NCBI GenBank assembly: GCA_964611745.1
Contig: CAZTBE010000004.1
Span: 1-53,322 of the forward strand
Direction of reading: 5' to 3'
Length of the DNA stretch: 53,322 nt
Source of the DNA: an uncultured Methanosarcinales archaeon
Lineage (GTDB): Archaea > Nanobdellota > Nanobdellia > Woesearchaeales > GW2011-AR4
Below the pieces are notes generated by a model, which was given only the letters and a program-made list of their open reading frames with translations, had not been told where the DNA came from and did no database searches. The translations under genes were made by a program, and so were the position numbers. Below, in pieces: positions 1 to 53,322 of the stretch (position 1 is the stretch's first letter; the number at the start of each line of letters is the position of its first letter).

Positions 1-110
1 AGAGAAACAACAGCAGTTATTCCTATGATTATGCCAATCATAGTCAGCCATGACCGTAGCTTCCTACTCCTAAGGTTTTTAATAGAGAAAATAAAATAAT
101 CTTTAAGCAT
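1..110 (-). CDS. ABC transporter permease, FtsX/MacB-like (N-terminal fragment, continues off the left edge)
   Basis: The reverse-strand ATG at 110-108 opens MLKDYFIFSIKNLRSRKLRSWLTMIGIIIGITAVVS. This is the typical N-terminus plus first TM helix of MacB/FtsX permeases. It lies directly downstream of the ABC ATPase and the COG1361-like protein. Confidence 0.6.
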   Translation of the reverse strand, partial: MLKDYFIFSIKNLRSRKLRSWLTMIGIIIGITAVVS

Positions 111-129
111 TTTTTTACAGCAAAAAGAA

Positions 130-1377
130 CTACGTTCGTTTCTTCTTGCGTTTTATCCATCTTCTGTAAGCAAACAATCCTATTACCACAATCAGAATTA
201 CAATAAAGATGCCTGCTTTATTGTTGCCTTTAACTAATCCAAATTTTTTTGCTTCCGAATCAGAATAAAGATTAAGCACCAGTTCTATAGTTTCTTTGAA
301 ATCATTATTATTTGCATCTTTGTACTCAATCACCACAGGAATCTTTATCTTGTCTTTCTTGTTCTTTTCAATAAACAAATCAAAATCTGCAGTTTCATAA
401 TCATCCGAGTCTATATTGCCAATATAAACCTCCTCATTAGATAAGATCCTATAATCCTCACTGGGCATCAATTTCATATTCATAAATTTAATATTTGTTA
501 CCCCTTTGTTTACAACCTTAACAACTACCTCTCCAGGCTTAGAAGATTCGTAGATATCAGAATCATCCAATGTAATGCTTAAATCTGGTTTTGCCCCTAT
601 TGTGAGGCCTATAGTTACATTTTTTAAATAACCTTTACCTAATTCATCCAGGTAAAACACACTCAATGGAACGTTATAAACACCAGAATCTGCATCTGGT
701 TTTACTAAAACTTTAAATTTAAATTCATACCCTTGCTTAGAATCAATTTTGTAGATACTTTTTTCATTTGTTGAATCTATAGGGACCAATGGAAGATCCC
801 CTAAGCCAAGGGTCACCTTTATGTCTTTCAAAATAGAATCTGCCTTATTTGAGAGTTTTATTTTAACAATGCCGCTTGATCCTGGTTCTAGGGCATCTTT
901 ATCCATAGATACAGCTTCTACCGCAAGAATTGCATCATGAGTTTGTATATCTATATTAAAATTATCTGGTTCTATCCATTCATAACCATCAAACTTGTAC
1001 CTTAACTTCAGCTCATTTTCACCTTCGACAGCATTTTTATCTATCCTAAGTTTGTATTTAACAGTAACTGCGGTTTCTCCAAGCTGCCTCGCATATAGAG
1101 CGCCAAGATTTTTTATTGCGCTTTTTCCAGGCTCAAGTGAAAAAGGGTATTCTGGTAACAGTTCTATGACAACATCTTTTGCCTGATCAGCCCCCTCATT
1201 TTCAAAATTAAATCTCACATCAACATATTTGCCGGGTTCTGCAGGATCAGGATCCTGATTGACGAAACTTACTCTTACGTCAACATCTTTTGATACTTTT
1301 GTCATTACCTGAGCATTTACACTCAAACTAAAAACAATTAATATTAATATTCCAATCAAAATTTTCAATTTTTCCAT
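130..1377 (-). CDS. Secreted, C-terminally anchored beta-rich surface protein (COG1361/CARDB-like partner of MacB-type transporters)
   Basis: It has a signal peptide (MEKLKILIGILILIVFSLSVNA), a long beta-rich ectodomain and a C-terminal TM helix followed by a basic tail (RRWIKRKKKRT). It sits between the ABC ATPase and the FtsX-like permease. Confidence 0.5.
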   Translation of the reverse strand: MEKLKILIGILILIVFSLSVNAQVMTKVSKDVDVRVSFVNQDPDPAEPGKYVDVRFNFENEGADQAKDVVIELLPEYPFSLEPGKSAIKNLGALYARQLGETAVTVKYKLRIDKNAVEGENELKLRYKFDGYEWIEPDNFNIDIQTHDAILAVEAVSMDKDALEPGSSGIVKIKLSNKADSILKDIKVTLGLGDLPLVPIDSTNEKSIYKIDSKQGYEFKFKVLVKPDADSGVYNVPLSVFYLDELGKGYLKNVTIGLTIGAKPDLSITLDDSDIYESSKPGEVVVKVVNKGVTNIKFMNMKLMPSEDYRILSNEEVYIGNIDSDDYETADFDLFIEKNKKDKIKIPVVIEYKDANNNDFKETIELVLNLYSDSEAKKFGLVKGNNKAGIFIVILIVVIGLFAYRRWIKRKKKRT

Positions 1378-1379
1378 TT

Positions 1380-2081
1380 TTAACCACCTTTTCTTCTTTT
1401 TGATCGTTTTACAACCATACCGTCTTTAAGGAATTCAATCCTGTCGGCATGATGTGCTACATTTGTGTCATGAGTGACCATGATGATTGTTTTTCCTTCT
1501 TTCCTGTTTAAATTTTCCAAAAAGCTCATAACTGTTTCCCCAGTAGTTGAATCAAGATTTCCTGTAGGCTCATCCGCTAAAACAACCTCTGGATCATTTG
1601 CTAAGGATCTTGCAATTGCAACCCTTTGTTGCTGGCCGCCTGAGAGTTCAGTAGGTTTATGGCTCATTCTATCACCCAAACCAACCATTTCCAAAATATG
1701 TTTTGCTTTCTCAGTCCTCTCTTCACTTTCAATACCTTGAAATATCATGGGCAAAGTGACATTTTCCAAAGCACTTAACGTATTGATTAAATTAAACTGC
1801 TGGAATATAAAACCAATCTTCTTCCCCCTTATCTGCGCTAAATCTGATTCTGAAAGCTTTGAAATGTCATGATTCTCAAGATAAATTTTTCCTTTAGTTG
1901 GAATGTCTAATGCGCCAACCATATTTACTGCAGTTGATTTACCTGAACCTGATGGCCCCATTATTGCAACAAACTCTCCTCTTTTAATCTCTAGACTCAT
2001 CCCCCTAAGAGCATTTACCTTAACTTCTCCCATTTGGTAAATTTTCCATACATCATTCAATCTAATAATTGTATCTTTCAT
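1380..2081 (-). CDS. ABC transporter ATP-binding protein (MacB/LolD type)
   Basis: Walker A GPSGSGKST, ABC signature LSGGQQQRVAIARSL, Walker B VVLADEPTGNLD and H-loop VTHD are all present. Confidence 0.95.
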   Translation of the reverse strand: MKDTIIRLNDVWKIYQMGEVKVNALRGMSLEIKRGEFVAIMGPSGSGKSTAVNMVGALDIPTKGKIYLENHDISKLSESDLAQIRGKKIGFIFQQFNLINTLSALENVTLPMIFQGIESEERTEKAKHILEMVGLGDRMSHKPTELSGGQQQRVAIARSLANDPEVVLADEPTGNLDSTTGETVMSFLENLNRKEGKTIIMVTHDTNVAHHADRIEFLKDGMVVKRSKRRKGG

Positions 2082-2273
2082 TTATTTTAACACCCACAAA
2101 TTTACACCTGCTTTCTTTATCCGCTTAAACTTATTATCCAGAGTCATTTCCAAAAGATATTTTTCTGCAGTATTCCATGAAATATCAAATTGATTAGCAA
2201 TCTCTGCAGTAGTTATAATCCCGTCTTTCTTGGAAAAATCCAGAATTTTCCTTTTTAAATTATGTAATTTCAT
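2082..2273 (-). CDS. Small winged-helix/HTH DNA-binding protein
   Basis: This 63-aa protein has an HTH-like core (ITTAEIANQFDISWNTAEKYL). Its stop abuts the ABC ATPase start (2082/2081), so it is probably the first gene of the export operon. Confidence 0.45.
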   Translation of the reverse strand: MKLHNLKRKILDFSKKDGIITTAEIANQFDISWNTAEKYLLEMTLDNKFKRIKKAGVNLWVLK

Positions 2274-2592
2274 AAGTAAATACCTATTCTTATACTTATT
2301 TTATTACCTATGAATAAAACTATGTAATAACATATATTTAAAGGTTGTGATTTGCTATAAACAAGTTTATATTTAGAATGTTTGAATGAAAAAAAATGTT
2401 TGTTACTGTTGTAAAAAATCCAAAACCTGTCCAACACACTCTTCCAAGCTTTTTGATGTATCAATTTCAATGCTACCAAAAGGCATAGGAACATATATCG
2501 GTTCTTTTTTTAAACAACGGAATTCCACCAATTTTTAATTGGTGGAATGAGTAGTGCTCGAAAACCACTCCTTATTGGTGGAATTCCGAGCA

Positions 2593-3129
2593 TCAAAAAC
2601 CACCTGAAAGTGAAGCTACTGAAATCATGCCACCCATCTCTGATGGGTGGTTTTTGACAAACCCACCCCAATCTTTAAATTTACCCCAATCTCTTTCATA
2701 GCCTCTTTCTTCTAATCTTTGCCTAATAAGCTCTTCAGGAGCAACACATCTTATTAACTTTAATTTTGAATGTGTTTCTTCTGTTAATATTCTATATCTA
2801 TCAGCCCATCCCTCATTTTGAACTTCAGTTGAATGTTGTGCATTAACCAAAACACTAATACCCCCCATTAAATTATCTCTTGCTTCATTATAAATTATGC
2901 GATATGCCGTTGGTCTTACAGTCCCTTCATAAAATTCCCCGCTTCTTTCTGCAGTGTAACCATCAGCAATACTATCTTTGTCAATATATGCCATATGGAA
3001 ATGATTAATAACGCCAGGACCAGTTCTAACTTCATTATAATCATATCCAGTTGACAAAGTTGTTTTCCCACTACCCGCAATACCTGTAACAATTACTAAA
3101 ACATGCGGGTTAAGATATAATTTTTCCAT
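2593..3129 (-). CDS. P-loop NTPase / small kinase (AAA_33 or zeta-toxin-like)
   Basis: Walker A GIAGSGKTT lies near the N-terminus, and the 178-aa size fits this family. The last ~20 codons and the TGA stop lie inside a palindromic GC-rich element (see findings). Confidence 0.55.
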   Translation of the reverse strand: MEKLYLNPHVLVIVTGIAGSGKTTLSTGYDYNEVRTGPGVINHFHMAYIDKDSIADGYTAERSGEFYEGTVRPTAYRIIYNEARDNLMGGISVLVNAQHSTEVQNEGWADRYRILTEETHSKLKLIRCVAPEELIRQRLEERGYERDWGKFKDWGGFVKNHPSEMGGMISVASLSGGF

Positions 3130-3229
3130 TCTATAGTCGTAAATAAGGTTTATTAATAAATTTAACTGAATAGTTTAAATTAATTTTTTATAAAAACATT
3201 TAAATTAAACAAATAACTAAGTCTGTACT

Positions 3230-4651
3230 ATGAACTGGAAAACTTTATCACATTCAAGCACCCAAAAAATAGAAGGTATACAAAACAAGAAATTAAGATA
3301 TTTTATACAGCACAAAATACCATTTAGTCCTTATTACAATAAATTATTCAAAAAAAACAAAATAAATTTTTCAGATATAAAAACAGTAGATGATTTAAAG
3401 AAAATTCCTTTTACAATAAAAAAGGATATTGCACCAACAAAAAACAAACCAAAAAAACATGCTGATTTTATTCTACAGCCAACTAAAGATACAATAAAGA
3501 AATATTCATCAAAATTAGATTTATTGAAATATTCTTTAAACAAAAATTCTGTCTTTAGTGAATTCAAACCAATTCATTTGCATTTTACAACAGGAAGGAC
3601 TGCTAACGCTGTACCGTTTCTTTACACATCTTACGATTTAGAAAAATTAAGAGAAGCAGGAAGAAGAATGATGGACATCGTTAATGTTGGAAGAGGTGAT
3701 AAGTTAGTAAATGCTTTTCCTTATGCACCACATCTTGCATTCTGGGCCACATTTTTTGCAGCAGAAGCTATTGAAATATTTGCAGTGCATACAGGCGGTG
3801 GGAAAATTTTAGGTACAGATAAGATAATAAAAACTATTGAGAGTACAAAAGCAAGCTTATTGGCCTTTATTCCAGGCTATGCATATCATTTATTAAGAGA
3901 GGCAAAAAACAAGAAAGCTAGTTTTAGCAATGTTAAAAAAATATTTTTTGGAGGTGAAAGAGTTCCAAAAGGATTAAGAGAAAAAATAAAAAGCATGCTA
4001 ACAAGCTTAGGAAGCAAAAATCCAGAAATATTTGCAACTTATGCTTTTACAGAAGGAAAGATTGTATGGGCAGAATGTAAAGAAAATTCTGGTTACCATC
4101 TTTATCCTGATATGGAATTTATTGAAATAATAGATAAAAATGGAGAAAATGTTGGAGAAAATGAGAAAGGGGAGATTGTTTATACAGCATTAGACTTTAG
4201 AGGAACTGTTGTTTTAAGGTATAAAACAGGAGACATTGGAAGCATAACAAATGAAAAATGTGTTTGTGGAAGAACAATTCCAAGATTAAGCTCTGAAATC
4301 GAAAGAAGCTCTGAAATTAAGGAATTCAATCTAACAAAAGTAAAAGGCACATTAGTTAATTTAAATGCCTTTTTTGAAATATTAAACATAAAAGAAATAG
4401 AAGAATGGCAAGTGGAAATCAAAAAAAAGAACAATGATCCATATGAATTAGATGAATTAGTTGTTTATATTGCCCCTAAAAAGAATATTGATTTTATTAA
4501 ACTAAAATCTAAATTAAAAAATTTATTAAAAGAAAAATTAGAAATTACTCCAGAAATTATTAAAATTGACTTAAATAAATTATTAAATAAACTGGGAATG
4601 GAAACAGAGTTAAAGGAAAAGAGGATTGTTGATAATAGGACTAAAACTTGA
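3230..4651 (+). CDS. Adenylate-forming enzyme, phenylacetate-CoA ligase / coenzyme F390 synthetase family
   Basis: TTGRTANAVPF corresponds to the SSGTTG AMP-binding loop of PaaK-type enzymes. YAFTEG and RYKTGD are ANL-superfamily motifs. Confidence 0.6.
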   Translation: MNWKTLSHSSTQKIEGIQNKKLRYFIQHKIPFSPYYNKLFKKNKINFSDIKTVDDLKKIPFTIKKDIAPTKNKPKKHADFILQPTKDTIKKYSSKLDLLKYSLNKNSVFSEFKPIHLHFTTGRTANAVPFLYTSYDLEKLREAGRRMMDIVNVGRGDKLVNAFPYAPHLAFWATFFAAEAIEIFAVHTGGGKILGTDKIIKTIESTKASLLAFIPGYAYHLLREAKNKKASFSNVKKIFFGGERVPKGLREKIKSMLTSLGSKNPEIFATYAFTEGKIVWAECKENSGYHLYPDMEFIEIIDKNGENVGENEKGEIVYTALDFRGTVVLRYKTGDIGSITNEKCVCGRTIPRLSSEIERSSEIKEFNLTKVKGTLVNLNAFFEILNIKEIEEWQVEIKKKNNDPYELDELVVYIAPKKNIDFIKLKSKLKNLLKEKLEITPEIIKIDLNKLLNKLGMETELKEKRIVDNRTKT

Positions 4652-5306
4652 CTAATACGGCCCTTATAGGACTTCCATCTCCATCTTTAACCTTTAAAGG
4701 CAGCCCAATAAAGAAATATCTTCCAGCTTTAATTTTTGACAGCTCAAGTCCCTCAACAACTGGAATAGTTTTATTAAACAATATCTTATGCGTCTCATGC
4801 CCTGCTTGATTCCTTTCAATACCCAAATTATCAATCCCAATTAATTTTATTTTTTTATTTGCAAGAAATTTTGCCCCTGTTTTATCAAGATAAGTAAAAT
4901 TCTTATTAAATTTTTTCAAAGCCCTGTTTCTGGTTTTCAACAATACAATATCGTTCTTTTTTATTATTAATCTTTTATTATTAATTTTTTTAAATGTTTT
5001 TTTATTGATTAAATCATTGAAATCTTTTATTGTAATTTTATTTTTTATTGAAGAAAAATCCAAAACAACACAATCCCCCATAAACTTGCCAACATCCATA
5101 TTTTCCATTGTTTTTCCTTTCGCAAGCATATGAAAATAAGCATCAGCATGCGTCCCTGTATGACTCTCAATCTCTAACTTAGATTCATTAGCATTATCTC
5201 CTTGCTTTAAGGCACTTGTAATCTTTATCTTTGGTCTTTTTTCTTTCTTATCCTTGTAGATAGCCATATCTTCCCTTATCTCCATAGAAATATCATAGAT
5301 TTTCAT
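4641..5306 (-). CDS. Putative cyclase / kynurenine-formamidase-family metal hydrolase
   Basis: HTGTHADAYFH matches the HxGTHxDxPxH metal-site motif of the cyclase family. Its ATG (5306-5304) overlaps the zwf TGA (5305-5303) as ATGA. Confidence 0.65.
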   Translation of the reverse strand: MKIYDISMEIREDMAIYKDKKEKRPKIKITSALKQGDNANESKLEIESHTGTHADAYFHMLAKGKTMENMDVGKFMGDCVVLDFSSIKNKITIKDFNDLINKKTFKKINNKRLIIKKNDIVLLKTRNRALKKFNKNFTYLDKTGAKFLANKKIKLIGIDNLGIERNQAGHETHKILFNKTIPVVEGLELSKIKAGRYFFIGLPLKVKDGDGSPIRAVLVKF

Positions 5307-6817
5307 TTTGAGTTGTTTTCCAATAAAGCTGAATAAGACGGTTTCTGAGGTTTATACCATTTTCTACCATCTTTCTCAATCAACCTATCCGCTTCCTTTG
5401 GTCCCCAGCTTCCTGGATTATAACTAGAAACCTTTCCATGCTCCCATGATTTAGCTATTTTATCAATAATCTTCCAGGAATATTTTACCATATCCCAGCT
5501 AGTGAACAAAGTTTGGTCGCCAATTGTAACATCATAGAGCAATCTTTCATAAGCGTCAGGAGTATTAGGGCCAAATTTACATTCATGGCAGAAATCCATT
5601 CTTGCATTATCAACCACCATTTTTTTGCCGGGAACCTTTGCAGAGAATTGCAGAGAAATTCCTTCTTCAGGCTGTATCCTGACTATAAGCATATTTGGCT
5701 CTATATTCTTAATATGCTCATTGAATAAAATACCTGGATTTTGCTTAAAAACAATGTTTATTTCCGCAGCTCTTTCCTTTAGCCTTTTTCCTGTTCTTAA
5801 ATAAAATGGAACGTTTGCCCACCCACCATCATTTATATTTAGTTTCAAAGCAACAAAAGTTTCAGTGTTAGAATTTTTGTCAACCTTTTCTTCATCTCTA
5901 TAAGCTTTTACTCTCTTGCCATTTATTTCTCCAGAGCCATATTGGCCTCTTACAGCAATTTTATTGACATCTTTTAGTGCAAATGATCTTATAGACCTCA
6001 AAACCTTTACTTTTTCTTTTCTTATATCTCCAGCATTCAGGCTTACAGGATATTCCATAGCAGTCATAGCAACTAACTGCAGCATATGATTCTGTATAAT
6101 ATCCTTTAAAGCTCCTGCCTTTTCATAATAGTTGCCTCTTGCCTCTATGCCAAGATCTTCTGCAACAGTAATCTGCACATGGTCAATGTATTTTTTGTTC
6201 CATATGGGTTCAAATATGCTGTTTGCGAACCTAAGCACAAGCAGATTTTGCACTAGCTCTTTGCCCAAATAATGATCAATCCTGTAAATCTGTTTTTCTT
6301 TGAAAACCTTTTTTATTGATTCATTGAGTTTTTTTGCTGATTTTAAATCACGGCCAAATGGCTTTTCAAAAATAACCCTGTTCCACTCAGAACTAACAAC
6401 AAGACCGCTTTTCTTTAAATTAGATATTATTACCTCAAAGAAACTAGGTGGTGATGAAAGGTAAAATACCTTATTGCAGCCTGCAGTCTTTGTGCATATT
6501 TTTTTTATCAGCTGCTTAAGCCTGTTATACCCTTTAACATCCTGGAATTCAGATTGATGATAAAAAATCTTATTTGCTAATCTTTTCCAAACCTTATTGA
6601 CAACTTTAAACTTAGAAAATCTTTTTATTGCCCTTAATACTTCTTTTCTAAACTCCTCACTATTTTTTTCTCTCCTGGCAAACGCTATTATCTTTGAATC
6701 TTTATGTAAAAGATTTTCAAATTCCAGCTTGTACAGCGCAGGCAGCAGTTTTCTGTTCATAAGGTCGCCAGTTGCGCCAAAGATTGTAATTACACACGGT
6801 TCGGTCTTAGTTTCCAT
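5303..6817 (-). CDS. zwf: Glucose-6-phosphate 1-dehydrogenase
   Basis: It has the N-terminal NADP loop FGATGDLMNRKL and the active-site motif RIDHYLGKE. The 504-aa length is typical. Confidence 0.9.
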   Translation of the reverse strand: METKTEPCVITIFGATGDLMNRKLLPALYKLEFENLLHKDSKIIAFARREKNSEEFRKEVLRAIKRFSKFKVVNKVWKRLANKIFYHQSEFQDVKGYNRLKQLIKKICTKTAGCNKVFYLSSPPSFFEVIISNLKKSGLVVSSEWNRVIFEKPFGRDLKSAKKLNESIKKVFKEKQIYRIDHYLGKELVQNLLVLRFANSIFEPIWNKKYIDHVQITVAEDLGIEARGNYYEKAGALKDIIQNHMLQLVAMTAMEYPVSLNAGDIRKEKVKVLRSIRSFALKDVNKIAVRGQYGSGEINGKRVKAYRDEEKVDKNSNTETFVALKLNINDGGWANVPFYLRTGKRLKERAAEINIVFKQNPGILFNEHIKNIEPNMLIVRIQPEEGISLQFSAKVPGKKMVVDNARMDFCHECKFGPNTPDAYERLLYDVTIGDQTLFTSWDMVKYSWKIIDKIAKSWEHGKVSSYNPGSWGPKEADRLIEKDGRKWYKPQKPSYSALLENNSK

Positions 6818-6818
6818 T

Positions 6819-7709
6819 TTACTTCTTTTTTACAGCATGGCCCCCAAACTCCCGTCTAATTGCAGCTATTGTTTTTTTACCCAAAATAAATCTCTTGCTT
6901 TTGTCCTGCCTTATTTTTGTAGCAACCTCAAAAGCAGGAGCATAACCTTTCACTGACTTTGCTGTTTTTTTAAGCTCATCAATAGTAACACTTCCAATTT
7001 TTGGACTTATACTCTTAAAATCTGATCTTTTAAGTGCAACATTCGCCAAATCCATCAGCCAACTGTTTATCACGCTTGCAGGTTTCCAAACAGAAGTAGC
7101 TTTGACAATATCAATTGGTTGCTTAAACTTGCTAAGCAGCTCAACACCTTCTGCTAACCCCTGTAGATACACATATTCAATCATATTATGCACACTTTTT
7201 ACAAAATGTCCTGCTCCCACATTTCCAAAATAGCCATAGCCATTTTTAGCAGACAAAGCCTTGCAGAAAGGTTCTATATGCTTAAACTGACTTTTAGTGC
7301 CGCCAACCATTAAAGTATACCCATTTTTAAGGCCCCAAATGCCTCCAGAAACACCACAATCAAAAAAATAAACCCCTTTCTTCTTACACAATTTATCATG
7401 TTTTTCTGCATTTTCATAAAAATCATTTGCACCATCAACAATAATATCTCCCTTATTCAGCAACAGAAGCAATTTTTTTATCATATCATCTGTAACTTTA
7501 CCAGCTGGCAGCATCAGCCAGATAATTCTTTTGCCCTTTAACTTACCAACTAGCTCTTCAACACTAAACGCAGGAACAGCACCTTTTCTTGCAATCTGCT
7601 TTACCTTTTCCGGGCTTCTGTTATATGCAATAACATTAAACTTATGCTTAAGAAGACGCTCTACCATATTAAAGCCCATTCTTCCTAATCCAACAAAACC
7701 CAGTCTCAT
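6819..7709 (-). CDS. gnd: 6-phosphogluconate dehydrogenase, decarboxylating, short (Gnd/YqeC-like) form
   Basis: MRLGFVGLGRMGFNMVERL forms the Rossmann N-terminus, and the 296-aa short form fits this subfamily. Its stop lies 1 nt from the zwf start. Confidence 0.8.
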   Translation of the reverse strand: MRLGFVGLGRMGFNMVERLLKHKFNVIAYNRSPEKVKQIARKGAVPAFSVEELVGKLKGKRIIWLMLPAGKVTDDMIKKLLLLLNKGDIIVDGANDFYENAEKHDKLCKKKGVYFFDCGVSGGIWGLKNGYTLMVGGTKSQFKHIEPFCKALSAKNGYGYFGNVGAGHFVKSVHNMIEYVYLQGLAEGVELLSKFKQPIDIVKATSVWKPASVINSWLMDLANVALKRSDFKSISPKIGSVTIDELKKTAKSVKGYAPAFEVATKIRQDKSKRFILGKKTIAAIRREFGGHAVKKK

Positions 7710-7886
7710 TTATACACCCCCTTAATTTTATTTTTTAAATTGGTCTTTTTTAATTAACTTTTATTAATTTTAGTTTAAAATATTGGATTTATTTTTATTA
7801 TGTAGTTATTATTGAAGTTAATTTTTATTTTATTGTATATAAAATAAGTAGTATTTAAATAATATGCCTTTAACCTATAAAATGTA

Positions 7887-8444
7887 ATGAAATTTCCAAA
7901 AATTGCATTATTCTGCATTGTTCTATTATTTTTAGTCTCAGCATGTAAAACAATAGAAGAGGAACCAAAAGAAAAAATTGTAGAGTTCGGAAAGACCATA
8001 ACATTTGATTATGCAGCAGGATTTGACAATGGAACTTTATTTGATACCTCTTTTGAGATAGCTGCAATAGAAGCAGGCATTTACAATCCTGACAGAATTT
8101 ATGAACCAATTACTCTTGTATATGGTGAAGGTACATTTTTTCCCGGTTTAGAAGAAGCATTGCTTGGAATGAAAACAGATGAGACAAAAAATGTTAGAAT
8201 TCCTCCAGATAAAGCCTATGGGGTATTTATAGAAGACTCAACAAGAGTTTTGCCTAAAAACTCCATCAAAGGAACCGGTGAAATAAAAGTTGGCCAGATG
8301 ATAGAGATTGTAGCACTTGAAGGCCAAAGAGTACCTTCTTATATAAAAGAAATAGGAGAAGAAAACATAACTGTTGAATTAAAAAACCATCCTTTAGCAG
8401 GAGAATATATTCAGTTTGCGATAATAGTTAAGAGTATTGAGTAA
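7887..8444 (+). CDS. FKBP-type peptidyl-prolyl cis-trans isomerase (SlyD-like) with signal peptide/lipobox
   Basis: The FKBP core is present (FDYAAGFDNGTLFDTS, PGLEEALLGMK, NHPLAGEYIQF). The N-terminus MKFPKIALFCIVLLFLVSAC resembles a lipoprotein signal. Confidence 0.8.
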   Translation: MKFPKIALFCIVLLFLVSACKTIEEEPKEKIVEFGKTITFDYAAGFDNGTLFDTSFEIAAIEAGIYNPDRIYEPITLVYGEGTFFPGLEEALLGMKTDETKNVRIPPDKAYGVFIEDSTRVLPKNSIKGTGEIKVGQMIEIVALEGQRVPSYIKEIGEENITVELKNHPLAGEYIQFAIIVKSIE

Positions 8445-8634
8445 ATTCTAATAATAATTTTTTATCATAATTTCATTTTCAATGAATCAATTTGTTATTA
8501 TTTTAGTTTCTAAATTTAATTGTAACCGTTTTTAATTTAATTATTGAATCATTTATTATTATTTTATTGAAAACTAGTATTTTATTTTTTAGTGTATTTT
8601 AATTATTGTATGCTTCAATTGGATTTAATTCCTT
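8445..8634. repeat. T-rich low-complexity intergenic spacer of the TTAATTATTG family
   Basis: TTAATTATTG occurs at 8537 and 8599. ATTGAA/ATTGTA units recur. The spacer lies between the convergent FKBP and radical SAM genes. Confidence 0.5.
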
Positions 8635-10098
8635 TTACTTTGTTACTTTACCAGTCAAACTCCTCAACATATGCCCAGTAATCTCCAAATCATAAAATTT
8701 CTTTAACTCTAATCTGCCTTTAACACCAACAACCAGTGGATAAGTTCCAAACTGCCTGCAGAAAGTAGTATTGCCGTCATAAATCTCTGTATAACAATCT
8801 TTAAGCACAACACCTTTTGGAGCAATTCTTTGAAGCATTGGCCAATCAATTTTCTGCCTTATGTCATTTCTCCATTTCCAATAATATTTTCTATTCTTTT
8901 TCAAAAATTTATTCCCGCATTCCTTAAAAAGTGAAGTTCCCTCAAATATTGCAACCTGCCTTATATTAATCCTGCGCAGCATTAAGCCATCATCATAAAT
9001 CTTCTTTAGCCATTTCATATTCTCTTCATGAGTTTTTTTGCTTTCCTCTTTCAACCCAAAAATTAAGTTGATGCCGGGTAAGTATTTAGGCATTCCATTT
9101 TCTCCTCTTTCTGCGCCATACTTATTAAGGATTTTTATAGCCTCATAAGCTATTTTTGGAGAACTGTTCAGCATATTTTCTTTAACAACAACTTCATCAA
9201 AACTCTCAACTCCAAAGGCAGCTATATTTCCAGGAGTACAATATTTAACAATAGCTTTAGTTATTTCATGATTTTTATCTGCAACAACCTTTACTGGATT
9301 TACATTATCTATATGTAAAACTTTTATGTCCTTACATTTTTTTCTAATCTCCTTTAAAAGCCCAATAGCCTCTGGAAAGGTATAGAAACAATTCTGTTTT
9401 CCCAATCTAAAATACCTGCAGCCTAATTTATAAAATTCAATAATTTCTTTCAAAATATCCCCTTTATCCCTGAACTCAACATTGTTTTTTAACGGCTCTA
9501 TACAAAAGCTGCATTTCCCTACATCACATCCATGCCCTGTCTCAATCTCAATCATCCTGTAATCAGGAATCTGTGTAACAATTTTTGCCCCATCGACTGC
9601 ATATTCTTTAACCTCATCATAGGGAAAATTAAACATTTGCTTATTAACATCATCAAAAACATCTAAATCTGCTTTCTCAAAAAACTTACCGCCATGCAAC
9701 TGGGTGCCAAAAACAGCAGGCCCTGTAAGTATTTTTTTGCATTTGAGGTCTTTAATTAATGGTATAAGCTCTTTTAAGGTTCCAGGCATTGCAGAAAGAT
9801 ATTTCCCAGGAACATGAACACCTAAAACAACAATTAAAGTATCAGTTTCTTCCAATATTTTTTTAATATTCTTATAATTGATTGTTAAATTGTATATTTT
9901 TATATTTGTTTTTTGAGACGATTTTGTTTCTTTTAATGTAGAATTATATTTTTTCCATAACCTTAAATCGTCAATTGTCAAATAATTAACATCCTCATTA
10001 AGATAGCCAGCTATATACCTTGGATATGCCCCTAAATAAGGTGGAACTCCTAATCCTGCTGGCTCATCAGTATAGCAGTCTAAAATTGTATATCTCAT
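8635..10098 (-). CDS. Radical SAM protein with an N-terminal Rossmann/B12-like domain
   Basis: The cluster motif GHGCDVGKCSFC has Cx4Cx2C spacing. The start was moved to MRYTILDCYTDEPAGLG (ATG 10098-10096), because the upstream 30 codons of the ORF look like promoter DNA. Confidence 0.7.
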   Translation of the reverse strand: MRYTILDCYTDEPAGLGVPPYLGAYPRYIAGYLNEDVNYLTIDDLRLWKKYNSTLKETKSSQKTNIKIYNLTINYKNIKKILEETDTLIVVLGVHVPGKYLSAMPGTLKELIPLIKDLKCKKILTGPAVFGTQLHGGKFFEKADLDVFDDVNKQMFNFPYDEVKEYAVDGAKIVTQIPDYRMIEIETGHGCDVGKCSFCIEPLKNNVEFRDKGDILKEIIEFYKLGCRYFRLGKQNCFYTFPEAIGLLKEIRKKCKDIKVLHIDNVNPVKVVADKNHEITKAIVKYCTPGNIAAFGVESFDEVVVKENMLNSSPKIAYEAIKILNKYGAERGENGMPKYLPGINLIFGLKEESKKTHEENMKWLKKIYDDGLMLRRINIRQVAIFEGTSLFKECGNKFLKKNRKYYWKWRNDIRQKIDWPMLQRIAPKGVVLKDCYTEIYDGNTTFCRQFGTYPLVVGVKGRLELKKFYDLEITGHMLRSLTGKVTK

Positions 10099-10200
10099 GC
10101 TTAAAAGTAACATTTGCGCTATTAAAAAGGTTTTTATTTGGCTAACATTTACATAAAATACAAAAACATTTATATTACCTAAAATCAAATAAAGATCATT

Positions 10201-10809
10201 ATGGGAGTAGTTTTAATATCAATACTTATAGTATTTTTACTCTTATTCCTATTAAATTTCTATAGAGATCCAAAAAGAAAAATACCTAAAGGCAATAATA
10301 TAGTAAGCCCTGCCGACGGCAAAGTAATCAATATATTAAAAATAGAAAAAGATAAAACAATAGTTAATAAGGGGTTTCTTGGAAAAATACAAACCTTAAC
10401 AAAGGATATAGCAAAAGAATGTTATGTCATTTCAATATTCATGTCGCCTTTTGATGTGCATATAAACAGGGCCCCGATTGATGGAAAAATAGCCTCAATA
10501 AAACACGAAAAAGGAAAATTTTTTGCAGCATTCAACCTCAAAAAATCTTTAATGAATGAAAAAAACGAAATAATAATGAAAAACAGGAATATTGGAAAAA
10601 TAAAAATAATACAGATAGCAGGTTTTCTTGCAAGAAGAATAATTTGCACTGTAAATAAAAATGAAAAACTTAATAAAGGGCAGAGAATTGGAAAAATTGT
10701 ACTGGGTTCGCAAGTTACATTAATATTGCCCTCAAAAAAAGTAAATCTTAAGATTAAGAAAAAACAAAAAGTAACTGCTGGAGAAACAATAATTGCTGGG
10801 TTAAGATGA
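10201..10809 (+). CDS. psd: Phosphatidylserine (archaetidylserine) decarboxylase proenzyme
   Basis: FMSPFDVHINRAPIDGKI is present, together with the C-terminal LGSQVTL self-cleavage-type G-S motif and an N-terminal TM helix. Confidence 0.8.
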   Translation: MGVVLISILIVFLLLFLLNFYRDPKRKIPKGNNIVSPADGKVINILKIEKDKTIVNKGFLGKIQTLTKDIAKECYVISIFMSPFDVHINRAPIDGKIASIKHEKGKFFAAFNLKKSLMNEKNEIIMKNRNIGKIKIIQIAGFLARRIICTVNKNEKLNKGQRIGKIVLGSQVTLILPSKKVNLKIKKKQKVTAGETIIAGLR

Positions 10810-11369
10810 ATTCAAAGTTAATGTTTTTTTCAAATTTCCTTAAAAATCCCACAGAAGTAGCAGCTATCGCTCCAAGTTCGAAATATTTAATAAATAAGAT
10901 AATTAAAAATATTGATTTTAGCAAAACAAAATGTATTGTTGAGTATGGTCCTGGTGTAGGAACTATAACAAAAGCAATATTAGAAAAGCTAAATCAAGAT
11001 GCAAAATTAATTTGCTTTGAATCAAACTCTAAATTTTGCTCATTTCTTAATAAAAACATGAATGACTCAAGATTGGTCGTAATAAATGACACAGCTGAAA
11101 AACTTAATTTCTATCTTGAAAAACTTGATACAGGCAATATTGATTATGTATTATCGGGCATCCCTTTCTCTTTGATTAAAAAAGAAACTAAAAAAGACAT
11201 TATTAAAAAGACAGAGTGTATCCTAAGAGAAAGTGGCAAGTTTATCATATACCAGCAATATAATTGGCATTTAAAAAAATATCTGGATACTTGTTTTAAA
11301 AACATTTCAACAGAAGTAGAGATCAGAAATATACCTCCAACTATGTTATATGTCTGTGAAAAAACATGA
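10806..11369 (+). CDS. Class I SAM-dependent methyltransferase (phospholipid N-methyltransferase-like, COG3963-type)
   Basis: SAM motif I is VEYGPGVGTITKAIL. ATGA start/stop overlaps occur with psd (10806-10809) and with the next gene (11366-11369). Confidence 0.55.
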   Translation: MNSKLMFFSNFLKNPTEVAAIAPSSKYLINKIIKNIDFSKTKCIVEYGPGVGTITKAILEKLNQDAKLICFESNSKFCSFLNKNMNDSRLVVINDTAEKLNFYLEKLDTGNIDYVLSGIPFSLIKKETKKDIIKKTECILRESGKFIIYQQYNWHLKKYLDTCFKNISTEVEIRNIPPTMLYVCEKT

Positions 11370-12400
11370 AAATAAGAATTAAAAAAAGAAGAATCTCAAT
11401 AACCCTAACATTTTTGAGATTATTTCTGGCATTTATATTATTCTTTATTATTATTTCTGGAGAACAGGACATAGCTGTTTTTCTTTTTATCGTAACAGCA
11501 TTCTGGTCTTTCTTTGATCATTTTATATACAAAAAACAGAAATCACAATTAAAATCCATAACAGATTTATTGGCAGATAAATTACTGATAAACCTTACTG
11601 CAATAGCTTTGGTAATAGCAAATTTACTTCCATTCTGGGTTATGTCAGTTTTCCTTGGCAGAGACTTGCTTACAATTATAGGTGGGGCATATTTATTTTA
11701 TAAAGATATCAGAAGAGAATTTGAAGCTACCCTCATAGGCAAGATAACCTTATTCTTCCAAATAATAGCCTTAATTCCCGCAACTCTAGGAGAAATAGAT
11801 TGGGTTTTGATATGGACTGCAACAACTCTAACAATAATTTCAGCAATAGAATTATTCTTTAAATCAGAATTTAGATTGACAAGAAAAACAGACATAAATG
11901 AGTTTAGAATTTCAAAATTACTAAAACTTGCGGATATTTTTACTCTGGTAAATGTTGTTTTTGGATTGCTTGCAATACTTTTTGTAATAAATGAAAACTA
12001 CATTTTTGCAATAAGCTCGCTTTTCTTGGCGGTGATAGCCGATTATGCAGATGGAAAATTAGCAAAAAAACTAAAACAGCAAAACACTTTTGGAAAGGAA
12101 TTAGATTCTTTAGCCGATACGATATCTTTTGGAGTAGCACCTGCAATTTTTGGTTTTTCATTAATCCAGACCCCATTGGCAATAGCATCCTTTACAATTT
12201 TTTTATTTTGTGGTATTTTAAGGCTCGCAAGATACAACATAATGGATACACCAGACAGCTATGAGGGAATGCCTATAACATTAAATGGCATAATAATACC
12301 GGCATTGTTCTTGTTTAAGATGCCTGTAGATTTCTACCCATATATCTATATCCTGTTGGGAATATTGATGGTGTCAAATATAAGGTTCAGAAAAATCTAA
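11366..12400 (+). CDS. CDP-alcohol phosphatidyltransferase, phosphatidylserine-synthase-like, with a degenerate N-terminal repeat
   Basis: The C-terminal half carries DGKLAKKLKQQNTFGKELDSLAD, which fits D-G-x2-A-[RK]-x8-G-x3-D-x3-D. The N-terminal half is a polytopic membrane domain lacking the DG motif. Confidence 0.7.
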   Translation: MKIRIKKRRISITLTFLRLFLAFILFFIIISGEQDIAVFLFIVTAFWSFFDHFIYKKQKSQLKSITDLLADKLLINLTAIALVIANLLPFWVMSVFLGRDLLTIIGGAYLFYKDIRREFEATLIGKITLFFQIIALIPATLGEIDWVLIWTATTLTIISAIELFFKSEFRLTRKTDINEFRISKLLKLADIFTLVNVVFGLLAILFVINENYIFAISSLFLAVIADYADGKLAKKLKQQNTFGKELDSLADTISFGVAPAIFGFSLIQTPLAIASFTIFLFCGILRLARYNIMDTPDSYEGMPITLNGIIIPALFLFKMPVDFYPYIYILLGILMVSNIRFRKI

Positions 12401-13428
12401 ATTCTGGATTTTTTTATAATCAAATGTTTATATACCTCTACAATCATATACAAATAGGTCAGTACAGCAATTAAAACCAATATCTGAGATTTATACACAA
12501 AATCAATAACTATGGCAATTATTGCAACATATGAGATTCCAACAACAACCTTCCCTAAAGCGCTTGAATGTACATCTTTAAATTTTGAAAGATAAGTCGT
12601 TTTTGTAACTAACAGGATAATAGAGGGCACCAAAAATAATATAATCCAAAATGAATTCAGGATGCCAGCTGCGTAAAAAGCAAGGTATGACGATACTATT
12701 AACATAAAATCAGTAAAAGCATCATAAATCCTCCCAAACTTTGTAATTTGTTCTGTTATCCTTGCTGATACCCCATCTAATTTATCCAACAGTACTATGA
12801 TAGCAAAAACCGCCAATGCGAAATTTGACTTTGATTCTATCACATTAATTATGAACAGTGGAATCAGTAGAAGCCTGAATGTCGTTATTATGTTGGGTAT
12901 ATTGAGAATATTTTCTCCCATGAGCTTACCCATTTTTACAAGATAATCTAAGCCGGAAACTACCGTTATTATAACTGCTATGAGCATAAACAACCAATTC
13001 AAAGGTATGCTGAGAATAACTGTCAGTATGGCTATAATCTGCGATACAGTTTTTATTTTTCCAAGTTTACTTGCACCGATGACAACTTTTTTTGGTAGAA
13101 AAAATAGTCTTGCCACTGTAATAATTAATTCTCTGGAAATAATGATAACAGCCATCCATAATTGTATTCTCCCAATTAGGAATATTAATGCTGCAGATAT
13201 TAACAATTTATCTGCGATAGGATCTATTATCTTCCCTATACCGGTAATCTGCTGTTTTTTCCTTGCAATGTATCCATCTAGTGCATCTGATAAAGATAAA
13301 ATTATGAAAATAAATGCAGCAATATAATCCCTGTAAGGTATATCCATCAAAAGAAAAATTACGAACACAGGAATTAGAAGAATCCTGATATAAGTTATCT
13401 GATTTGGAATTGAAAAAACATCTTTCAT
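12397..13428 (-). CDS. Tandem (duplicated) CDP-alcohol phosphatidyltransferase
   Basis: One polypeptide carries two complete motifs, DALDGYIARKKQQITGIGKIIDPIADK and DKLDGVSARITEQITKFGRIYDAFTD. Confidence 0.8.
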   Translation of the reverse strand: MKDVFSIPNQITYIRILLIPVFVIFLLMDIPYRDYIAAFIFIILSLSDALDGYIARKKQQITGIGKIIDPIADKLLISAALIFLIGRIQLWMAVIIISRELIITVARLFFLPKKVVIGASKLGKIKTVSQIIAILTVILSIPLNWLFMLIAVIITVVSGLDYLVKMGKLMGENILNIPNIITTFRLLLIPLFIINVIESKSNFALAVFAIIVLLDKLDGVSARITEQITKFGRIYDAFTDFMLIVSSYLAFYAAGILNSFWIILFLVPSIILLVTKTTYLSKFKDVHSSALGKVVVGISYVAIIAIVIDFVYKSQILVLIAVLTYLYMIVEVYKHLIIKKSRI

Positions 13429-13488
13429 TTTTCTGTGAATTAATCAAAATAACAATTTTTATAATCCTTATATAATTTTCTATTTACC

Positions 13489-13632
13489 CCAGGTTGGTGC
13501 GAAAGTCGGTGCTTGTGCGTAATTTGCCAATTCTTATAGCTCCGCAGGATTGTGCTGTTCGACCTGAGCGAAGCGAAGTTGAGAGGAATGCTAAGGCTTC
13601 GCACAAGCACGAATTAGATTTTTGCACCAACC
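13489..13632. mobile_element. MITE-like GC-rich palindromic insertion (element A)
   Basis: The terminal inverted repeat GGTTGGTGC (13492-13500) pairs with GCACCAACC (13624-13632). An inner perfect 11-bp stem pairs 13509-13519 with 13600-13610. The direct repeat TCTATTTACC flanks the element at 13479-13488 and 13633-13642. Confidence 0.5.
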
Positions 13633-13661
13633 TCTATTTACCAGTTTATTTAAAGGATGCT

Positions 13662-14222
13662 TTAAATCCTCACATCCCTTAGAGAATAAACTAGTTTCAT
13701 CAAATCCGATGTTTGTTTTTCAATATTCTTAGAGCCCTTTTTTAAATAAATAAGTTTCCCTATATTTAATGTTGTTGTAAAAGGAATGTACGATGATTTT
13801 ATACCTACCGGGAGGATGGGGATTTTTGTTTCTATTGCCAGCCTGACAAATCCGGTTTTAAAATTTTTGGCTAGCATTTTTTTATAATTTCCCTCTGGAA
13901 AAATACCTATAATTTTATTATTTAGAAGATATTTTTTAATTTCATTATATGCCTGCTTTGAATTAAATAAAGGAATACAACCAGCCCACTGCCTGCAAAC
14001 CATATCCCCTAAAAACCACCAAGTGGGTTCTGCAATAAAATGTATCTTTTTATTTAGTTTCTTTATCATTATGTAAAGTATATAAAATGGGTCTATAAGT
14101 CTTTCATGATTTGAAACTACTATGAATGGAGGTTTACTCGGAACATTTCCTATGCCCCTGATCCTTTTTGTTAAGATACAACAGATAGGATAAATCCAAA
14201 TTTTAGATATGGGATAAACCAT
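13662..14222 (-). CDS. PlsC-like lysophospholipid/glycerol-phosphate acyltransferase
   Basis: The HX4D motif is present (NHERLID), and so is the FPEG motif (GIFPEGNY). Confidence 0.7.
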   Translation of the reverse strand: MVYPISKIWIYPICCILTKRIRGIGNVPSKPPFIVVSNHERLIDPFYILYIMIKKLNKKIHFIAEPTWWFLGDMVCRQWAGCIPLFNSKQAYNEIKKYLLNNKIIGIFPEGNYKKMLAKNFKTGFVRLAIETKIPILPVGIKSSYIPFTTTLNIGKLIYLKKGSKNIEKQTSDLMKLVYSLRDVRI

Positions 14223-14285
14223 TTAATAGCACTCAACTCTCCATGATTTTGTTTTCATTAAATTAAAAATCTTCCTAAAAATATT

Positions 14286-15092
14286 TTACAGGTTTTTATC
14301 ATCAAATGAAACTAAATATAAAGGCTTTTTTGACATTTTGACCATAACTTTCTGTCTTGCTTTGAATTTATGCTCTCTGCTCAAAGAGTCGGCTATTAAA
14401 ATGCCATTACCAACTTCAAATATAACTCCTATCCTTTCATTTTTACTTAAAATTCCATTAACCAAATAACATTTTGCGGAAACTTTTCCACAATACGGCT
14501 CCCTTACCAAATATTCAAATTTATTGGAATTTAATGGCAATATTTTCCCACCAGCGCTTTTAATCCATGCATTGCTTCCGGCAGCTGTAGAAACCAGAAC
14601 CCCGCTGCTTTTCTGCTTTTCCTTTTTCCATCTTAAGAGAAGAAAGTATCTTGCTGTATGGTGCTGTTTTTTTGACGCTATATAAAATTCATTTAATGCA
14701 AGCTCGGAAATCTTTTTATTTCCTATATAAGCCTCCAGCCTTTGAAGTTTTTTTGTTTTATAATCATTATTCAAAATTCTTTTAAATTTCCTTTTAAAAT
14801 CTTTTTTTGCAGCTGTCATAAAAAAGCCTTCCTTATATTTTGGGTCAGAATTGACACCCAGCACAGGAGTTTTGTCAAAAATAAAATGAGAAGTCCTCAG
14901 AAAAGTCCCATCTCCGCCAACGGATATTACCCAATCTTTATTTTGAAATAACTTTTTATTCAGTTTTTCTCTTTTAGAAAGTATATAGCTAATTTTATAT
15001 TTTTTTAAGGTATTTTTAACTATTTCTAATGTTGATTTTTCTTCTTTACTTAGTGGTTTGGTGTAGACCACTAAAATATTTTTTAATTGCAT
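14286..15092 (-). CDS. nadK: NAD(+) kinase
   Basis: It has the GGDGT motif (VISVGGDGTFLR) and typical length and architecture. Confidence 0.85.
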   Translation of the reverse strand: MQLKNILVVYTKPLSKEEKSTLEIVKNTLKKYKISYILSKREKLNKKLFQNKDWVISVGGDGTFLRTSHFIFDKTPVLGVNSDPKYKEGFFMTAAKKDFKRKFKRILNNDYKTKKLQRLEAYIGNKKISELALNEFYIASKKQHHTARYFLLLRWKKEKQKSSGVLVSTAAGSNAWIKSAGGKILPLNSNKFEYLVREPYCGKVSAKCYLVNGILSKNERIGVIFEVGNGILIADSLSREHKFKARQKVMVKMSKKPLYLVSFDDKNL

Positions 15093-15138
15093 AATGGATA
15101 AGAATATCTAAAGATTAATAAAATTTTGCTTTTAAATT

Positions 15139-16032
15139 TTAGTTTACTTTCTGATCTAATGGAGTTACAGATAAACCCCGTTCGCTGTGATTGTGAAATT
15201 GAAACGGTTTTCCCATAATAGTCAATTCTGCCTGTTCAATCATAAAATCAAAGGTATCATCAATACTCTTCCTTTTTTCGTGTAATTCTTGGGCTGCCTC
15301 ATAAGCTCTTTTTACAAGTTCATCAGGATTGGTATCGGCTATCACAACCGTATCATTTTCCTTCCTTATATAGTCTTTATTTATAGCTTCCAAGTATTCA
15401 CTTATACCCCCAGATCCTTTTAAAATAGCAATAACTCTCCCACCAAGTTCGCGAGCTATTGCAGCTTCATGATTAGTTCCAGCATCACCATCCGAAAAAA
15501 ATGCAATTCTGCTAGTATAAAGGTTCGGCAGATCCCTTTGTACAAACCTTCTATTAGGTGACCTATGTGTAATATTAAGATAAAATATTACATTGTAAGG
15601 GTCTAAAGGTTTCATATCCCATTCGTTTACTAAGGATTCGTTAATTCCTTGAAGGGAAGTTACAACTTTCATATATTCAATAACATGAAAAGATTCACTA
15701 CCCACCGGACTTATACCAACTAAAATTCTTCCCTCAACCATACTCACCCCATGAGCTGCTTGATGCGGAATCCCGGGGGAAGCTCCTGTAATTCCAATGA
15801 TTCCTCTTTTAGCAGTTTCTTGTCCAATAATAATTGTTTTCTCTACAGTATCCTTATACTGTCCTATGTCCTTCGGCTCATAATCTCCATAAGCTGACCC
15901 AAAAAATCCTGCAACAATCTTGTCCTTAGGAATAGGTGTTGGTTTATAAATTCTTAATTGAGAATCACGATAAAAAACCCCCCCATCACTTAATTGAGGT
16001 ATAACAAATGTCCCTGTCTGATAATTATCCAT
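15139..16032 (-). CDS. LOG / TIGR00725-like Rossmann-fold nucleotide-binding protein with extra N- and C-terminal regions
   Basis: GITGASPGIPHQAAHG and FFSDGDAGTNHEAAIA resemble the GGGxxGLM and PGGxGTxxE motifs of LOG-family proteins. The match is weak. Confidence 0.35.
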   Translation of the reverse strand: MDNYQTGTFVIPQLSDGGVFYRDSQLRIYKPTPIPKDKIVAGFFGSAYGDYEPKDIGQYKDTVEKTIIIGQETAKRGIIGITGASPGIPHQAAHGVSMVEGRILVGISPVGSESFHVIEYMKVVTSLQGINESLVNEWDMKPLDPYNVIFYLNITHRSPNRRFVQRDLPNLYTSRIAFFSDGDAGTNHEAAIARELGGRVIAILKGSGGISEYLEAINKDYIRKENDTVVIADTNPDELVKRAYEAAQELHEKRKSIDDTFDFMIEQAELTIMGKPFQFHNHSERGLSVTPLDQKVN

Positions 16033-16101
16033 TTTTAAATTATTTAAGAATCCATATCCCTATATAAATTTAACTTATACAGTTCTCAGAATTCTATATA
16101 A

Positions 16102-16986
16102 CTATGTTGTTTTCTCCATCCCCTTCACAATCATAACCAAACCCTTATTAACCGGACATTTAATCCCATATTTTTTACCTAACTCAACTACTGCTCCATT
16201 TAAATAATCAATTTCTGTATGCTTGCCCTTAATTATATCCTGATACATTGAAGATAAATTCTTAGAGCCTTTAATCCCTTCATTTATTTTTTTGACAAAA
16301 TCAAAGTCAAATTTAACACCATCTTTCTCAGCAACCTTTAAACATTCATCTACAATAAGTTTTTTCAATGGATTAAGATTTTCATCAGAAATTCTATTAT
16401 TATCAACACGCAGAATAGCAGACACAGGATTTAACACACAATTAACGATTAATTTCTTCCAGATATCTTCCTTTAAGTTTTCAGAAACATTAGCCTTTAA
16501 ACCACATTTACTAAAATTCTCAGCCAAATCCTTGCTTACAGGACTTTTCTCAATTGCATTATAGCCCAAATTATTGAATTGAATTATCCCAGATTCCAAA
16601 AAAGTCGCACCTACAGCAGTAATTCCCCTTAAAACAAGGCATTTATCCTTGACAATCTCTTTTACAATATCTTCACTATTCAAACCATTCTGCAAACAAA
16701 GAATTACTGTATTTTTTTTCATTAATTTTATTATTGGTTCTATTGCCTTTTTATTGTCATATACTTTAGTTGTAAGCAATATCAATGTGTTGTCTTCTAT
16801 TTTTTCTATTGCTACTGCTGCTTTTAATCTGTATGCAGTATTTTCTTTGCCAGTAACCTTTAAACCATCTTGATTCACCTTATCAGCATGCTCCTGCCTT
16901 CCAACTAATGTAACCTCATTTAGCTTTGATAATTTCGCTCCATACAGGCTTCCAACAGCCCCGGCTCCCAATACAATTATTTTCAT
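16102..16986 (-). CDS. panE: 2-dehydropantoate 2-reductase (ketopantoate reductase, ApbA/PanE family)
   Basis: The N-terminus MKIIVLGAGAVGSLYGAKL is typical, the protein is 294 aa, and a conserved SMYQDI-type motif lies in the C-terminal domain. Confidence 0.8.
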   Translation of the reverse strand: MKIIVLGAGAVGSLYGAKLSKLNEVTLVGRQEHADKVNQDGLKVTGKENTAYRLKAAVAIEKIEDNTLILLTTKVYDNKKAIEPIIKLMKKNTVILCLQNGLNSEDIVKEIVKDKCLVLRGITAVGATFLESGIIQFNNLGYNAIEKSPVSKDLAENFSKCGLKANVSENLKEDIWKKLIVNCVLNPVSAILRVDNNRISDENLNPLKKLIVDECLKVAEKDGVKFDFDFVKKINEGIKGSKNLSSMYQDIIKGKHTEIDYLNGAVVELGKKYGIKCPVNKGLVMIVKGMEKTT

Positions 16987-16994
16987 TTTTCAAT

Positions 16995-17029
16995 ACCAAC
17001 GTAGTTGGTGCCGGACGTAGTCCGAGCAT
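16995..17029. repeat. Twin perfect triloop hairpins plus a CCGAGCAT tail in the panE leader
   Basis: The hairpins are ACCAAC-GTA-GTTGGT (16995-17009) and CGGAC-GTA-GTCCG (17012-17024). The tail CCGAGCAT lies at 17022-17029. Confidence 0.5.
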
Positions 17030-17030
17030 T

Positions 17031-17195
17031 TTTTATTACAATTTTTTCATTGAATTTCATATTATTATTTTTTAGTTTTATTTATTATTTTTAAATTATT
17101 GTTTTAATTATTATTGAACTTATTTTTTAATTATTTTATTTTGAATATTTTTTATTGAATTTTTAATTATTGTACTACTATTCATTATAGAAAAA
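17031..17195. repeat. T-rich low-complexity intergenic spacer of the TTAATTATTG family
   Basis: TTAATTATTGTACT lies at 17163-17176. TTCATTGAAT, ATTATTGAAC and TTTATTGAAT units recur. The spacer lies between leuS and panE. Confidence 0.5.
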
Positions 17196-19883
17196 CTACT
17201 CAATCAAAATTGCAACTTTGCCGGGCATTGCCTGCTTTGCTTTTTGTTCATCACTTTTCCCATCAATAATCTCAACATCACACTTAAACTCATCCTTAAA
17301 ACTATCCAATGAACTTTTCAATGCTTCTGCTTCTTTTTTCCTGTCAACAACAACCTTTGGCAGTTTAGTCTCATCTTTCACCAGTCTGGGAACAATTTTC
17401 GAAATCACCTTGATATAAATGTCTAAATCACTTTTAGCAAAACCTTTTATTATCTCTCCAACATTTCTGGTTTTTTCTAGTCCTTTCTTTAGCTTCCTGA
17501 TAAAATCATACTTCCATGCCTCAGCAACAAAAATCCTTATCCTGCTTGGCTTCTCTATCTTCGCAAGTCCAATAACAGAATAAATGTCTTTTTTCGTAGT
17601 TTCCAAAACTTCTTCTAAAGCCTCTGCTTCTTTGTCTATTTTGCTTTCATCATAGCCTGGCCACTTTTGCAGAGAAGCAAAACCTTTGCATTTTATCATG
17701 ATCCACAACTCTTCAGAAATATGCGGAATAAAAGGATTCAGCAGTAATATAAGATTTTTTACACACTCACCAAACACTTTCTTATTGCCGTTATATTTGG
17801 AAAGTTCATTTACAAGCTCCATTATTTTCCCGATAGCCAGATTATACTTGAAATTTTCAATATTCTCAGTAACATTTTTTATTGTAGAATGCATCTTGCT
17901 CAAAACAAATTTGTCTTTTTCATTCAATTTGTCCTTGCCATAACCCTCTAATGAGAGATGCATAAGATTGTCATTAACTAAATTATAGATCCTATTCAAA
18001 AACCTGAATGCTCCATTTACACCTTTATCATTCCATTCTAACTCTTTTTCTGGCATAGCTGCAAAAAGTATAAACAATCTGCCAGTATCAGGGCCGTATT
18101 TCTCTGTTATCTCAGAAGGATCAACTACATTCCCTAAACTTTTGCTCATCTTTGCCCCATCTTTAATGACCATGCCTTGAGTCATAAGCCTGGAAAAAGG
18201 CTCATCAACTGTTACTAAACCCAAATCCCTCAATGCTTTTGTAAAAAACCTTGCATATAATAAATGCAATATAGCATGCTCTATGCCCCCTATATACTGG
18301 TCAACAGGCATCCAATAATTTGCAATTTTTTTGTCAAATGGAAGCTTGGTTTCTCTAGGGCTGCAATACCTTAAGAAATACCATGAACTGTCAACAAAAG
18401 TGTCCATTGTATCTGTTTCTCTGCGAGCCTTACCTTTACATTCAGGACATTTTGCTTCAATAAATTTCTTAGAGGTCTCTAAAGGATTTCCAGAACCTGT
18501 AAACTTAACATTCTTTGGGAGTTTAACTGGCAATTTCTCATATGGCACAGGAACAACACCACATTTATCGCAGTAAATCATTGGAATTGGTGTCCCCCAA
18601 TAACGCTGCCTGGAAATTAACCAGTCCCTTAATTTATACTGCACAGTCCTTTTTCCAATCTTTCCTTTTTCCATCCATTTTGATATTGGTTCAATAGCCT
18701 CCCTATTATTCATACCAGAAAACCTCCCGGAATCAAACAAGATTCCATCTTCTACAAATGCACGGCTTGCTTTGCTTGCATCAATCTTGCTTCCATCCTC
18801 TGAAATGACAAATTTTAACGGAATTTTATATTTCCTTGCAAACTCAAAATCCCTTTGATCATGGGCATCAGCCATGACAATTCCGGTTCCATACTCAGTT
18901 ATAACAAAATTTGCAAGATAAATTGGAATTTCTTCACCATTAACAGGGTTTATTGCATACTTTCCCAAAAAGCAGCCAATCTTGTCTTTGCCTTCCGGAG
19001 TTGTCCTTTCTGCTATTGATTGCTTTTTTATCTTCTTTATTGTTTCCAAGACTTCTTTTTCATATTTTGTCCCTTTAATCCATTCTAAAACCAAAGGATG
19101 CTCAGGAGCAACAACAATAAACGTTACACTATAGACTGTATCTGGCCTAGTTGTAAAAGTTGGAATTACCTTTCCGGAATCTTTTAGTTTAAAGAAAATC
19201 TCAGTACCATAGCTTTTCCCAATCCAATTGCGTTGCATTGTCTTAACTCTTTCAGGCCAATGCTCTAATTTATCCAAGTCCTCAAGTAATTGATCAGTAT
19301 ATTTTGTTATCCTGAAGAACCATTGCTCTAATTCTTTTTCACAAACATCATTCTTGCATCTCCAACACTTTCCATCCTCAACCTGCTCATTAGCCAGAAC
19401 AGTATTGCAGGAACTACACCAATTTACAACAGAATTTTTTCTATAAGCAAGCCCTTCTTCATAAAATTTCAAGAAGATCCACTGGTTCCATTTGTAATAA
19501 TCTTCTGTACAGCTTTGTATCTGCCTTGACCAGTCATAACTAAATCCTAAACTTTTTTGTTGTTTTTTAATTTTATCAATATTGTCCAAAGTCCACTTTT
19601 CCGGATCAACCTTATTTTGTATTGCGGCATTCTCAGCAGGCAGCCCAAAAGCATCATAACCCATTGGGTAAAGAACATTAAATCCTTTCATTCTCTTGTA
19701 CCTTGCAAGAGCATCCCCTAAAGAATAATTCCTCAAATGCCCCATATGGAGTGATGAGGAAGGATAAGGATACATCTCCAGGCAGTAGAATTTCTTCTTT
19801 TTCTTATCTTCTTTAACTATAAATATCTTTTTCTCTTCCCACTTCTTCTGCCATTTCTTGGATATTTTATTAAAGTCTACCAT
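17196..19883 (-). CDS. leuS: Leucine--tRNA ligase (bacterial-like sequence type)
   Basis: The HIGH motif is HMGHLRNY and the KMSKS motif is [10 protein letters not shown]. The N-terminal ~230 aa closely parallel bacterial LeuRS (PYPSxxLHMGH, [15 protein letters not shown], Wx[10 protein letters not shown]). Confidence 0.95.
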
Positions 19884-19922
19884 AGTACTTTAAAAACAAG
19901 AATTATTTAAATTGTTTATGGT

Positions 19923-20120
19923 TTAGAACTTCTTAAACTGCGCCAAAGTGTCTATCAGATCAACATGCCCCAAGAATATTGCTCTGCAGCAGTATCTTTC
20001 TAAGCCTAATTCATCTAAAGCTTTTTTCTTCTCTTCCCCTTTCTCAAGTTTTTCCTGGAATTGCTCCCATAAATGGCCTATTGGTTTGTTACAGCTCCAA
20101 CATCTTACTGGAATAATCAT
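19923..20120 (-). CDS. rpoN: DNA-directed RNA polymerase subunit N (Rpo10/RpoN)
   Basis: This 65-aa protein reads MIIPVRCWSCNKPIG...RYCCR, a zinc-binding Rpb10 fold. Confidence 0.9.
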   Translation of the reverse strand: MIIPVRCWSCNKPIGHLWEQFQEKLEKGEEKKKALDELGLERYCCRAIFLGHVDLIDTLAQFKKF

Positions 20121-20148
20121 TTTTTATTCACCCGTTTAGTATTTGTTT

Positions 20149-20550
20149 TCAACGATAACTTTTCTGTCTTTTTGCACGAGCTTGCCCATGCCTGTTTGGT
20201 TTTGATGATTCTTTAAATCTTGAATCTGCAACTAAGAGGTTCCTGTCATAATTCAAAAAATCTTCTTTTAACTTATCGTTTTTTGAAAATTCTACAAGAC
20301 TTTTTGCAATAGCCAGCCGGGATGCGTCTGCCTGGCTGGAAATCCCGCCACCGCAAACATTCACTTTAATATTTACTTTATTTATTAGGTCTCCTGCAAT
20401 TATTAGTGGTTCCATTAATTTCAACCTTGAAAGTTCTGGCTCATAAAAATCCAGAATAATATTATTCACCTTTACAATGCCTTTTCCAGATCTTATTGTA
20501 GCTCTTGCTATTGCTCTTTTTCTCTTTCCTGCAGCAGTTACTATTTTCAT
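20149..20550 (-). CDS. rps9: 30S ribosomal protein uS9
   Basis: The C-terminal KPNRHGQARAKRQKSYR signature is present, and the gene holds its expected position in the archaeal cluster. Confidence 0.95.
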   Translation of the reverse strand: MKIVTAAGKRKRAIARATIRSGKGIVKVNNIILDFYEPELSRLKLMEPLIIAGDLINKVNIKVNVCGGGISSQADASRLAIAKSLVEFSKNDKLKEDFLNYDRNLLVADSRFKESSKPNRHGQARAKRQKSYR

Positions 20551-20972
20551 ATCTTAGCTCCAATATGTTTACAAATTTCTTTTATTGTAATATATTTTAG
20601 ATTTGGAATTTTTTCAACATTAGCGCTTTTTATAATATCAATCTTTTGATTTTTCAGGTTCTCAGGAATCCCAATATGGCACTTTATATTATCAAATGCA
20701 GTTCTTCCTCTTTCTTTTTTATAAGGCAACATCCCCCTTATAGCTCTTTTAACAAATCTGTCAGGCATCCTGCGGGTAAAAGGTCCTTTAGCAGGTATAC
20801 CCATTTTTAATTTAGTATCATAATCTTCAAAGATTCTGTCTCTATCACCAGTCATAACACAGCTTTCACAATTAACAATATCTATCTTTTCCCCTAACAA
20901 TGCGTTTTTAGCTACATAAGTCCCTAATCTTCCTAATATCAAGTTGTTTGCATCGATTATCATCTTAACCAA
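20547..20972 (-). CDS. rpl13: 50S ribosomal protein uL13
   Basis: LGRLGTYVAKNALLGEKIDIVN and GMLPYKKERGR are typical uL13 sequences. The gene overlaps rps9 by 4 nt. Confidence 0.95.
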   Translation of the reverse strand: MVKMIIDANNLILGRLGTYVAKNALLGEKIDIVNCESCVMTGDRDRIFEDYDTKLKMGIPAKGPFTRRMPDRFVKRAIRGMLPYKKERGRTAFDNIKCHIGIPENLKNQKIDIIKSANVEKIPNLKYITIKEICKHIGAKI

Positions 20973-21327
20973 TTACTCTAATTTTTTTCCCATTAGGTTT
21001 TTCCTTACTTAGATCCAATAAAGGAACTATTTCTGCTCCAGACCTCTCTATCTTATCCTTTGCCTGATCTGAAAATTGATAAGCAGATATAGTAAGTTTA
21101 TGATTCAGCATACCACTGCCCAAAACTTTGCCTGGAACAATTATAATCTCATTTTCTTTTGTGTATCTGCTTATTCTGGATAAATTTACAACTCTCCTGT
21201 TCCTGGTAGGCCTTTCCAAATCCAAAGCAATCCTTTTCCATAAGTTTACAGACTGCTCATTACTTCTTTTCTTCAACTCCATAATTAAATCCCTAAGCAA
21301 TGGATTTGTAGTGCCTGTTCGTTTCAT
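20965..21327 (-). CDS. rpl18e: 50S ribosomal protein eL18 (L18e)
   Basis: TNPLLRDLIMELKK...WKRIALDLERPTRNRRVVNL is the eL18 pattern, and cluster synteny agrees. Confidence 0.85.
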   Translation of the reverse strand: MKRTGTTNPLLRDLIMELKKRSNEQSVNLWKRIALDLERPTRNRRVVNLSRISRYTKENEIIIVPGKVLGSGMLNHKLTISAYQFSDQAKDKIERSGAEIVPLLDLSKEKPNGKKIRVIG

Positions 21328-21361
21328 TTTTTATGATTATTATTTTATAATTTTAGCCAGA

Positions 21362-22156
21362 TTATTTGAGCGCTTTTACTGTTTCATTAAATTCATCAAA
21401 AGTTTCATCAAAAATTTTCAAAGCCTGGTTTAAAATCTCTTTGCAGCTTAACTGCCCCCAGGATTCCATGTAAAAAATAATATCATTATCGTATTTGACC
21501 TTGACTTCTCCATTTGATACTTCCTCTACAACACCTGCAAGGTCATACTTAAACAGATTATCCTTAATAACTTCAAGCTTTCCATTTTTTATCTCAAAAA
21601 TATTTCCATGAGTTTTTTCCACAACCTCTTCAGGGTTCTTTACATTCCCTACCTCTATTATTGGCTTGTGCTTGTAATATGCAAGGCATGGACTCCATTT
21701 AGCATGCTCCTTTCCCTTGCCTAAAACAGCAGTAGCTTCTAATTCCAAAGACTGGCCTTTTAGCAATTTTACAATGGGCATTTTTGGATTAACTGGTTTT
21801 ACTGCAGAATCCTTGCTTTTAAGTTCAGAAGCATAAATTATTCCAGATCCCTTTGATGCCTTTAGAGTAAGTTTAAGCTGACATCTTGCACAACCTTCGC
21901 CTTTACATTTGCATTTTTCAGGTAAATTGTATGATTTTAAATCTGTTGTTAAGGATACCAAGCCTAATCTGTGTGCTACCATCTCATCATACATAATGGA
22001 ATTGTTTTTCCTAAACTCTACATCTTCAATAGCCATGACAGGTACTTCATCTACCATAATCCTCCTTAATGTATTTGCAAAAGCAGGTGTCGCATCCTTA
22101 ATAATAAATGAAACTTTTCCTTCTTCCTTATTATTTGACAAAACTCTTATTTCCAT
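21362..22156 (-). CDS. rpoD: DNA-directed RNA polymerase subunit D (Rpo3)
   Basis: The N-terminal FANTLRRIMVDEVPVMAIEDVEF motif and the cysteine cluster CKCKGEGCARCQ are present, and cluster synteny agrees. Confidence 0.9.
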   Translation of the reverse strand: MEIRVLSNNKEEGKVSFIIKDATPAFANTLRRIMVDEVPVMAIEDVEFRKNNSIMYDEMVAHRLGLVSLTTDLKSYNLPEKCKCKGEGCARCQLKLTLKASKGSGIIYASELKSKDSAVKPVNPKMPIVKLLKGQSLELEATAVLGKGKEHAKWSPCLAYYKHKPIIEVGNVKNPEEVVEKTHGNIFEIKNGKLEVIKDNLFKYDLAGVVEEVSNGEVKVKYDNDIIFYMESWGQLSCKEILNQALKIFDETFDEFNETVKALK

Positions 22157-22169
22157 TTTAGCACCTCAC

Positions 22170-22559
22170 TTATACTCTCCTTCCTCGCCTTCCTCCCTTC
22201 TTACGACAGCCATCGTGCGGCAGAGGAGTAACATCTTCTATTAAACCAATTCTTAAACCCATTCTTGATAATGCCCTTATAGCAGCCTGTGCTCCGGGTC
22301 CAGGTCCAGTAGAATCATTATGTCCACCAGGCGCCCTTATCTTAACATGAATTGAATTTATTCCTTTTTCTATAGCTCCTTCAGCAGCCCTCTTAGCAGC
22401 AATCATTGCTGCAGTTGGAGAACTTTCCATCCTGTCGCTCTTAACAACCATTCCCCCAGATGCTTTGCTTATTGTTTCTGTTCCAGTAATATCTGTTATA
22501 TGGATTATAGTATTGTTATATGATGCATAAATATGCGCAATTCCCCATCTTTCTGCCAT
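22170..22559 (-). CDS. rps11: 30S ribosomal protein uS11
   Basis: [19 protein letters not shown] and the C-terminal [18 protein letters not shown] are typical uS11 sequences. The start is set at MAERWG (ATG 22559-22557), 1 nt after the rps4 stop. The longer ORF start at 22574 is possible. Confidence 0.9.
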
Positions 22560-22560
22560 T

Positions 22561-23310
22561 TTATTTCTTCTCAACCTCTGCTTTCTTTGTTTTCTGCTTT
22601 TTCGCTTCTTTTTTGTCCTTTTGCTTTTTCAAATCATGAGTAGTTGGAACTTTAGTCTCTTCTTTTTCTTCAACAACTTTCTTAGTCTTTTCTACTACTT
22701 TTTCATCAGCATCCTCTGCTTTTGTTTCTTTTTTCTTTAATTCTGCTTTATCCTTTTCTGCCTTTTCTTTGGATTTTTTCTCTGCTGTTTTCTTTTTTTG
22801 CACCAACCGTATAGCATGGCTTGCATTGGAAAGAATAGAGCCCTGAGAAAATTGTATACTGTTCTCCTCTCCTAATGGAACAAGATAGGATGGTGCTGTA
22901 ATTCTTTTTTCACCTAAAGATATATGTTCATGAACAATAAATTGACGGGCCTGTCTAAGGCTGCTGGCCAGGTTTTTCCTGTAAACTAAAGTTTCCAACC
23001 TCCTTTCCATAACATCTTTTAATGTTAAAGATAATACGTCTTCCAACTTTGCATCCTTGCCAGTTAAACCCAAAAATGAAAGTTTTGTCAAAAGTTGGTT
23101 CCTTTCTTTCTCTACCTGGGGGTTTTTAATAGTGACAAGATTTTTTGCTTGAGTGGTAAAATTCTTTAGAATTGAATTCATCTTCCATATTTCATATTTC
23201 CTGTTTAATCCATATTCTTTCAGCAGTTCCTGCTCTGCCAAAATTCTTTCTTTTTGCCATGGATGTGACGGTTTTGAAAATTTTTTTCTTTGTTTTTTAG
23301 GAGATCCCAT
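22561..23310 (-). CDS. rps4: 30S ribosomal protein uS4 with a ~75-aa Lys/Glu-rich C-terminal extension
   Basis: The uS4 N-terminus is [18 protein letters not shown] and an S4 RNA-binding domain is present ([27 protein letters not shown]). The C-terminal tail is [24 protein letters not shown]... Confidence 0.9.
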
Positions 23311-23369
23311 TTTGATTTATTTTTTCATTATTTTTCTTTTTGATTTTATTTATTGTTATTTTTAATTGT

Positions 23370-23879
23370 TCAAACTTTATCTGGTTTTGCTGCTGCTTTT
23401 TTAGCTACTCCCAAAGATACCTTGCCTTTATTTTTTCTAAAATTTGATTTTGTTCTTTGTCCTCTAACAGGCAATCCTATACCATGCCTAACCCCTCTAT
23501 AAGACCGGATCTTTTTCATCCTCTTAATGTCGTTTTCTTCTGCAAAGGATAAATTTCCAGTAAAAAGGTGATAGTCTTTTCCATCTTCATAATTTTTTCT
23601 TCGGTTAAGCATCCAGTTAGGGACATTATACTTTGACAGGTTGTTCAAAATATCATCAAGCTTTTTAACTTGCCCATCATTTAAGTAACCGGCTTTAATC
23701 ATTTTATCAACGCCGGCAATATTACAGATTAGATTAGAAAACATGAAACTTACTCCTTTGATCTTTTTCAGCGCATTGCCTATGGCTTTATTTCCATCAA
23801 GATCTGTATTTGCGATTCTTACAAAGTACTTGAAATTATCCTTTTGCTCTTTACTTTCCTGAACTTTCTGTTCTGCCAT
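23370..23879 (-). CDS. rps13: 30S ribosomal protein uS13
   Basis: FKYFVRIANTDLDGNK, IRSYRGVRHGIGLPVRGQRT and a GAGGT Shine-Dalgarno-like element 8 nt upstream of the ATG support the call. Confidence 0.9.
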   Translation of the reverse strand: MAEQKVQESKEQKDNFKYFVRIANTDLDGNKAIGNALKKIKGVSFMFSNLICNIAGVDKMIKAGYLNDGQVKKLDDILNNLSKYNVPNWMLNRRKNYEDGKDYHLFTGNLSFAEENDIKRMKKIRSYRGVRHGIGLPVRGQRTKSNFRKNKGKVSLGVAKKAAAKPDKV

Positions 23880-23883
23880 GCTT

Positions 23884-24066
23884 AAAAACCTCTGGTTTTT
23901 GGCACACTAGAAAATGCATGCATTTTCGGTGTACGGGAAAACTTTGTTTTCCTAGTATCCTGAAAATTCATACTGAATTTTCATGATTTTAAAATCAAAC
24001 ATACTCACTTCGTTCGTAGCATCAAACAAACAATTAATGTTGTTGTTATATACCTGTTTGTTTGAT
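23884..24066. repeat. Cluster of perfect AT-rich palindromes/hairpins upstream of the rps13 operon
   Basis: Perfect stems lie at 23884-23900, 23910-23927, 23936-23952, 23961-23983 and 23984-23997. A 12-bp stem pairs 24021-24032 with 24055-24066. Confidence 0.45.
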
Positions 24067-24234
24067 ACAATAGCCGAGAATATAGCACTTAAAGCAACCC
24101 TAAAAGCGCTCTAAATTATGAACTCGGGCTTGATTTTTGTATTTAGAAAATGTGCCTGCTTTATAAACCTTACGATTGAATATTAATTGTTTTCTTATTA
24201 TTGTATGTATTTAAAATATAAGAAGTATATCCTT

Positions 24235-26154
24235 TTAATAATTAACCAAAATCTCTACATTTTTGCCAAAAATATTCTTTAAATCCTCAAATATTGGCTC
24301 CTTGATGAAAACCTTTGGAGGTATTTCAACTTTTGATAATGACTTTTCAAGCTCCTGCAAAGAACTTTTTTGTGTAGTTCCCAAACTCCCATTTTCTTTT
24401 ATCTTCGCTTTGCTTATCTCTTTCTCCTCATGGTCTGTATCATGGATTATAAAAGCCTCTTGCCCCAACAAAATAACCTCACCATACCTGTTGCCATGCT
24501 TTACTCTTATTTTTGTCCTTTCCAGCTCTCTTCCCCTTTTCCTCTGTAAATATTCAACTAGAAATTTTATGAATTCATTTGAATCTTTCTTTACCTTCTC
24601 TACTTCTACTCTGGTTAATTTTTTATCATCATAATCTTTTTTAGCTTTTAGTATTTCATTCAAAATCCGTAAAAACTTTGCTGGTATTTTTCCCTGGCTT
24701 ATGAGCTCATCCTCAAATACCTTAACAACTTCCTCATCCTCAACCTTTTCTATACCCTCTATACGCAAAACATCCCTGATTATAGTGACTATTGTCTCAT
24801 AAATCTTTATCATATCGTCTTCTTCTTTCATCTTCTCTATCTGCGTAAACAACCTTTTTATTCTTTTGAGGTATTTATCGCTCTCATTCAATAATTCATC
24901 AATCTCCTTTCCAGTTATTTCTTTTTTTTCACCATGCTCAATTGTTTTTCTTACGTCTATTACCTTTTCAAGTGTTTTTACAAACTTATCTTCCAGCAAT
25001 TTTTCTTTATGCACAAAAATTTCCCTCATTAAAGTTGCAGTTTCCTTTGGAGCGGGTGGTGGTACACCATGCAGCATCAAAGCAGCTTGAGAAGGAGTCA
25101 GAATTGCATAATAAATATCCTCCATTCCTATGTCCTTAAGCTTTAGCTCGACCCTCTTTAGCATTTGCTCTCCAGAGCCCATAAACATGTCAATAGCCTC
25201 TGGACTTGGCTTTATCTTTCCCATCTTAAGCAGCTGCTTCCACGCCATAAAAATACCCCTATCATAAAATGGAACACCATCCCTCAATAAAGTAAAAATT
25301 ATCGGATTAGCTTCCCTCAAGCTGTCCCAGAAATCTGTTAAAATATAAACCTGGATATTCAGTTTATTCTTTATCCCAGTTAACTCACCAGCTTCTATTC
25401 CCATTCCGATTATAATAGCCCTTAATTTATCTTTTAGCTCTGCCCTGGTCATCTTCTTAACATCTGTGTCATCTATTACGATCCAGACATCAATATCAGA
25501 GGTGGGTGTTGCTCTTCCCTGCACCAAACTGCCTGCAAGAACATAACTTACAATATATTTCTCAAATTTCTTAAGAACCATAGTCTTATGGACTTCAGCT
25601 ATTTTAACTGCAGCTAACATTCCCCTGTCAAAAATTGGTGCAGATAAAGATATTAACTGCAATAATTCAGATTTACCATCATAGCAATTTTGCCAAAGCT
25701 CAGATAAAATTACAGACTGAGGTATTAGATTCTTATCAATCTCTTGCGCAACATTAGTCATTATAGCAGTTAATTTATCTTTTAACTCATATTTTGACAT
25801 CTTCTTGCTGTCAGAATCATCTATCAGAACAAGAACATTTATCTTATCTTTATCCACAGGCTGCTTTTGATCTATAGGTTGCTTTTGGTCGCTGGGTTTT
25901 GGCGGCGGCAGTAAAGTCATTCCCATGATATATTTATCAAATTTTTCTAGAATCCTTTTCTGAAATTTCTCTAGTTTTGCCTTTATAGTTTTTAATTTTT
26001 CCTGCACCTCTTTAGGCAGTTTTTCCAAAGCCCTCTTTTCCTGTAAGGCAGCAGGATTTTCCTTTACTCCTGCATTCATAGAACTGCTTGCATCCTTAGT
26101 TTGAGCATTTTCTGCAGCACCTTTTTTCTCGATTTTTTTGGTTTTTTTAGTCAT
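24235..26154 (-). CDS. Large fusion protein: degenerate NTase repeat + Pol-beta-type nucleotidyltransferase + HEPN-like (RxxxxH) helical domain + C-terminal domain
   Basis: The NTase motif is GSLVQGRATPTSDIDVWIVIDD. An internal duplication carries INVLVLIDDSDSKKMSKYELKDKL in the first copy and DVWIVIDDTDVKKMTRAELKDKL in the second. RKTIEH gives an Rx4H motif. The start is set at MTKKTKK (ATG 26154), with a TATA-like box ~30 nt upstream. Confidence 0.5.
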   Translation of the reverse strand: MTKKTKKIEKKGAAENAQTKDASSSMNAGVKENPAALQEKRALEKLPKEVQEKLKTIKAKLEKFQKRILEKFDKYIMGMTLLPPPKPSDQKQPIDQKQPVDKDKINVLVLIDDSDSKKMSKYELKDKLTAIMTNVAQEIDKNLIPQSVILSELWQNCYDGKSELLQLISLSAPIFDRGMLAAVKIAEVHKTMVLKKFEKYIVSYVLAGSLVQGRATPTSDIDVWIVIDDTDVKKMTRAELKDKLRAIIIGMGIEAGELTGIKNKLNIQVYILTDFWDSLREANPIIFTLLRDGVPFYDRGIFMAWKQLLKMGKIKPSPEAIDMFMGSGEQMLKRVELKLKDIGMEDIYYAILTPSQAALMLHGVPPPAPKETATLMREIFVHKEKLLEDKFVKTLEKVIDVRKTIEHGEKKEITGKEIDELLNESDKYLKRIKRLFTQIEKMKEEDDMIKIYETIVTIIRDVLRIEGIEKVEDEEVVKVFEDELISQGKIPAKFLRILNEILKAKKDYDDKKLTRVEVEKVKKDSNEFIKFLVEYLQRKRGRELERTKIRVKHGNRYGEVILLGQEAFIIHDTDHEEKEISKAKIKENGSLGTTQKSSLQELEKSLSKVEIPPKVFIKEPIFEDLKNIFGKNVEILVNY

Positions 26155-26180
26155 TATGCAAATCTTTGTATTGCTTAATG

Positions 26181-26192
26181 GTATATAAAGGT
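26181..26192 (-). promoter_or_regulatory. TATA-box-like element for the NTase-HEPN gene
   Basis: The minus strand reads CCTTTATATACC, ending ~27 nt upstream of ATG 26154. This implies a short or absent leader. Confidence 0.4.
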
Positions 26193-26215
26193 TTTGATAT
26201 CTTATATTGTTTAGA

Positions 26216-26307
26216 TTTTCAAAACATTTAAACAGCGGAAAAGTTTGCATTAGCAAACTTTTCGAGCTTAAATGTCTTGAAAACCTCACGTTTTCAAAAC
26301 ATTTAAA
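26216..26307. promoter_or_regulatory. Operator-like repeat set in a divergent promoter region
   Basis: TTTTCAAAACATTTAAA occurs at 26216-26232 and 26291-26307. An inverted copy with one mismatch lies at 26268-26283. A perfect 11-bp hairpin lies at 26238-26263. Confidence 0.45.
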
Positions 26308-26328
26308 TATGATTATTAAAGGGATATA

Positions 26329-26544
26329 ATGAAAGAGGTGATTATTTTGCTAACGCCATTTGCATATAAAATTACAGGTTTGGTTGTTTTAATTGTAGGA
26401 GCATTGTTCTTTCTTAGAGACCTTGGACCAGAAACAAACTTTATCGGGAATACAACTGGATGGACAATAATCATTGTTTTAGTAGGCGCAGGATTATTAG
26501 CCGGTGATTTTCAATTAAACCAGCTTAAGCAAAAGAAAAAATAA
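26329..26544 (+). CDS. Small membrane protein (two predicted TM helices)
   Basis: The 71-aa protein has two hydrophobic segments and a basic C-terminus (KQKKK). There is no recognisable family. Confidence 0.4.
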   Translation: MKEVIILLTPFAYKITGLVVLIVGALFFLRDLGPETNFIGNTTGWTIIIVLVGAGLLAGDFQLNQLKQKKK

Positions 26545-26546
26545 TT

Positions 26547-28301
26547 TTACTTTTTTTGCTTATTATAAAGACTTTCTACTATTTTTAATGTAGAAATATC
26601 ATCAGGACTTCTGTCCTGCCTTAATTGTATAATGCGAGGAAAGCGCAACGCAAATCCGCTGCTATAAGTCGGGCTTTTTTGTATCTCTTCATAAGCTACT
26701 TCTATGACAATTTTAGGTTTAGGTATTACTTCTTTTCCTTCTTCTTTCTTTATTAAAGGCTTAAGCAAGTCTGTCATTTCCGCAAAACTCAATCCTTCTT
26801 CCCTCTTTTCCTTAAGCCCTGTGCTTGCCTTTCCAATTTCAAGAAAATTGCATTCTTTATCTCTGCATGCTAATGTGTAGCTGCTTAACCATTTTGACCT
26901 CTTACCTTCCCCCCACTCTGCTTTTACAATAACCAGGTCAAGATTTTCTTTTGTATCTTTTAACTTGACCATAAAACCAGCTCTTGCTCCTGGCTTGTAA
27001 GGAGCATCAAGTTTTTTGATCATAAGCCCTTCATTTCCGGAATCAACAGCTTCTTTGTAAAAATCCTGAACTTCTTTTTTGTCTGAAGTTACAATACTCC
27101 TTGCAATCTTGATTTTCTTTGGAACATTTTTAATTATCTTTTTAATTATCTTTTTTCTTTCCTCAAAAGGCTCATTGATAACACTTTTGTCTTTGTAGTT
27201 TATCACATCAAAAACATTTACCTCAACTGGAAACTCCTGAGACATCTTTTCAATATCATATTTCCTCTTTATTCTCTGGGAAATATTTTGGAATGGAAGG
27301 TATTTGCCAGTTTTTGTACTGTAACCAACTGCCTCAGAATCAATAATGACTTTTTTTTCATGAACAAACTTCCTTACACAATCTACAACTTCTGGAAACT
27401 GCTTAGTGACATTTTCTAATCTTCTTGTAAATACCTTAATTTCATTATTATTTTTATGTATCTGCATCCTCATACCATCATATTTAAACTCAAATTCTGC
27501 TGGCTTTCCACATCTTTCAAAACCCTCATCAATATCTGCAACTTTTAATGCGAGCATTACCTTCAACGGCACTCCAACATTCATTTCCATTTCATCAAGG
27601 CCTTTAAGTCCATGCTTCTTTGCTGCCTCAGCTACTAGAGCAAAATCATTTGTTATATCGTAAGCACGTTGCACAGCATCAACATATTTATTGTAATTTT
27701 CTCTATCTTCCATCTCAACATTATTTTCTTTTTTATTGTAATTTACTTTAATCTCCTTGCCAAAGAATGCCCATACAATAGCATCTCTTATGCTTCCCTC
27801 TCCAACTCCTATGCGCATATCATTAAGAATTGTCCTTACAATATACTTAGCTTCGTTAGGCTTTGCAGATGTTAAAAGTTCGGCTACTAAAGATATTTTT
27901 TTATCAACAGAACCTTGCCCTTCAATTGTGACAAGTTTTCTGAGATTGTTAAGAACTTTTTTTACAGTAAGCTCATGAGAACCTAATGTATGCTGTTTTT
28001 TTTTCTTAATTAAATTATGGGAAACGGTTCCTAAATCTCCAGTTTTCTTCCATTCTGAATTTACTCTTTCTTTGGATTCTCCTGATGCCACACTAATAGC
28101 CTTAAGCATCATCTTTGATGCCATTCCAATTTCCCTTTCATCCCATCTTGGAAAAACTCTTCCTTCCATCAAAAGAATTGTTGTTCCCAAATCCACTATG
28201 CTTACATCTTTCAGAAATTCTGAAATAATATGGACATGCCCAAGCCTCTTTGTTGTACTTTCCAGAGCATCATACACATCCGCAAGTTTCGAGTATTGCA
28301 T
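26547..28301 (-). CDS. lig: ATP-dependent DNA ligase
   Basis: The adenylation motif I is EFKYDG. The 584-aa archaeal/eukaryal Lig1-type architecture ends in a typical C-terminal OB-fold sequence (LRFPRIIQLRQDR). Confidence 0.95.
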   Translation of the reverse strand: MQYSKLADVYDALESTTKRLGHVHIISEFLKDVSIVDLGTTILLMEGRVFPRWDEREIGMASKMMLKAISVASGESKERVNSEWKKTGDLGTVSHNLIKKKKQHTLGSHELTVKKVLNNLRKLVTIEGQGSVDKKISLVAELLTSAKPNEAKYIVRTILNDMRIGVGEGSIRDAIVWAFFGKEIKVNYNKKENNVEMEDRENYNKYVDAVQRAYDITNDFALVAEAAKKHGLKGLDEMEMNVGVPLKVMLALKVADIDEGFERCGKPAEFEFKYDGMRMQIHKNNNEIKVFTRRLENVTKQFPEVVDCVRKFVHEKKVIIDSEAVGYSTKTGKYLPFQNISQRIKRKYDIEKMSQEFPVEVNVFDVINYKDKSVINEPFEERKKIIKKIIKNVPKKIKIARSIVTSDKKEVQDFYKEAVDSGNEGLMIKKLDAPYKPGARAGFMVKLKDTKENLDLVIVKAEWGEGKRSKWLSSYTLACRDKECNFLEIGKASTGLKEKREEGLSFAEMTDLLKPLIKKEEGKEVIPKPKIVIEVAYEEIQKSPTYSSGFALRFPRIIQLRQDRSPDDISTLKIVESLYNKQKK

Positions 28302-28341
28302 ATTAAATTACAATATTAAGAAGTTTAAAAATATGTCGAAA

Positions 28342-28620
28342 TGTACGTTCCCGATTTTACGTTGCCGTAAAACACTGTGGGGTGCTTTGCACCCCACTAC
28401 TAGTGTTCAGTTGTACGTTCCCGTACAACAGTATGCAATGCTTTGCATTGCACGATCCAAGACGGATTAGTACGTGTGGTACGAAGTACCACACACTGGT
28501 GTGCAGGAATGCACAACAGTGTATAGGGATGCTTTCAGCATCCCGAGACTGAGCATTCAAAAGAGTCCCGTTTCGGGACGTCGCAGACGTCCCCAGACGC
28601 TGTTTTACGGGCACGTAAAA
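28342..28620. repeat. Array of ten perfect GC-rich stem-loops (unclassified)
   Basis: Hairpins lie at 28355-28372, 28377-28397, 28411-28428, 28434-28452, 28474-28494, 28500-28515, 28526-28544, 28565-28579, 28575-28593 and 28603-28620. The 12-mer TGTACGTTCCCG is repeated at 28342 and 28412. Confidence 0.6.
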
Positions 28621-28657
28621 CAATAGATTTATTAATAATAAACTCAAGAATATACTT

Positions 28658-29320
28658 ATGGAAGTATTTGACGCTATAAGATCAAGAAGAAGCATAAGGA
28701 AATACAAGGATAAGCAGGTTGCATGGGATAATATTGTCACAATAATGCAGGCTGGCAAATATGCTCCTTCTGCAGGTAATCTGCAGAATTGGAAGTTTAT
28801 TGTGGTCAAGAACGATGAGACAAGAAAAGCCATTGCAAAAGCTTGTCTGCAACAGGAATGGATGGAAGTCGCTCCTGTTTTTATTGTAGTTGTTGCAGAA
28901 CCGGAAAAAGCTGAAAGATATTATGGGAGCAGAGGCGCAAGGCTTTATACAATACAAGGATGCTCTGCTGCAATAGAAAATATGCTTCTTACTGCTCATA
29001 GTTTAGGATTAGGAACCTGCTGGATAGGGGCTTTTGATGAAGATGAGATTTGGAGAGTTCTTGGACTGCCGGAAGAAAAATCAGTGCAGGCTGTTATTAC
29101 AATTGGTTATGCTGATGAAAACCCAGAACCGCCTCCCAAGTATAGAATAGAGCATATGATGTTTTTTGAAAAATGGTGGGGCCGCTTGGAATTTCCAAAA
29201 ACACATCTTGGTTGGTGGAGTGCAGGCAATAAAAGAATAGTAGATGAAGGCAAGAAGTTAGCCAAAAAAGTCCATAAAAAAGTCAAAGAGCATGTTAAGA
29301 AAAAGTTAAGTAAAAAGTAA
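28658..29320 (+). CDS. Nitroreductase-family flavoprotein with a Lys-rich C-terminal tail
   Basis: RRSIRKYKD, PSAGNLQNW and LGLGTCWIG are nitroreductase motifs. The tail is KKLAKKVHKKVKEHVKKKLSKK. Confidence 0.85.
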   Translation: MEVFDAIRSRRSIRKYKDKQVAWDNIVTIMQAGKYAPSAGNLQNWKFIVVKNDETRKAIAKACLQQEWMEVAPVFIVVVAEPEKAERYYGSRGARLYTIQGCSAAIENMLLTAHSLGLGTCWIGAFDEDEIWRVLGLPEEKSVQAVITIGYADENPEPPPKYRIEHMMFFEKWWGRLEFPKTHLGWWSAGNKRIVDEGKKLAKKVHKKVKEHVKKKLSKK

Positions 29321-29365
29321 ATTACTATTTCTTATTTACTAAATAAATAAAAAACAGAAATATAT

Positions 29366-29447
29366 CTCAGTCTCGGGATACCGTAGGTATCCCAATACGC
29401 TGTTTTACGGGCACGTAAAAAAATAAAAAAATCCCTCTTGCGAGGGA
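29366..29447. repeat. Hairpin modules downstream of the nitroreductase, sharing sequence with the upstream array
   Basis: CTCAGTCTC plus GGGATACC-GTA-GGTATCCC lies at 29366-29393. ACGCTGTTTTACGGGCACGTAAAA at 29397-29420 is identical to 28597-28620. TCCCTC-TTGC-GAGGGA lies at 29432-29447. Confidence 0.55.
29421..29447 (-). terminator. Hairpin plus T-tract (minus-strand sense), candidate distal ftsZ terminator
   Basis: The minus strand reads TCCCTCGCAAGAGGGA followed by TTTTTTTATTTTTTT. Confidence 0.45.
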
Positions 29448-29504
29448 CCAAATGCCTCCATACTTAAAAACGTTGGGGGTGGTTTTCTTAGAAATGAAGG
29501 CATA

Positions 29505-29527
29505 GAAAAAAACACCTAAAAGGTGTC
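29505..29527 (-). terminator. Hairpin plus T7 tract, candidate ftsZ terminator
   Basis: The minus strand reads ACACC-TTTTA-GGTGT followed by TTTTTTT, ~22 nt after the ftsZ stop. Confidence 0.5.
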
Positions 29528-29548
29528 ACCACAAAGACTAAAGGGTGA

Positions 29549-30625
29549 TCATTCATCTAGGATTTCTATACCGAGTTCCTCACTTATTTGTTGAACCTCC
29601 GGACTTGCCGCAAGTGGCTTTTGCTTGCCCAAGATACATGGGCTCTTTACACCAGTTACGATTGTCATTACAGTAAGCTTTCCTTTCATATCTTCTGAAA
29701 TTCTGGCTCCCCAGATGACATTTGCATCTGTATCTAAACTTTCTGTAACTAATTCGCCTACTTTGCTTATCTCATCAAGTGTCATATCAGGACCACCTAT
29801 TACATGCAACAAAGCTCCGGTTGCACCTTTGTAATTGATGTCCAGAAGCGGATTTTGCAAAGCTCCTTTTACAGCTTCTTCTACTCTGTTGTTTGTATCT
29901 GAAGAACCCACACCAATAGCTGCTACTCCACCATTCTTCATAATTGCCCTTACATCCGCATAATCCAGGTTAACTAAGCTTGGCACTGCAATAGTTTCCA
30001 CAATACCTTTTATCATTGTTGCTACAAGCTCATTAGCTACTGCAAATGCTTGTTGTATTGGCAAATTACCTGCAATATTGACTAATCTATTATTGTCAAT
30101 TACAATCACTGTATCAGAAACATCTCTTAGCTGTTCCAAACCAAACTCTGCTTTATCTACCCTGGCTTTTTCAATTTTAAAAGGCATGGTAACAGTTCCA
30201 ATAACTATAGCACCAGTATCTCTAGCTACTTGAGCAACTATTGGCGCTCCACCAGTGCCAGTTCCTCCACCCATGCCAGCGCATACAAAAACCATATCAG
30301 ATTCTTTTAAACATTGTTTTAACTCTTGCAAGCTTTCTTTTGCAGACTCAGCACCTTTCTCAGGAAAACCTCCACATCCTAAGCCTCTTGTTACACCAGT
30401 CCCCAACAAAAATTTTCTGTCTGCATTTATTATATTCAAATGCTGCTGGTCTGTGTTACAGGCTAAAATCTCAGCCCCTTTAACACCTTTATTATATAGC
30501 CAACCAACCATATTGTTGCCAGCTCCCCCTACCCCTATAACTCTTATATTTGCTTGTCCTACATCTACACTTTCTACTTTATTCTCTTGGCTAGTTTTAA
30601 TTGCGTTTTCTACCAAAAAATCCAT
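29549..30625 (-). CDS. ftsZ: Cell division GTPase FtsZ
   Basis: The tubulin signature GGGTGTGGAP is present, together with VIGVGGAGNNMV and NVIWGARI. Confidence 0.95.
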   Translation of the reverse strand: MDFLVENAIKTSQENKVESVDVGQANIRVIGVGGAGNNMVGWLYNKGVKGAEILACNTDQQHLNIINADRKFLLGTGVTRGLGCGGFPEKGAESAKESLQELKQCLKESDMVFVCAGMGGGTGTGGAPIVAQVARDTGAIVIGTVTMPFKIEKARVDKAEFGLEQLRDVSDTVIVIDNNRLVNIAGNLPIQQAFAVANELVATMIKGIVETIAVPSLVNLDYADVRAIMKNGGVAAIGVGSSDTNNRVEEAVKGALQNPLLDINYKGATGALLHVIGGPDMTLDEISKVGELVTESLDTDANVIWGARISEDMKGKLTVMTIVTGVKSPCILGKQKPLAASPEVQQISEELGIEILDE

Positions 30626-30743
30626 TTTTTCACCCCTTATTGTCTGTAGTTTTTAAAATATACATCCCAATACCAATAATAGAGTACCAAAATATTTATA
30701 TTGGAATTGCCTAATATACTCTCTTGTAGAAAAAAGTTATTTA

Positions 30744-30865
30744 CGCCAATAAATAGCTTTTATAAAGATTTAAGTACTAAAATATCGTTTTAAACCAAAA
30801 ATACGCCAAATAAACACGCTTTTTCGCCAAAAAAAGCTGTTTAACCGAGTTTTTCGCCAAAAAAA
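30744..30865. promoter_or_regulatory. Four direct CGCCAA(A/T)AAA repeats upstream of ftsZ
   Basis: CGCCAA occurs at 30744, 30804, 30825 and 30855. The last two copies sit within an identical 16-mer TTTTTCGCCAAAAAAA (30820-30835 and 30850-30865), exactly 30 bp apart. Confidence 0.45.
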
Positions 30866-31230
30866 CTCAAATTAGATTTTTTTATATTCTATATACATTT
30901 ATAAGATCATATTTAAAGATTTCTAGGATGGAAAATATAGGTTTTAGTATATTGATAAATGAAGTTTTAAAAAGTGAATAAACATCCTGGGTATTAAAGT
31001 GAAATATTATGGTTGCAAATTATGATAAATTACAGCAAGATATTTTGGATACTGATATATTACTTCCTTATGCACATGTACTTGCCACACTTAGAGAAGT
31101 AAGTACTCCTATTGATTCTTCAAAACCTGTAAATAATTATGCTGAATATGCTTCACCTTTGGGATTTTTTAAAGGAAAAGGTGTTAATAGTATCCTAACT
31201 TAAGAATTTATAGAAGAACTCTACAGAGAA

Positions 31231-31725
31231 ATGAGAAGTAGAAGATTAGCGGATATACCTATGATAGAGATATGTGCTGGAAGAGGAAAATTGTCTTACC
31301 AACTCAGAAAGCATGGCATAGACATAGTTGCAACTGATAACTATTCACAGAAAATGGATAGAGATGAAAGTCTTGTTGAAAGAGTAGAAAGCCATAGGGA
31401 AGCTTTAGAAAAGTACACACCAAGATTAGTTGTAGCTTCATGGATTCCTCGTAATCCTGAACTTGGAGATGATGTGTTGCATTTCCCTACAGTAGATTAT
31501 TTCATTGATATTGGAGAAAGAAGAAGTGGTTCAACATGGCTTACACTGGATTATAGTAATGAAGATTTTAGTATTAAGTATTTAAACAGTGTTGCTAAAT
31601 ATTTTATTGGGACAAATGATTTTTTTGAAGTAACTAGAAGTGGTAAAGTTGGATTTGTAAAACATTCACAAGTAAGATTATGGAAAAGGAAAGGCGCGCC
31701 AATGAGTATTAATCATACTATCTAA
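31231..31725 (+). CDS. SAM-methyltransferase-like protein, possibly the 3' part of a gene interrupted by an in-frame TAA
   Basis: IEICAGRGKLS...DIVATD resembles methyltransferase motifs I/II. ORF 31009-31203 is in the same frame, separated only by TAA at 31201-31203. Confidence 0.4.
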   Translation: MRSRRLADIPMIEICAGRGKLSYQLRKHGIDIVATDNYSQKMDRDESLVERVESHREALEKYTPRLVVASWIPRNPELGDDVLHFPTVDYFIDIGERRSGSTWLTLDYSNEDFSIKYLNSVAKYFIGTNDFFEVTRSGKVGFVKHSQVRLWKRKGAPMSINHTI

Positions 31726-31775
31726 TAAAAATTTAGATTATAAATTTATAAACTATACACTCTTTCTGGTAAACT

Positions 31776-32534
31776 ATGACCCTCTACTTCATCGGTATTG
31801 GCCTGAATGACGAAAAAGACATTAGCCTAAAAGGCCTTGAATTAGTAAAAAAAGCAGATTTTGTTTACTTGGAAAACTATACTGCAAAGATAAACTGCAA
31901 TTTAAGCTATATGAAACAGCTATATGGAAAAAAGATAATTCTAGCTGACAGAAAACTAGTAGAAATGGATGCTGAAAAGACCATTTTGCAGCAGGCAAAA
32001 ACAAAAGAAGTTGCTTTCCTTGTTGTAGGAGATGTTTTTTCTGCAACAACTCATATGGATCTATTCTTAAGAGCAAAAAAAGCAGGCATTAAAACAAGAA
32101 TTGTGCATAATGCATCTGTTTTTACAGCAATTGGTGTTACTGGCTTGCAGCTCTATAACTTTGGCAAAACTGCCAGCATACCATTTTTGAATGAGAATAT
32201 TGAAACACCATATGATGTTCTAAAATTAAATCAAAAAAACAATCTGCATACATTATTCCTTCTGGATGTAAAAGAAAACTCAAATGATTCTCTAACAGTA
32301 ACTGATGCAATAAGATACTTGTTAAAAGTAGAATTAAAAAGAAATGAAAAAGTTTTTACTGACAATACTTTATGCATTGGCTGCGCTAAACTAGGCTCTT
32401 TAGACCAAATAATCAGAGCTGGAAATGCAAAAGAGCTGCTTCAATATCTTTTTAAGGGAGGAATGCATTGCTTAATTGTACCAGCAAAAAAAATACATTT
32501 TATGGAAGAAGAGGCATTAAAGCTTTATTTCTAG
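31776..32534 (+). CDS. dph5: Diphthine synthase
   Basis: MTLYFIGIGLNDEKDISLKGLE is the typical N-terminus of this tetrapyrrole-methylase-fold enzyme. GDVFSATTH is present and the protein is 252 aa. Confidence 0.9.
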   Translation: MTLYFIGIGLNDEKDISLKGLELVKKADFVYLENYTAKINCNLSYMKQLYGKKIILADRKLVEMDAEKTILQQAKTKEVAFLVVGDVFSATTHMDLFLRAKKAGIKTRIVHNASVFTAIGVTGLQLYNFGKTASIPFLNENIETPYDVLKLNQKNNLHTLFLLDVKENSNDSLTVTDAIRYLLKVELKRNEKVFTDNTLCIGCAKLGSLDQIIRAGNAKELLQYLFKGGMHCLIVPAKKIHFMEEEALKLYF

Positions 32535-32544
32535 ATATATAAGA

Positions 32545-32661
32545 AAGGCTTTGCCAATTTAGGGGAGGCGGGTGGGAAGAAGCACCTCAAATAATTAATT
32601 AAAATGCCTGCATTTTTTTAAAAATGCTCATTTTGCCTAAAGTCCGCTCTGGCAAAGCCTT
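32545..32661. repeat. GC-rich element with 12-bp perfect terminal inverted repeats (element C) between convergent genes
   Basis: AAGGCTTTGCCA (32545-32556) pairs with TGGCAAAGCCTT (32650-32661). No clear target duplication is seen. Confidence 0.4.
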
Positions 32662-32675
32662 AAAAATATAGAAAT

Positions 32676-33056
32676 TTAAAGACAATGATTATCTTTACAG
32701 CCATTTGTACATATAAATGTCATATTTTGAGGCATTTCATTCTCACAGTAATACTCCACTAAAATATTGTTGTCAAAACAGTAATCCTTTAACTCAAATC
32801 TTTTTGCATTGTCATAAAAACCAAAAACAGAGCCATTGGCCCATCTTACCATTCCATTATCTGTATCATGGCATAGCCTTACAGTAACTATCTCTTCCTC
32901 TGCCTCATCATCTTCTGTAATTTCCAGTTTATCAACATCATATGCCTTCGCAGTGATTTTTTCTATAGGCATAGGTTCTTCAGTAGTTTCTTCTTTACTG
33001 CAGCCATAAATAAAAAGAATAAACAGAATAAAAAACAAAAATAAAATTTTCTTCAT
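32676..33056 (-). CDS. Small secreted/lipoprotein-like Cys-rich protein
   Basis: The signal peptide carries a lipobox-like IYGC. The C-terminal domain has 6+ cysteines (CHDTDNG...YCFDNN...YCENE...ICTNGCKDNHC). Confidence 0.5.
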   Translation of the reverse strand: MKKILFLFFILFILFIYGCSKEETTEEPMPIEKITAKAYDVDKLEITEDDEAEEEIVTVRLCHDTDNGMVRWANGSVFGFYDNAKRFELKDYCFDNNILVEYYCENEMPQNMTFICTNGCKDNHCL

Positions 33057-33116
33057 ATCTGTATAATTATCCTATTAAATATAAATAATTTTTGATATTG
33101 AGAAAATTTAAGATAA

Positions 33117-33126
33117 TTTTATAAAT
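33117..33126 (+). promoter_or_regulatory. TATA-box-like element for tRNA-Gln
   Basis: TTTTATAAAT ends 25 nt upstream of tRNA position 1. Confidence 0.45.
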
Positions 33127-33150
33127 TAGCTTTGATGTCATTTAACTTAC

Positions 33151-33242
33151 AGCCCCGTAGTCTAGCGGTCAAGGATGTCGGCTTTTGGAGCCGATGGCCC
33201 AGGTTCGAATTGCAACTAACAACGAAAGTCCTGGCGGGGCTA
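33151..33242 (+). tRNA. tRNA-Gln (anticodon UUG) with a 19-nt non-canonical intron in the T-loop region
   Basis: The acceptor stem pairs AGCCCCG with CGGGGCT. The D-arm is GTCT/GGAT with an AGCGGTCAA loop. The anticodon stem pairs TCGGC with GCCGA, and the loop TTTTGGA gives the anticodon at 33185-33187. The T-stem pairs CCAGG (33199-33203) with CCTGG (33230-33234), and the T-loop is TTCGAAT. The insert at 33211-33229 can form a BHB-like motif. A T-tract follows the gene. Confidence 0.8.
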
Positions 33243-33398
33243 TTTTTCAATAACATTTATAAACCAAATAATAATCCCAATCATAATCAAGAGATAAGTC
33301 GGTTTGTGGAAAGCGGCAAATCCTATGGATTTGTAATTCACGGCTCGCTTATACTGGAGACAAATAATTCTTTGTTTCCGTAATATTGTTTAATAAAA

Positions 33399-33854
33399 AT
33401 GGCACGAAAATACTCAAGAAAGCACGGCAAGAGCGGCTCAAAAAAACCCATCAAGAAAACTTTGCCTGTATGGTTAAGGTACAAGCCGCAGGAAGTTGAG
33501 CTTTTGATAGCTAAATTTGCAAAAGAAGGCAAAAGTTCTTCTGAACTGGGGATTATACTAAGGGATACATACGGAATCCCTGATGTAAGGCTTTTATGCA
33601 AGAAAAAAATCTCCCAAATCTTAAAAGAAAAAAAATTAGCTCAGGAGATTCCTGATGATTTATTAGCCTTAATAAGAAGGTCTGTTGCAGTAAGAAAACA
33701 CTTGGAAACAAACCATAAAGATGAAACCGCTAAAAGAGGCATTATCTTGACAGAATCAAAGGTAAAAGCGCTGACAAAGCATTACAAGAAAATAGGAAAA
33801 CTTTCTTCTGAATGGAAATTTGACCCAGAAAGGGCAGGATTCTTTACAAAGTAA
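33399..33854 (+). CDS. rps15: 30S ribosomal protein uS15 (S13e type)
   Basis: MARKYSRKHGKSGSKKP is the typical N-terminus. The 151-aa archaeal/eukaryal form includes LLALIRRSVAVRKHLETNHKD. Confidence 0.9.
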   Translation: MARKYSRKHGKSGSKKPIKKTLPVWLRYKPQEVELLIAKFAKEGKSSSELGIILRDTYGIPDVRLLCKKKISQILKEKKLAQEIPDDLLALIRRSVAVRKHLETNHKDETAKRGIILTESKVKALTKHYKKIGKLSSEWKFDPERAGFFTK

Positions 33855-33857
33855 GTA

Positions 33858-34772
33858 TTAAAGTGCCATCTCATTAATCCTATCAACAACCTCATTAATA
33901 GTAATATCAGGAGTAGAAGCACCGGCAGTTACACCAACATTTTCTTTGCCATCAAACCATTCTTTTTCCAGCTGCTCTGCTGACTGTATAAAATAAGTTT
34001 CCACACCAAATTCTTTGCTTTTTGCAACCAGTTCCTTGGAATTGCTTGAGTTCTTTCCTCCAATAACTATCATAACATCTGCTTTTTTCGCAATCTCCTC
34101 TGTATCTGATTGCCTTTGCTTAGTAGGATTGCATATAGTATCCACAAAAACAAAATTTTTATCCACATCTTTAAAGTTTAAATGCAATTCCTCAAATTTA
34201 TTATCAAAAATTTTGTTTATATTATCAACTAATTGTTTATACCCTGTTACTGACATTGTTGTCTGAGAAATCAAAGCAACCTTGCCAAAATTATTCTTAG
34301 TAATATAATCAACAACAGAAGCAGCATCTCCAGGATTTTCAACTATAAATGTATCCTTACCATTAATATAATAACTTGTTCCTATAGATTCCGGATGATT
34401 TTTCTTGCCAAATATAATAACCCCATAGCCATTATTTTTTAACTTAATTGCAGCATTATGCACTAATTTTACTAATGGACATGTTGCGTCTTTAAGATTT
34501 TCTCCTGAAATGTTTTTTTGCTTTAATTTTTCATAAGTTGTTCCAGGCTCTCCATGCGCCCTTAAAACAGTGACAGCATTTTCTGGAATGCCCTCAATAT
34601 TTTCCACAAATTCTATTCCTTTTTCTTCCAAATCCTTAATAACCCTTTCATTATGCACAAGCTGCCCATAAACATACGTTTTTCCATCTTTTAATGCAGT
34701 TTCCTCTGCTATTTCAATTGCCTTTTTGACTCCGGAACAGAAGCCTGCATGACTTGCTACTATAATTTTCAT
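33858..34772 (-). CDS. ispH: 4-hydroxy-3-methylbut-2-enyl diphosphate reductase (IspH/LytB)
   Basis: The three conserved cluster cysteines lie in their usual contexts (GFCSGV, ATCPLV, TICNPT). The protein is 304 aa. Confidence 0.85.
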   Translation of the reverse strand: MKIIVASHAGFCSGVKKAIEIAEETALKDGKTYVYGQLVHNERVIKDLEEKGIEFVENIEGIPENAVTVLRAHGEPGTTYEKLKQKNISGENLKDATCPLVKLVHNAAIKLKNNGYGVIIFGKKNHPESIGTSYYINGKDTFIVENPGDAASVVDYITKNNFGKVALISQTTMSVTGYKQLVDNINKIFDNKFEELHLNFKDVDKNFVFVDTICNPTKQRQSDTEEIAKKADVMIVIGGKNSSNSKELVAKSKEFGVETYFIQSAEQLEKEWFDGKENVGVTAGASTPDITINEVVDRINEMAL

Positions 34773-34986
34773 TTTATTATTGATACTATTTTTTATTAGT
34801 GTTTAATTTTATTTATTGTATTGTTTTTTAATTATTGTTTTATTATTTTATTGATTATTTTTTATTATAAACTTTTTAATGAATATTGAATTATTATTTT
34901 TCATTGAATTTTATTTATTGAATTATTTCTAATGAATTTTTATTATTATATTTTAATTATTGAATTAACTTTATTATACTCCTAAG
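34773..34986. repeat. T-rich low-complexity intergenic spacer of the TTAATTATTG family
   Basis: TTAATTATTG occurs at 34828 and 34953. TTATTG occurs six times on the + strand within 214 bp. Confidence 0.5.
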
Positions 34987-35202
34987 TTATTGCTTTTTAG
35001 TTCTTTTAAACCCTCCAGCTTTATACGGCGTATACCTTCCTTTCTCTTTCTGAGACTCTTTTTCTTCAGGATAAACATCATATTGCCTGCTCTCATCAAA
35101 ACCACAATTATTGCAAACAACACATTTAATGCCTATATAACTAATTATTTTTACATCATCTGACTTGCAATTAGGACATAATTTTCTATTTTTAGTATTC
35201 AT
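34987..35202 (-). CDS. Small zinc-ribbon protein
   Basis: Two CxxC pairs are present (CPNCKS...CVVCNNCG), with a basic C-terminus. The start is set at MNTKNRK to avoid overlapping the ferredoxin gene. Confidence 0.4.
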   Translation of the reverse strand: MNTKNRKLCPNCKSDDVKIISYIGIKCVVCNNCGFDESRQYDVYPEEKESQKEKGRYTPYKAGGFKRTKKQ

Positions 35203-35251
35203 AGAACGAATTAACATATATTGATTTATTAAGGTTTTTATAATTAAAGAA

Positions 35252-35524
35252 CTAAATAATCTTCTCCCCATTATCTTTCTTAATTATATGTATAACATTT
35301 ACCGGGCATGAATCTGCTGCATCTTTGTTTATTTGAAAATCCTTTTCCTCAATATCACGTTCCTGCCATCCATTATCTTTACTTTTGCCACCCTTAATAT
35401 CAGATTTACCATCATCATTCATCTCCCAGAAATCCGGAGCAACTGCTTCGCAAGCAGCACATCCAATACAATTAGGCCTGTCATGTTGTAATTTATATTC
35501 CTTTTCTTCTCCCATTTTTATCAA
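35252..35524 (-). CDS. Small single-cluster ferredoxin-like protein
   Basis: CIGCAACEAVAP plus a distal SCPVNVI give a mono-cluster ferredoxin pattern. Confidence 0.55.
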   Translation of the reverse strand: MIKMGEEKEYKLQHDRPNCIGCAACEAVAPDFWEMNDDGKSDIKGGKSKDNGWQERDIEEKDFQINKDAADSCPVNVIHIIKKDNGEKII

Positions 35525-35549
35525 AGAAATAAACAGCCCATATATAAAT

Positions 35550-37076
35550 TTAATGCCTAAACAATCTAATACCTGTAAAAACCATACTCATACCATACTC
35601 ATTAACAGCATCTATGACTTCCTTATCTCTTATTGAGCCTCCTGGTTGTATAATAGCAGTTATTCCGGCTTTTGCAGCCTCATCAATTCCATCTTTGAAA
35701 GGAAAAAAAGCATCTGAAGACATTACAGAGCCTTTTGAAGCGCCTTTTGACTTGTCTGCAGCTATCTTAACAGCATCTACCCTTGATGTCTGTCCTGCAC
35801 CAATGCCTGTTGTCACATTATCTTTTACAAAAACTATTGAATTGGATTTGACATGCTTGTTCACTTTAAATGAAAAAATCATATCCTCAATTTCTTTTTT
35901 TGTTGGTTTTCTTTTGCTTACAACCTTAAGATTCTTTTTAGATATTTTCAAATGATCTCTTGTTTGCACCAATAATCCCCCAGTCACTTTTGTCATATAA
36001 TAACCAGGACAGGGCTTTGTCATTGTTCCGGTTTCCATTAGCCTTACGTTTTTCTTTTCCTTTAAAATAGCTAAAGCATCCCTCTCAAATTTAGGGCAGA
36101 TGATAACCTCTATAAAGCACTTTTTCATTGCCTCAACTGTTTTTTTATCACAATTCCTGTTTAAAGCAACAATAGAGCCAAAAGCTGATAAAGGGTCAAC
36201 ACACAATGCTGCTTTGTATGCTTCATCAATAGTTTTTCCTGAAGCAATACCACAAGGATTATTATGCTTTATTATGGCTGCAGTAGGTTCATTAAACTCT
36301 TTTATCAACTCAAAAGCATTTTCCATGTCTAGTATATTATTGTAAGACAATTCTTTTCCATGCAATTGTTTGGAATTAGTGATGCAGCATTCACCAATAA
36401 AAGGATCCTCATAGAAAGCTCCTTCCTGATGCGGGTTTTCCCCATACCTTAGTTCCTGCTTTTTCTTAAAAGTTAAGTTAAACGTATCAGGAAACTTTTC
36501 TTTTCCAAATTTCTCATTGAAATACTGGTTTATTATTGCATCATATCTTGCAGTATGCTCAAAAGCCTTTAATGCCAGGTTTTGTTTTAATTCATTACTT
36601 ATTTTTTTCTTATTTAATTTTTCTAATATGTCACTATAATCTTTAGGGTCTACTATTGCTAGAACATCATTAAAATTTTTGGCAGCAGCCCTTACAATTG
36701 ATGGCCCGCCAACATCTATATTCTCAATAGCCTCACTAAAACTAGAATTTTTGCCTATAGTTTCCTCAAAAGGATAAAGATTAACAACAACAATATCTAT
36801 TAAGTCAATATTATTTTCCTTTAATTCTTTCATATGCTTTTTATTGTTCCTTAAAGCCAGAATCCCACCAAAAATTTTTGGATGCAAACTCTTTACTCTA
36901 CCACCCATCATCTCCTTGTTCCCAGTATAATCAGAAATCTGCGTCACAGGAATCTTGTTTTTTTGCAGTAATTTAGCAGTCCCGCCTGTTGATAATATCT
37001 TTATTCCTAAATTATGTAAACCTTGTGCAAATTCAACAATCCCTTCCTTGTTTGATACTGATATTAAAGCATTCAT
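35550..37076 (-). CDS. purH: Bifunctional AICAR transformylase / IMP cyclohydrolase
   Basis: The MGS-like N-domain is present (ALISVSNKEGIVEFA, STGGTAK). The C-terminal AICARFT domain ends in FTGIRLFRH. The protein is 508 aa. Confidence 0.95.
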   Translation of the reverse strand: MNALISVSNKEGIVEFAQGLHNLGIKILSTGGTAKLLQKNKIPVTQISDYTGNKEMMGGRVKSLHPKIFGGILALRNNKKHMKELKENNIDLIDIVVVNLYPFEETIGKNSSFSEAIENIDVGGPSIVRAAAKNFNDVLAIVDPKDYSDILEKLNKKKISNELKQNLALKAFEHTARYDAIINQYFNEKFGKEKFPDTFNLTFKKKQELRYGENPHQEGAFYEDPFIGECCITNSKQLHGKELSYNNILDMENAFELIKEFNEPTAAIIKHNNPCGIASGKTIDEAYKAALCVDPLSAFGSIVALNRNCDKKTVEAMKKCFIEVIICPKFERDALAILKEKKNVRLMETGTMTKPCPGYYMTKVTGGLLVQTRDHLKISKKNLKVVSKRKPTKKEIEDMIFSFKVNKHVKSNSIVFVKDNVTTGIGAGQTSRVDAVKIAADKSKGASKGSVMSSDAFFPFKDGIDEAAKAGITAIIQPGGSIRDKEVIDAVNEYGMSMVFTGIRLFRH

Positions 37077-37257
37077 TTTGATTAATTTTTATTCAATATT
37101 TTTTCATTATTAATTTTCAATTTTTTATCTATTTTTCCTTTCTTTTTATTTTTTTAATTATAATTTTAATCATTGTTTTTAATTTATTTTTCGGTTGAAT
37201 TATTATTAATCATTGTTTATTTTTCATTGGAAATTTTATTGTTTTATCTTTATTGTT
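37077..37257. repeat. T-rich low-complexity intergenic spacer (same compositional family)
   Basis: CATTGTTT, GGTTGAAT and TTTATTGTTTTA units recur. The spacer lies between purH and purN. Confidence 0.4.
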
Positions 37258-37878
37258 TTAATCCAATATTGTTACTTTACCACCATTTACTTTTATCCTC
37301 CCTTCATCATACAATTTCAAGGCCTTAACAATAACTTCCTGCTCAGCCTTCTGCACTTTTGCCTTTAAGCTTTCAATAGTTTCATTTTTCTCTACATTAA
37401 CTTTCTTCTGCAGAATTATAGGGCCAGAATCAACACTTTCATCAACAAAATGCAGCGTACAACCAGTTTCTTTTACACCAGCCTTAAGGACTTCTGCATG
37501 CACATCTTTGTCCATACCACCAGCAAATGCTGGCAATAAAGAAGGATGTATATTCATTATTTTATTTTTGTATTTATTTACAAACCAGGAACTTAAAATC
37601 CTCATATAACCTATAGCCAGAATTAAATCAACATCATGTTTTTCTAGTTCTTTGGAAACTTCCCTGTCAAAATCTTCTCTTTCCTTGCCTTTAGAATTAA
37701 TAAAAACAGCCTCAATATTATGTTTTCTAGCCCTTTCCAAAGCATAAGCATCTTCCTTATTAGAAATAACAACAGAAATCTTGATATTTAACTCTTTAGC
37801 TTCTGTAGCATCAATTACTGCCTGCAAATCACTTGCTTTTGTAGATGCCAAAACCCCGATGTTCATAATCATAACCAC
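37258..37878 (-). CDS. purN: Phosphoribosylglycinamide formyltransferase
   Basis: NIHPSLLPAFAG and GCTLHFVDESVDSGPII are PurN motifs. The true start may be a few codons downstream (MNIGVLAS). Confidence 0.9.
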   Translation of the reverse strand: MVMIMNIGVLASTKASDLQAVIDATEAKELNIKISVVISNKEDAYALERARKHNIEAVFINSKGKEREDFDREVSKELEKHDVDLILAIGYMRILSSWFVNKYKNKIMNIHPSLLPAFAGGMDKDVHAEVLKAGVKETGCTLHFVDESVDSGPIILQKKVNVEKNETIESLKAKVQKAEQEVIVKALKLYDEGRIKVNGGKVTILD

Positions 37879-37919
37879 CGGTAAGAATCAGAATTTATAG
37901 GGATTTATAAATGTTTGTG

Positions 37920-38768
37920 TTAGAAATTTACGCCTTTCCTAAGCTCCATTGCCTTCAAAGTATTATCCAGCAACATAGTTATTGTCATAGGTCCAACACC
38001 CCTAGGTACAGGAGTTATATAGCCAGCAACTTCCTTAACATTTTCAAAATCAACATCTCCAGCTAGACCAGAAGGAGTCCTGTTGATGCCAACATCAATT
38101 ACTATAGCACCTTTCTTGACCATACCTTTCTTGATCATCCTTGCTTTTCCAACAGCAACAACTAAAATATCTGCATTCTTTGTATGTTCAGATAAATTTT
38201 TTGTTCTTGAATGGCATATAGTAACAGTAGCGTTTTCCTGTAGCAACAACAAAGCAGTAGGCTTCCCCACTATGCTGCTTCTCCCAACTACAACAGCATT
38301 TTTACCCTCAATTTTAACACCAGTTGATTTAATCAGCTCCATACAAGCCCTGGCAGTTGCCGGCAGTAATCTGTTATCATCATTTACCAAATTTCCTAAA
38401 CTTACCGGAGTAAATCCATCAACATCCTTATGAGGCAATATGGAATCAATAATAAAAGTCTCATCTATTTGCTTTGGTAAAGGAAGCTGCACAATAAATC
38501 CATGAATCTTCTTGTTTTGGTTTAATTCATCAATCAGCTTAAGCAGCTCATCCTGTTTTATATCTTCTTTAAGATTATGCCTTTCAACATAAAATCCAAG
38601 TTTATTGGCTTTTTTTTCCTTTAGCCCAACATAAATCTCAGAAGCAGGATTATTTCCGACAAGAACTATCGCCAAGCCAGGTTTTTCTTTTGACACATTA
38701 ACCCTTTTAGTAATATCATCAAGAAACTTATCTGCTACCTGCTTACCTTCAATAATTTTAGCAACCAT
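37920..38768 (-). CDS. folD: Bifunctional 5,10-methylene-THF dehydrogenase / methenyl-THF cyclohydrolase
   Basis: LVGNNPASEIYV, VVGRSSIVGKP and TPVPRGVGPMTI are FolD motifs. Confidence 0.95.
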   Translation of the reverse strand: MVAKIIEGKQVADKFLDDITKRVNVSKEKPGLAIVLVGNNPASEIYVGLKEKKANKLGFYVERHNLKEDIKQDELLKLIDELNQNKKIHGFIVQLPLPKQIDETFIIDSILPHKDVDGFTPVSLGNLVNDDNRLLPATARACMELIKSTGVKIEGKNAVVVGRSSIVGKPTALLLLQENATVTICHSRTKNLSEHTKNADILVVAVGKARMIKKGMVKKGAIVIDVGINRTPSGLAGDVDFENVKEVAGYITPVPRGVGPMTITMLLDNTLKAMELRKGVNF

Positions 38769-38956
38769 CTTTTTATTAACAATATTTTATTTTTTAAAAT
38801 TTATTATTAATTATTATTCTAATTGATTTTTATTATTGTTTTAATGTGTTTCTCATTTTTTATTGATATTTTTTAATTGATGGAAACTTATTATTATCAT
38901 TCTTTTTTATTGTTTTTAATTAAATGGAAAATTTTATTGTATTTTTGTTTATTGTA
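38769..38956. repeat. T-rich low-complexity intergenic spacer (same family)
   Basis: TTATTATTG, TTTATTGAT and TTTATTGTACT (38948-38958) units are present. The spacer lies between glyA and folD. Confidence 0.45.
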
Positions 38957-40255
38957 CTATTTCAATAGATCCATCCCAGGATACAAAGGAAACCTTTTGC
39001 ACAGCTCCAAAATATCCTTCCTAACTTTTTCAATAACTTTATCATCATCCAAATTGTCAATTACTTTTGCTATGCTTTCTCCAACAACCGTCATTTCAGA
39101 TTCTTTAAATCCCCTTGTTGTTACAGCCGGGCTTCCCAATCTTATACCTGATGGATGAAAAGGGCTTCCAGGCTCATAAGGAATAGTATTTTTATTTACA
39201 GTTATCCCTGCTTTATCTAAAGCATTTTGCACTTCTTTTCCCTTTCCAGTTAAGCCTTTGTTAACAAGCTTAATGACCATCAAATGATTATCAGTACCAT
39301 TAGTTACTAATTCCAAACCCTTAGACATTAAAGTATCTGCAAGTGCTTTTGCATTCTTGACAATTTGTTTGCAATAAACCTTAAATTCAGGCTTTAAATC
39401 TTCCAAAAACGCTACTGCTTTTGCTGCAGTAACATGATCGTGAGGTCCTCCTTGTAACCCAGGAAAAACTGCAGAATCAATTTTTTGTGCCAGATTTTTC
39501 TTGCCATTTTTGTCAAACTTATCCTCAGTCTTGCACATTATCATGCCTCCTCTTGGGCCTCTTAATGTTTTATGTGTTGTAGTTGTGACAACATCTGCAT
39601 ATGGTACTGGACTTTCATGGACACCTGTTGCGCACAAACCAGCAATGTGAGCAATATCTGACATATGATAAGCACCTACTGAATCACAAATTTCCTGAAA
39701 CGCTTTAAAGTCCAATTTCCTGGGATAAGCAGTCAATCCGGAAATTATAAGTTTTGGCTTTGACTTTTTTGCTTCTTTTTTAATAGCATCATAATCTAAA
39801 AGTTCTGTTTTCTTGTCAACATTATATGATATACATTTATAGTTCTTGCCAGAAAAATTTACAAAGCTTCCATGTGTTAAATGTCCTCCAGCATTAAGGT
39901 CAAGACCCATAAAAGTATCTCCAAGCTTTAGCAAAGCAAAGAAAACCGCCATATTAGCCGGACTTCCTGAATAAGGCTGCACATTAACATGCTCAGCACC
40001 AAACAATTTTTTTGCCCTTTCTATTGCCAAATCCTCAGCCATATCAACAATCTCATTGCCGCCATAATATCTCTTATGAGGATAACCTTCAGAATACTTG
40101 TTTGTAAGAACAGAACCCATTGCCTGCAGAACCGCTTTGCTGACCACATTCTCAGAAGGAATTAGCTCAACACCTTCTCTTATTCTTTTGCCTTCTTTTT
40201 TAATTATATCATTCATCTCTGGGTCAGTCTTTTCAATAGAATCCATCATATCCAT
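38957..40255 (-). CDS. glyA: Serine hydroxymethyltransferase
   Basis: The PLP-lysine region is [14 protein letters not shown], with YSGSPAN and [13 protein letters not shown] also present. Confidence 0.95.
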
Positions 40256-40354
40256 AAAACCACCTTAAAATTTTAATAATTAACTTTATTTAAATAGTTT
40301 TTGTTAGCAACTAGGTAAAATATTTTGCAAAACCAAAATTTTATAAATAACAAA

Positions 40355-40909
40355 ATGCAGTATTCCTTTATGGTTGAAAAAAAGAGGGTGGTATCCGATC
40401 GTTTTGCATCAGTATTGAGAGAAACTTCCTTTCTAGGAGACGCTTTGAAATTAAAAATGGAAAAGTATCTTCTTACTGTCAATATATCACATTTCATTGC
40501 GACTATATCTGGTGTTGTTTTAACAGTATCACTTGGTAAGATGACTACTAGCGAATTTACTACCCTACCACCTATTGTTAAGTTTGGAATAGTAAGTATT
40601 GTAGCCGCTTCCCTTGCCACAATCGTAGTCACTTTGTTGACTGTAGAGCCGGTATTTAAAAAGGATAGAGATTCAAATACATTTGATTATGGTACTAAAC
40701 TAACTGAACTTTCAAGAAAAGATTACATTGAGACGATAAGAAAAAATTTAGAAAAAAAGGAAAATATGATAAGTTCTTATGGCCACGAACTTCATAAGCT
40801 TGATATGACTATATTGCATCGTTTTAAGATGATAAAATCTGCTATAGCCATGTTTTTAGTGGGTATAATCTTAGGAGGTATGCTAATAATTGTATCTACA
40901 TTTATTTAA
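40355..40909 (+). CDS. Three-TM membrane protein resembling stand-alone Pycsar-effector/DUF5706-type (PycTM-like) proteins
   Basis: Two N-terminal TM helices are followed by a cytosolic segment (SNTFDYGTKLTELSRKDYIETIRK...HRFKMIKSAIAMFLVG) and a C-terminal TM helix. The assignment is by remembered family pattern only. The start is ambiguous (ATG 40355 or 40370; the listed ORF uses TTG 40325). Confidence 0.3.
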   Translation: MQYSFMVEKKRVVSDRFASVLRETSFLGDALKLKMEKYLLTVNISHFIATISGVVLTVSLGKMTTSEFTTLPPIVKFGIVSIVAASLATIVVTLLTVEPVFKKDRDSNTFDYGTKLTELSRKDYIETIRKNLEKKENMISSYGHELHKLDMTILHRFKMIKSAIAMFLVGIILGGMLIIVSTFI

Positions 40910-41708
40910 TCATAGAATTTTTTGTTAACAAGTTGTAATTCCACTCATTTATCTTATACTTTTCCTTCACTAACTTCTCAGATAATCTTATCTCTTCATT
41001 AGTCAAAGAACCATCAATCATTTCAAAATTAAAATTTTCTTTAAAACCATACTTTATTGCTTCAGAAATTTTATTATAATTAATTATTTTGTTTATTTCA
41101 TTTTTTATTGAAGTTATTCTTTTTTGTAAGTTTTCAATATTGTCAATTGTATTGGTTTTATTGAATAATGAATTATTTTTATTGTAGTCAAAATCCATAA
41201 GTATTGGACCATGCTGCAATATCTTTCCATCCATCCTTCTTTGCGCTGAACCAGATATTTTTCTGCCATTAACTAACAATTCATACCAATTAGAACTGTT
41301 AAAGCAAATAGAAGTTGCAATCTTTTCAGGAACTTTTTTTATTTCTGCATTAATATTAATCTTTTTCAATGCAATAACTAATGCATTTGCTATTATTCTA
41401 TACGATTCATTAACTTCAAATGGAAGCAAACCATTGTTTTCCGGCAAAATAAAGCTGTAAGTAATTTCCTTGTCATGAAAAACCGCTTTACCTCCAGTTA
41501 TTCTTCTTACAATATCAATATTGTTCTTTTTACATTCATCAATATTAATCTCTTTTTCAATATCTTGATTATACCCAACAGAAACAGCTTTTGGATTCCA
41601 TGAATAAACTCTCAATATTGGCATAGAGCAATTTAATGTTAGAGCCTCATCTATAGCCATGTTTGTATAAGCATCATTAGCTCCTGTGTTAATAAAGCGG
41701 CATTGCAT
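40902..41708 (-). CDS. lplA: Lipoate-protein ligase / octanoyltransferase family protein
   Basis: RRITGGKAVFHD and GRKISGSAQRR (catalytic Lys region) are present. Confidence 0.8.
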   Translation of the reverse strand: MQCRFINTGANDAYTNMAIDEALTLNCSMPILRVYSWNPKAVSVGYNQDIEKEINIDECKKNNIDIVRRITGGKAVFHDKEITYSFILPENNGLLPFEVNESYRIIANALVIALKKININAEIKKVPEKIATSICFNSSNWYELLVNGRKISGSAQRRMDGKILQHGPILMDFDYNKNNSLFNKTNTIDNIENLQKRITSIKNEINKIINYNKISEAIKYGFKENFNFEMIDGSLTNEEIRLSEKLVKEKYKINEWNYNLLTKNSMIK

Positions 41709-41745
41709 TTTTTATTAATTATTTTTAGAATTTTATTTTTATTAA

Positions 41746-42678
41746 TTATTGTTTAATTAGTTTTATTGAATTTTTTATTATTGTACTCAACCTATCAGCC
41801 CTATAAGAGCTCCTAACCAAAGGCCCTGCCTCAACATGCTTAAAACCCATTTTCATTCCAATTTTCTTCAATTCCTCAAATTCTTCTGGCTTGTAATATC
41901 TCTCAATATTAACATGTTTCTCAGAAGGCTGTAAATATTGCCCTAACGTTAAAAAATCAACATCATTATTCCTTAAATCCTGCATTGTTTCAATAATTTC
42001 TTCTTTTGTTTCTCCCAATCCTAAAATAATACTTGATTTTGTTTTGATATTTTTATTAATTTTTTTTATTGTTTTAAATAATTGTAATGAAAGCTCGTAA
42101 TTACCCCTTTTTCTTACTTCTAAAAAAACTCTCTTAACAGCTTCTATATTATGTCCTAAAACATCCGGCCTTGCATTGATTATTTTTTTTAGTGCGTCAA
42201 TGTTTATTTTAGTATCGATATTGTTTTTATTATCATTGTTGCTATTTACTTTTAAATCAGGTATTAATAACTCAATTTTGCAATTTGGATTTAATTTTTT
42301 AATCTCTTTTATTGTATCAACATATATTGAAGCACCACCATCCTCTAAATCATCTCTTGTTACAGAAGTAATTACAACATACTTTAAATTCAATTTCTTA
42401 ACTGCTTGCGAAACTTTTTTTGGCTCTTCCAGATCCAATTCATAAGGTTTTCCTGTCTTAACATTACAATAACCGCAATATCTTGTGCAAACATCCCCTA
42501 AAATAAGAAATGTAGCAGTACCATGGCTCCAGCATTCAGATAAATTTGGGCACTTAGCTTCCTCGCATATAGTATGCAATCTATTAGTTTTTACCAGGCT
42601 TTTAACTCTACCATATTTTTCTCCAGTTGGCATCTTAATCTTAAACCAATCTGGTTTTCTTTGAATTACTAATTGCAT
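41746..42678 (-). CDS. lipA: Lipoyl synthase
   Basis: The auxiliary cluster is CEEAKCPNLSECW and the radical SAM motif is CTRYCGYCNV. The C-terminal ~13 codons (STIIKNSIKLIKQ) are encoded by spacer-family sequence. Confidence 0.95.
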   Translation of the reverse strand: MQLVIQRKPDWFKIKMPTGEKYGRVKSLVKTNRLHTICEEAKCPNLSECWSHGTATFLILGDVCTRYCGYCNVKTGKPYELDLEEPKKVSQAVKKLNLKYVVITSVTRDDLEDGGASIYVDTIKEIKKLNPNCKIELLIPDLKVNSNNDNKNNIDTKINIDALKKIINARPDVLGHNIEAVKRVFLEVRKRGNYELSLQLFKTIKKINKNIKTKSSIILGLGETKEEIIETMQDLRNNDVDFLTLGQYLQPSEKHVNIERYYKPEEFEELKKIGMKMGFKHVEAGPLVRSSYRADRLSTIIKNSIKLIKQ

Positions 42679-43238
42679 CTTAAAACCCTTCTTTCAGTTA
42701 TTATAACATCAACAGGAACATCGTGTTTTTCCTCGGCTATTTCATCAACTAACTGAAATTCAAAAGCAATCCCAATTTTTTTGACTTTTTTATCTAACTT
42801 TTTAAGAAATCTGTCATAATACCCATAACCATAACCTATTCTATGACCATTTTGATCAAAAACTATTCCAGGTAATATTATCAAATCAAGCTTTTTATGA
42901 TTGAATTCTCTGATGTAATTTTCCTTTGGCTCCAAAATCCCAAAAGTTTTTGCCGCAAGTTCATTGAAATTTTTTAATTCAGAAAGCTGTAATATAGGAT
43001 TATTCTTTACAACATAAGGAACTACAATATTTTTTTCTTTATTAATTAATAATTCCTTAATCATTTCCTGAGTATCAACTTCATTATTGAAAGAAACATA
43101 CAACATAATATTTTTTGCTTTTTTAAATTCATTTAAAGAATACAATTTTTCTTTTATTTCAGAACTTTTTTCCTTAATCTCTTCTTTAGAAAGATTTTTT
43201 CTTTTCCCGGATATTTCTGATTTAAGGGTTTGTTTCAT
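42669..43238 (-). CDS. 5-formyltetrahydrofolate cyclo-ligase
   Basis: YVSFNNEVDT, PGIVFDQNGHRIGYGYGYYDRFL and HDVPVD are family motifs. Confidence 0.85.
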   Translation of the reverse strand: MKQTLKSEISGKRKNLSKEEIKEKSSEIKEKLYSLNEFKKAKNIMLYVSFNNEVDTQEMIKELLINKEKNIVVPYVVKNNPILQLSELKNFNELAAKTFGILEPKENYIREFNHKKLDLIILPGIVFDQNGHRIGYGYGYYDRFLKKLDKKVKKIGIAFEFQLVDEIAEEKHDVPVDVIITERRVLRCN

Positions 43239-43239
43239 C

Positions 43240-44544
43240 CTAAAAACTCTTTACATGCTCAATCCTTTTCTGAATCAATTCCTTGGTCCCAATATCTTTC
43301 CTATGAAAGACTTTGCCTTTAACATTAGAAACAGCTTCTTCAGCAATCTTTTCAGCTTCTTCCAAATTACTTCCAACACCTAAAAATGCTATTGCCCTAG
43401 AACCAGTCATGTACAATCCATCATTCTTTTGCTCAACAGAAGCATAATACATATTTCCTTTTTTAATTTTTGAAACTTCTATTTTTTCATCTTTTACTGG
43501 ATTGTCTGGATAACCGTCAGGAACAACATATTTGCAGACAGTTGCTTTCTTATCAAACGTAATTTTAACTCTATCCAGTTCCTGCACAATTATGGCTTGA
43601 CACAAACTTACGAAATCTGTTTTAAGCAACGGTAAAACATTCATAGCCTCTGGATCTCCAAACCTTGCATTATACTCTATTAATTTAACTCCCTCTTTTG
43701 TTAAAATAAAGCCACCATACATAACACCTTTGTAATAAAGCCCTGTTTCTTGATTAATTGCTTCAGCAACCTTCTTTGTTATTTCTAATGCTTTCTTAAC
43801 ATGCTCTTTTTTGAGAAATGGCAATAAATGATTCTCACAGGAATAAGAACCCATGCCTCCAGTATTAGGGCCCTTATCATCTTCATAAGCCCTTTTATGG
43901 TCTTGAACTGGTGGAGTTGCAACAACTGTTTTTCCATCAGTTAAGCATTGCAATGAAAATTCTTCTCCATCAAGCTTTTCCTCAACTATTACAGAAGCAT
44001 GAGTTTCCAAAACCTCTTTACAATATGCAACAGCTTCTTCTTCTGTATTAAAATGATCTCCTTGCACCCTAACCCCTTTACCGCCAGTCAAGCCATCCGG
44101 CTTTACTACAACTTCTTCAATTTCATTTAAAAAATCATCAATTTTATTTAAATTATTTTTATTAAAAACCTTAAACTTAGGATTTCCCTCAATATTATAT
44201 TTCTTTAACAATTCTCTTGTAAAGGATTTGCTTGTCTCTAATCTTGCCATTAGCTTTGTAGGCCCTATAGAAGGAATACCAATATCTTGCAAAGCATCAA
44301 CTACACCCTCATTTAATGGATCTTCCGGACCAATAAAAGCAAAACCAATTTTATTTTTTTGAGCAAATTCTTTTATCGACTCTAAATCAGAATAAGAACC
44401 AACCTCAATTTTTTCAGATAATAAGGCAATTCCAGGATTTTTAGATTTCATATAAGAATATAACTTTGCATCTTTATTTTTCTTTAGGGTTTCAGCTATT
44501 ACATTCTCTCTCGCGCCATGCCCAATTAGGAGTATATTTGTCAT
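43240..44544 (-). CDS. purD: Phosphoribosylamine--glycine ligase
   Basis: MTNILLIGHGARE is the typical N-terminus. The ATP-grasp core includes VVKPDGLTGGKGV and EYNARFGDPE. Confidence 0.95.
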   Translation of the reverse strand: MTNILLIGHGARENVIAETLKKNKDAKLYSYMKSKNPGIALLSEKIEVGSYSDLESIKEFAQKNKIGFAFIGPEDPLNEGVVDALQDIGIPSIGPTKLMARLETSKSFTRELLKKYNIEGNPKFKVFNKNNLNKIDDFLNEIEEVVVKPDGLTGGKGVRVQGDHFNTEEEAVAYCKEVLETHASVIVEEKLDGEEFSLQCLTDGKTVVATPPVQDHKRAYEDDKGPNTGGMGSYSCENHLLPFLKKEHVKKALEITKKVAEAINQETGLYYKGVMYGGFILTKEGVKLIEYNARFGDPEAMNVLPLLKTDFVSLCQAIIVQELDRVKITFDKKATVCKYVVPDGYPDNPVKDEKIEVSKIKKGNMYYASVEQKNDGLYMTGSRAIAFLGVGSNLEEAEKIAEEAVSNVKGKVFHRKDIGTKELIQKRIEHVKSF

Positions 44545-44857
44545 TCAACCACCCAATTAATATTAAATTATTCAACTCCCTTTAAATTATTTATGTTACA
44601 TTAAGTATATTAAAATTATTTTTATTGATTTTTTTTGAATTGATTAATCATTGTTTTATTAATATTGAATTTATTTTTTAATTGATTTTTTTAATTATTG
44701 AATTATTTTACTATTGATTTATGTATTAATAACGAGTTTTATTATTTAATTGTATTCTTTTCAATATAGCAATTATCTAATTTTATATAATTTATATAAA
44801 TTCCAAAAAAGGGAAATATTTAAATAGTCTAAGCCTATATAAGCAATTGGGGGTAAA
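44545..44857. repeat. T-rich low-complexity intergenic spacer of the TTAATTATTG family (divergent purD/purF region)
   Basis: TTAATTATTGAAT lies at 44691-44703. TTTATTGAT, AATATTGAAT and TAATTGAT units recur. The + strand stays T-rich until ~44780. Confidence 0.5.
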
Positions 44858-46414
44858 ATGCTGGATGATGTTCATGAAGAGTGCGGTGTCTGCGCTGTTT
44901 ATATAAAAGAGAATGGAGATGCTGCCAATAAAGCCTTATTCTACCTATATAAGTTAATGCTGAATCTACAAAATCGAGGCCAGCTAAGTGCCGGTATTAC
45001 AACCTATAATCCAAAAAGACCCCAGCTATTAGACACCCATAAGGATTTAGGTCATGTTAACGAGGTATTCAGGACAAGCAACAAGGAAGAGAGTTTTAAG
45101 ATTTTTAAAAGATATGCCAGCAACAAAGGAATTGGGCATGTAAGATATGCAACTTCCGGTAGTGAAGAAAGGGGTGTTGCTCAGCCATTTGAAAGGCATC
45201 ATGGAAAAAAATGGAAATGGTTTGCTTTTGGTTTTAATGGAACTCTGGCAAATTATGCAGAATTGAAGAAACAACTTTTAGCTAGTGGAGAGTATCATTT
45301 AACTTATGAAAACGATACTGAAATTATGATGCATTACCTTTCTTTGGAATTAAGAATGAAAAAAAAGCCTAATCTTGTAAAAGTTTTTTCTAATTTAGCA
45401 CAAAAATTTGATGGTTGTTATAATATTACTTTTATTAACGCAGAAGGAGAAATTGCAGTTGTCCGAGACCCATACGGTTTTAGGCCTCTTGTTTATGGCT
45501 TCAGCAAAGACAAAAAGGTATTCATGGCTGCTTCTGAATCTGTTGCTTTGATAAATTGCGGGATACATGATATAAAGCCATTACAGCCAGGATATATGGT
45601 TCATATCCATAATGGGAATATAGAAGTTGAAAAATATACAGACAGTAAAAGAACCGCGCATTGTATGTTTGAATGGGTCTATTTCTCAAATGTCAGCTCA
45701 GTTTTGGATAATAAATCAGTGTACCTTACAAGAACAAATTTAGGCAAAGAACTGGCAAAACTCGAAACTCAAAAAATAGATAAGGACTTTATTGCTGTTC
45801 CTGTTCCAGATACTGCAAAGGCAGCAGGAGACGCACTTGCTTATGAGCTTGGAATTCCCTCTAGAGAAGGGATTATAAGGAACAGGTATGTTGGAAGGAC
45901 ATTTATAGAAGGCTCCTCGAGGAATGATAAGGTATCTAATAAATATACTGCATTAAAGGACGTCATGAAAGGAAAAAAGATTTTTCTTATTGATGACAGT
46001 GTTGTTAGGGGCAATACAACAAAACAACTGGTAAAATATTTAAAAGAAGAAGGCGGTGCAAAAGAAGTGCATATAAGGATTACTTGTCCGCCAATTAGGG
46101 GCCCTTGCTTCTATGGCATTGATATGTCAACTGTTTCTGAGCTTCTTGTCCCAGGATACGAAAAAAAACCGGTTTCTGGCAACATCAGCAAAGAAACTTG
46201 CCAAAAAATTGCAAAAGATATGAGAGCAGATTCATTGATTTATCAAACAGTAGAAGGATTGGTAAGATCAATCGGACTGCCAAAAAATGATCTATGCACA
46301 GCATGCATCACCAACGATTACCCCACACTATGGGGCAAAAAACTCTTTAAGCAAGCATGGGAAAACTACCATAAAGGCATTATTAAGGAAAGGACATATT
46401 CAGTTAAGTGTTAA
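44858..46414 (+). CDS. purF: Amidophosphoribosyltransferase
   Basis: A short propeptide precedes the Ntn cysteine (HEECGVCAV). The PRTase motif is IFLIDDSVVRGNT. C-terminal cysteines (CFYGID, CTAC) are consistent with an Fe-S type enzyme. Confidence 0.95.
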   Translation: MLDDVHEECGVCAVYIKENGDAANKALFYLYKLMLNLQNRGQLSAGITTYNPKRPQLLDTHKDLGHVNEVFRTSNKEESFKIFKRYASNKGIGHVRYATSGSEERGVAQPFERHHGKKWKWFAFGFNGTLANYAELKKQLLASGEYHLTYENDTEIMMHYLSLELRMKKKPNLVKVFSNLAQKFDGCYNITFINAEGEIAVVRDPYGFRPLVYGFSKDKKVFMAASESVALINCGIHDIKPLQPGYMVHIHNGNIEVEKYTDSKRTAHCMFEWVYFSNVSSVLDNKSVYLTRTNLGKELAKLETQKIDKDFIAVPVPDTAKAAGDALAYELGIPSREGIIRNRYVGRTFIEGSSRNDKVSNKYTALKDVMKGKKIFLIDDSVVRGNTTKQLVKYLKEEGGAKEVHIRITCPPIRGPCFYGIDMSTVSELLVPGYEKKPVSGNISKETCQKIAKDMRADSLIYQTVEGLVRSIGLPKNDLCTACITNDYPTLWGKKLFKQAWENYHKGIIKERTYSVKC

Positions 46415-46437
46415 GCATTATTATTGATTTTCTTATG

Positions 46438-46599
46438 GGCTCTGTCCTAAATGAAGGTTGCCATCAATTTGTGAGCACCTTTTTGCTAAACATTGAGCTG
46501 ACAAGAGGGATGGCTCCTACGGAGAATGTCAGCCTTAACTTGCAATATTAAGTGCGAACCGATGGCAACCCAAGCGTTAGCGAGATTTAGGACAGAGCC
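46438..46599. mobile_element. MITE-like GC-rich palindromic insertion (element B)
   Basis: Perfect 15-bp terminal inverted repeats pair GGCTCTGTCCTAAAT (46438-46452) with ATTTAGGACAGAGCC (46585-46599). A second perfect 10-bp stem pairs 46456-46465 with 46561-46570. Identical 9-bp flanks TTTCTTATG lie at 46429-46437 and 46600-46608. Confidence 0.65.
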
Positions 46600-46644
46600 T
46601 TTCTTATGGTAAAATTTTAATATTAGTCTTGTATTTTATTGGCA

Positions 46645-47286
46645 ATGGTGCAAAAAACAGAGCTTATGGATTTTTGGAAGGAAAATTTGGGTTTGAAGGA
46701 AATAGAGCTTAAAGCATTTAAGGATGTTAACAGGGAAGATTTTATTCCTGAAAATTTTAAGGATAGGGCATATGATGACAATCCCTTGCCAATACTTAGG
46801 GGAAAGACAATTTCTCAGCCTACAACAGTTATGATGATGACGCATGCTTTGGAGCTGAAGCCAGGAGAAAAAGTTTTTGAAATTGGCGCAGGTTCCGGCT
46901 ACCAATCAGCGATAATTGCAAAAATTGTTGGAGAGAAAGGGCGCGTTGTAACTACAGAGATTGTACCAGAACTTATAAGTTTTGCAAGACAAAACCTTGC
47001 CAAGGCAAACATAAAAAATGTTGAAATTTATGAAGATGACGGCTCAAATGGCATGGTAAAAGAAGCGCCTTTCGACAAAATAATCATTACCGCAGCATGC
47101 AAAGAATTCCCAAAACCTTTATTAGAGCAACTAAAGCCAGAGGGAATCATAGTAGGCCCTGTTGGAAATAAACACGAGCAGGAAATGGTCAGAGGAACCA
47201 AAGACAAAAACGGCAAATTAGGATTAGAATTCTTAGGGCCTTTTTTATTCTCCCCAATGTATGGGAAGTACGGGTTTGAGGATTGA
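46645..47286 (+). CDS. pcm: Protein-L-isoaspartate O-methyltransferase
   Basis: ISQPTTVMMM and EIGAGSGYQSAI are Pcm motifs. The ATG at 46645 is preferred over the listed TTG at 46639. Confidence 0.9.
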   Translation: MVQKTELMDFWKENLGLKEIELKAFKDVNREDFIPENFKDRAYDDNPLPILRGKTISQPTTVMMMTHALELKPGEKVFEIGAGSGYQSAIIAKIVGEKGRVVTTEIVPELISFARQNLAKANIKNVEIYEDDGSNGMVKEAPFDKIIITAACKEFPKPLLEQLKPEGIIVGPVGNKHEQEMVRGTKDKNGKLGLEFLGPFLFSPMYGKYGFED

Positions 47287-47391
47287 TAATTTTGTTAATA
47301 AAACTCAAATTTTGATTTAAGTATATGTTTAGAAAATCTTAATATTCAAAATGGGCATTTTTATCAATGATAAATTCAGATATATATTTAT

Positions 47392-48465
47392 ATGAAATGT
47401 TCACTTAAGCAATATATGATATTTGATAACAAATCATTTCGATATAGAAATTTTAGAGGACTAGACTTCAATTTAGTAATAGTCATTGATAAAGAATTAC
47501 TCGTAATTTTTAATGAAGACAAGATTCAACTTCTTGAAAATGAATTATATATGATTTTTAAGAATCATCCGCAGTTTATTGAAGAGGGAATGAAAGTTGG
47601 AATTAGCATACTTGATGAGAAGCAATTTCCTTATTACGCTCAAATTAGGCATTGGAAAAAGCCAGATTTAAAAAAATGTCATGTGAATATTAATGCTCAG
47701 TTCTTTATTCAGAATCCAAATAAGATGTATCAGGTATTAGTTCATGAAATAACTCACTGGCATGATCGAGCTGTCAGTTCACGTTGGATGCAATCTCACA
47801 TGGTTTCAGAACACGTTGAAGTTAATTTAATTAGCATGATTTTGCATAGTTTACGAAATGAAGCTTTTGCAAATCTTAGAATGTTCTATGCAAAAGCAGA
47901 GGAAAATCAACTCTTTGACAATAAACCCCACAGAATTATTTATATAGGGGCCGGTGTTGACGTGGATATGGACTACCTTTCTTATGTTCGGGAATTTAAA
48001 GTAAAATTGTTGCATATCAAGAAAGAATTATTGCAAAGCCAAAATTCAAGTGAAGACATTCTGAAGTGGGTGACTGAAAATCATAGATTTGCATATTTTC
48101 TTGGAGCAATGATGTTTTATTTGATTTTGTTTTATAATATGGCTAGGAATCATCAATCAGAACAAATTCAAATATTCTTAGATAAAAAACAAACAAAAAG
48201 GATTGATGTAAATCATATCGGGAAATATTTACATAGAAAGAGGCTATATTTTGGAAAAGTTCCATTGAATACTTTTGAGTTTACTTTTAATGAAGTAAAA
48301 AAAATGAGACCAGCAAAGTTTTTTATTTTGTATTTGGAATCCTGTAAAAAATTTGGCTTATACCGCAACAATTTGCTAATTTTTGAAGAGCCAGAAATTG
48401 AACTCATTTTGAAACATAGAAATGAAATCGATAAGGAACTAGAATGGCGAAATCCTTTCCAATAA
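47392..48465 (+). CDS. Hypothetical protein with an HExxH zinc-metallopeptidase-like motif
   Basis: A single HExxH motif is present (LVHEITHWHD). No other recognisable domains, signal peptide or TM helix are seen. Confidence 0.35.
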   Translation: MKCSLKQYMIFDNKSFRYRNFRGLDFNLVIVIDKELLVIFNEDKIQLLENELYMIFKNHPQFIEEGMKVGISILDEKQFPYYAQIRHWKKPDLKKCHVNINAQFFIQNPNKMYQVLVHEITHWHDRAVSSRWMQSHMVSEHVEVNLISMILHSLRNEAFANLRMFYAKAEENQLFDNKPHRIIYIGAGVDVDMDYLSYVREFKVKLLHIKKELLQSQNSSEDILKWVTENHRFAYFLGAMMFYLILFYNMARNHQSEQIQIFLDKKQTKRIDVNHIGKYLHRKRLYFGKVPLNTFEFTFNEVKKMRPAKFFILYLESCKKFGLYRNNLLIFEEPEIELILKHRNEIDKELEWRNPFQ

Positions 48466-48516
48466 AATACACTACTAAACTCTTTTTTCTCAAAAAAATT
48501 TTATGAGCTTTCCAAC

Positions 48517-50061
48517 TCACTCATACTCAATAGTAGCCGGAGGTTTCTGACTTACATCATACAAAACCCTAGCAACACCTTTAACTTCATTAATAATCCT
48601 GGAAGAAATCTTTTCTAAAAGCCAGTAAGGCAATCGAGCCCAGTCTGCTGTCATTGCATCTTTGCTAGTAACTGCCCTTAATGTTATAATGTACTCATAA
48701 GTTCTTGCATCACCCATTACACCAACTGCTTTTACAGGAAGCAAAGCAGCAAAAGCCTGCCATGTCTTATCATAATAACCATTCTTCTTCAACTCTTCAA
48801 TAAAAATAAAATCAGCATTCCTCAAAATCTCTAATCTCTCTTTAGTAACTTCTCCTAAAATTCTTATTGCTAAACCAGGTCCAGGAAAAGGATGCCTGGA
48901 AATACTCTCTTTAGGAATCTTAAGCTCCTTACCTAATTTTCTTACCTCATCCTTGTAAAACTCTCGTAAAGGCTCAACAACCTTCAATTTCATTTTCTCA
49001 GGCAAAGCAACATTATGATGGCTTTTTATTCTGTCTGCCTGCTTACTAGGTTTTCCTGTCTCAATCCTGTCAGGATAAATAGTTCCCTGCCCTAAAAACT
49101 TTATTTTCGGATTTTTTTTCTCAAGCTCCAAAACTTTCTTCTCAAAAACCTCTATGAAAGTATGCGCAATGATCTTTCTTTTTTGTTCAGGATCGACAAC
49201 TTTTCTTAACCTTTCTAAAAACAATTTAGAAGCATCCGCCATGTAAAAATGCTTGAATTTGAATTTCTTAAATGCCTTTTTAACCTCTACTGCCTCGTTC
49301 TTCCTTATTAATCCATGATCAATAAAAACACAATAAATTCTGTCCCTAATAGCTTCCTGTATCAAAACAGCAGCAACAGTGCTGTCAACACCTCCAGAAG
49401 TGCCCATTATTACATAATCATTTTTTACGTTCTTTTTTATCTCACTTACCAAACTATTTTTTAAACTGCCAAAAAACCAGTCTTTCTCAGCTTTGCAGAT
49501 ATCAAAAACAAAATTTTTTAATATCTGATTTCCTTTTGGTGTATGAACAACCTCTGGATGGAATTGAACACCATACAATTTTTTATCATCATTTTCCACA
49601 GCAGCTATTTTGCAGGTATCTGTTTTTCCCAAAACCTCAAAATCTTTAGGTAAAGAAGCAACTAAGTCACCATGCGACATCCATATTTGTTCTTTTTTAT
49701 TCAAGCCTCTAAGTAATTTCCCATTATTTTTTACTGATAAACTTTTCTTGCCAAACTCTTTCAGCTTTCCAGGAAGAACCTTGCCATACTCCTTCCCAAT
49801 TAACTGCAAACCATAACAAATACCTAAAACAGGAATCCCCAAAGAAAAGATTTTCTTATCCAATAAAGGACTGTTTTTTTCATAAACAGAAGCAGGACCG
49901 CCAGAAAGAATAATTCCTTTTGGTTTAAGCCTTTTTATCTCATTTACACTTATATCAAACGGCTTTATCTCCGAATAAACTCCAAGCTCCCTGATTCTTC
50001 TAGCAATAAGATGGACTACTTGTGATCCGAAATTTATTACTAATATTTGAGTCATTTTCAA
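48517..50061 (-). CDS. guaA: GMP synthase (glutamine-hydrolysing), fused GATase + ATP-pyrophosphatase form
   Basis: The GATase catalytic Cys lies in GICYGLQLI, the PP-loop is SGGVDS, and the C-terminal end is PPATIEYE. Confidence 0.95.
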   Translation of the reverse strand: MKMTQILVINFGSQVVHLIARRIRELGVYSEIKPFDISVNEIKRLKPKGIILSGGPASVYEKNSPLLDKKIFSLGIPVLGICYGLQLIGKEYGKVLPGKLKEFGKKSLSVKNNGKLLRGLNKKEQIWMSHGDLVASLPKDFEVLGKTDTCKIAAVENDDKKLYGVQFHPEVVHTPKGNQILKNFVFDICKAEKDWFFGSLKNSLVSEIKKNVKNDYVIMGTSGGVDSTVAAVLIQEAIRDRIYCVFIDHGLIRKNEAVEVKKAFKKFKFKHFYMADASKLFLERLRKVVDPEQKRKIIAHTFIEVFEKKVLELEKKNPKIKFLGQGTIYPDRIETGKPSKQADRIKSHHNVALPEKMKLKVVEPLREFYKDEVRKLGKELKIPKESISRHPFPGPGLAIRILGEVTKERLEILRNADFIFIEELKKNGYYDKTWQAFAALLPVKAVGVMGDARTYEYIITLRAVTSKDAMTADWARLPYWLLEKISSRIINEVKGVARVLYDVSQKPPATIEYE

Positions 50062-50128
50062 TTATTCTTTTATTAATTATAACTATCTTTTTCATTGAAT
50101 TTATTTTTTATTGAAATTAAAATTGTTT

Positions 50129-51256
50129 TTATGTACATATTAAATCTAATTTATCCCCATCTGCCGCTTTCTTTACTTCCATTGCAATCCTTTCACCAAC
50201 AGAGATTGATTTTTGATACAAATAACCAGAGTAAGGCGTAAACATTGTTCCAGGACTTCCGGGAATCCTCATTGAAACATCAAATATTACAATATCTTCT
50301 TTGCCTTCCTCAGCTACAACAGCACCCTGCAAAGCAAAAGGCCCAATAATTCCGGGCTTATTCAATTTTTTAGTAGCATTAACAAACTTTTCCCCAATAT
50401 CAAATATTTTCTCCAGTAAAGATTCTTTTACTGTAACAGCAACATGCCCTGTTTCTATCATTTTGGGCTTAATAAACTTCAAAGCAGCTAATTGGTCTAT
50501 AGCCGGCATCCTTAACAATCCATCCAAATTTGTCTGCCTACGAGTATCAGTTCCCATCAACTCTAATTCATCAGTTAAAGGACTGTAAAAATAATTGAAA
50601 TTAACATGAGCGCCAACAGCATATTCTTCTATTACAGCTTTTTTCAAGCCTTCTTTGGTAATAACCTTCTTCTTTAACAACTCCTTTGATTTCTCTTTGT
50701 AAGTTTTATAGTTATTAGCCAAAAAGAATGCCCTTTCATAACCTCTTTTTGCTTCTGCAACCTTAACAATAACAGTTCTATTAATTTTTTTAGCATCCTT
50801 AAAGATTTTAGGAATCCTTATTCCGGCTTTCTGCAAAATATAATATTGGTTTTTAGGAATATCTCTTTCCTCTAACTTTAACATGCTTCTTGTTCCAAGT
50901 ATAGGCACCAGAAATTTATTTTCAATTTCCTTAAAATTACAGTAAACCCAGAAATACCTGTTGTGCATGAAAATTGTATTTAATTCCAATAACCTTCTCT
51001 CTACATCCTTTTTAACAATATCCTTAAATTTATCCACAATAATAATTTCATCTATTATGCCTTTATCATCCCTTGTCTTATAGTATTTTTCATACGTCTT
51101 TTCCCTACCTTTCTGGCAAACAACAACTGTCCTAAAGCCATTAAGTTTAGCCCCTCTACAAACATCTAAAGCAGAATGCCCTCCAAGAGTGCCAATAGTT
51201 AAATTCTTCTTATCATACTTGCTTAATATTTTTTTAATGTTTTCTTGCGTTATCAT
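50129..51256 (-). CDS. purP: FAICAR synthetase PurP (5-formaminoimidazole-4-carboxamide ribotide synthetase), paralog 1
   Basis: IGTLGGHSALDV is the PurP N-domain and an ATP-grasp C-domain follows. The start is set at MITQEN (ATG 51256-51254), which overlaps the upstream TGA (51255-51253) as ATGA. Confidence 0.8.
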   Translation of the reverse strand: MITQENIKKILSKYDKKNLTIGTLGGHSALDVCRGAKLNGFRTVVVCQKGREKTYEKYYKTRDDKGIIDEIIIVDKFKDIVKKDVERRLLELNTIFMHNRYFWVYCNFKEIENKFLVPILGTRSMLKLEERDIPKNQYYILQKAGIRIPKIFKDAKKINRTVIVKVAEAKRGYERAFFLANNYKTYKEKSKELLKKKVITKEGLKKAVIEEYAVGAHVNFNYFYSPLTDELELMGTDTRRQTNLDGLLRMPAIDQLAALKFIKPKMIETGHVAVTVKESLLEKIFDIGEKFVNATKKLNKPGIIGPFALQGAVVAEEGKEDIVIFDVSMRIPGSPGTMFTPYSGYLYQKSISVGERIAMEVKKAADGDKLDLICT

Positions 51257-52011
51257 TTTCCCCCAAATAAGGACATGAACCAATTAATTATAATCTTTAT
51301 TAGATCATCTTCTTCTTTAAGTATGGGTTCTGGTCCTGCATCTTCAAACTCAATCTTACTTTCCTTAGGTTGGGTTTTGCTTACTTCCGTTTGCTTCTGT
51401 TCTGCTTCATCTTCTTGCACACTATCCTCACTTATAGCTTCAATTGCATGCGAAGTTTCAACATTTTGTTCTTGGTTGTTTTCTTCCTGTTCGGATTCTT
51501 CATCAAAATCAATAGTTTCATACACTTTTCCTTCAAAATTATAAGAATCGTAATTTGACAAGACCTCTACGGCCTTTTTTATTCCATCGTCAGATAAGGC
51601 ATTTAGCACAACATGAAAATAGTCTCCAGACTCAAAAAACTCCAAAGTTGCTTTTCCTGCTTCCAAGCCATCATCACATGGGCTTGGATTCCCCAGTATT
51701 TCAGCACTAACATCATTATCGCAGGCATTCCCAATGCTTATTATGTTAGCATCTATCTCATCAACTTCCGAAGCAAGTTTCGACAGCCCTAAAATTTTTT
51801 TACCGATAAAATTCGTAAGCGAAAGGGTAATTTGTGCCTGGGCAATGGCATGAGAAGCAGGAGCTTTGTCCCCTACAACAACTATCACATCCAGATCTCC
51901 ATCATCAACAAAAAAATCAGGATAGTCTGAAAGATCTTCAGCTAAAGCAAATCCAGATAAAGCTACCAAAAACAATCCAACCAATACTATATCAATTTTT
52001 ACTTTAATCAT
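51253..52011 (-). CDS. Secreted acidic protein with an S-layer-protein-like N-terminal domain
   Basis: The signal peptide is MIKVKIDIVLVGLFLVALSGFALA. DLSDYPDFFVDDGDLDVIVVVGDKAPASHAIAQAQI resembles the N-terminus of archaeal S-layer proteins. The C-terminal half is highly acidic (E/D/Q). Confidence 0.45.
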   Translation of the reverse strand: MIKVKIDIVLVGLFLVALSGFALAEDLSDYPDFFVDDGDLDVIVVVGDKAPASHAIAQAQITLSLTNFIGKKILGLSKLASEVDEIDANIISIGNACDNDVSAEILGNPSPCDDGLEAGKATLEFFESGDYFHVVLNALSDDGIKKAVEVLSNYDSYNFEGKVYETIDFDEESEQEENNQEQNVETSHAIEAISEDSVQEDEAEQKQTEVSKTQPKESKIEFEDAGPEPILKEEDDLIKIIINWFMSLFGGK

Positions 52012-52217
52012 CTTTTTAAATTATCATTTCCATTCTTTTTAGTTTAATTTTATTTATTGAATTTTTTTATTATTGTATTATTTCATTAATTATTTTTCAA
52101 TTTATTATTTTTTATTATTAAATACCGATTAGTTTTTTATTGTATTTTTTAAATCAATTTTTAATTATTGAATTATTTTTTATTATTTTTAAATTATTGA
52201 ACTCCTAATCATTGCAC
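52012..52217. repeat. T-rich low-complexity intergenic spacer of the TTAATTATTG family
   Basis: TTAATTATTGAAT lies at 52161-52173. TTATTG occurs five times on the + strand (52054, 52070, 52137, 52165, 52194). Confidence 0.5.
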
Positions 52218-53237
52218 CTACCCCAATATCTTCCCCAACTTCTTACTCTTAATAGCAATCTTAATCTCTCTTGCAATCCTTCTCCCAGTAGACATAGGCT
52301 CATTATACTTAAGTGCAGTATAAGGGCTTCCTTCAATATAAGGATTTGTTCCAGCAACAATCCTTGCGGATATTTCAAAAACCCTGATCTCTTCATCCGG
52401 AGTCAATATAGCCTCTAAACAAAAAGGCCCCCACAAGCCTCCTTTTGTAATTTTTCTGCTTTCCTTAATCACATTTTCTCCCATTTCAATAATTCTGGGT
52501 AAAAATGATTCTCTAATCACAACAGGTATATTTCCAACTATAACATAGCTTGGATCAACCTTTGGCAGAGCCATCTGGTCTCTTGCTGAAACACGGCCTA
52601 AACTATCTACATTGCTCTCATATCTTTTGTCAAAACCCATTATCTCTAATTCATCAGTTATTGGGCTGTAGAAGTAATGTATGAACATTGGCACGCCAAC
52701 AATATACTCCTGTATGACATACTCTTCTTCTCCAGGATGAAATTTAATTTTCTTTCTAAAATCTTTCTCATTCTTTGCCAAGAAATAACCTTTGCCGCCT
52801 TTTGCACCATGGAATTTAACTATAACTGCTCTGTCAATGTCTTTAGGGTCCTTAAATATTTTAGGCAACTTTAATCCAGCTTTCTTTAACCACTTTCTTT
52901 CTATATTCCTGTCAGCCTCAAACCTTAAAATATTCTTATTCCCATAATAAGGAACCTTAAATTTTTCTACTGCGCCAACTCCAAGATAAGCGATCAAAGA
53001 AGCATGAGGAATAAAGATAGCATTTTTTTTAATTAACTTATCTTGTACTTTTGTAAGTTCACTATAATCTTTAATGGTTATTATTTCATCCGCAACATTA
53101 AACATCTTGTATGGCCTTTCCCTGCCTTTAATGCATATAGCTATAGTAGAAAATCCTTCATCATGCGCTCCTTTGAGTATCTGTAATGCAGAATGAGATC
53201 CTATCGTCGCAATTTTATAGCTTTTATGTAGCGCCAT
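52218..53237 (-). CDS. purP: FAICAR synthetase PurP, paralog 2
   Basis: IATIGSHSALQILKGA is the PurP N-domain and an ATP-grasp C-domain follows. The protein is colinear with paralog 1 (shared ...GPFCLEA/GPFALQG, ARI/MRIPG...). The start is set at MALHKSYK (ATG 53237). Confidence 0.8.
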   Translation of the reverse strand: MALHKSYKIATIGSHSALQILKGAHDEGFSTIAICIKGRERPYKMFNVADEIITIKDYSELTKVQDKLIKKNAIFIPHASLIAYLGVGAVEKFKVPYYGNKNILRFEADRNIERKWLKKAGLKLPKIFKDPKDIDRAVIVKFHGAKGGKGYFLAKNEKDFRKKIKFHPGEEEYVIQEYIVGVPMFIHYFYSPITDELEIMGFDKRYESNVDSLGRVSARDQMALPKVDPSYVIVGNIPVVIRESFLPRIIEMGENVIKESRKITKGGLWGPFCLEAILTPDEEIRVFEISARIVAGTNPYIEGSPYTALKYNEPMSTGRRIAREIKIAIKSKKLGKILG

Positions 53238-53322
53238 ATCAAAAGTGAGCAGTTGAGTTATATAAAGGTTTCGGAAATTAGTCCACAAAACACAAAACCA
53301 AAACTTTTAAATCCACTTAAGC

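Follow-up and report, generated by a model that had tools for sequence, protein, structure and literature searches.

Several described elements combine a small size with a rod-like hairpin and an intergenic position, as do ERIC/IRU, Correia/NEMIS, the Rickettsia palindromic elements and the Sulfolobus SM1-SM4 MITEs, all 80-190 bp in length. With the Sulfolobus SM elements, IS-driven MITEs are also documented for archaea. MITEs with long hairpins are often co-transcribed with their neighbours and can change mRNA stability. According to ISfinder, ISAba12 is an IS5-family element of the IS903 group, and a 9-bp duplication fits several DDE families. In Acinetobacter, MITEAba12 is a 113 bp non-coding element with terminal repeats of ~16 bp and a 9-bp duplication; it occurs in many copies at AT-rich intergenic targets, and some of its duplications have decayed (PMC6382973). 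As for DPANN archaea, their genomes are tiny and known almost only via metagenomes, so their mobile DNA has barely been described; a recent survey places a Woesearchaeal genome among the most MITE-dense archaeal genomes (PMC11602168).

Here we examined a stretch of 53,322 nucleotides, referred to as the window, whose host is, judging from the relatives of its acyltransferase, a marine Woesearchaeota/Nanoarchaeota-type (DPANN) archaeon. Between a minus-strand gene with two CDP-alcohol phosphatidyltransferase domains (12397-13428) and a minus-strand gene for a PlsC-like acyltransferase (13662-14222, Pfam Acyltransferase) lies a 233 bp spacer, in which we identified a 145-bp non-coding MITE-like insertion, element A (13490-13634, plus strand, written in the orientation of the family consensus). 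It is found once in the 53-kb window and has a GC content of 0.49, against 0.33 (32.9%) for the window. The gene callers placed no gene in this spacer on nine contigs, despite a stop-free frame. As the initial annotation had proposed, element A is inserted DNA bounded by terminal inverted repeats and flanked by a target duplication, and homologues at non-orthologous sites bear this out. With a probability of about 0.85, we consider it a copy of a previously undescribed MITE family which makes a 9-bp target duplication and is moved in trans by a putative DDE transposase. Element A resembles MITEAba12 in being short and non-coding (145 versus 113 bp), in the length class of its terminal repeats, in its 9-bp duplication, in its AT-rich intergenic target and in belonging to a family of many copies, some of them with decayed duplications. 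On the other hand, MITEAba12 has a proteobacterial host and a parent, ISAba12, whereas element A resides in a DPANN archaeon, no parent was found for it in the retrieved loci, its ends differ in sequence, and it is GC-rich in an AT-rich genome with conserved interior blocks. The long-hairpin MITEs named above have the same rod-like design with unrelated sequences, and their duplication lengths may differ. As a kind of MITE the element is ordinary; what makes it interesting is its host, its GC-rich core, which is conserved, and the occurrence of the same ends in a second archaeal lineage.

The ends of element A were set by alignment with 13 homologous sequences together with the best register of the flank duplication, and the profile match of the element to the family reached an nhmmer E-value of 1.8e-45. 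The left terminal inverted repeat (13490-13507, plus strand) reads CAGGTTGGTGCGAAAGTC, with the family consensus GAGGTTGGTGCGAAAGTC, and pairs with the right one (13617-13634, plus strand, GATTTTTGCACCAACCTC), which differs from it at two positions that equal G-U pairs on the plus strand. Across 14 sequences the left repeat is nearly invariant, with a mean column entropy of 0.04 bit. Over 12 insertions the end consensus is G-AGGTTGGTGCGAAAGTC...CCAACCT-C, and the first base of element A is a C where the family has a G. The outer repeat is 17 bp long (AGGTTGGTGCGAAAGTC / GATTTTTGCACCAACCT, 88% complementary) and exceeds the 9 bp previously noted, a stem of GGTTGGTGC (13492-13500) and GCACCAACC (13624-13632) which does pair at these positions. 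The perfect 11-bp inner stem also held: its left arm, a subterminal inverted repeat, is GTGCTTGTGCG (13509-13519, plus strand) and its right arm CGCACAAGCAC (13600-13610, plus strand), and in the copies L039 and L063 it shows one compensatory change from G-C to A-U. In a structure prediction, as suggested in the initial annotation, element A folds far better than chance both as RNA (-60.7 kcal/mol, z = -5.9 for the plus strand; -48.9 kcal/mol, z = -3.3 for the minus strand) and as DNA (-29.6 kcal/mol, z = -4.6).

The initial annotation had also pointed to a 10-mer, TCTATTTACC, as the flanking direct repeat. Both copies are present (13479-13488 and 13633-13642), and they are the only two in the window, where ~0.16 would be expected; none of 100 shuffles gave two. 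The duplication itself, however, is 9 bp long and not 10. Its left copy is TATTTACCC (13481-13489) and its right copy TATTTACCA (13635-13643), with 8/9 positions matching, and the right copy overlaps the 10-mer by eight bases. Since the ends are fixed by 11 homologous insertions, T13633 and C13634 belong to element A and not to the duplication; the 10-mer is the true 9-bp duplication shifted by two and lengthened because the two terminal bases of the element happen to match. Perfect 9-bp duplications, on which the register rests, surround three other copies: GCAGTAATA (L017), AGTGAAAGA (L071) and CTTATATCT (L075). Summed over 12 insertions, 66/108 flank positions matched, in a register that was the best of 49 combinations tried, against a mean of 33.3 (sd 4.3, maximum 44) for controls at fifty offsets. 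The flanking repeat is therefore not the chance AT-rich match that had been considered, as 9-bp repeats recur around other copies.

Homologues were retrieved in two scans. A search of one genome per species with the pattern AGGTTGGTGC, 105-135 nt, GCACCAACCT returned 30 loci which fell into four groups. In the first were homologues of element A on three contigs of the MAG 'archaeon ARS102' (L017, L039 and L042) and one in another archaeal MAG (L034, 93% identical to element A), while the second was a separate family of 150-153 bp in one Nitrosopumilus MAG (L035 and L043). The third group comprised gammaproteobacterial palindromic repeats of the GTAG type, with the 10-mer alone in common with element A, and the fourth low-complexity or chance matches. 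In Aeromonas, Legionella, Cellvibrio and other gammaproteobacteria (L018, L019, L023-L025, L028-L033, L038, L040 and L046) we observed paired inverted repeats, GTAGGTTGGTGCTGAGCGCAGCGAAGCCCAACA, which have no flank duplication and are REP/REPIN-like; that they have the 10-mer AGGTTGGTGC and a GCGAAGC motif in common with element A is probably coincidence. As the five homologues had invariant interior blocks, a metagenome collection was then scanned with a family-specific pattern, GAGGTTGGTGCGAAA ... CCTGAGC ... GCGAAG, which gave 14 loci; element A itself was missed by this pattern because it starts with C.

After repeats of the same place had been merged, 12 distinct insertions remained, including element A. 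The other 11 are 60-93% identical to it and reside in AT-rich marine archaeal contigs, and their flanks show no similarity to one another or to the surroundings of element A. As to the criteria by which a MITE is recognised, the insertions are small and non-coding (145-187 bp), their 18-bp terminal inverted repeats are near-invariant in 14 sequences, the target-site duplication has a fixed length of 9 bp, and a single genome can hold several copies at unrelated sites, with at least four in the MAG ARS102 (on three contigs, together with a decayed copy) and two, L065 and L068, on the same 31-kb contig. Their GC content is 0.45-0.53, compared with 0.32-0.40 for the loci. All copies are intergenic and adjoin housekeeping genes, in either orientation, with undecaprenyl-diphosphate synthase, tRNA-guanine transglycosylase and GyrB among the neighbours. 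A profile search of all retrieved sequence added a 59-nt fragment in L076 and the decayed copy (L042:7382-7516), which sits 5.7 kb from the L042 copy; both of its terminal repeats are eroded or replaced, and it keeps the inner stem (as an A-T variant), the CUGAGC-hairpin-GCGAAGUUGAGA core and CUAAGGCC. Further copies, for which the initial annotation had advised a genome-wide search, thus exist at unrelated intergenic sites on other archaeal contigs. The same annotation had reasoned that the element at an orthologous place in relatives would indicate a conserved ncRNA; the homologues were found at non-orthologous sites instead, and 11 insertions at unrelated places rule out a single-copy RNA gene.

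A full-text search of the literature, covering the end sequence as well as DPANN and Nitrosopumilus MITEs, turned up no description of the family. A blastn search of the PLSDB plasmids with element A gave no match, and the family pattern had 0 matches in viral contigs. The 17-mer end matched viral contigs 16 times, in each case in unrelated phage coding sequence.

We compared the host locus among close and more distant relatives. An identical acyltransferase was found on nine marine metagenome contigs (TARA, JGI and NCBI), the spacers of which are 100% identical to the window, and a 99% variant also carries element A; in total, ten contigs of the host species carry an identical element A over the spans compared, and none of them offered a true empty site at high identity. 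The next relatives of the acyltransferase are at most 68% identical and are labelled Candidatus Woesearchaeota or Nanoarchaeota in their sources. In one of them (L014, acyltransferase 62% identical) this gene pair is separated by only 54 bp, with no GC island, compared with 233 bp here. In the comparison with an empty site that had been proposed, element A is thus absent from the equivalent spacer of a 62% relative and present in all ten close contigs. For the L065 insertion, the intergenic DNA in the orthologous region of the window was too diverged for such a comparison. The surrounding region (8635-14222) of this DPANN genome groups genes for phospholipid synthesis, which encode a radical-SAM enzyme, a phosphatidylserine decarboxylase, a methyltransferase, a PlsC-like acyltransferase of the bacterial type and, on opposite strands, two CDP-alcohol phosphatidyltransferases that differ from each other and have two domains each. 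The arrangement is conserved in Woesearchaeal relatives.

The window holds a second MITE-like element, element B (46438-46599, 162 bp). Its terminal repeat, GGCTCTGTCCTAAAT, is perfect over 15 bp, and its 9-bp target-site duplication, TTTCTTATG, is identical on the left (46429-46437) and the right (46600-46608). Element B folds with -65.5 kcal/mol (z = -5.4). The observation that elements A and B have the same layout and unrelated sequences was therefore confirmed. No further copies of element B were detected in the retrieved sequences, and six single matches of its end in viral contigs were assumed to be chance. The equal duplication length of elements A and B suggests related enzymes, although their ends differ in sequence.

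The mobilising enzyme is possibly of the IS5/IS903 type, a best guess from the 9-bp duplication and the resemblance of the ends. IS5 itself duplicates 4 bp. Elements A and B both have the 9-bp duplication expected of the IS903-like group of the IS5 family. The end of element A and the ends of E. coli IS5 (MG1655; GGAAGGTGCGAATAAG / GGAAGGTGCGAACAAG) have the octamer GGTGCGAA in common, which lies almost as far from the tip as it does in GAGGTTGGTGCGAAAGTC, and agree at 10/16 positions, a short match. In the same way the end of element B, GGCTCTGTCCTAAAT, resembles those of ISAba12 (GGCTTTGTTGCACAAA) and IS903 (GGCTTTGTTGAATAAATC) through the common GGCT.TGT...TAAAT, again a short match. Approximate matching of the ends in all retrieved loci yielded MITEs alone and no autonomous partner; tblastn with IS5 InsH over the ~0.6 Mb of retrieved loci gave no match, and Pfam detected no transposase domain in the genes adjoining the Nitrosopumilus copies.

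In the mechanism that we propose, a DDE-type transposase presumably encoded elsewhere would bind the terminal repeats GAGGTTGGTGCGAAAGTC, excise or copy the element and insert it at a site where the two strands are cut 9 nt apart; repair of these staggered ends would leave the 9-bp direct repeat. On this view element A landed in the AT-rich spacer between the genes for the PlsC-like acyltransferase and the tandem CDP-alcohol phosphatidyltransferase, and it is now fixed in the host population. Co-transcription, if any, would place a strong hairpin in the operon mRNA, between two genes of a lipid-synthesis cluster, with a presumed effect on the operon.

The initial annotation had suggested a mobilisation mechanism that recognises structure rather than sequence, and here the data point the other way. 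The terminal sequence is the most invariant part of the family, and the MITE-like family of the Nitrosopumilus MAG, 153 bp long with an AT-rich interior unrelated to element A, has the terminal 12 bp, GAGGTTGGTGCG, in common with it. Three Nitrosopumilus copies were seen (L035:6467-6619, L043:1440-1591 and L043:532-620). The last of them is truncated and only 0.8 kb away from the second; one of the copies is flanked by a perfect 9-bp duplication, GGTACAACC. The A-type end pair can be written as GAGGTTGGTGCG...CGCACCAACCTC. Given the invariant ends (0.04 bit per column) and the 12 bp and 9-bp duplication that Nitrosopumilus shares, recognition looks sequence-based, and for the rod shape of the outer 30 bp the inverted repeats are explanation enough. 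From these ends, it looks as if a sequence-specific transposase clade acts on different passengers.

Inside the stems, the conserved core (13560-13584, plus strand) reads CGACCTGAGC-GAA-GCGAAGTTGAGA. The two core blocks have a column entropy of 0.06-0.07 bit, as against 0.9 bit for the hairpin; this conservation is in part imposed, since the pattern of the second scan required CCTGAGC and GCGAAG. The apex in element A is a 7-nt hairpin, GCGAAGC (13568-13574), which as DNA, d(GCGAAGC), forms a mini-hairpin of exceptional stability; L034 has the same apex and L075 has GCGGAGC, while in most other copies a covarying apical hairpin of 4-5 bp is inserted. A further block, TAAGGC (13592-13597, plus strand), is invariant in 14/14 sequences and was in no search pattern, and its GGC pairs with GCC at 13526-13528. 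In the consensus fold, the terminal repeats form one outer stem and the subterminal repeats another; further inside are a 3-bp GCC/GGC helix, a small UCC-NNN-GGA hairpin, a helix CGAC-C-UGAGC / GCGAAGUUG with tandem G·A and the apical hairpin. Five complementary sequences occur in the apical stem (AACGC, AACAT, AAGAC, AATAC and ATAC), which amount to compensatory changes at three pairs. In the alignment of these closely related family sequences, 95.9% of the cells assigned to pairs are paired, against 29-40% when the partners are slid.

This interior raises the question of whether the core, with GTAAWTT, CGACCUGAGC-hairpin-GCGAAGUUGAGA (tandem G·A) and UAAGGC, is a functional structured RNA or a single-stranded-DNA module riding on the MITE. 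If an RNA, it could be regulatory, protein-binding or catalytic, with the terminal repeats as vehicle and the GC-rich core as the selected part. We regard this as unlikely, though worth more consideration than the other alternatives discussed below. The plus strand folds better than the minus strand (-60.7 against -48.9 kcal/mol), and the consensus strand has 32 G-U cells where the opposite strand has 13, but most of that excess comes from two fixed positions. The compensatory changes at three hairpin pairs and at one inner-stem pair would fit a selected RNA; the covariation is nevertheless limited to one short palindrome, and palindromes may likewise stay perfect through DNA repair templated by the hairpin. 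The unpaired GTAAWTT, TTGAGA and TAAGGC are invariant while the neighbouring segments have ~1 bit of entropy, and L042:7382-7516, a single case, has lost the ends and kept the core; against this, the search pattern contributed to the core conservation, and an AT-rich interior does not keep the Nitrosopumilus family from transposing. The copies are oriented at random with respect to genes, so there is no shared promoter context. At the gathering score, no Rfam family was matched anywhere in the window, and a local Rfam search at E <= 10 gave as its sole weak match mir-548 (E = 0.044), which stems from the terminal repeat. By eye, the core is no hammerhead, as CUGA...GAA comes without the hammerhead nGA and three-way junction, and no kink-turn, as the tandem G·A comes without a 3-nt bulge. 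The interior does not behave like neutral filler, and the simple MITE model covers its near-invariant blocks and covarying hairpin, as well as the decayed copy that keeps its core, only on the condition that transposition requires the blocks.

The mir-548 match leads to a different family of transposons, since element A could be a Tc1/mariner (IS630-superfamily) MITE, analogous to human Made1, the source of mir-548, which derives from Hsmar1. Both are palindromic MITEs with nearly identical terminal 16 nt: the end of element A, AGGTTGGTGCGAAAGT, agrees with that of Hsmar1, AGGTTGGTGCAAAAGT, at 15/16 positions (Hsmar1 sequence from PMC5714172), and this likeness accounts for the weak mir-548/Made1 match, whose E-value of 0.044 is marginal. 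Mariner elements, however, duplicate a TA dinucleotide (PMC5714172), whereas the duplication in the present family is 9 bp long and its ends are not flanked by TA, so that membership fails; Made1/Hsmar1 also differs in its eukaryotic host. The likeness is probably a coincidence of short sequence, and we consider a mariner origin very improbable. Even less credit can be given to a REP/REPIN-type repeat moved by a RAYT (IS200/IS605-like), or to a chance hairpin or terminator. Many of the gammaproteobacterial repeats from the first scan start with GTAGGTTGGTGC and have GCGAAGC-like motifs, and element A lies 27 nt past a stop codon. Those bacterial repeats, though, have only 10 nt in common with element A and no flank duplication, while the ends of the A family are GAGG, not GTAG, and are flanked by 9-bp duplications; REP elements are not known to make target duplications. 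Chance is excluded by the shuffles and by the existence of the family. Both the 9-bp duplications and the conserved family of 145-156 bp contradict this third reading.

For the annotation of DPANN genomes, the family provides a well-bounded MITE, with ends, 9-bp duplication and consensus. The consensus helps to avoid taking GC islands for RNA genes, and the ends can be used in the hunt for the matching transposase. As a Nitrosopumilus element has the same terminal 12 bp, the family is also useful for tracing exchange between marine archaeal lineages. If the core were a functional module, it would be a mobile regulatory, protein-binding or catalytic element that spreads through reduced DPANN genomes and that selection preserves even where the ends of the transposon have decayed.

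Other features were observed elsewhere in the window. At 28340-28625 there is a GC-rich array of ~285 bp with about nine short perfect hairpins, many of them with loops of the GCUUUGC type; it is closed by a 20-nt inverted repeat, folds with -132 kcal/mol (z = -10.4) and matches no Rfam family. Its last 36 nt recur with 92% identity at 29390-29425 (repeat region 29366-29425), just past the next gene, and hairpins therefore lie on both sides of that gene. ARAGORN reported no tRNA in the window. A tRNA-Gln(UUG) is nevertheless present at 33151-33242 (plus strand), with a 19-nt insert (~33211-33229) in the T-loop/T-stem region, and was missed by ARAGORN and Rfam; with the 19 nt taken out, ARAGORN does call tRNA-Gln(ttg). 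The insert occupies a non-canonical intron position, of a type described in some archaea. On the minus strand, a small ORF of ~65-70 codons (~2082-2300), which is below the 80-aa filter, lies upstream of the gene at 1380-2081 and is well conserved with L065. The same long spacer contains an inverted repeat, CCACCAAT...ATTGGTGG, at 2507-2599.

Follow-up and report, generated by a model that had tools for sequence, protein, structure and literature searches.

Introduction

Archaea are known to have MITEs, which are small mobile elements without coding capacity (reviewed in PMC10969869). A census of 8220 archaeal genomes placed a Woesearchaeal genome, with 105 MITEs per Mb, among those of highest density (PMC11602168). 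Prokaryotic MITEs, such as SM1-SM4 of Sulfolobus, the Correia elements of Neisseria and the Woesearchaeal ones, are small, non-coding, multi-copy and intergenic. They are present or absent between relatives and are flanked by target-site duplications. In bacteria, REP, BIME and REPIN sequences are short GC-rich palindromes which form clusters of alternating orientation and inverted doublets and are conserved beyond the surrounding DNA. RAYT-type transposases have been described mainly in bacteria, and the chemistry of IS200/IS605 and RAYT enzymes leaves no target-site duplication. Elements derived from IS200/IS605 have subterminal hairpins and are inserted 3′ of a fixed 4-5-nt target, again with no duplication. 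REP/BIME palindromes are recognised by a conserved tetranucleotide, GT[AG]G or CGTC, on one of their two ends (PMC3733652).

The Rickettsia palindromic elements are small palindromes in reduced genomes, and they can sit in frame in a gene. They are longer than the units described below, at ~100-150 bp. In mitochondria, the double-hairpin elements of Allomyces and the GC clusters of yeast are comparable hairpin modules. Repetitive hairpin-forming elements have been reported from sponge mtDNA (PMC2800124). Such GC-rich modules of one or two hairpins invade the AT-rich spacers of compact genomes; the invasions are lineage-specific and leave large differences in spacer size between close relatives.

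The window analysed here is a stretch of 53,322 nt (contig CAZTBE010000004.1, positions 1 to 53,322). A first-pass annotation of its sequence had pointed out a dense series of hairpins between two divergent genes and had remarked that no archaeal element with this organisation was described. The remark does not hold for small non-coding mobile elements as such, which are already catalogued in archaea (PMC11602168). Our literature search found no description of the present double-hairpin family, nor a detailed pairing of MITE terms with DPANN taxa. Here we show that the units of the series were inserted, dispersed and flanked by target-site duplications, and that their stems were maintained by compensatory changes. 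The ten hairpins are probably five copies of a small non-coding two-hairpin mobile element, piled up between two promoters.

Structure of the hairpin array

The genes of the window have housekeeping roles (DNA ligase, FtsZ, a ribosomal protein operon, LeuRS, purine and folate enzymes). The nearest ligases are 82-85% identical and come from MAGs labelled Woesearchaeota or Nanoarchaeota, and the source of the window is a marine DPANN archaeon. The array of ~280 nt (28340-28622) is located in the 356-nt spacer between the genes for the ATP-dependent DNA ligase (lig, 26547-28301, minus strand) and a nitroreductase (28658-29320, plus strand), which are divergent, as the first-pass annotation had described. 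The GC enrichment that it had seen was also recovered, the array having 49.5% GC against 32.9% for the window. All ten hairpins were found where it had placed them. Their stems are perfectly Watson-Crick paired over 6-9 bp and enclose loops of 3-4 nt, and three of the stems are 1-2 bp longer than it had given, e.g. 8 bp at 28410-28429 and 9 bp at 28601-28622. Eleven perfect stem-loops (stem of at least 6 bp, loop of 3-4 nt) were counted within these 283 nt, whereas 5000 dinucleotide-preserving shuffles gave 0.18 on average and never more than 3. The folding z-score of the array was about −10 against shuffles on either strand. The whole spacer does not differ at a single position among 9 independent contigs of metagenomes or MAGs (TARA, JGI, GenBank; 100% identity over 356 nt), therefore the array is not an assembly artefact; the identity of the spacer across these assemblies may only reflect a clonal population.

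The hairpins are real, but the first-pass annotation missed that they are not independent of each other; they pair into five homologous two-hairpin units. The basic unit is ~55-66 nt long and folds as single-stranded DNA, from either strand, into two perfect hairpins. The first, alpha, has the consensus TTKTACG-YNCC-CGTAMAA with a 4-nt loop. It is followed by a linker with the consensus CAGYGTATW (two units have a shorter form, CACT or AGTA), by a G-rich beta hairpin of 7-9 bp with a variable interior, and by the tail GAGACTGAG. The linker motif noticed earlier was confirmed as CACTGTG at 28373-28379, ACAGTG(T) at 28516-28522 and ACAGTA at 28428-28433. The polarity of the alpha loop is kept, as YNCC in the unit's own orientation. 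Neither the units (55-66 nt) nor the composites (125-170 nt) contain an element-specific ORF. Units occur singly, as tail-to-tail inverted pairs of ~125-170 nt, and in the five-unit array of mixed orientation. In the composites the inverted ends are ~50 nt long and each end is one unit. Single units show no more than a degenerate CCGTAAAA(Y)AG / TTTTACGG pair, which lies off the exact termini; their extreme ends are poorly conserved without clean terminal inverted repeats, and it is their interior that is conserved.

The left boundary of the insertion is the putative lig core promoter at 28302-28339 on the minus strand, with the TATA/BRE-like sequence TTTAAAAATAT..GTCG, a role suggested by its position and conservation: the sequence is kept in the relatives L011-L016 and L035, where it adjoins short spacers. 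The right boundary is the putative nitroreductase core promoter (AAAACAATAGATTTATTAAT, 28618-28657, plus strand), which is kept as CAAAACAATAAATTTATTAAT in L012, L014, L015, L016 and L035. The 3′ arm of the last hairpin overlaps the ancestral AAAAC at this promoter.

Between these boundaries, a covariance model built from 13 units (R1), which recovers all known copies at 35-86 bits, matches five units. The 12-nt direct repeat TGTACGTTCCCG, present at 28342 and 28412 as reported before, has its left copy at 28342-28353 on the plus strand, and this 12-mer equals the 5′ arm, the loop and 2 further nt of an alpha hairpin. U1 (28354-28411, plus strand, R1 35 bits) follows with alpha at 28355-28372, the linker CACT, beta at 28377-28397 and the tail, and its DNA fold has a z-score of −5.8. 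U2 (28412-28473, plus strand, R1 53.7 bits) starts with the right copy of the 12-mer as its first 12 nt and has alpha at 28410-28429, beta at 28434-28452 and a tail which carries a weak GATCC/GGATT hairpin; relative to U1 it shows a 56-nt period and three compensatory pairs in beta. U3 is inverted (28474-28515, minus strand, R1 53.1 bits), with beta at 28474-28494 and alpha at 28500-28515 (loop TTCC on this strand). The same alpha hairpin, hairpin 6 of the array, is common to U3 and U4, and it reads GGAA on the plus strand because it is part of the inverted U3. U4 (28500-28553, plus strand, R1 70 bits) continues from it with the linker ACAGTGTATA, beta at 28526-28544 and the tail GAGACTGAG, and is homologous to units in L131, L107 and elsewhere. 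U5 is again inverted (28565-28622, minus strand, R1 78 bits) and consists of alpha at 28601-28622, a linker, beta at 28575-28593 and a tail hairpin at 28565-28579. U4 and U5 stand tail to tail and form a composite which is also present in L107.

Absence from relatives and dispersed copies

In L012 and L014, with lig 83% identical, the same divergent promoters are only ~100 nt apart and nothing array-like lies between them, therefore ~280 nt were inserted. Other relatives carry unrelated inserts at the lig/nitroreductase spacer. The array is thus lacking in orthologous spacers and is not a conserved promoter present unchanged in all relatives; such a promoter would, according to the first-pass annotation, have refuted its view.

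A solitary 66-nt unit, U6, was found on the minus strand ~750 bp from the array (29355-29420). On one side it has the stop codon of the nitroreductase gene and on the other a conserved RNA-like element, which lies downstream of ftsZ. U6 shows two hairpins in the DNA fold, scores 83 bits with R1 and is absent from the orthologous spacer of L011, L015, L016 and L035. No further copies were detected by R1 over the rest of the 53-kb window and the lig loci of relatives (L011-L090), which are the lig-containing loci of 80 DPANN genomes with lig 46-85% identical, only about ten of them above 75%. When the genome was extended beyond the window, the protein at one end had no record and the other end gained 3 kb. 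At a third locus, the order in seven assemblies is a DOT1-like gene, a two-unit composite, a GC-rich RNA-like element and an HTH/DUF4443 gene. The composite is absent from L139 and L140. Two of the seven assemblies also contain a window-type contig. This one species therefore has eight units at three loci (five in the array, U6, and two at the third locus) in the ~76 kb sampled, which is too small a sample for a reliable estimate of the whole genome.

One contig, L009, matches the window only right of position 28513, and its left half is the third locus; the two are joined across a 37-nt stretch identical in both. A strain-level rearrangement was considered and downgraded, as seven other assemblies place the left half at a separate locus, and L009 most likely arose by chimeric assembly or, in a rare event, by recombination.

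Six further units were found in related metagenome contigs of low GC content, where they occupy five unrelated gene contexts. A first metagenome scan, with an alpha-side 21-mer limited to new contexts (MACGCTGTTTTACGGGCACGT), gave 0 matches. A second, which looked for the beta hairpin base together with the tail, gave 36 stretches, 31 of which were discarded after reading as chance matches in high-GC coding DNA. Each of the five low-GC contigs found in this way carries a complete unit. The unit of L092 lies directly before the ATG of an Lhr-type helicase gene, and L107 has a two-unit composite before an orc1/cdc6-like gene. In L112 the unit is part of a CobW-like ORF, inserted in frame among its first codons and adding ~22 residues to it. 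The unit of L114 lies on the start codon of rpL18e and parts this gene from its promoter. In L123 a transporter gene is on one side of the unit and the GlyRS promoter on the other.

Over the ribosomal operon, L114 and the window are syntenic and share 72-76% of their nucleotides. The unit of L114 is missing from the rpoD-L18e spacer of the window and is 92% identical over 78 nt (54/55 in the core) to U6, which occupies a non-orthologous site. Where the genes of two species are 72-76% identical, their units are 92-98% identical. The units are conserved far better than the genomes that carry them.

Target-site duplications

The insertions carry target-site duplications of 9-12 bp, possibly 17. 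The unit of L114 is flanked by AAAATGAAA (9 bp); the empty site is 21328-21361 of the window (...CATAAAAAATGAAACGAACAGG), and the repeat duplicates the L18e start codon. The composite of the third locus (L131) is flanked by AAAATTTAAAAA, 12 bp or 17 bp with one mismatch, and its empty site is that of L139/L140, where the neighbouring protein is 87% identical to the counterpart at the third locus. U6 is flanked by AAATAAAAAA (10 bp) at 29345-29354 and 29421-29430, and four relatives have a single A-rich site there. A 10-bp flanking repeat, AACAAATTTT, was read from the filled site alone for the unit of L123. Several of these duplications are A-rich and their limits are ambiguous. At the insertion in L112 a clear duplication was not found.

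The 12-bp repeat TGTACGTTCCCG of U1 is a candidate duplication of the same kind inside the array, and it is part of the U2 alpha hairpin. Deleting 28354-28411 and one copy of the 12-mer (70 nt in all) puts the TGTACG/CGTACA alpha hairpin of U2 directly after the left flank, which suggests that U1 is nested inside the U2 alpha hairpin.

Maintenance of the stems

In the alignment of 13 units, 98.5% of 195 cells are paired. Ten of the 15 pairs are altered on both sides (37 cells), and one-sided stem changes of the G-U type were not found in this alignment. None of 500 shuffles (0/500) reached the observed compensatory pattern, and no slid register comes close to it. The stems are kept at the DNA level, in agreement with the earlier argument that stems without G-U pairs are DNA palindromes rather than an old RNA fold. 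Template switching that corrects quasi-palindromes is established in bacteria. The stems could be perfect because hairpins are needed for transposition, or because template switching within a hairpin would copy a mutation to the other arm.

Discussion

In architecture, the family described here most resembles the mitochondrial hairpin elements and the REP/BIME clusters, while its target-site duplications place it with the MITEs. Like prokaryotic MITEs, the units are small, non-coding, multi-copy, mostly flanked by duplications and variably present between relatives, and the two-unit composites share long imperfect inverted ends. Unlike them, single units of 55-66 nt are at the small extreme and have no clean terminal inverted repeats; two internal perfect hairpins are conserved, the duplication varies within 9-12 bp, and no parent insertion sequence was found in ~76 kb. 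The mitochondrial elements share the invasion of AT-rich spacers by hairpin modules and the resulting differences in spacer size, but they belong to a different host domain and have no sequence relationship with the units. To our knowledge, organellar elements are not generally reported with target duplications of 9-12 bp. The in-frame unit of L112 recalls the Rickettsia palindromic elements, except that it is a single in-frame case here. Peptides from the two always-open frames of the unit had no match in a protein database search, therefore in-frame insertions are rare or are not called as genes. The very small single units, the conservation of internal hairpins rather than of the termini, and the variable length of the duplication are the unusual traits of the family. 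We consider it likely that the family is new and that the kind of selfish DNA it belongs to is known, and that it is neither a new RNA nor a regulatory machine. The idea of a selfish palindrome population akin to REP/BIME sequences or mitochondrial GC clusters, raised in the first-pass annotation, was right as to the kind: the insertion is lacking in relatives, units recur elsewhere and G-U pairs are absent.

The proposal we hold with good confidence is a MITE-like family of palindromic elements which are mobilised in trans and which built the array by nested insertion. The units integrate into A/T-rich intergenic or start-codon-proximal DNA and duplicate 9-12 bp of the target, and such duplications indicate staggered target cuts followed by fill-in. 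The mobilising enzyme would be a trans-acting transposase encoded elsewhere, probably of the staggered-cut DDE type. The array would have grown by repeated and nested insertion into the only dispensable DNA between two divergent core promoters. Inverted duplication around hairpins may also have contributed, as the symmetric ACACTGG-hairpin-ACAGTGT at 28493-28522 and the recurrence of the U4/U5 composite in L107 point to it. A host function is not required by the evidence.

A search for transposase domains in window ORFs of at least 100 aa and in the gene calls of L131 found no transposase, integrase or HUH gene in the ~76 kb of this species. Four unit patterns gave 0 matches in viral contigs, and BLAST against plasmids and phages also gave 0 matches, therefore there is no sign of a viral or plasmid vector. 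It is conceivable, though we would not expect it, that the units are moved by machinery of a type not yet described, because the recognised features are two internal hairpins of defined polarity (loop YNCC), yet an A/T-rich target is duplicated. Recognition of internal hairpins together with a duplication of 9-12 (possibly 17) bp may fit neither HUH single-strand transposons nor classical DDE MITEs. In a reduced DPANN genome poor in insertion sequences, the enzyme might come from a host cell, from a virus or from a domesticated single-copy gene. If this were true, the machinery would be an archaeal counterpart of the REPIN-RAYT or the mitochondrial GC-cluster systems.

The closest alternative to the MITE-like family is that the hairpins are REP/BIME- or REPIN-like, i.e. 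single-stranded DNA substrates of a RAYT or IS200/IS605 TnpA encoded elsewhere. Short GC-rich intergenic palindromes are clustered in alternating orientation as in BIMEs, the inverted unit pairs resemble REPIN doublets, the stems are perfect on both strands, and recognition seems to be by hairpins rather than by terminal sequences. However, the duplications of 9-12 bp, checked against empty sites, are at odds with that chemistry. In the unit alignment the stem starts vary (TTTTACG, GTGGGG, TGCAAT, GTGTGG, GGGAT, GGGAC), and neither GT[AG]G nor CGTC is conserved as a tag on one particular side of the palindromes. Neither a RAYT nor any other Y1/HUH gene was seen in 76 kb, and the host is archaeal. 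The reading as HUH/RAYT substrates, also put forward in the first-pass annotation, is thus disfavoured and we regard it as unlikely. The palindrome-associated elements derived from IS200/IS605 were rejected as well, since hairpins are present but the targets differ (AAAATGAAA, AACAAATTTT, AAAATTTAAAAA) and are duplicated.

Two further readings are more improbable still. In the first, the array arose locally without transposition, by template switching or snap-back synthesis while the promoter spacer was replicated or repaired, and the other units are ectopic repair copies. Perfect palindromes without intermediates, the symmetry around hairpin 6 (28493-28522) and that between U4 and U5 are what such an origin would give, and template switching probably does contribute to keeping the stems perfect. 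A local de novo origin does not explain the dispersal: a 55-nt unit is near-identical at unrelated loci in species that are 72-76% identical in coding DNA, and the insertions have clean boundaries with duplicated target sequence.

The second of these improbable readings is co-option by the host as a cis element, with the array acting as a cruciform supercoil sink between divergent promoters or as a protein-docking site. It is compatible with a mobile origin. The array lies exactly between two divergent core promoters and has zero microdiversity in 9 assemblies, and a second, AT-rich kind of hairpin array occurs at other promoter-proximal spacers, in the same places in relatives. Against it, relatives do well with a 100-nt spacer without the array, and other copies occupy unrelated positions, namely after a terminator, on a start codon and inside an ORF.

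A functional structured RNA or RNA hairpin array transcribed from the spacer has the least to recommend it. In its favour, the array is a GC-rich and extremely stable island (z about −10) in an AT-rich genome, its stems are preserved by compensatory changes, and other GC-rich islands of the window look like RNA genes. Against it, both known promoters face outward, the array has no internal TATA-like stretch and is lacking in the orthologous spacer of close relatives, units occur in either orientation relative to neighbouring genes, G-U pairs are absent among 195 cells, and target sites are duplicated. Rfam 15 had no match over the whole window at the gathering score or at E up to 0.5. The array region searched to E = 10 gave only chance miRNA-like matches (best E = 0.0028, far below the gathering score), as did L009, and a tRNA scan gave no matches. 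The structured RNA or docking array considered in the first-pass annotation is not borne out by these searches, by the outward promoters, by the two orientations or by the empty orthologous sites.

Two other candidates were put aside. An integron reading, in which an attC-type imperfect palindrome follows a mobile cassette ORF lacking in relatives, was rejected: the nitroreductase gene lies between copies of a 24-nt direct repeat, but relatives without the elements have it in the same gene order at 84-86% identity. The likeness of the CACTGTG linker to recombination-signal heptamers was set aside as unsupported.

The MITE-like family described here shows that miniature palindromic elements are actively spreading in marine DPANN archaea with small genomes. 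They have entered the DNA between promoters, a start codon (rpL18e in L114) and, in frame, a gene (the CobW-like ORF of L112). Spacers were inflated about threefold between close relatives by such insertions. Identical repeats of 37 nt, as in L009, are long enough to mislead assemblers or to promote rearrangement. For annotators, GC-rich hairpin islands in AT-rich genomes are not necessarily RNA genes. The double-sided stem changes without G-U pairs illustrate cleanly how, in nature, hairpins are selected or corrected at the DNA level. If the mobilising enzyme is unusual, the family would be a tractable archaeal analogue of the REPIN/RAYT or organellar GC-cluster systems.

Insertions around lig in related genomes

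The spacer between the divergent lig and nitroreductase promoters, which holds the five-unit hairpin array in the window, carries other, unrelated inserts upstream of lig in three relatives, of ~190 nt at the lig loci L016 and L035 and of ~560 nt at L015. The inserts of L016 and L035 have a common right-hand flank and common G-rich motifs, for example GGGGTGGCGGGTGGG in L016 and GGGGGTGAGAAGAAGGGTG in L035. The lig/nitroreductase spacer is therefore a site where small insertions generally accumulate.

Downstream of lig, one to three hairpins of the type GAAAAY-loop-RTTTTC were found at the corresponding place in five relatives (L011, L014, L015, L016 and L035), and their sequences differ. The window also has AT-rich arrays of GAAAAY-loop-RTTTTC hairpins (23884-23983 and 26238-26297), located 5′ of rpS13 and in the spacer that separates the divergent genes for an NTP-transferase and a LiaI-like protein.

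Double-hairpin units downstream of ftsZ and within a coding region

Directly 3′ of the ftsZ stop codon lies a structured RNA-like element of ~125 nt (29421-29551, minus strand), which had no match in Rfam. This element is kept in ten relatives and contains two hairpins with compensatory changes; at its end, a hairpin with a GNRA loop precedes a T-run. The terminal T-run is the insertion point of U6, the solitary copy of the double-hairpin unit.

In L112, a low-GC metagenome contig, a CobW-like ORF contains a double-hairpin unit (L112:1859-1945) in frame, after codon 4 and ahead of the CobW domain; the ORF reads MKKT[ENISVSGYRRYPNTLFYGHVKT]PITIITGYLGAGKTT. The sole in-frame start codon of this ORF is located upstream of the unit.

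CCACC/GGTGG hairpins and tRNA-like genes

Hairpins built on CCACC/GGTGG, e.g. GGAATTCCACCAATTTTTAATTGGTGGAAT, are present at 2512-2660 in the window and at 4480-4517 in L114, another low-GC metagenome contig carrying the unit. One of them is 97% identical between the window and L114, from genomes that are themselves ~74% identical. Several metagenome contigs (L127-L130) terminate near the hairpins at 2512-2660, which suggests that this region is an assembly-breaking repeat.

A tRNA-Pro(UGG)-like gene at 33140-33245, detected by neither ARAGORN nor Rfam, has a T-arm region with an additional segment of ~18 nt. The tRNA-like gene at L114:1080-1290 resembles it and carries large inserts.

GC-rich elements and the DOT1/HTH spacer

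A GC-rich element of 147-195 nt with a long closing stem, GGTTGGTGCGAAAGTCGG...GCACCAACC, was found at 13490-13636 in the window and at L131:9785-9975, the third locus of the same species (equivalent to 1557-1752 of L009, a probable chimeric join). Each genome has at least two copies of this element, with 83-86% identity, and Rfam gave no match to it. Adjoining the third locus, a run of seven minus-strand genes (L131:11330-20122), among them one for 1444 amino acids, has no Pfam family on record; this run could be foreign DNA or a variable part of the genome.

In the spacer between the DOT1-like and HTH genes, the GGTTGGTGCGAAAGTCGG...GCACCAACC element takes the slot that is filled by a different element in the relative L139. 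The latter, a second GC-rich element closed by GCTCTGTCCTAAAT...ATTTAGGACAGAGC (L139:830-1020), is related to one copy in the window at 46440-46600, and may represent another small mobile family or a family of RNA genes.

Follow-up and report, generated by a model that had tools for sequence, protein, structure and literature searches.

Small palindromic elements, probably of a dispersed REP- or MITE-like family, flank a resident nitroreductase gene in a woesearchaeal genome

The 53,322-nt stretch of DNA analysed here (the window) harbors a nitroreductase-family gene (28658-29320, plus strand, 220 aa; Pfam PF00881, E=1e-38) located between lig, from which it diverges, and ftsZ, with which it converges at the 3' end. 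Homologues of the nitroreductase are found by the thousands in Woesearchaeota, and the order lig-nitroreductase-ftsZ is kept in woesearchaeal relatives down to ~65-78% protein identity, i.e., in relatives without the repeat modules described below. In all 22 contigs that encode an identical FtsZ and extend sufficiently beyond it, a nitroreductase gene is found next to ftsZ. The GC content of the gene in the window, 39.4% compared to a gene mean of 33.7% (rank 3 of 50 genes), agrees in part with an initial annotation of this DNA, in which the gene was described as less AT-rich than its neighbors; however, ftsZ has an equal GC content (39.6%) and the codon-usage distance to the rest of the window is average (rank 25 of 50). 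Searches of the 53-kb window for integrase, recombinase, HUH and transposase or other mobilising genes gave none; Pfam scans, which covered ORFs of at least 100 aa plus one 64-aa ORF, show housekeeping families only. A foreign origin was rejected on the basis of GC content, codon usage and synteny. The nitroreductase is an ordinary resident gene that lies outside the repeat family, and not, as had been proposed, a mobile cassette delimited by repeats.

The intergenic regions on both sides contain conserved host elements. A TATA-like box (ATATTTTTAAA, minus strand, 28324-28334) precedes the lig ATG (at 28301) by ~31 nt and is kept in relatives without the array of hairpins described below; it is presumably the lig promoter. 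The corresponding box of the nitroreductase (ATTTATTAAT, plus strand, 28627-28636) is located 31 nt upstream of the ATG, is part of a motif, AAAACAATA[A/G]ATTTATTAAT, that is kept in all close relatives whether or not they harbor an insert, and is likely to be the nitroreductase promoter. A TATA-to-ATG distance of 30-32 nt is typical of the organism, and GAAAC-n-TTTATATA is its generic promoter. Directly after the ftsZ stop codon there is a conserved structured element (29428-29548, minus strand), also outside the repeat family, with >90% identity across relatives, covariation and G.U pairs that fit the minus strand, and no Rfam match. A replication origin was considered for the region and rejected, because the sign changes of the GC skew track gene strand and there is no orc1/cdc6 nearby.

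Repeats are found on both sides of the nitroreductase gene. The 24-mer ACGCTGTTTTACGGGCACGTAAAA is an exact direct repeat (28597-28620 and 29397-29420), present in exactly two copies in the window, where none is expected from 100 shuffles and where no further matches with up to three mismatches were found. The direct repeat is in reality 56 nt long, with 80% identity (28570-28625 and 29370-29425), and includes two hairpins. The first of these reads GGGACGTC-GCA-GACGTCCC upstream and GGGATACC-GTA-GGTATCCC downstream, i.e., the two copies differ by paired compensating substitutions. The inverted hairpin-plus-tail reported earlier is also real and longer than described, with 39-nt arms (28515-28553 and 29366-29404) that are 82% complementary. 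In addition, and missed in the initial annotation, the lig-nitroreductase spacer (28342-28620) is a mosaic of ~10 perfect hairpins with a GC content of 47%, compared to 33% for the window, and a fold z-score of ~-10 on either strand. Comparable hairpins are nearly absent from the other 52 kb.

These hairpins are parts of a 55-nt module composed of a tail (cAGTCTC), a hairpin B (GGGnnnnn-GNA-nnnnnCCC), a spacer (yATACrCTG) and a hairpin A (TTKTACG-GGnn-CGTAMAA). The modules occur as singlets, as tail-to-tail inverted doublets of ~125-135 bp with the A hairpins outermost, and as larger mosaics. A covariance model of the module (R1) matches the window six times, all at this locus: five matches, some in one orientation and some in the other, fall in the spacer that separates the divergent promoters of lig and nitroreductase, and one is located downstream of the nitroreductase gene.

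The five-unit array is bordered on the left by the lig TATA-like box, next to which there is a truncated A-type hairpin fragment (TGTACGTTCCCG, 28342-28353) with the same sequence as 28412-28423. Two diverged modules aimed at lig follow, U1 (28355-28404, minus strand; R1 31.2 bits, E=9e-8) and U2 (28411-28467, minus strand; 29.2 bits, E=4e-7), which form a tandem repeat with a 56-nt period and 78% identity. U1 is composed of the A hairpin TTTTACG-TTGC-CGTAAAA and the B hairpin GTGGGGTGC-TTT-GCACCCCAC, and a 41-nt stretch of it recurs at four other loci (L156, L173, L187 and L204); in U2, the A hairpin is GTTGTACG-TTCC-CGTACAAC and the B hairpin TGCAATGC-TTT-GCATTGCA. A weak extra unit (28470-28516, plus strand; 20.6 bits, E=1e-4) has the hairpin GTGTGGTAC-GAA-GTACCACAC, with a perfect 9-bp stem, and an A2-type hairpin in common with U3. 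The latter (28499-28553, minus strand; 50.6 bits, E=1e-13), i.e., the upstream hairpin-plus-tail of the initial annotation, is the left half of an inverted doublet that spans 28499-28620, and consists of an A2-type hairpin (GTTGTGCA-TTCC-TGCACAC, minus strand), a B hairpin (GGGATGCT-TTC-AGCATCCC) and the tail GAGACTGAG; L202 and L009 have the same B hairpin, spacer and tail as U3. The central spacer of the doublet (CATTCAAAAGAG, 28554-28565) also separates inverted modules at an unrelated locus (L177/L213/L160). The right half, U4 (28566-28620, plus strand; 77 bits, E=2e-21), is aimed at the nitroreductase and contains the upstream 24-mer. Here, the tail cGTTTC is followed by the B hairpin given above, the spacer CAGACGCTG and the A hairpin TTTTACG-GGCA-CGTAAAA; copies that differ by 1 nt are found at the unrelated loci L165 and L177. 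The nitroreductase TATA-like box forms the right border of the insertion.

Downstream of the gene, the singlet U5 (29366-29420, plus strand; 79.8 bits, E=3e-22) holds the second copy of the 24-mer and the downstream hairpin-plus-tail. It is composed of the tail CTCAGTCTC, the downstream B hairpin given above, the spacer AATACGCTG and the same A hairpin as in U4, and it adjoins the A/T run of the terminal hairpin of the ftsZ 3' element. Copies of U5 that differ by 1 nt are found at the unrelated loci L191 and L199. The two flanking copies U4 and U5 belong to different subfamilies, each with a near-identical copy at an unrelated locus, which argues that they arrived independently and are not the ends of one unit.

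In an alignment of 32 copies, 99.8% of the stem cells are paired, six pairs covary and 57 cells show double-sided changes, which is reached by 0 of 500 shuffles; the earlier suggestion that the hairpin itself is what is maintained is thereby supported. The pairing is strictly of the Watson-Crick type, with 750 such pairs, nine G.T and four A.C in 52 distinct copies. Of 43 copies, 35 have a B loop of GAA, GTA or GCA on a C-G closing pair, and d(C-GNA-G) is known as a very stable DNA mini-hairpin motif (PMC13037366, PMC3201870). The half-sites of hairpin A covary perfectly (T-A 20, G-C 12, no mixed sites), and the variants A2 and A3 alter three positions on both arms. Hairpin A is also highly conserved in the alignment, partly by construction, because the metagenome loci were picked by a pattern anchored in this hairpin; the pattern placed no constraint on the inner five B pairs or on the K/M pair. 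Among the copies there are also nested insertions and truncated fragments. Directly 5' of hairpin B, part of the copies carry cCGTCTC and others AGTCTC or AGTTTC. No GTAG or GTGG is seen at the hairpin foot in the 32-copy alignment, where the foot is preceded by GTCTC or GTTTC.

The modules are dispersed. A metagenome pattern scan combined with R1 identified ~70 further distinct copies at ~50 unrelated loci, some of them 1 nt from the window copies. The pattern ANNCTGTTKTACGGNNNCGTAMAA matched 66 metagenome stretches on many different contigs, ~55 with the full two-hairpin architecture, and R1 gave 103 matches in 365 kb of pattern-selected loci, several per contig. The exact 24-mer is present at 18 other loci with 15 different right flanks. 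Tail-to-tail doublets are found at 13 of 51 loci, or 14 with the U3::U4 doublet of the window mosaic. The distribution is also restricted to one lineage: R1 has no matches in 1.11 Mb from 83 related Woesearchaeota loci. ANNCTGTTKTACGGNNNCGTAMAA matched no viral contigs. A viral or plasmid origin was rejected, since the 52 viral matches of a loose A-hairpin pattern are all isolated chance matches without neighboring hairpins; a CRISPR array was rejected because repeats and spacers do not alternate with a regular period and units of either orientation are present. A helicase with named relatives in Woesearchaeota/Nanoarchaeota is encoded on one of the contigs with modules. The contig L009 is joined exactly inside a module. 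That all module-bearing contigs share the genome of the window is suggested, but not proven, by their co-occurrence in samples, the L009 join and their archaeal promoters. In a census of MITEs, a "Woesearchaea genome" is placed among the MITE-richest archaea (PMC11602168).

Empty sites are found in relatives. In L074, L077 and L075, the lig-nitroreductase spacer is ~95-130 nt long and contains both promoters without the array, and U5 is missing in L013, L014 and L015. At an Lhr-helicase locus, a module is present in L226/L150 and missing in a 92%-identical orthologue (L224); this is the sole clean filled/empty pair: the filled site has two copies of (G)TAAAA and the empty site one, and it is only here that a target-site duplication is seen cleanly. 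GTAAAA is also found left of the tail in at least six independent singlets. The borders of allele exchange do not coincide with modules, which were therefore rejected as such borders: an allele replacement (L011/L012) begins and ends within the nitroreductase coding sequence (28870-29249), away from the modules, and the L217/L219 junction falls in the conserved ftsZ 3' element.

The modules are biased in orientation and position toward gene starts. A gene start is faced within 70 nt of hairpin A by 45 of 68 copies, compared to 6 of 68 in a mirror control, and two classes are discerned: in 15 of the 68 copies the next ORF starts after 0-2 nt (control 0), i.e., the module abuts the ATG, and in 30 it starts after 28-70 nt (control 5), i.e., the module is located just upstream of BRE/TATA, while the interval of 3-27 nt is empty (control 1). 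The TATA box begins 9 nt after hairpin A in 10 of the 20 copies with a strong TATA match. For the 30 loci at which the gene context was determined, 14 are divergent, 13 co-directional and three convergent. An element-borne promoter was rejected for the class upstream of TATA, because relatives without modules already have the promoters of nitroreductase and lig. At divergent doublets with ATG-abutting modules (L190 and L181), a promoter is still required for the genes.

From these observations, we consider it probable (roughly 0.75) that the nitroreductase is flanked by members of a lineage-specific, non-autonomous family of small, non-coding palindromic elements that resemble REP/BIME/REPIN sequences or MITEs. 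In this scenario, a doublet and three further units would have filled the ~20 nt that separated the core promoters of the divergent genes lig and nitroreductase, and a singlet of another subfamily would have been inserted between the convergent 3' ends of nitroreductase and ftsZ, such that the bracketing reflects two independent insertions beside a resident gene. The modules may spread as DNA by a hairpin-dependent step, possibly as single-stranded or cruciform DNA recognised by a transposase in trans, with insertion next to (G)TAAAA or A-rich motifs. In a very compact genome, presumably only insertions that spare the BRE/TATA-to-ATG geometry survive, which would leave the two positions observed, upstream of BRE or abutting the ATG; in the latter case the yATAC spacer of the module itself, at about -28, may weakly replace the TATA box. 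The tight spacing to BRE/TATA and ATG could also reflect host function and not survivorship alone. The suggestion in the initial annotation that these are mobility sites is thus retained for the modules, which are dispersed, are missing at empty sites in relatives and have contigs joined across them, but not for the nitroreductase as their cargo.

The likeness to known small repeats is partial. In Proteobacteria, REP/BIME/REPIN sequences are mobilised by RAYT, a TnpA-REP HUH-Y1 transposase (PMC3733652, PMC6006769). As is the case with these elements, the modules are short, GC-rich, extragenic palindromes in many dispersed copies, with subfamilies that differ in the stem, singlets, inverted head-to-head doublets and mosaic clusters, G-C pairs at the stem foot and a lineage-specific distribution (PMC3733652, PMC6006769). 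They differ from REPs in that the host is an archaeon, the module consists of two different hairpins with a conserved spacer and a tail instead of one imperfect palindrome, the GT[AG]G tag is missing, and the stems are perfect, 7-8 bp, with loops of 3-4 nt. Furthermore, the modules are found upstream of genes or between divergent genes, while REPs are mainly found after 3' ends or between convergent genes. No RAYT or cognate HUH-Y1 gene flanked by repeats was seen in the window or among 550 ORFs of module-bearing loci, where a HUH/Y motif regular expression, a crude and weak screen, found none. The CGTC-tagged REPs (Di Nocera et al. 2013) are similar in having an 8-9-bp stem after a short tag, in forming mostly head-to-head dimers and in the lack of an identified dedicated transposase, and part of the module copies carry cCGTCTC; however, most copies have the other tails noted above, the module stems begin with GGG and not with A-T pairs, the loop is 3 nt instead of 4-5, and CGTC REPs were described in five bacterial phyla only.

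Similarities are also seen with MITEs. The doublet, A-B-GAGAC...GTCTC-B-A, has long terminal inverted repeats, codes for no protein and, at ~125-135 bp, is within the 50-500 bp of a MITE; relatives have empty sites, one filled/empty pair has a short flanking direct repeat, and the elements are found near gene starts with possible effects on promoters. The Correia elements of Neisseria are MITEs that affect promoters. In contrast to MITEs, the two halves of a doublet are usually heterologous in their A and B variants, singlets and mosaics match doublets in frequency, and the conserved feature is the hairpins within each arm rather than the identity between arms. The BOX elements of Streptococcus pneumoniae (boxA-boxB(n)-boxC) are modular small repeats that form stable stem-loops, are intergenic near genes and vary in module number. 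The modules are alike in being modular, stem-loop-forming and intergenic near genes, but they are unrelated in sequence, the BOX host is bacterial, and BOX modules are not individually perfect hairpins. To our knowledge, BOX elements have no fixed spacing to core promoter elements.

A more far-reaching possibility is that the modules are an undescribed archaeal mobile element tied to the transcription start region, which would insert in a fixed orientation beside (G)TAAAA or BRE-like A-rich motifs and bring along an outward-directed, weak TATA-like yATAC at ~-28. Target choice might involve pairing of the TTKTAC end of the element with GTAMAA in the target, which would jointly form hairpin A. 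We regard this proposal as tentative and unlikely. If correct, leaderless genes could have their promoters replaced or supplemented by such a start-region element, or acquire two-hairpin leaders from it, and a reduced DPANN genome would be host to a spreading, portable promoter or upstream element.

Alternatively, the modules could be a cis-regulatory feature of the host, with hairpin A, an 18-bp perfect palindrome, as the operator of a dimeric archaeal transcription factor with a large regulon, activating when bound upstream of BRE and repressing over the transcription start; hairpin B would be accessory, and the nitroreductase, lig and the downstream unit co-regulated. The archaeal regulators SurR and TrmBL1 are known for position-dependent activation and repression that resemble the position classes of the modules, and the fixed classes (either 9 nt before the TATA box or within 0-2 nt of the ATG), the consistent orientation toward gene starts and the conservation of hairpin A fit this alternative. 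However, the sites are missing from the helicase orthologue and from the orthologous lig and nitroreductase promoters of close species, in which the core promoter is otherwise kept. The perfect half-site covariation and the two-arm changes in A2 and A3 are predicted by base pairing and not by independent recognition of half-sites, while operators do not have the extra, variable hairpins, the tails, the nesting of insertions and the truncated pieces seen here. The genes downstream of modules have unrelated functions, namely those of a ligase, a nitroreductase, a helicase, an epimerase-like protein and candidate ncRNAs. We find an operator function distinctly improbable as the origin of the family. 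A shared regulatory module, mentioned in the initial annotation as the more ordinary alternative, is nearer the truth than a cassette, but it leaves the lineage restriction and the empty sites unexplained; some copies may have been co-opted for regulation later.

Even less plausible is that the ~280-nt array and the downstream two-hairpin unit are structured RNA genes or leader/trailer elements that act in stability, processing or translation. The very strong folding (z ~-10) and the covariation would fit, as would the ATG-abutting copies, which must reside in the 5' leader if the native promoter is still used, and the different structured inserts at the lig-nitroreductase position in other lineages, including a candidate ncRNA in L069. 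However, the commonest arrangement places modules between two outward-firing TATA boxes, where they would be transcribed by neither gene; both orientations are found within one array, both strands fold equally well, and G.U is nearly absent (9 of 780 pairs, with four A.C on the other strand), unlike in real RNA families. Rfam 15 at gathering score has no matches in the window, region 28200-29650 gives weak chance matches only at E up to 10, and tRNA and tmRNA scans found nothing. A single large ncRNA closed by pairing of hairpins 1 and 10, as in the minimum-free-energy fold, was rejected because these two are independent family-A hairpins that are found singly elsewhere.

Scarcely tenable, and largely refuted, is the original view that the gene moves as a cassette bounded by structured recombination sites, such as integron attC or single-strand sites: the flanking 56-nt repeats with their perfect 24-mer, the GC content above the window mean and the direct repeats that the distant relative L140 has of its own around its nitroreductase are outweighed by the synteny in relatives without modules, where the gene stays between lig and ftsZ, by the typical composition, the lack of a recombinase in 53 kb, the exchange borders inside the coding sequence or the ftsZ element, and the separate subfamilies of the flanking modules. 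Furthermore, an attC site is one imperfect palindrome with extrahelical bases at the 3' end of each cassette, whereas here multiple perfect mini-hairpins of 7-9 bp are found in either orientation, most of them on the 5' side of the gene.

The palindromic elements have consequences beyond this locus. Gene-bracketing repeats alone are no evidence of a cassette. The modules fragment or chimerise metagenome assemblies, as in L009, and could lead to errors when promoters and ncRNAs are annotated. The genomes of DPANN archaea are tiny and gene-dense, and little repetitive DNA is expected in them. Here, a module family is found that appears active, with copies 1 nt apart at unrelated loci, and is structurally constrained. 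The insertions are a natural experiment on how much extra DNA is tolerated at a leaderless start or at a core promoter in archaea. Recognition of the hairpins in single-stranded form, if it takes place, would point to a mobilising enzyme in Woesearchaeota.

The window is AT-rich (GC 32.9%) and its gene content is archaeal, including an archaeal-type S15 and other housekeeping genes identified with Pfam. Pfam also assigns an ATP-dependent DNA ligase (lig, 26547-28301, minus strand), a nitroreductase-family protein (28658-29320, plus strand) and FtsZ (29549-30625, minus strand). Homologues of the nitroreductase number in the thousands, the named ones being from Candidatus Woesearchaeota or Nanoarchaeota (DPANN archaea), and an identical locus is found in 23 marine metagenome contigs; ten of these were examined, and in nine the flanks are identical too. 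The 356-nt spacer between the divergent lig and nitroreductase genes (GC 47%) contains about ten perfect hairpins with stems of 7-9 bp and loops of 3-4 nt, and folds with z-scores of -10.4 and -9.7 on its two strands; such hairpins are almost absent elsewhere in the 53 kb, and searches for Rfam families, tRNA and tmRNA gave no match. The perfect 24-mer direct repeat described in the initial annotation is present in exactly two copies in the window, with no near-matches and none expected by chance, and the repeat in fact extends over 56 nt (80% identity), covering two hairpins, the first of which carries compensating substitutions between the copies. The inverted hairpin-plus-tail was also confirmed, as 39 nt of 82% complementarity between 28515-28553 and 29366-29404.

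These repeats had been taken to delimit the nitroreductase as a gene cassette. Relatives with nitroreductases 93, 87, 84 and 78% identical all keep the gene between lig and ftsZ, and the same gene order is found in most of 80 species-level loci from genome assemblies. The gene is less AT-rich than the window mean, as had been noticed by eye (GC 39.4% versus 33.7%, sd 3.3), but ftsZ equals it (39.6%), and the codon usage is not atypical: by its distance to the remaining 49 genes, the nitroreductase takes rank 25 of 50. Pfam detected no recombinase, integrase or transposase gene encoded in the window. A strain represented by contigs L011/L012 (L numbers denote contigs or loci compared with the window) has flanks 99.5-100% identical to those of the window, while its 52 mismatches (~14%) all fall within 28870-29249, inside the coding sequence; in this 380-nt tract the differing codons are 31 synonymous and 14 non-synonymous. 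It is an ordinary imported homologous-recombination tract with ends unrelated to the modules. Contigs L217 and L219 encode an identical FtsZ protein (ftsZ 99.9% identical in nucleotides), together with L074-like lig and nitroreductase genes that are 81% identical and have no modules. Their junction, slightly different between the two contigs, lies in a conserved element after ftsZ (window ~29417-29510), and they are either inter-lineage recombinants or chimeric assemblies. Synteny, codon usage, the absence of a recombinase and allele junctions that lie off the modules thus do not support the cassette. What lies here instead is a mosaic built from a dispersed family of hairpin modules, which happens to flank a resident gene.

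Each module is composed of a tail, (c/a)GT(C/T)TC, a hairpin B, GGGnnnnn-loop-nnnnnCCC, a spacer, yATACrCTG or CAGACGCTG, and a hairpin A, TTKTACG-GGnn-CGTAMAA. A metagenome scan with hairpin A and the spacer end, in which the inner part of hairpin B and one pair of A were unconstrained, matched 66 stretches, ~55 of them with the same two-hairpin architecture. The family pattern had no match in 2.9 million viral contigs, where a looser pattern gave isolated chance matches only. A covariance model (R1), built from a 32-copy alignment, identifies six copies in the window and nothing else: U1 (28355-28404, minus, 31.2 bits), U2 (28411-28467, minus, 29.2 bits), a weak unit (28470-28516, plus, 20.6 bits), U3 (28499-28553, minus, 50.6 bits) and U4 (28566-28620, plus, 77 bits) upstream of the nitroreductase, and U5 (29366-29420, plus, 79.8 bits) downstream. 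By the same model, two long perfect hairpins that stand alone in or close to intergenic regions outside the locus (window 2522-2548, 12-bp stem; 26238-26263, 11-bp stem) are unrelated to the family. Over the 365 kb of metagenome loci R1 yields 103 hits, with as many as four or five on one contig. These loci were picked by the hairpin A pattern, which inflates the copy density and makes the conservation of A partly a product of construction. In 1.11 Mb from related Woesearchaeota species (83 loci) there are no hits.

The 24-mer is the conserved family core and is found at 18 further loci, where its right flank takes 15 different forms. U5 is one base off copies in L191 and L199, and U4 one base off copies in L165 and L177; because each is near-identical to copies elsewhere, the two belong to different subfamilies and arrived at the gene independently. 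In contig L009, window sequence is joined within a module to the L202 locus. That the module-bearing metagenome contigs come from the genome of the window is supported by shared samples, by this join and by archaeal promoter geometry, but is not proven. L009, which carries the window's exact nitroreductase, switches at 1760-1930 (compared with window 28499-28553 and L202) within the shared module to the upstream region of another locus, with a DUF4443/HTH gene and the RNA candidate described below; the switch is either a repeat-mediated rearrangement or a misassembly. In L160 (2403-2496), L152 (62-155) and L210 (990-1084), compared with the otherwise orthologous site in L177 (933-987), the B hairpin holds a nested insertion of ~38 nt composed of two hairpins (CCACCTCGCGTGG... 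and GGAGTG...CACTCC). Hairpin B also has a second, longer variant that is common (GGGTGATTGAGCGTAGCGAACATCACCC), and modularity is seen in the family at more than a single level.

Contigs L074, L077 and L075 have ~20-45 nt between the TATA region of lig (TTTAAAAATATATC) and the promoter of the nitroreductase (AAAACAATAAATTTATTAAT), both of which they keep; between the same two landmarks the window holds ~280 nt of hairpins. Downstream of the nitroreductase, L013, L014 and L015 are without a ~75-nt insert. The relatives show that the hairpins at the window locus are insertions. A third empty site is found at an Lhr-like helicase gene, encoded on the module-bearing contig L150, with named relatives from Woesearchaeota/Nanoarchaeota: L226 (99% identical) carries a module directly before the ATG, whereas the orthologue L224 (92% identical) does not, its upstream region being otherwise well conserved. 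The empty site has one (G)TAAAA motif; in the filled site the motif stands on either side of the insert. In at least six independent singlets, GTAAAA followed by YAT borders the tail directly on its left, far above the expectation from composition. This one clean filled/empty pair and the recurrent flank suggest a 5-6-bp target duplication, or insertion beside a motif that matches the element's own end.

Other structured sequences are seen at this locus and elsewhere. Upstream of the nitroreductase promoter, L079 carries a tandem of three hairpins with C-TTT-G loops (27-90, right where the contig begins), and L078 (1-180) several AT-rich hairpins; the lig/nitroreductase promoter spacer seems to be a recurrent landing place of structured inserts. 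L013 (5500-5680), L014 (9815-9965) and L073 share a different conserved spacer element with TTTAGGGGYGGCGGGTGGGAA, a long-range stem showing interspecies covariation (GGGCTGTGCC/GGCACAGCCC versus AAAGCCAAGCAT.GCC/GGCCATGCTTGGCTTT) and a 3' end, CAGTCTGCTCTGGCAC, vaguely resembling the module tail. A structured RNA candidate of ~190 nt, without an Rfam match, is found in L009 (~1560-1760), L202, L172 and L069, where it fills the lig-nitroreductase spacer (~9800-9975, z = -6.2); it has a closing stem GGTTGGTGCG.../...CGCACCAACC and common motifs GCGTAAATTGCCAAT, GACCTGAGCAA and TTGCGAAGTTGAGA, and in L202 it lies behind a TATA box that itself comes after a module. The distant L140 (nitroreductase 44% identical) has flanking direct repeats of its own (31 and 23 nt; 4208-4270, 5039-5252), unrelated in sequence to the window family and, among the loci compared, found only there. 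Both copies end in a TATA-like GTTTAAAAA, and the downstream copy is split by a ~150-nt hairpin-rich insert (fold z = -7.9). Directly after the ftsZ stop codon (29428-29548, minus strand) lies a ~120-nt element that is >90% identical in at least 25 relatives in which the proteins share only 65-87% identity. Its hairpins are a 5' one (UCACC/GGUGA), a central one with an invariant loop CACCCCCAAC and a terminal one with GNRA loops, after which comes a U-run; its G.U pairs fit the minus strand only and it matches no Rfam family. It is a candidate conserved ftsZ 3'UTR element or sRNA of Woesearchaeota.

The alignment of 32 distinct module copies has 480 stem cells, of which 99.8% hold standard pairs, with double-sided changes at all five inner B pairs and at the K/M pair of A (57 cells in total), a signal that no shuffle and no slid register approaches. 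The 52 distinct full-length copies contain 750 Watson-Crick, 9 G.T, 4 A.C and 17 other pairs, 11 of the last being the outermost pair of hairpin A in a single variant. That wobble pairs are nearly absent and both strands fold equally well indicates that the DNA itself is palindromic, rather than a structure of the RNA alone. The B loops (n = 43; GAA 17, GTA 9, GCA 9), closed by a C-G pair, match the d(C-GNA-G) mini-hairpin, which is exceptionally stable in DNA (PMC13037366, PMC3201870).

The complete form seen most often is an inverted doublet joined tail to tail, A-B-GAGAC-(6-14 nt)-GTCTC-B-A, sited between divergent genes and with halves that usually differ in their A and B variants; U3::U4 is such a doublet, and its central spacer recurs at another locus, L177. 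Singlets are mostly found between co-directional genes. The 30 loci with determined context comprise 14 divergent, 13 co-directional and 3 convergent cases, U5 being one of the last. Distances from the end of hairpin A to the next same-strand ORF start were measured for 68 distinct copies with a mirror control: 15 copies lie at 0-2 nt (control 0), none at 3-27 nt (control 1) and 30 at 28-70 nt (control 5). In the 28-70-nt class a BRE/TATA motif follows hairpin A, and TATA-to-ATG is mostly 30-32 nt, i.e., the geometry of leaderless genes; the TATA box begins 9 nt past hairpin A in half of the 20 copies with a strong TATA match. Because this motif is the organism's generic promoter motif and is already present at both window promoters in relatives, the element does not bring the promoter.

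The family works like REP/BIME/REPIN mosaics and MITEs. However, the GT[AG]G tag that defines REP-RAYT systems is absent, no RAYT was found in the sequence available, and REPs are located mainly after gene 3' ends, the opposite positional preference. The CGTC tag of the second REP superfamily is carried by part of the copies only, and the rules for stem and loop differ. In its size and terminal inverted repeats the family fits a MITE, but a target duplication is no more than suggested and there is no known parent IS. A large census placed a Woesearchaeal genome among the MITE-richest archaea, although the MITEs there were not characterized (PMC11602168), and a full-text literature search found no description of hairpin repeats in Woesearchaeota. 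By this comparison the modules are therefore small non-autonomous palindromic repeats.

The modules are dispersed, lineage-restricted and insertion-polymorphic, their two hairpins are kept strictly complementary, and the surviving copies point at gene starts. The hairpins may be needed for spread, as in REPs, which are recognized as single-stranded hairpins by RAYT, or IS200/IS605, which have subterminal hairpins (PMC6006769); hairpin-templated correction of quasi-palindromes could also contribute. Insertion between a TATA box and a leaderless ATG should kill expression unless the module ends at the ATG, in which case its own yATAC spacer would lie at about -28, the expected place of a TATA box. 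Doublets in L190 and L181, where one side abuts an ATG and no other promoter is visible, fit a weak module-borne promoter; 3 of the 16 ATG-abutting copies, with a CAGAC or CGGAC spacer, do not fit. Divergent core promoters leave ~20 nt free (L074, L077), so that tolerated insertions end beside a BRE. The bimodal position of the modules would thus largely reflect survivorship in an extremely compact genome.
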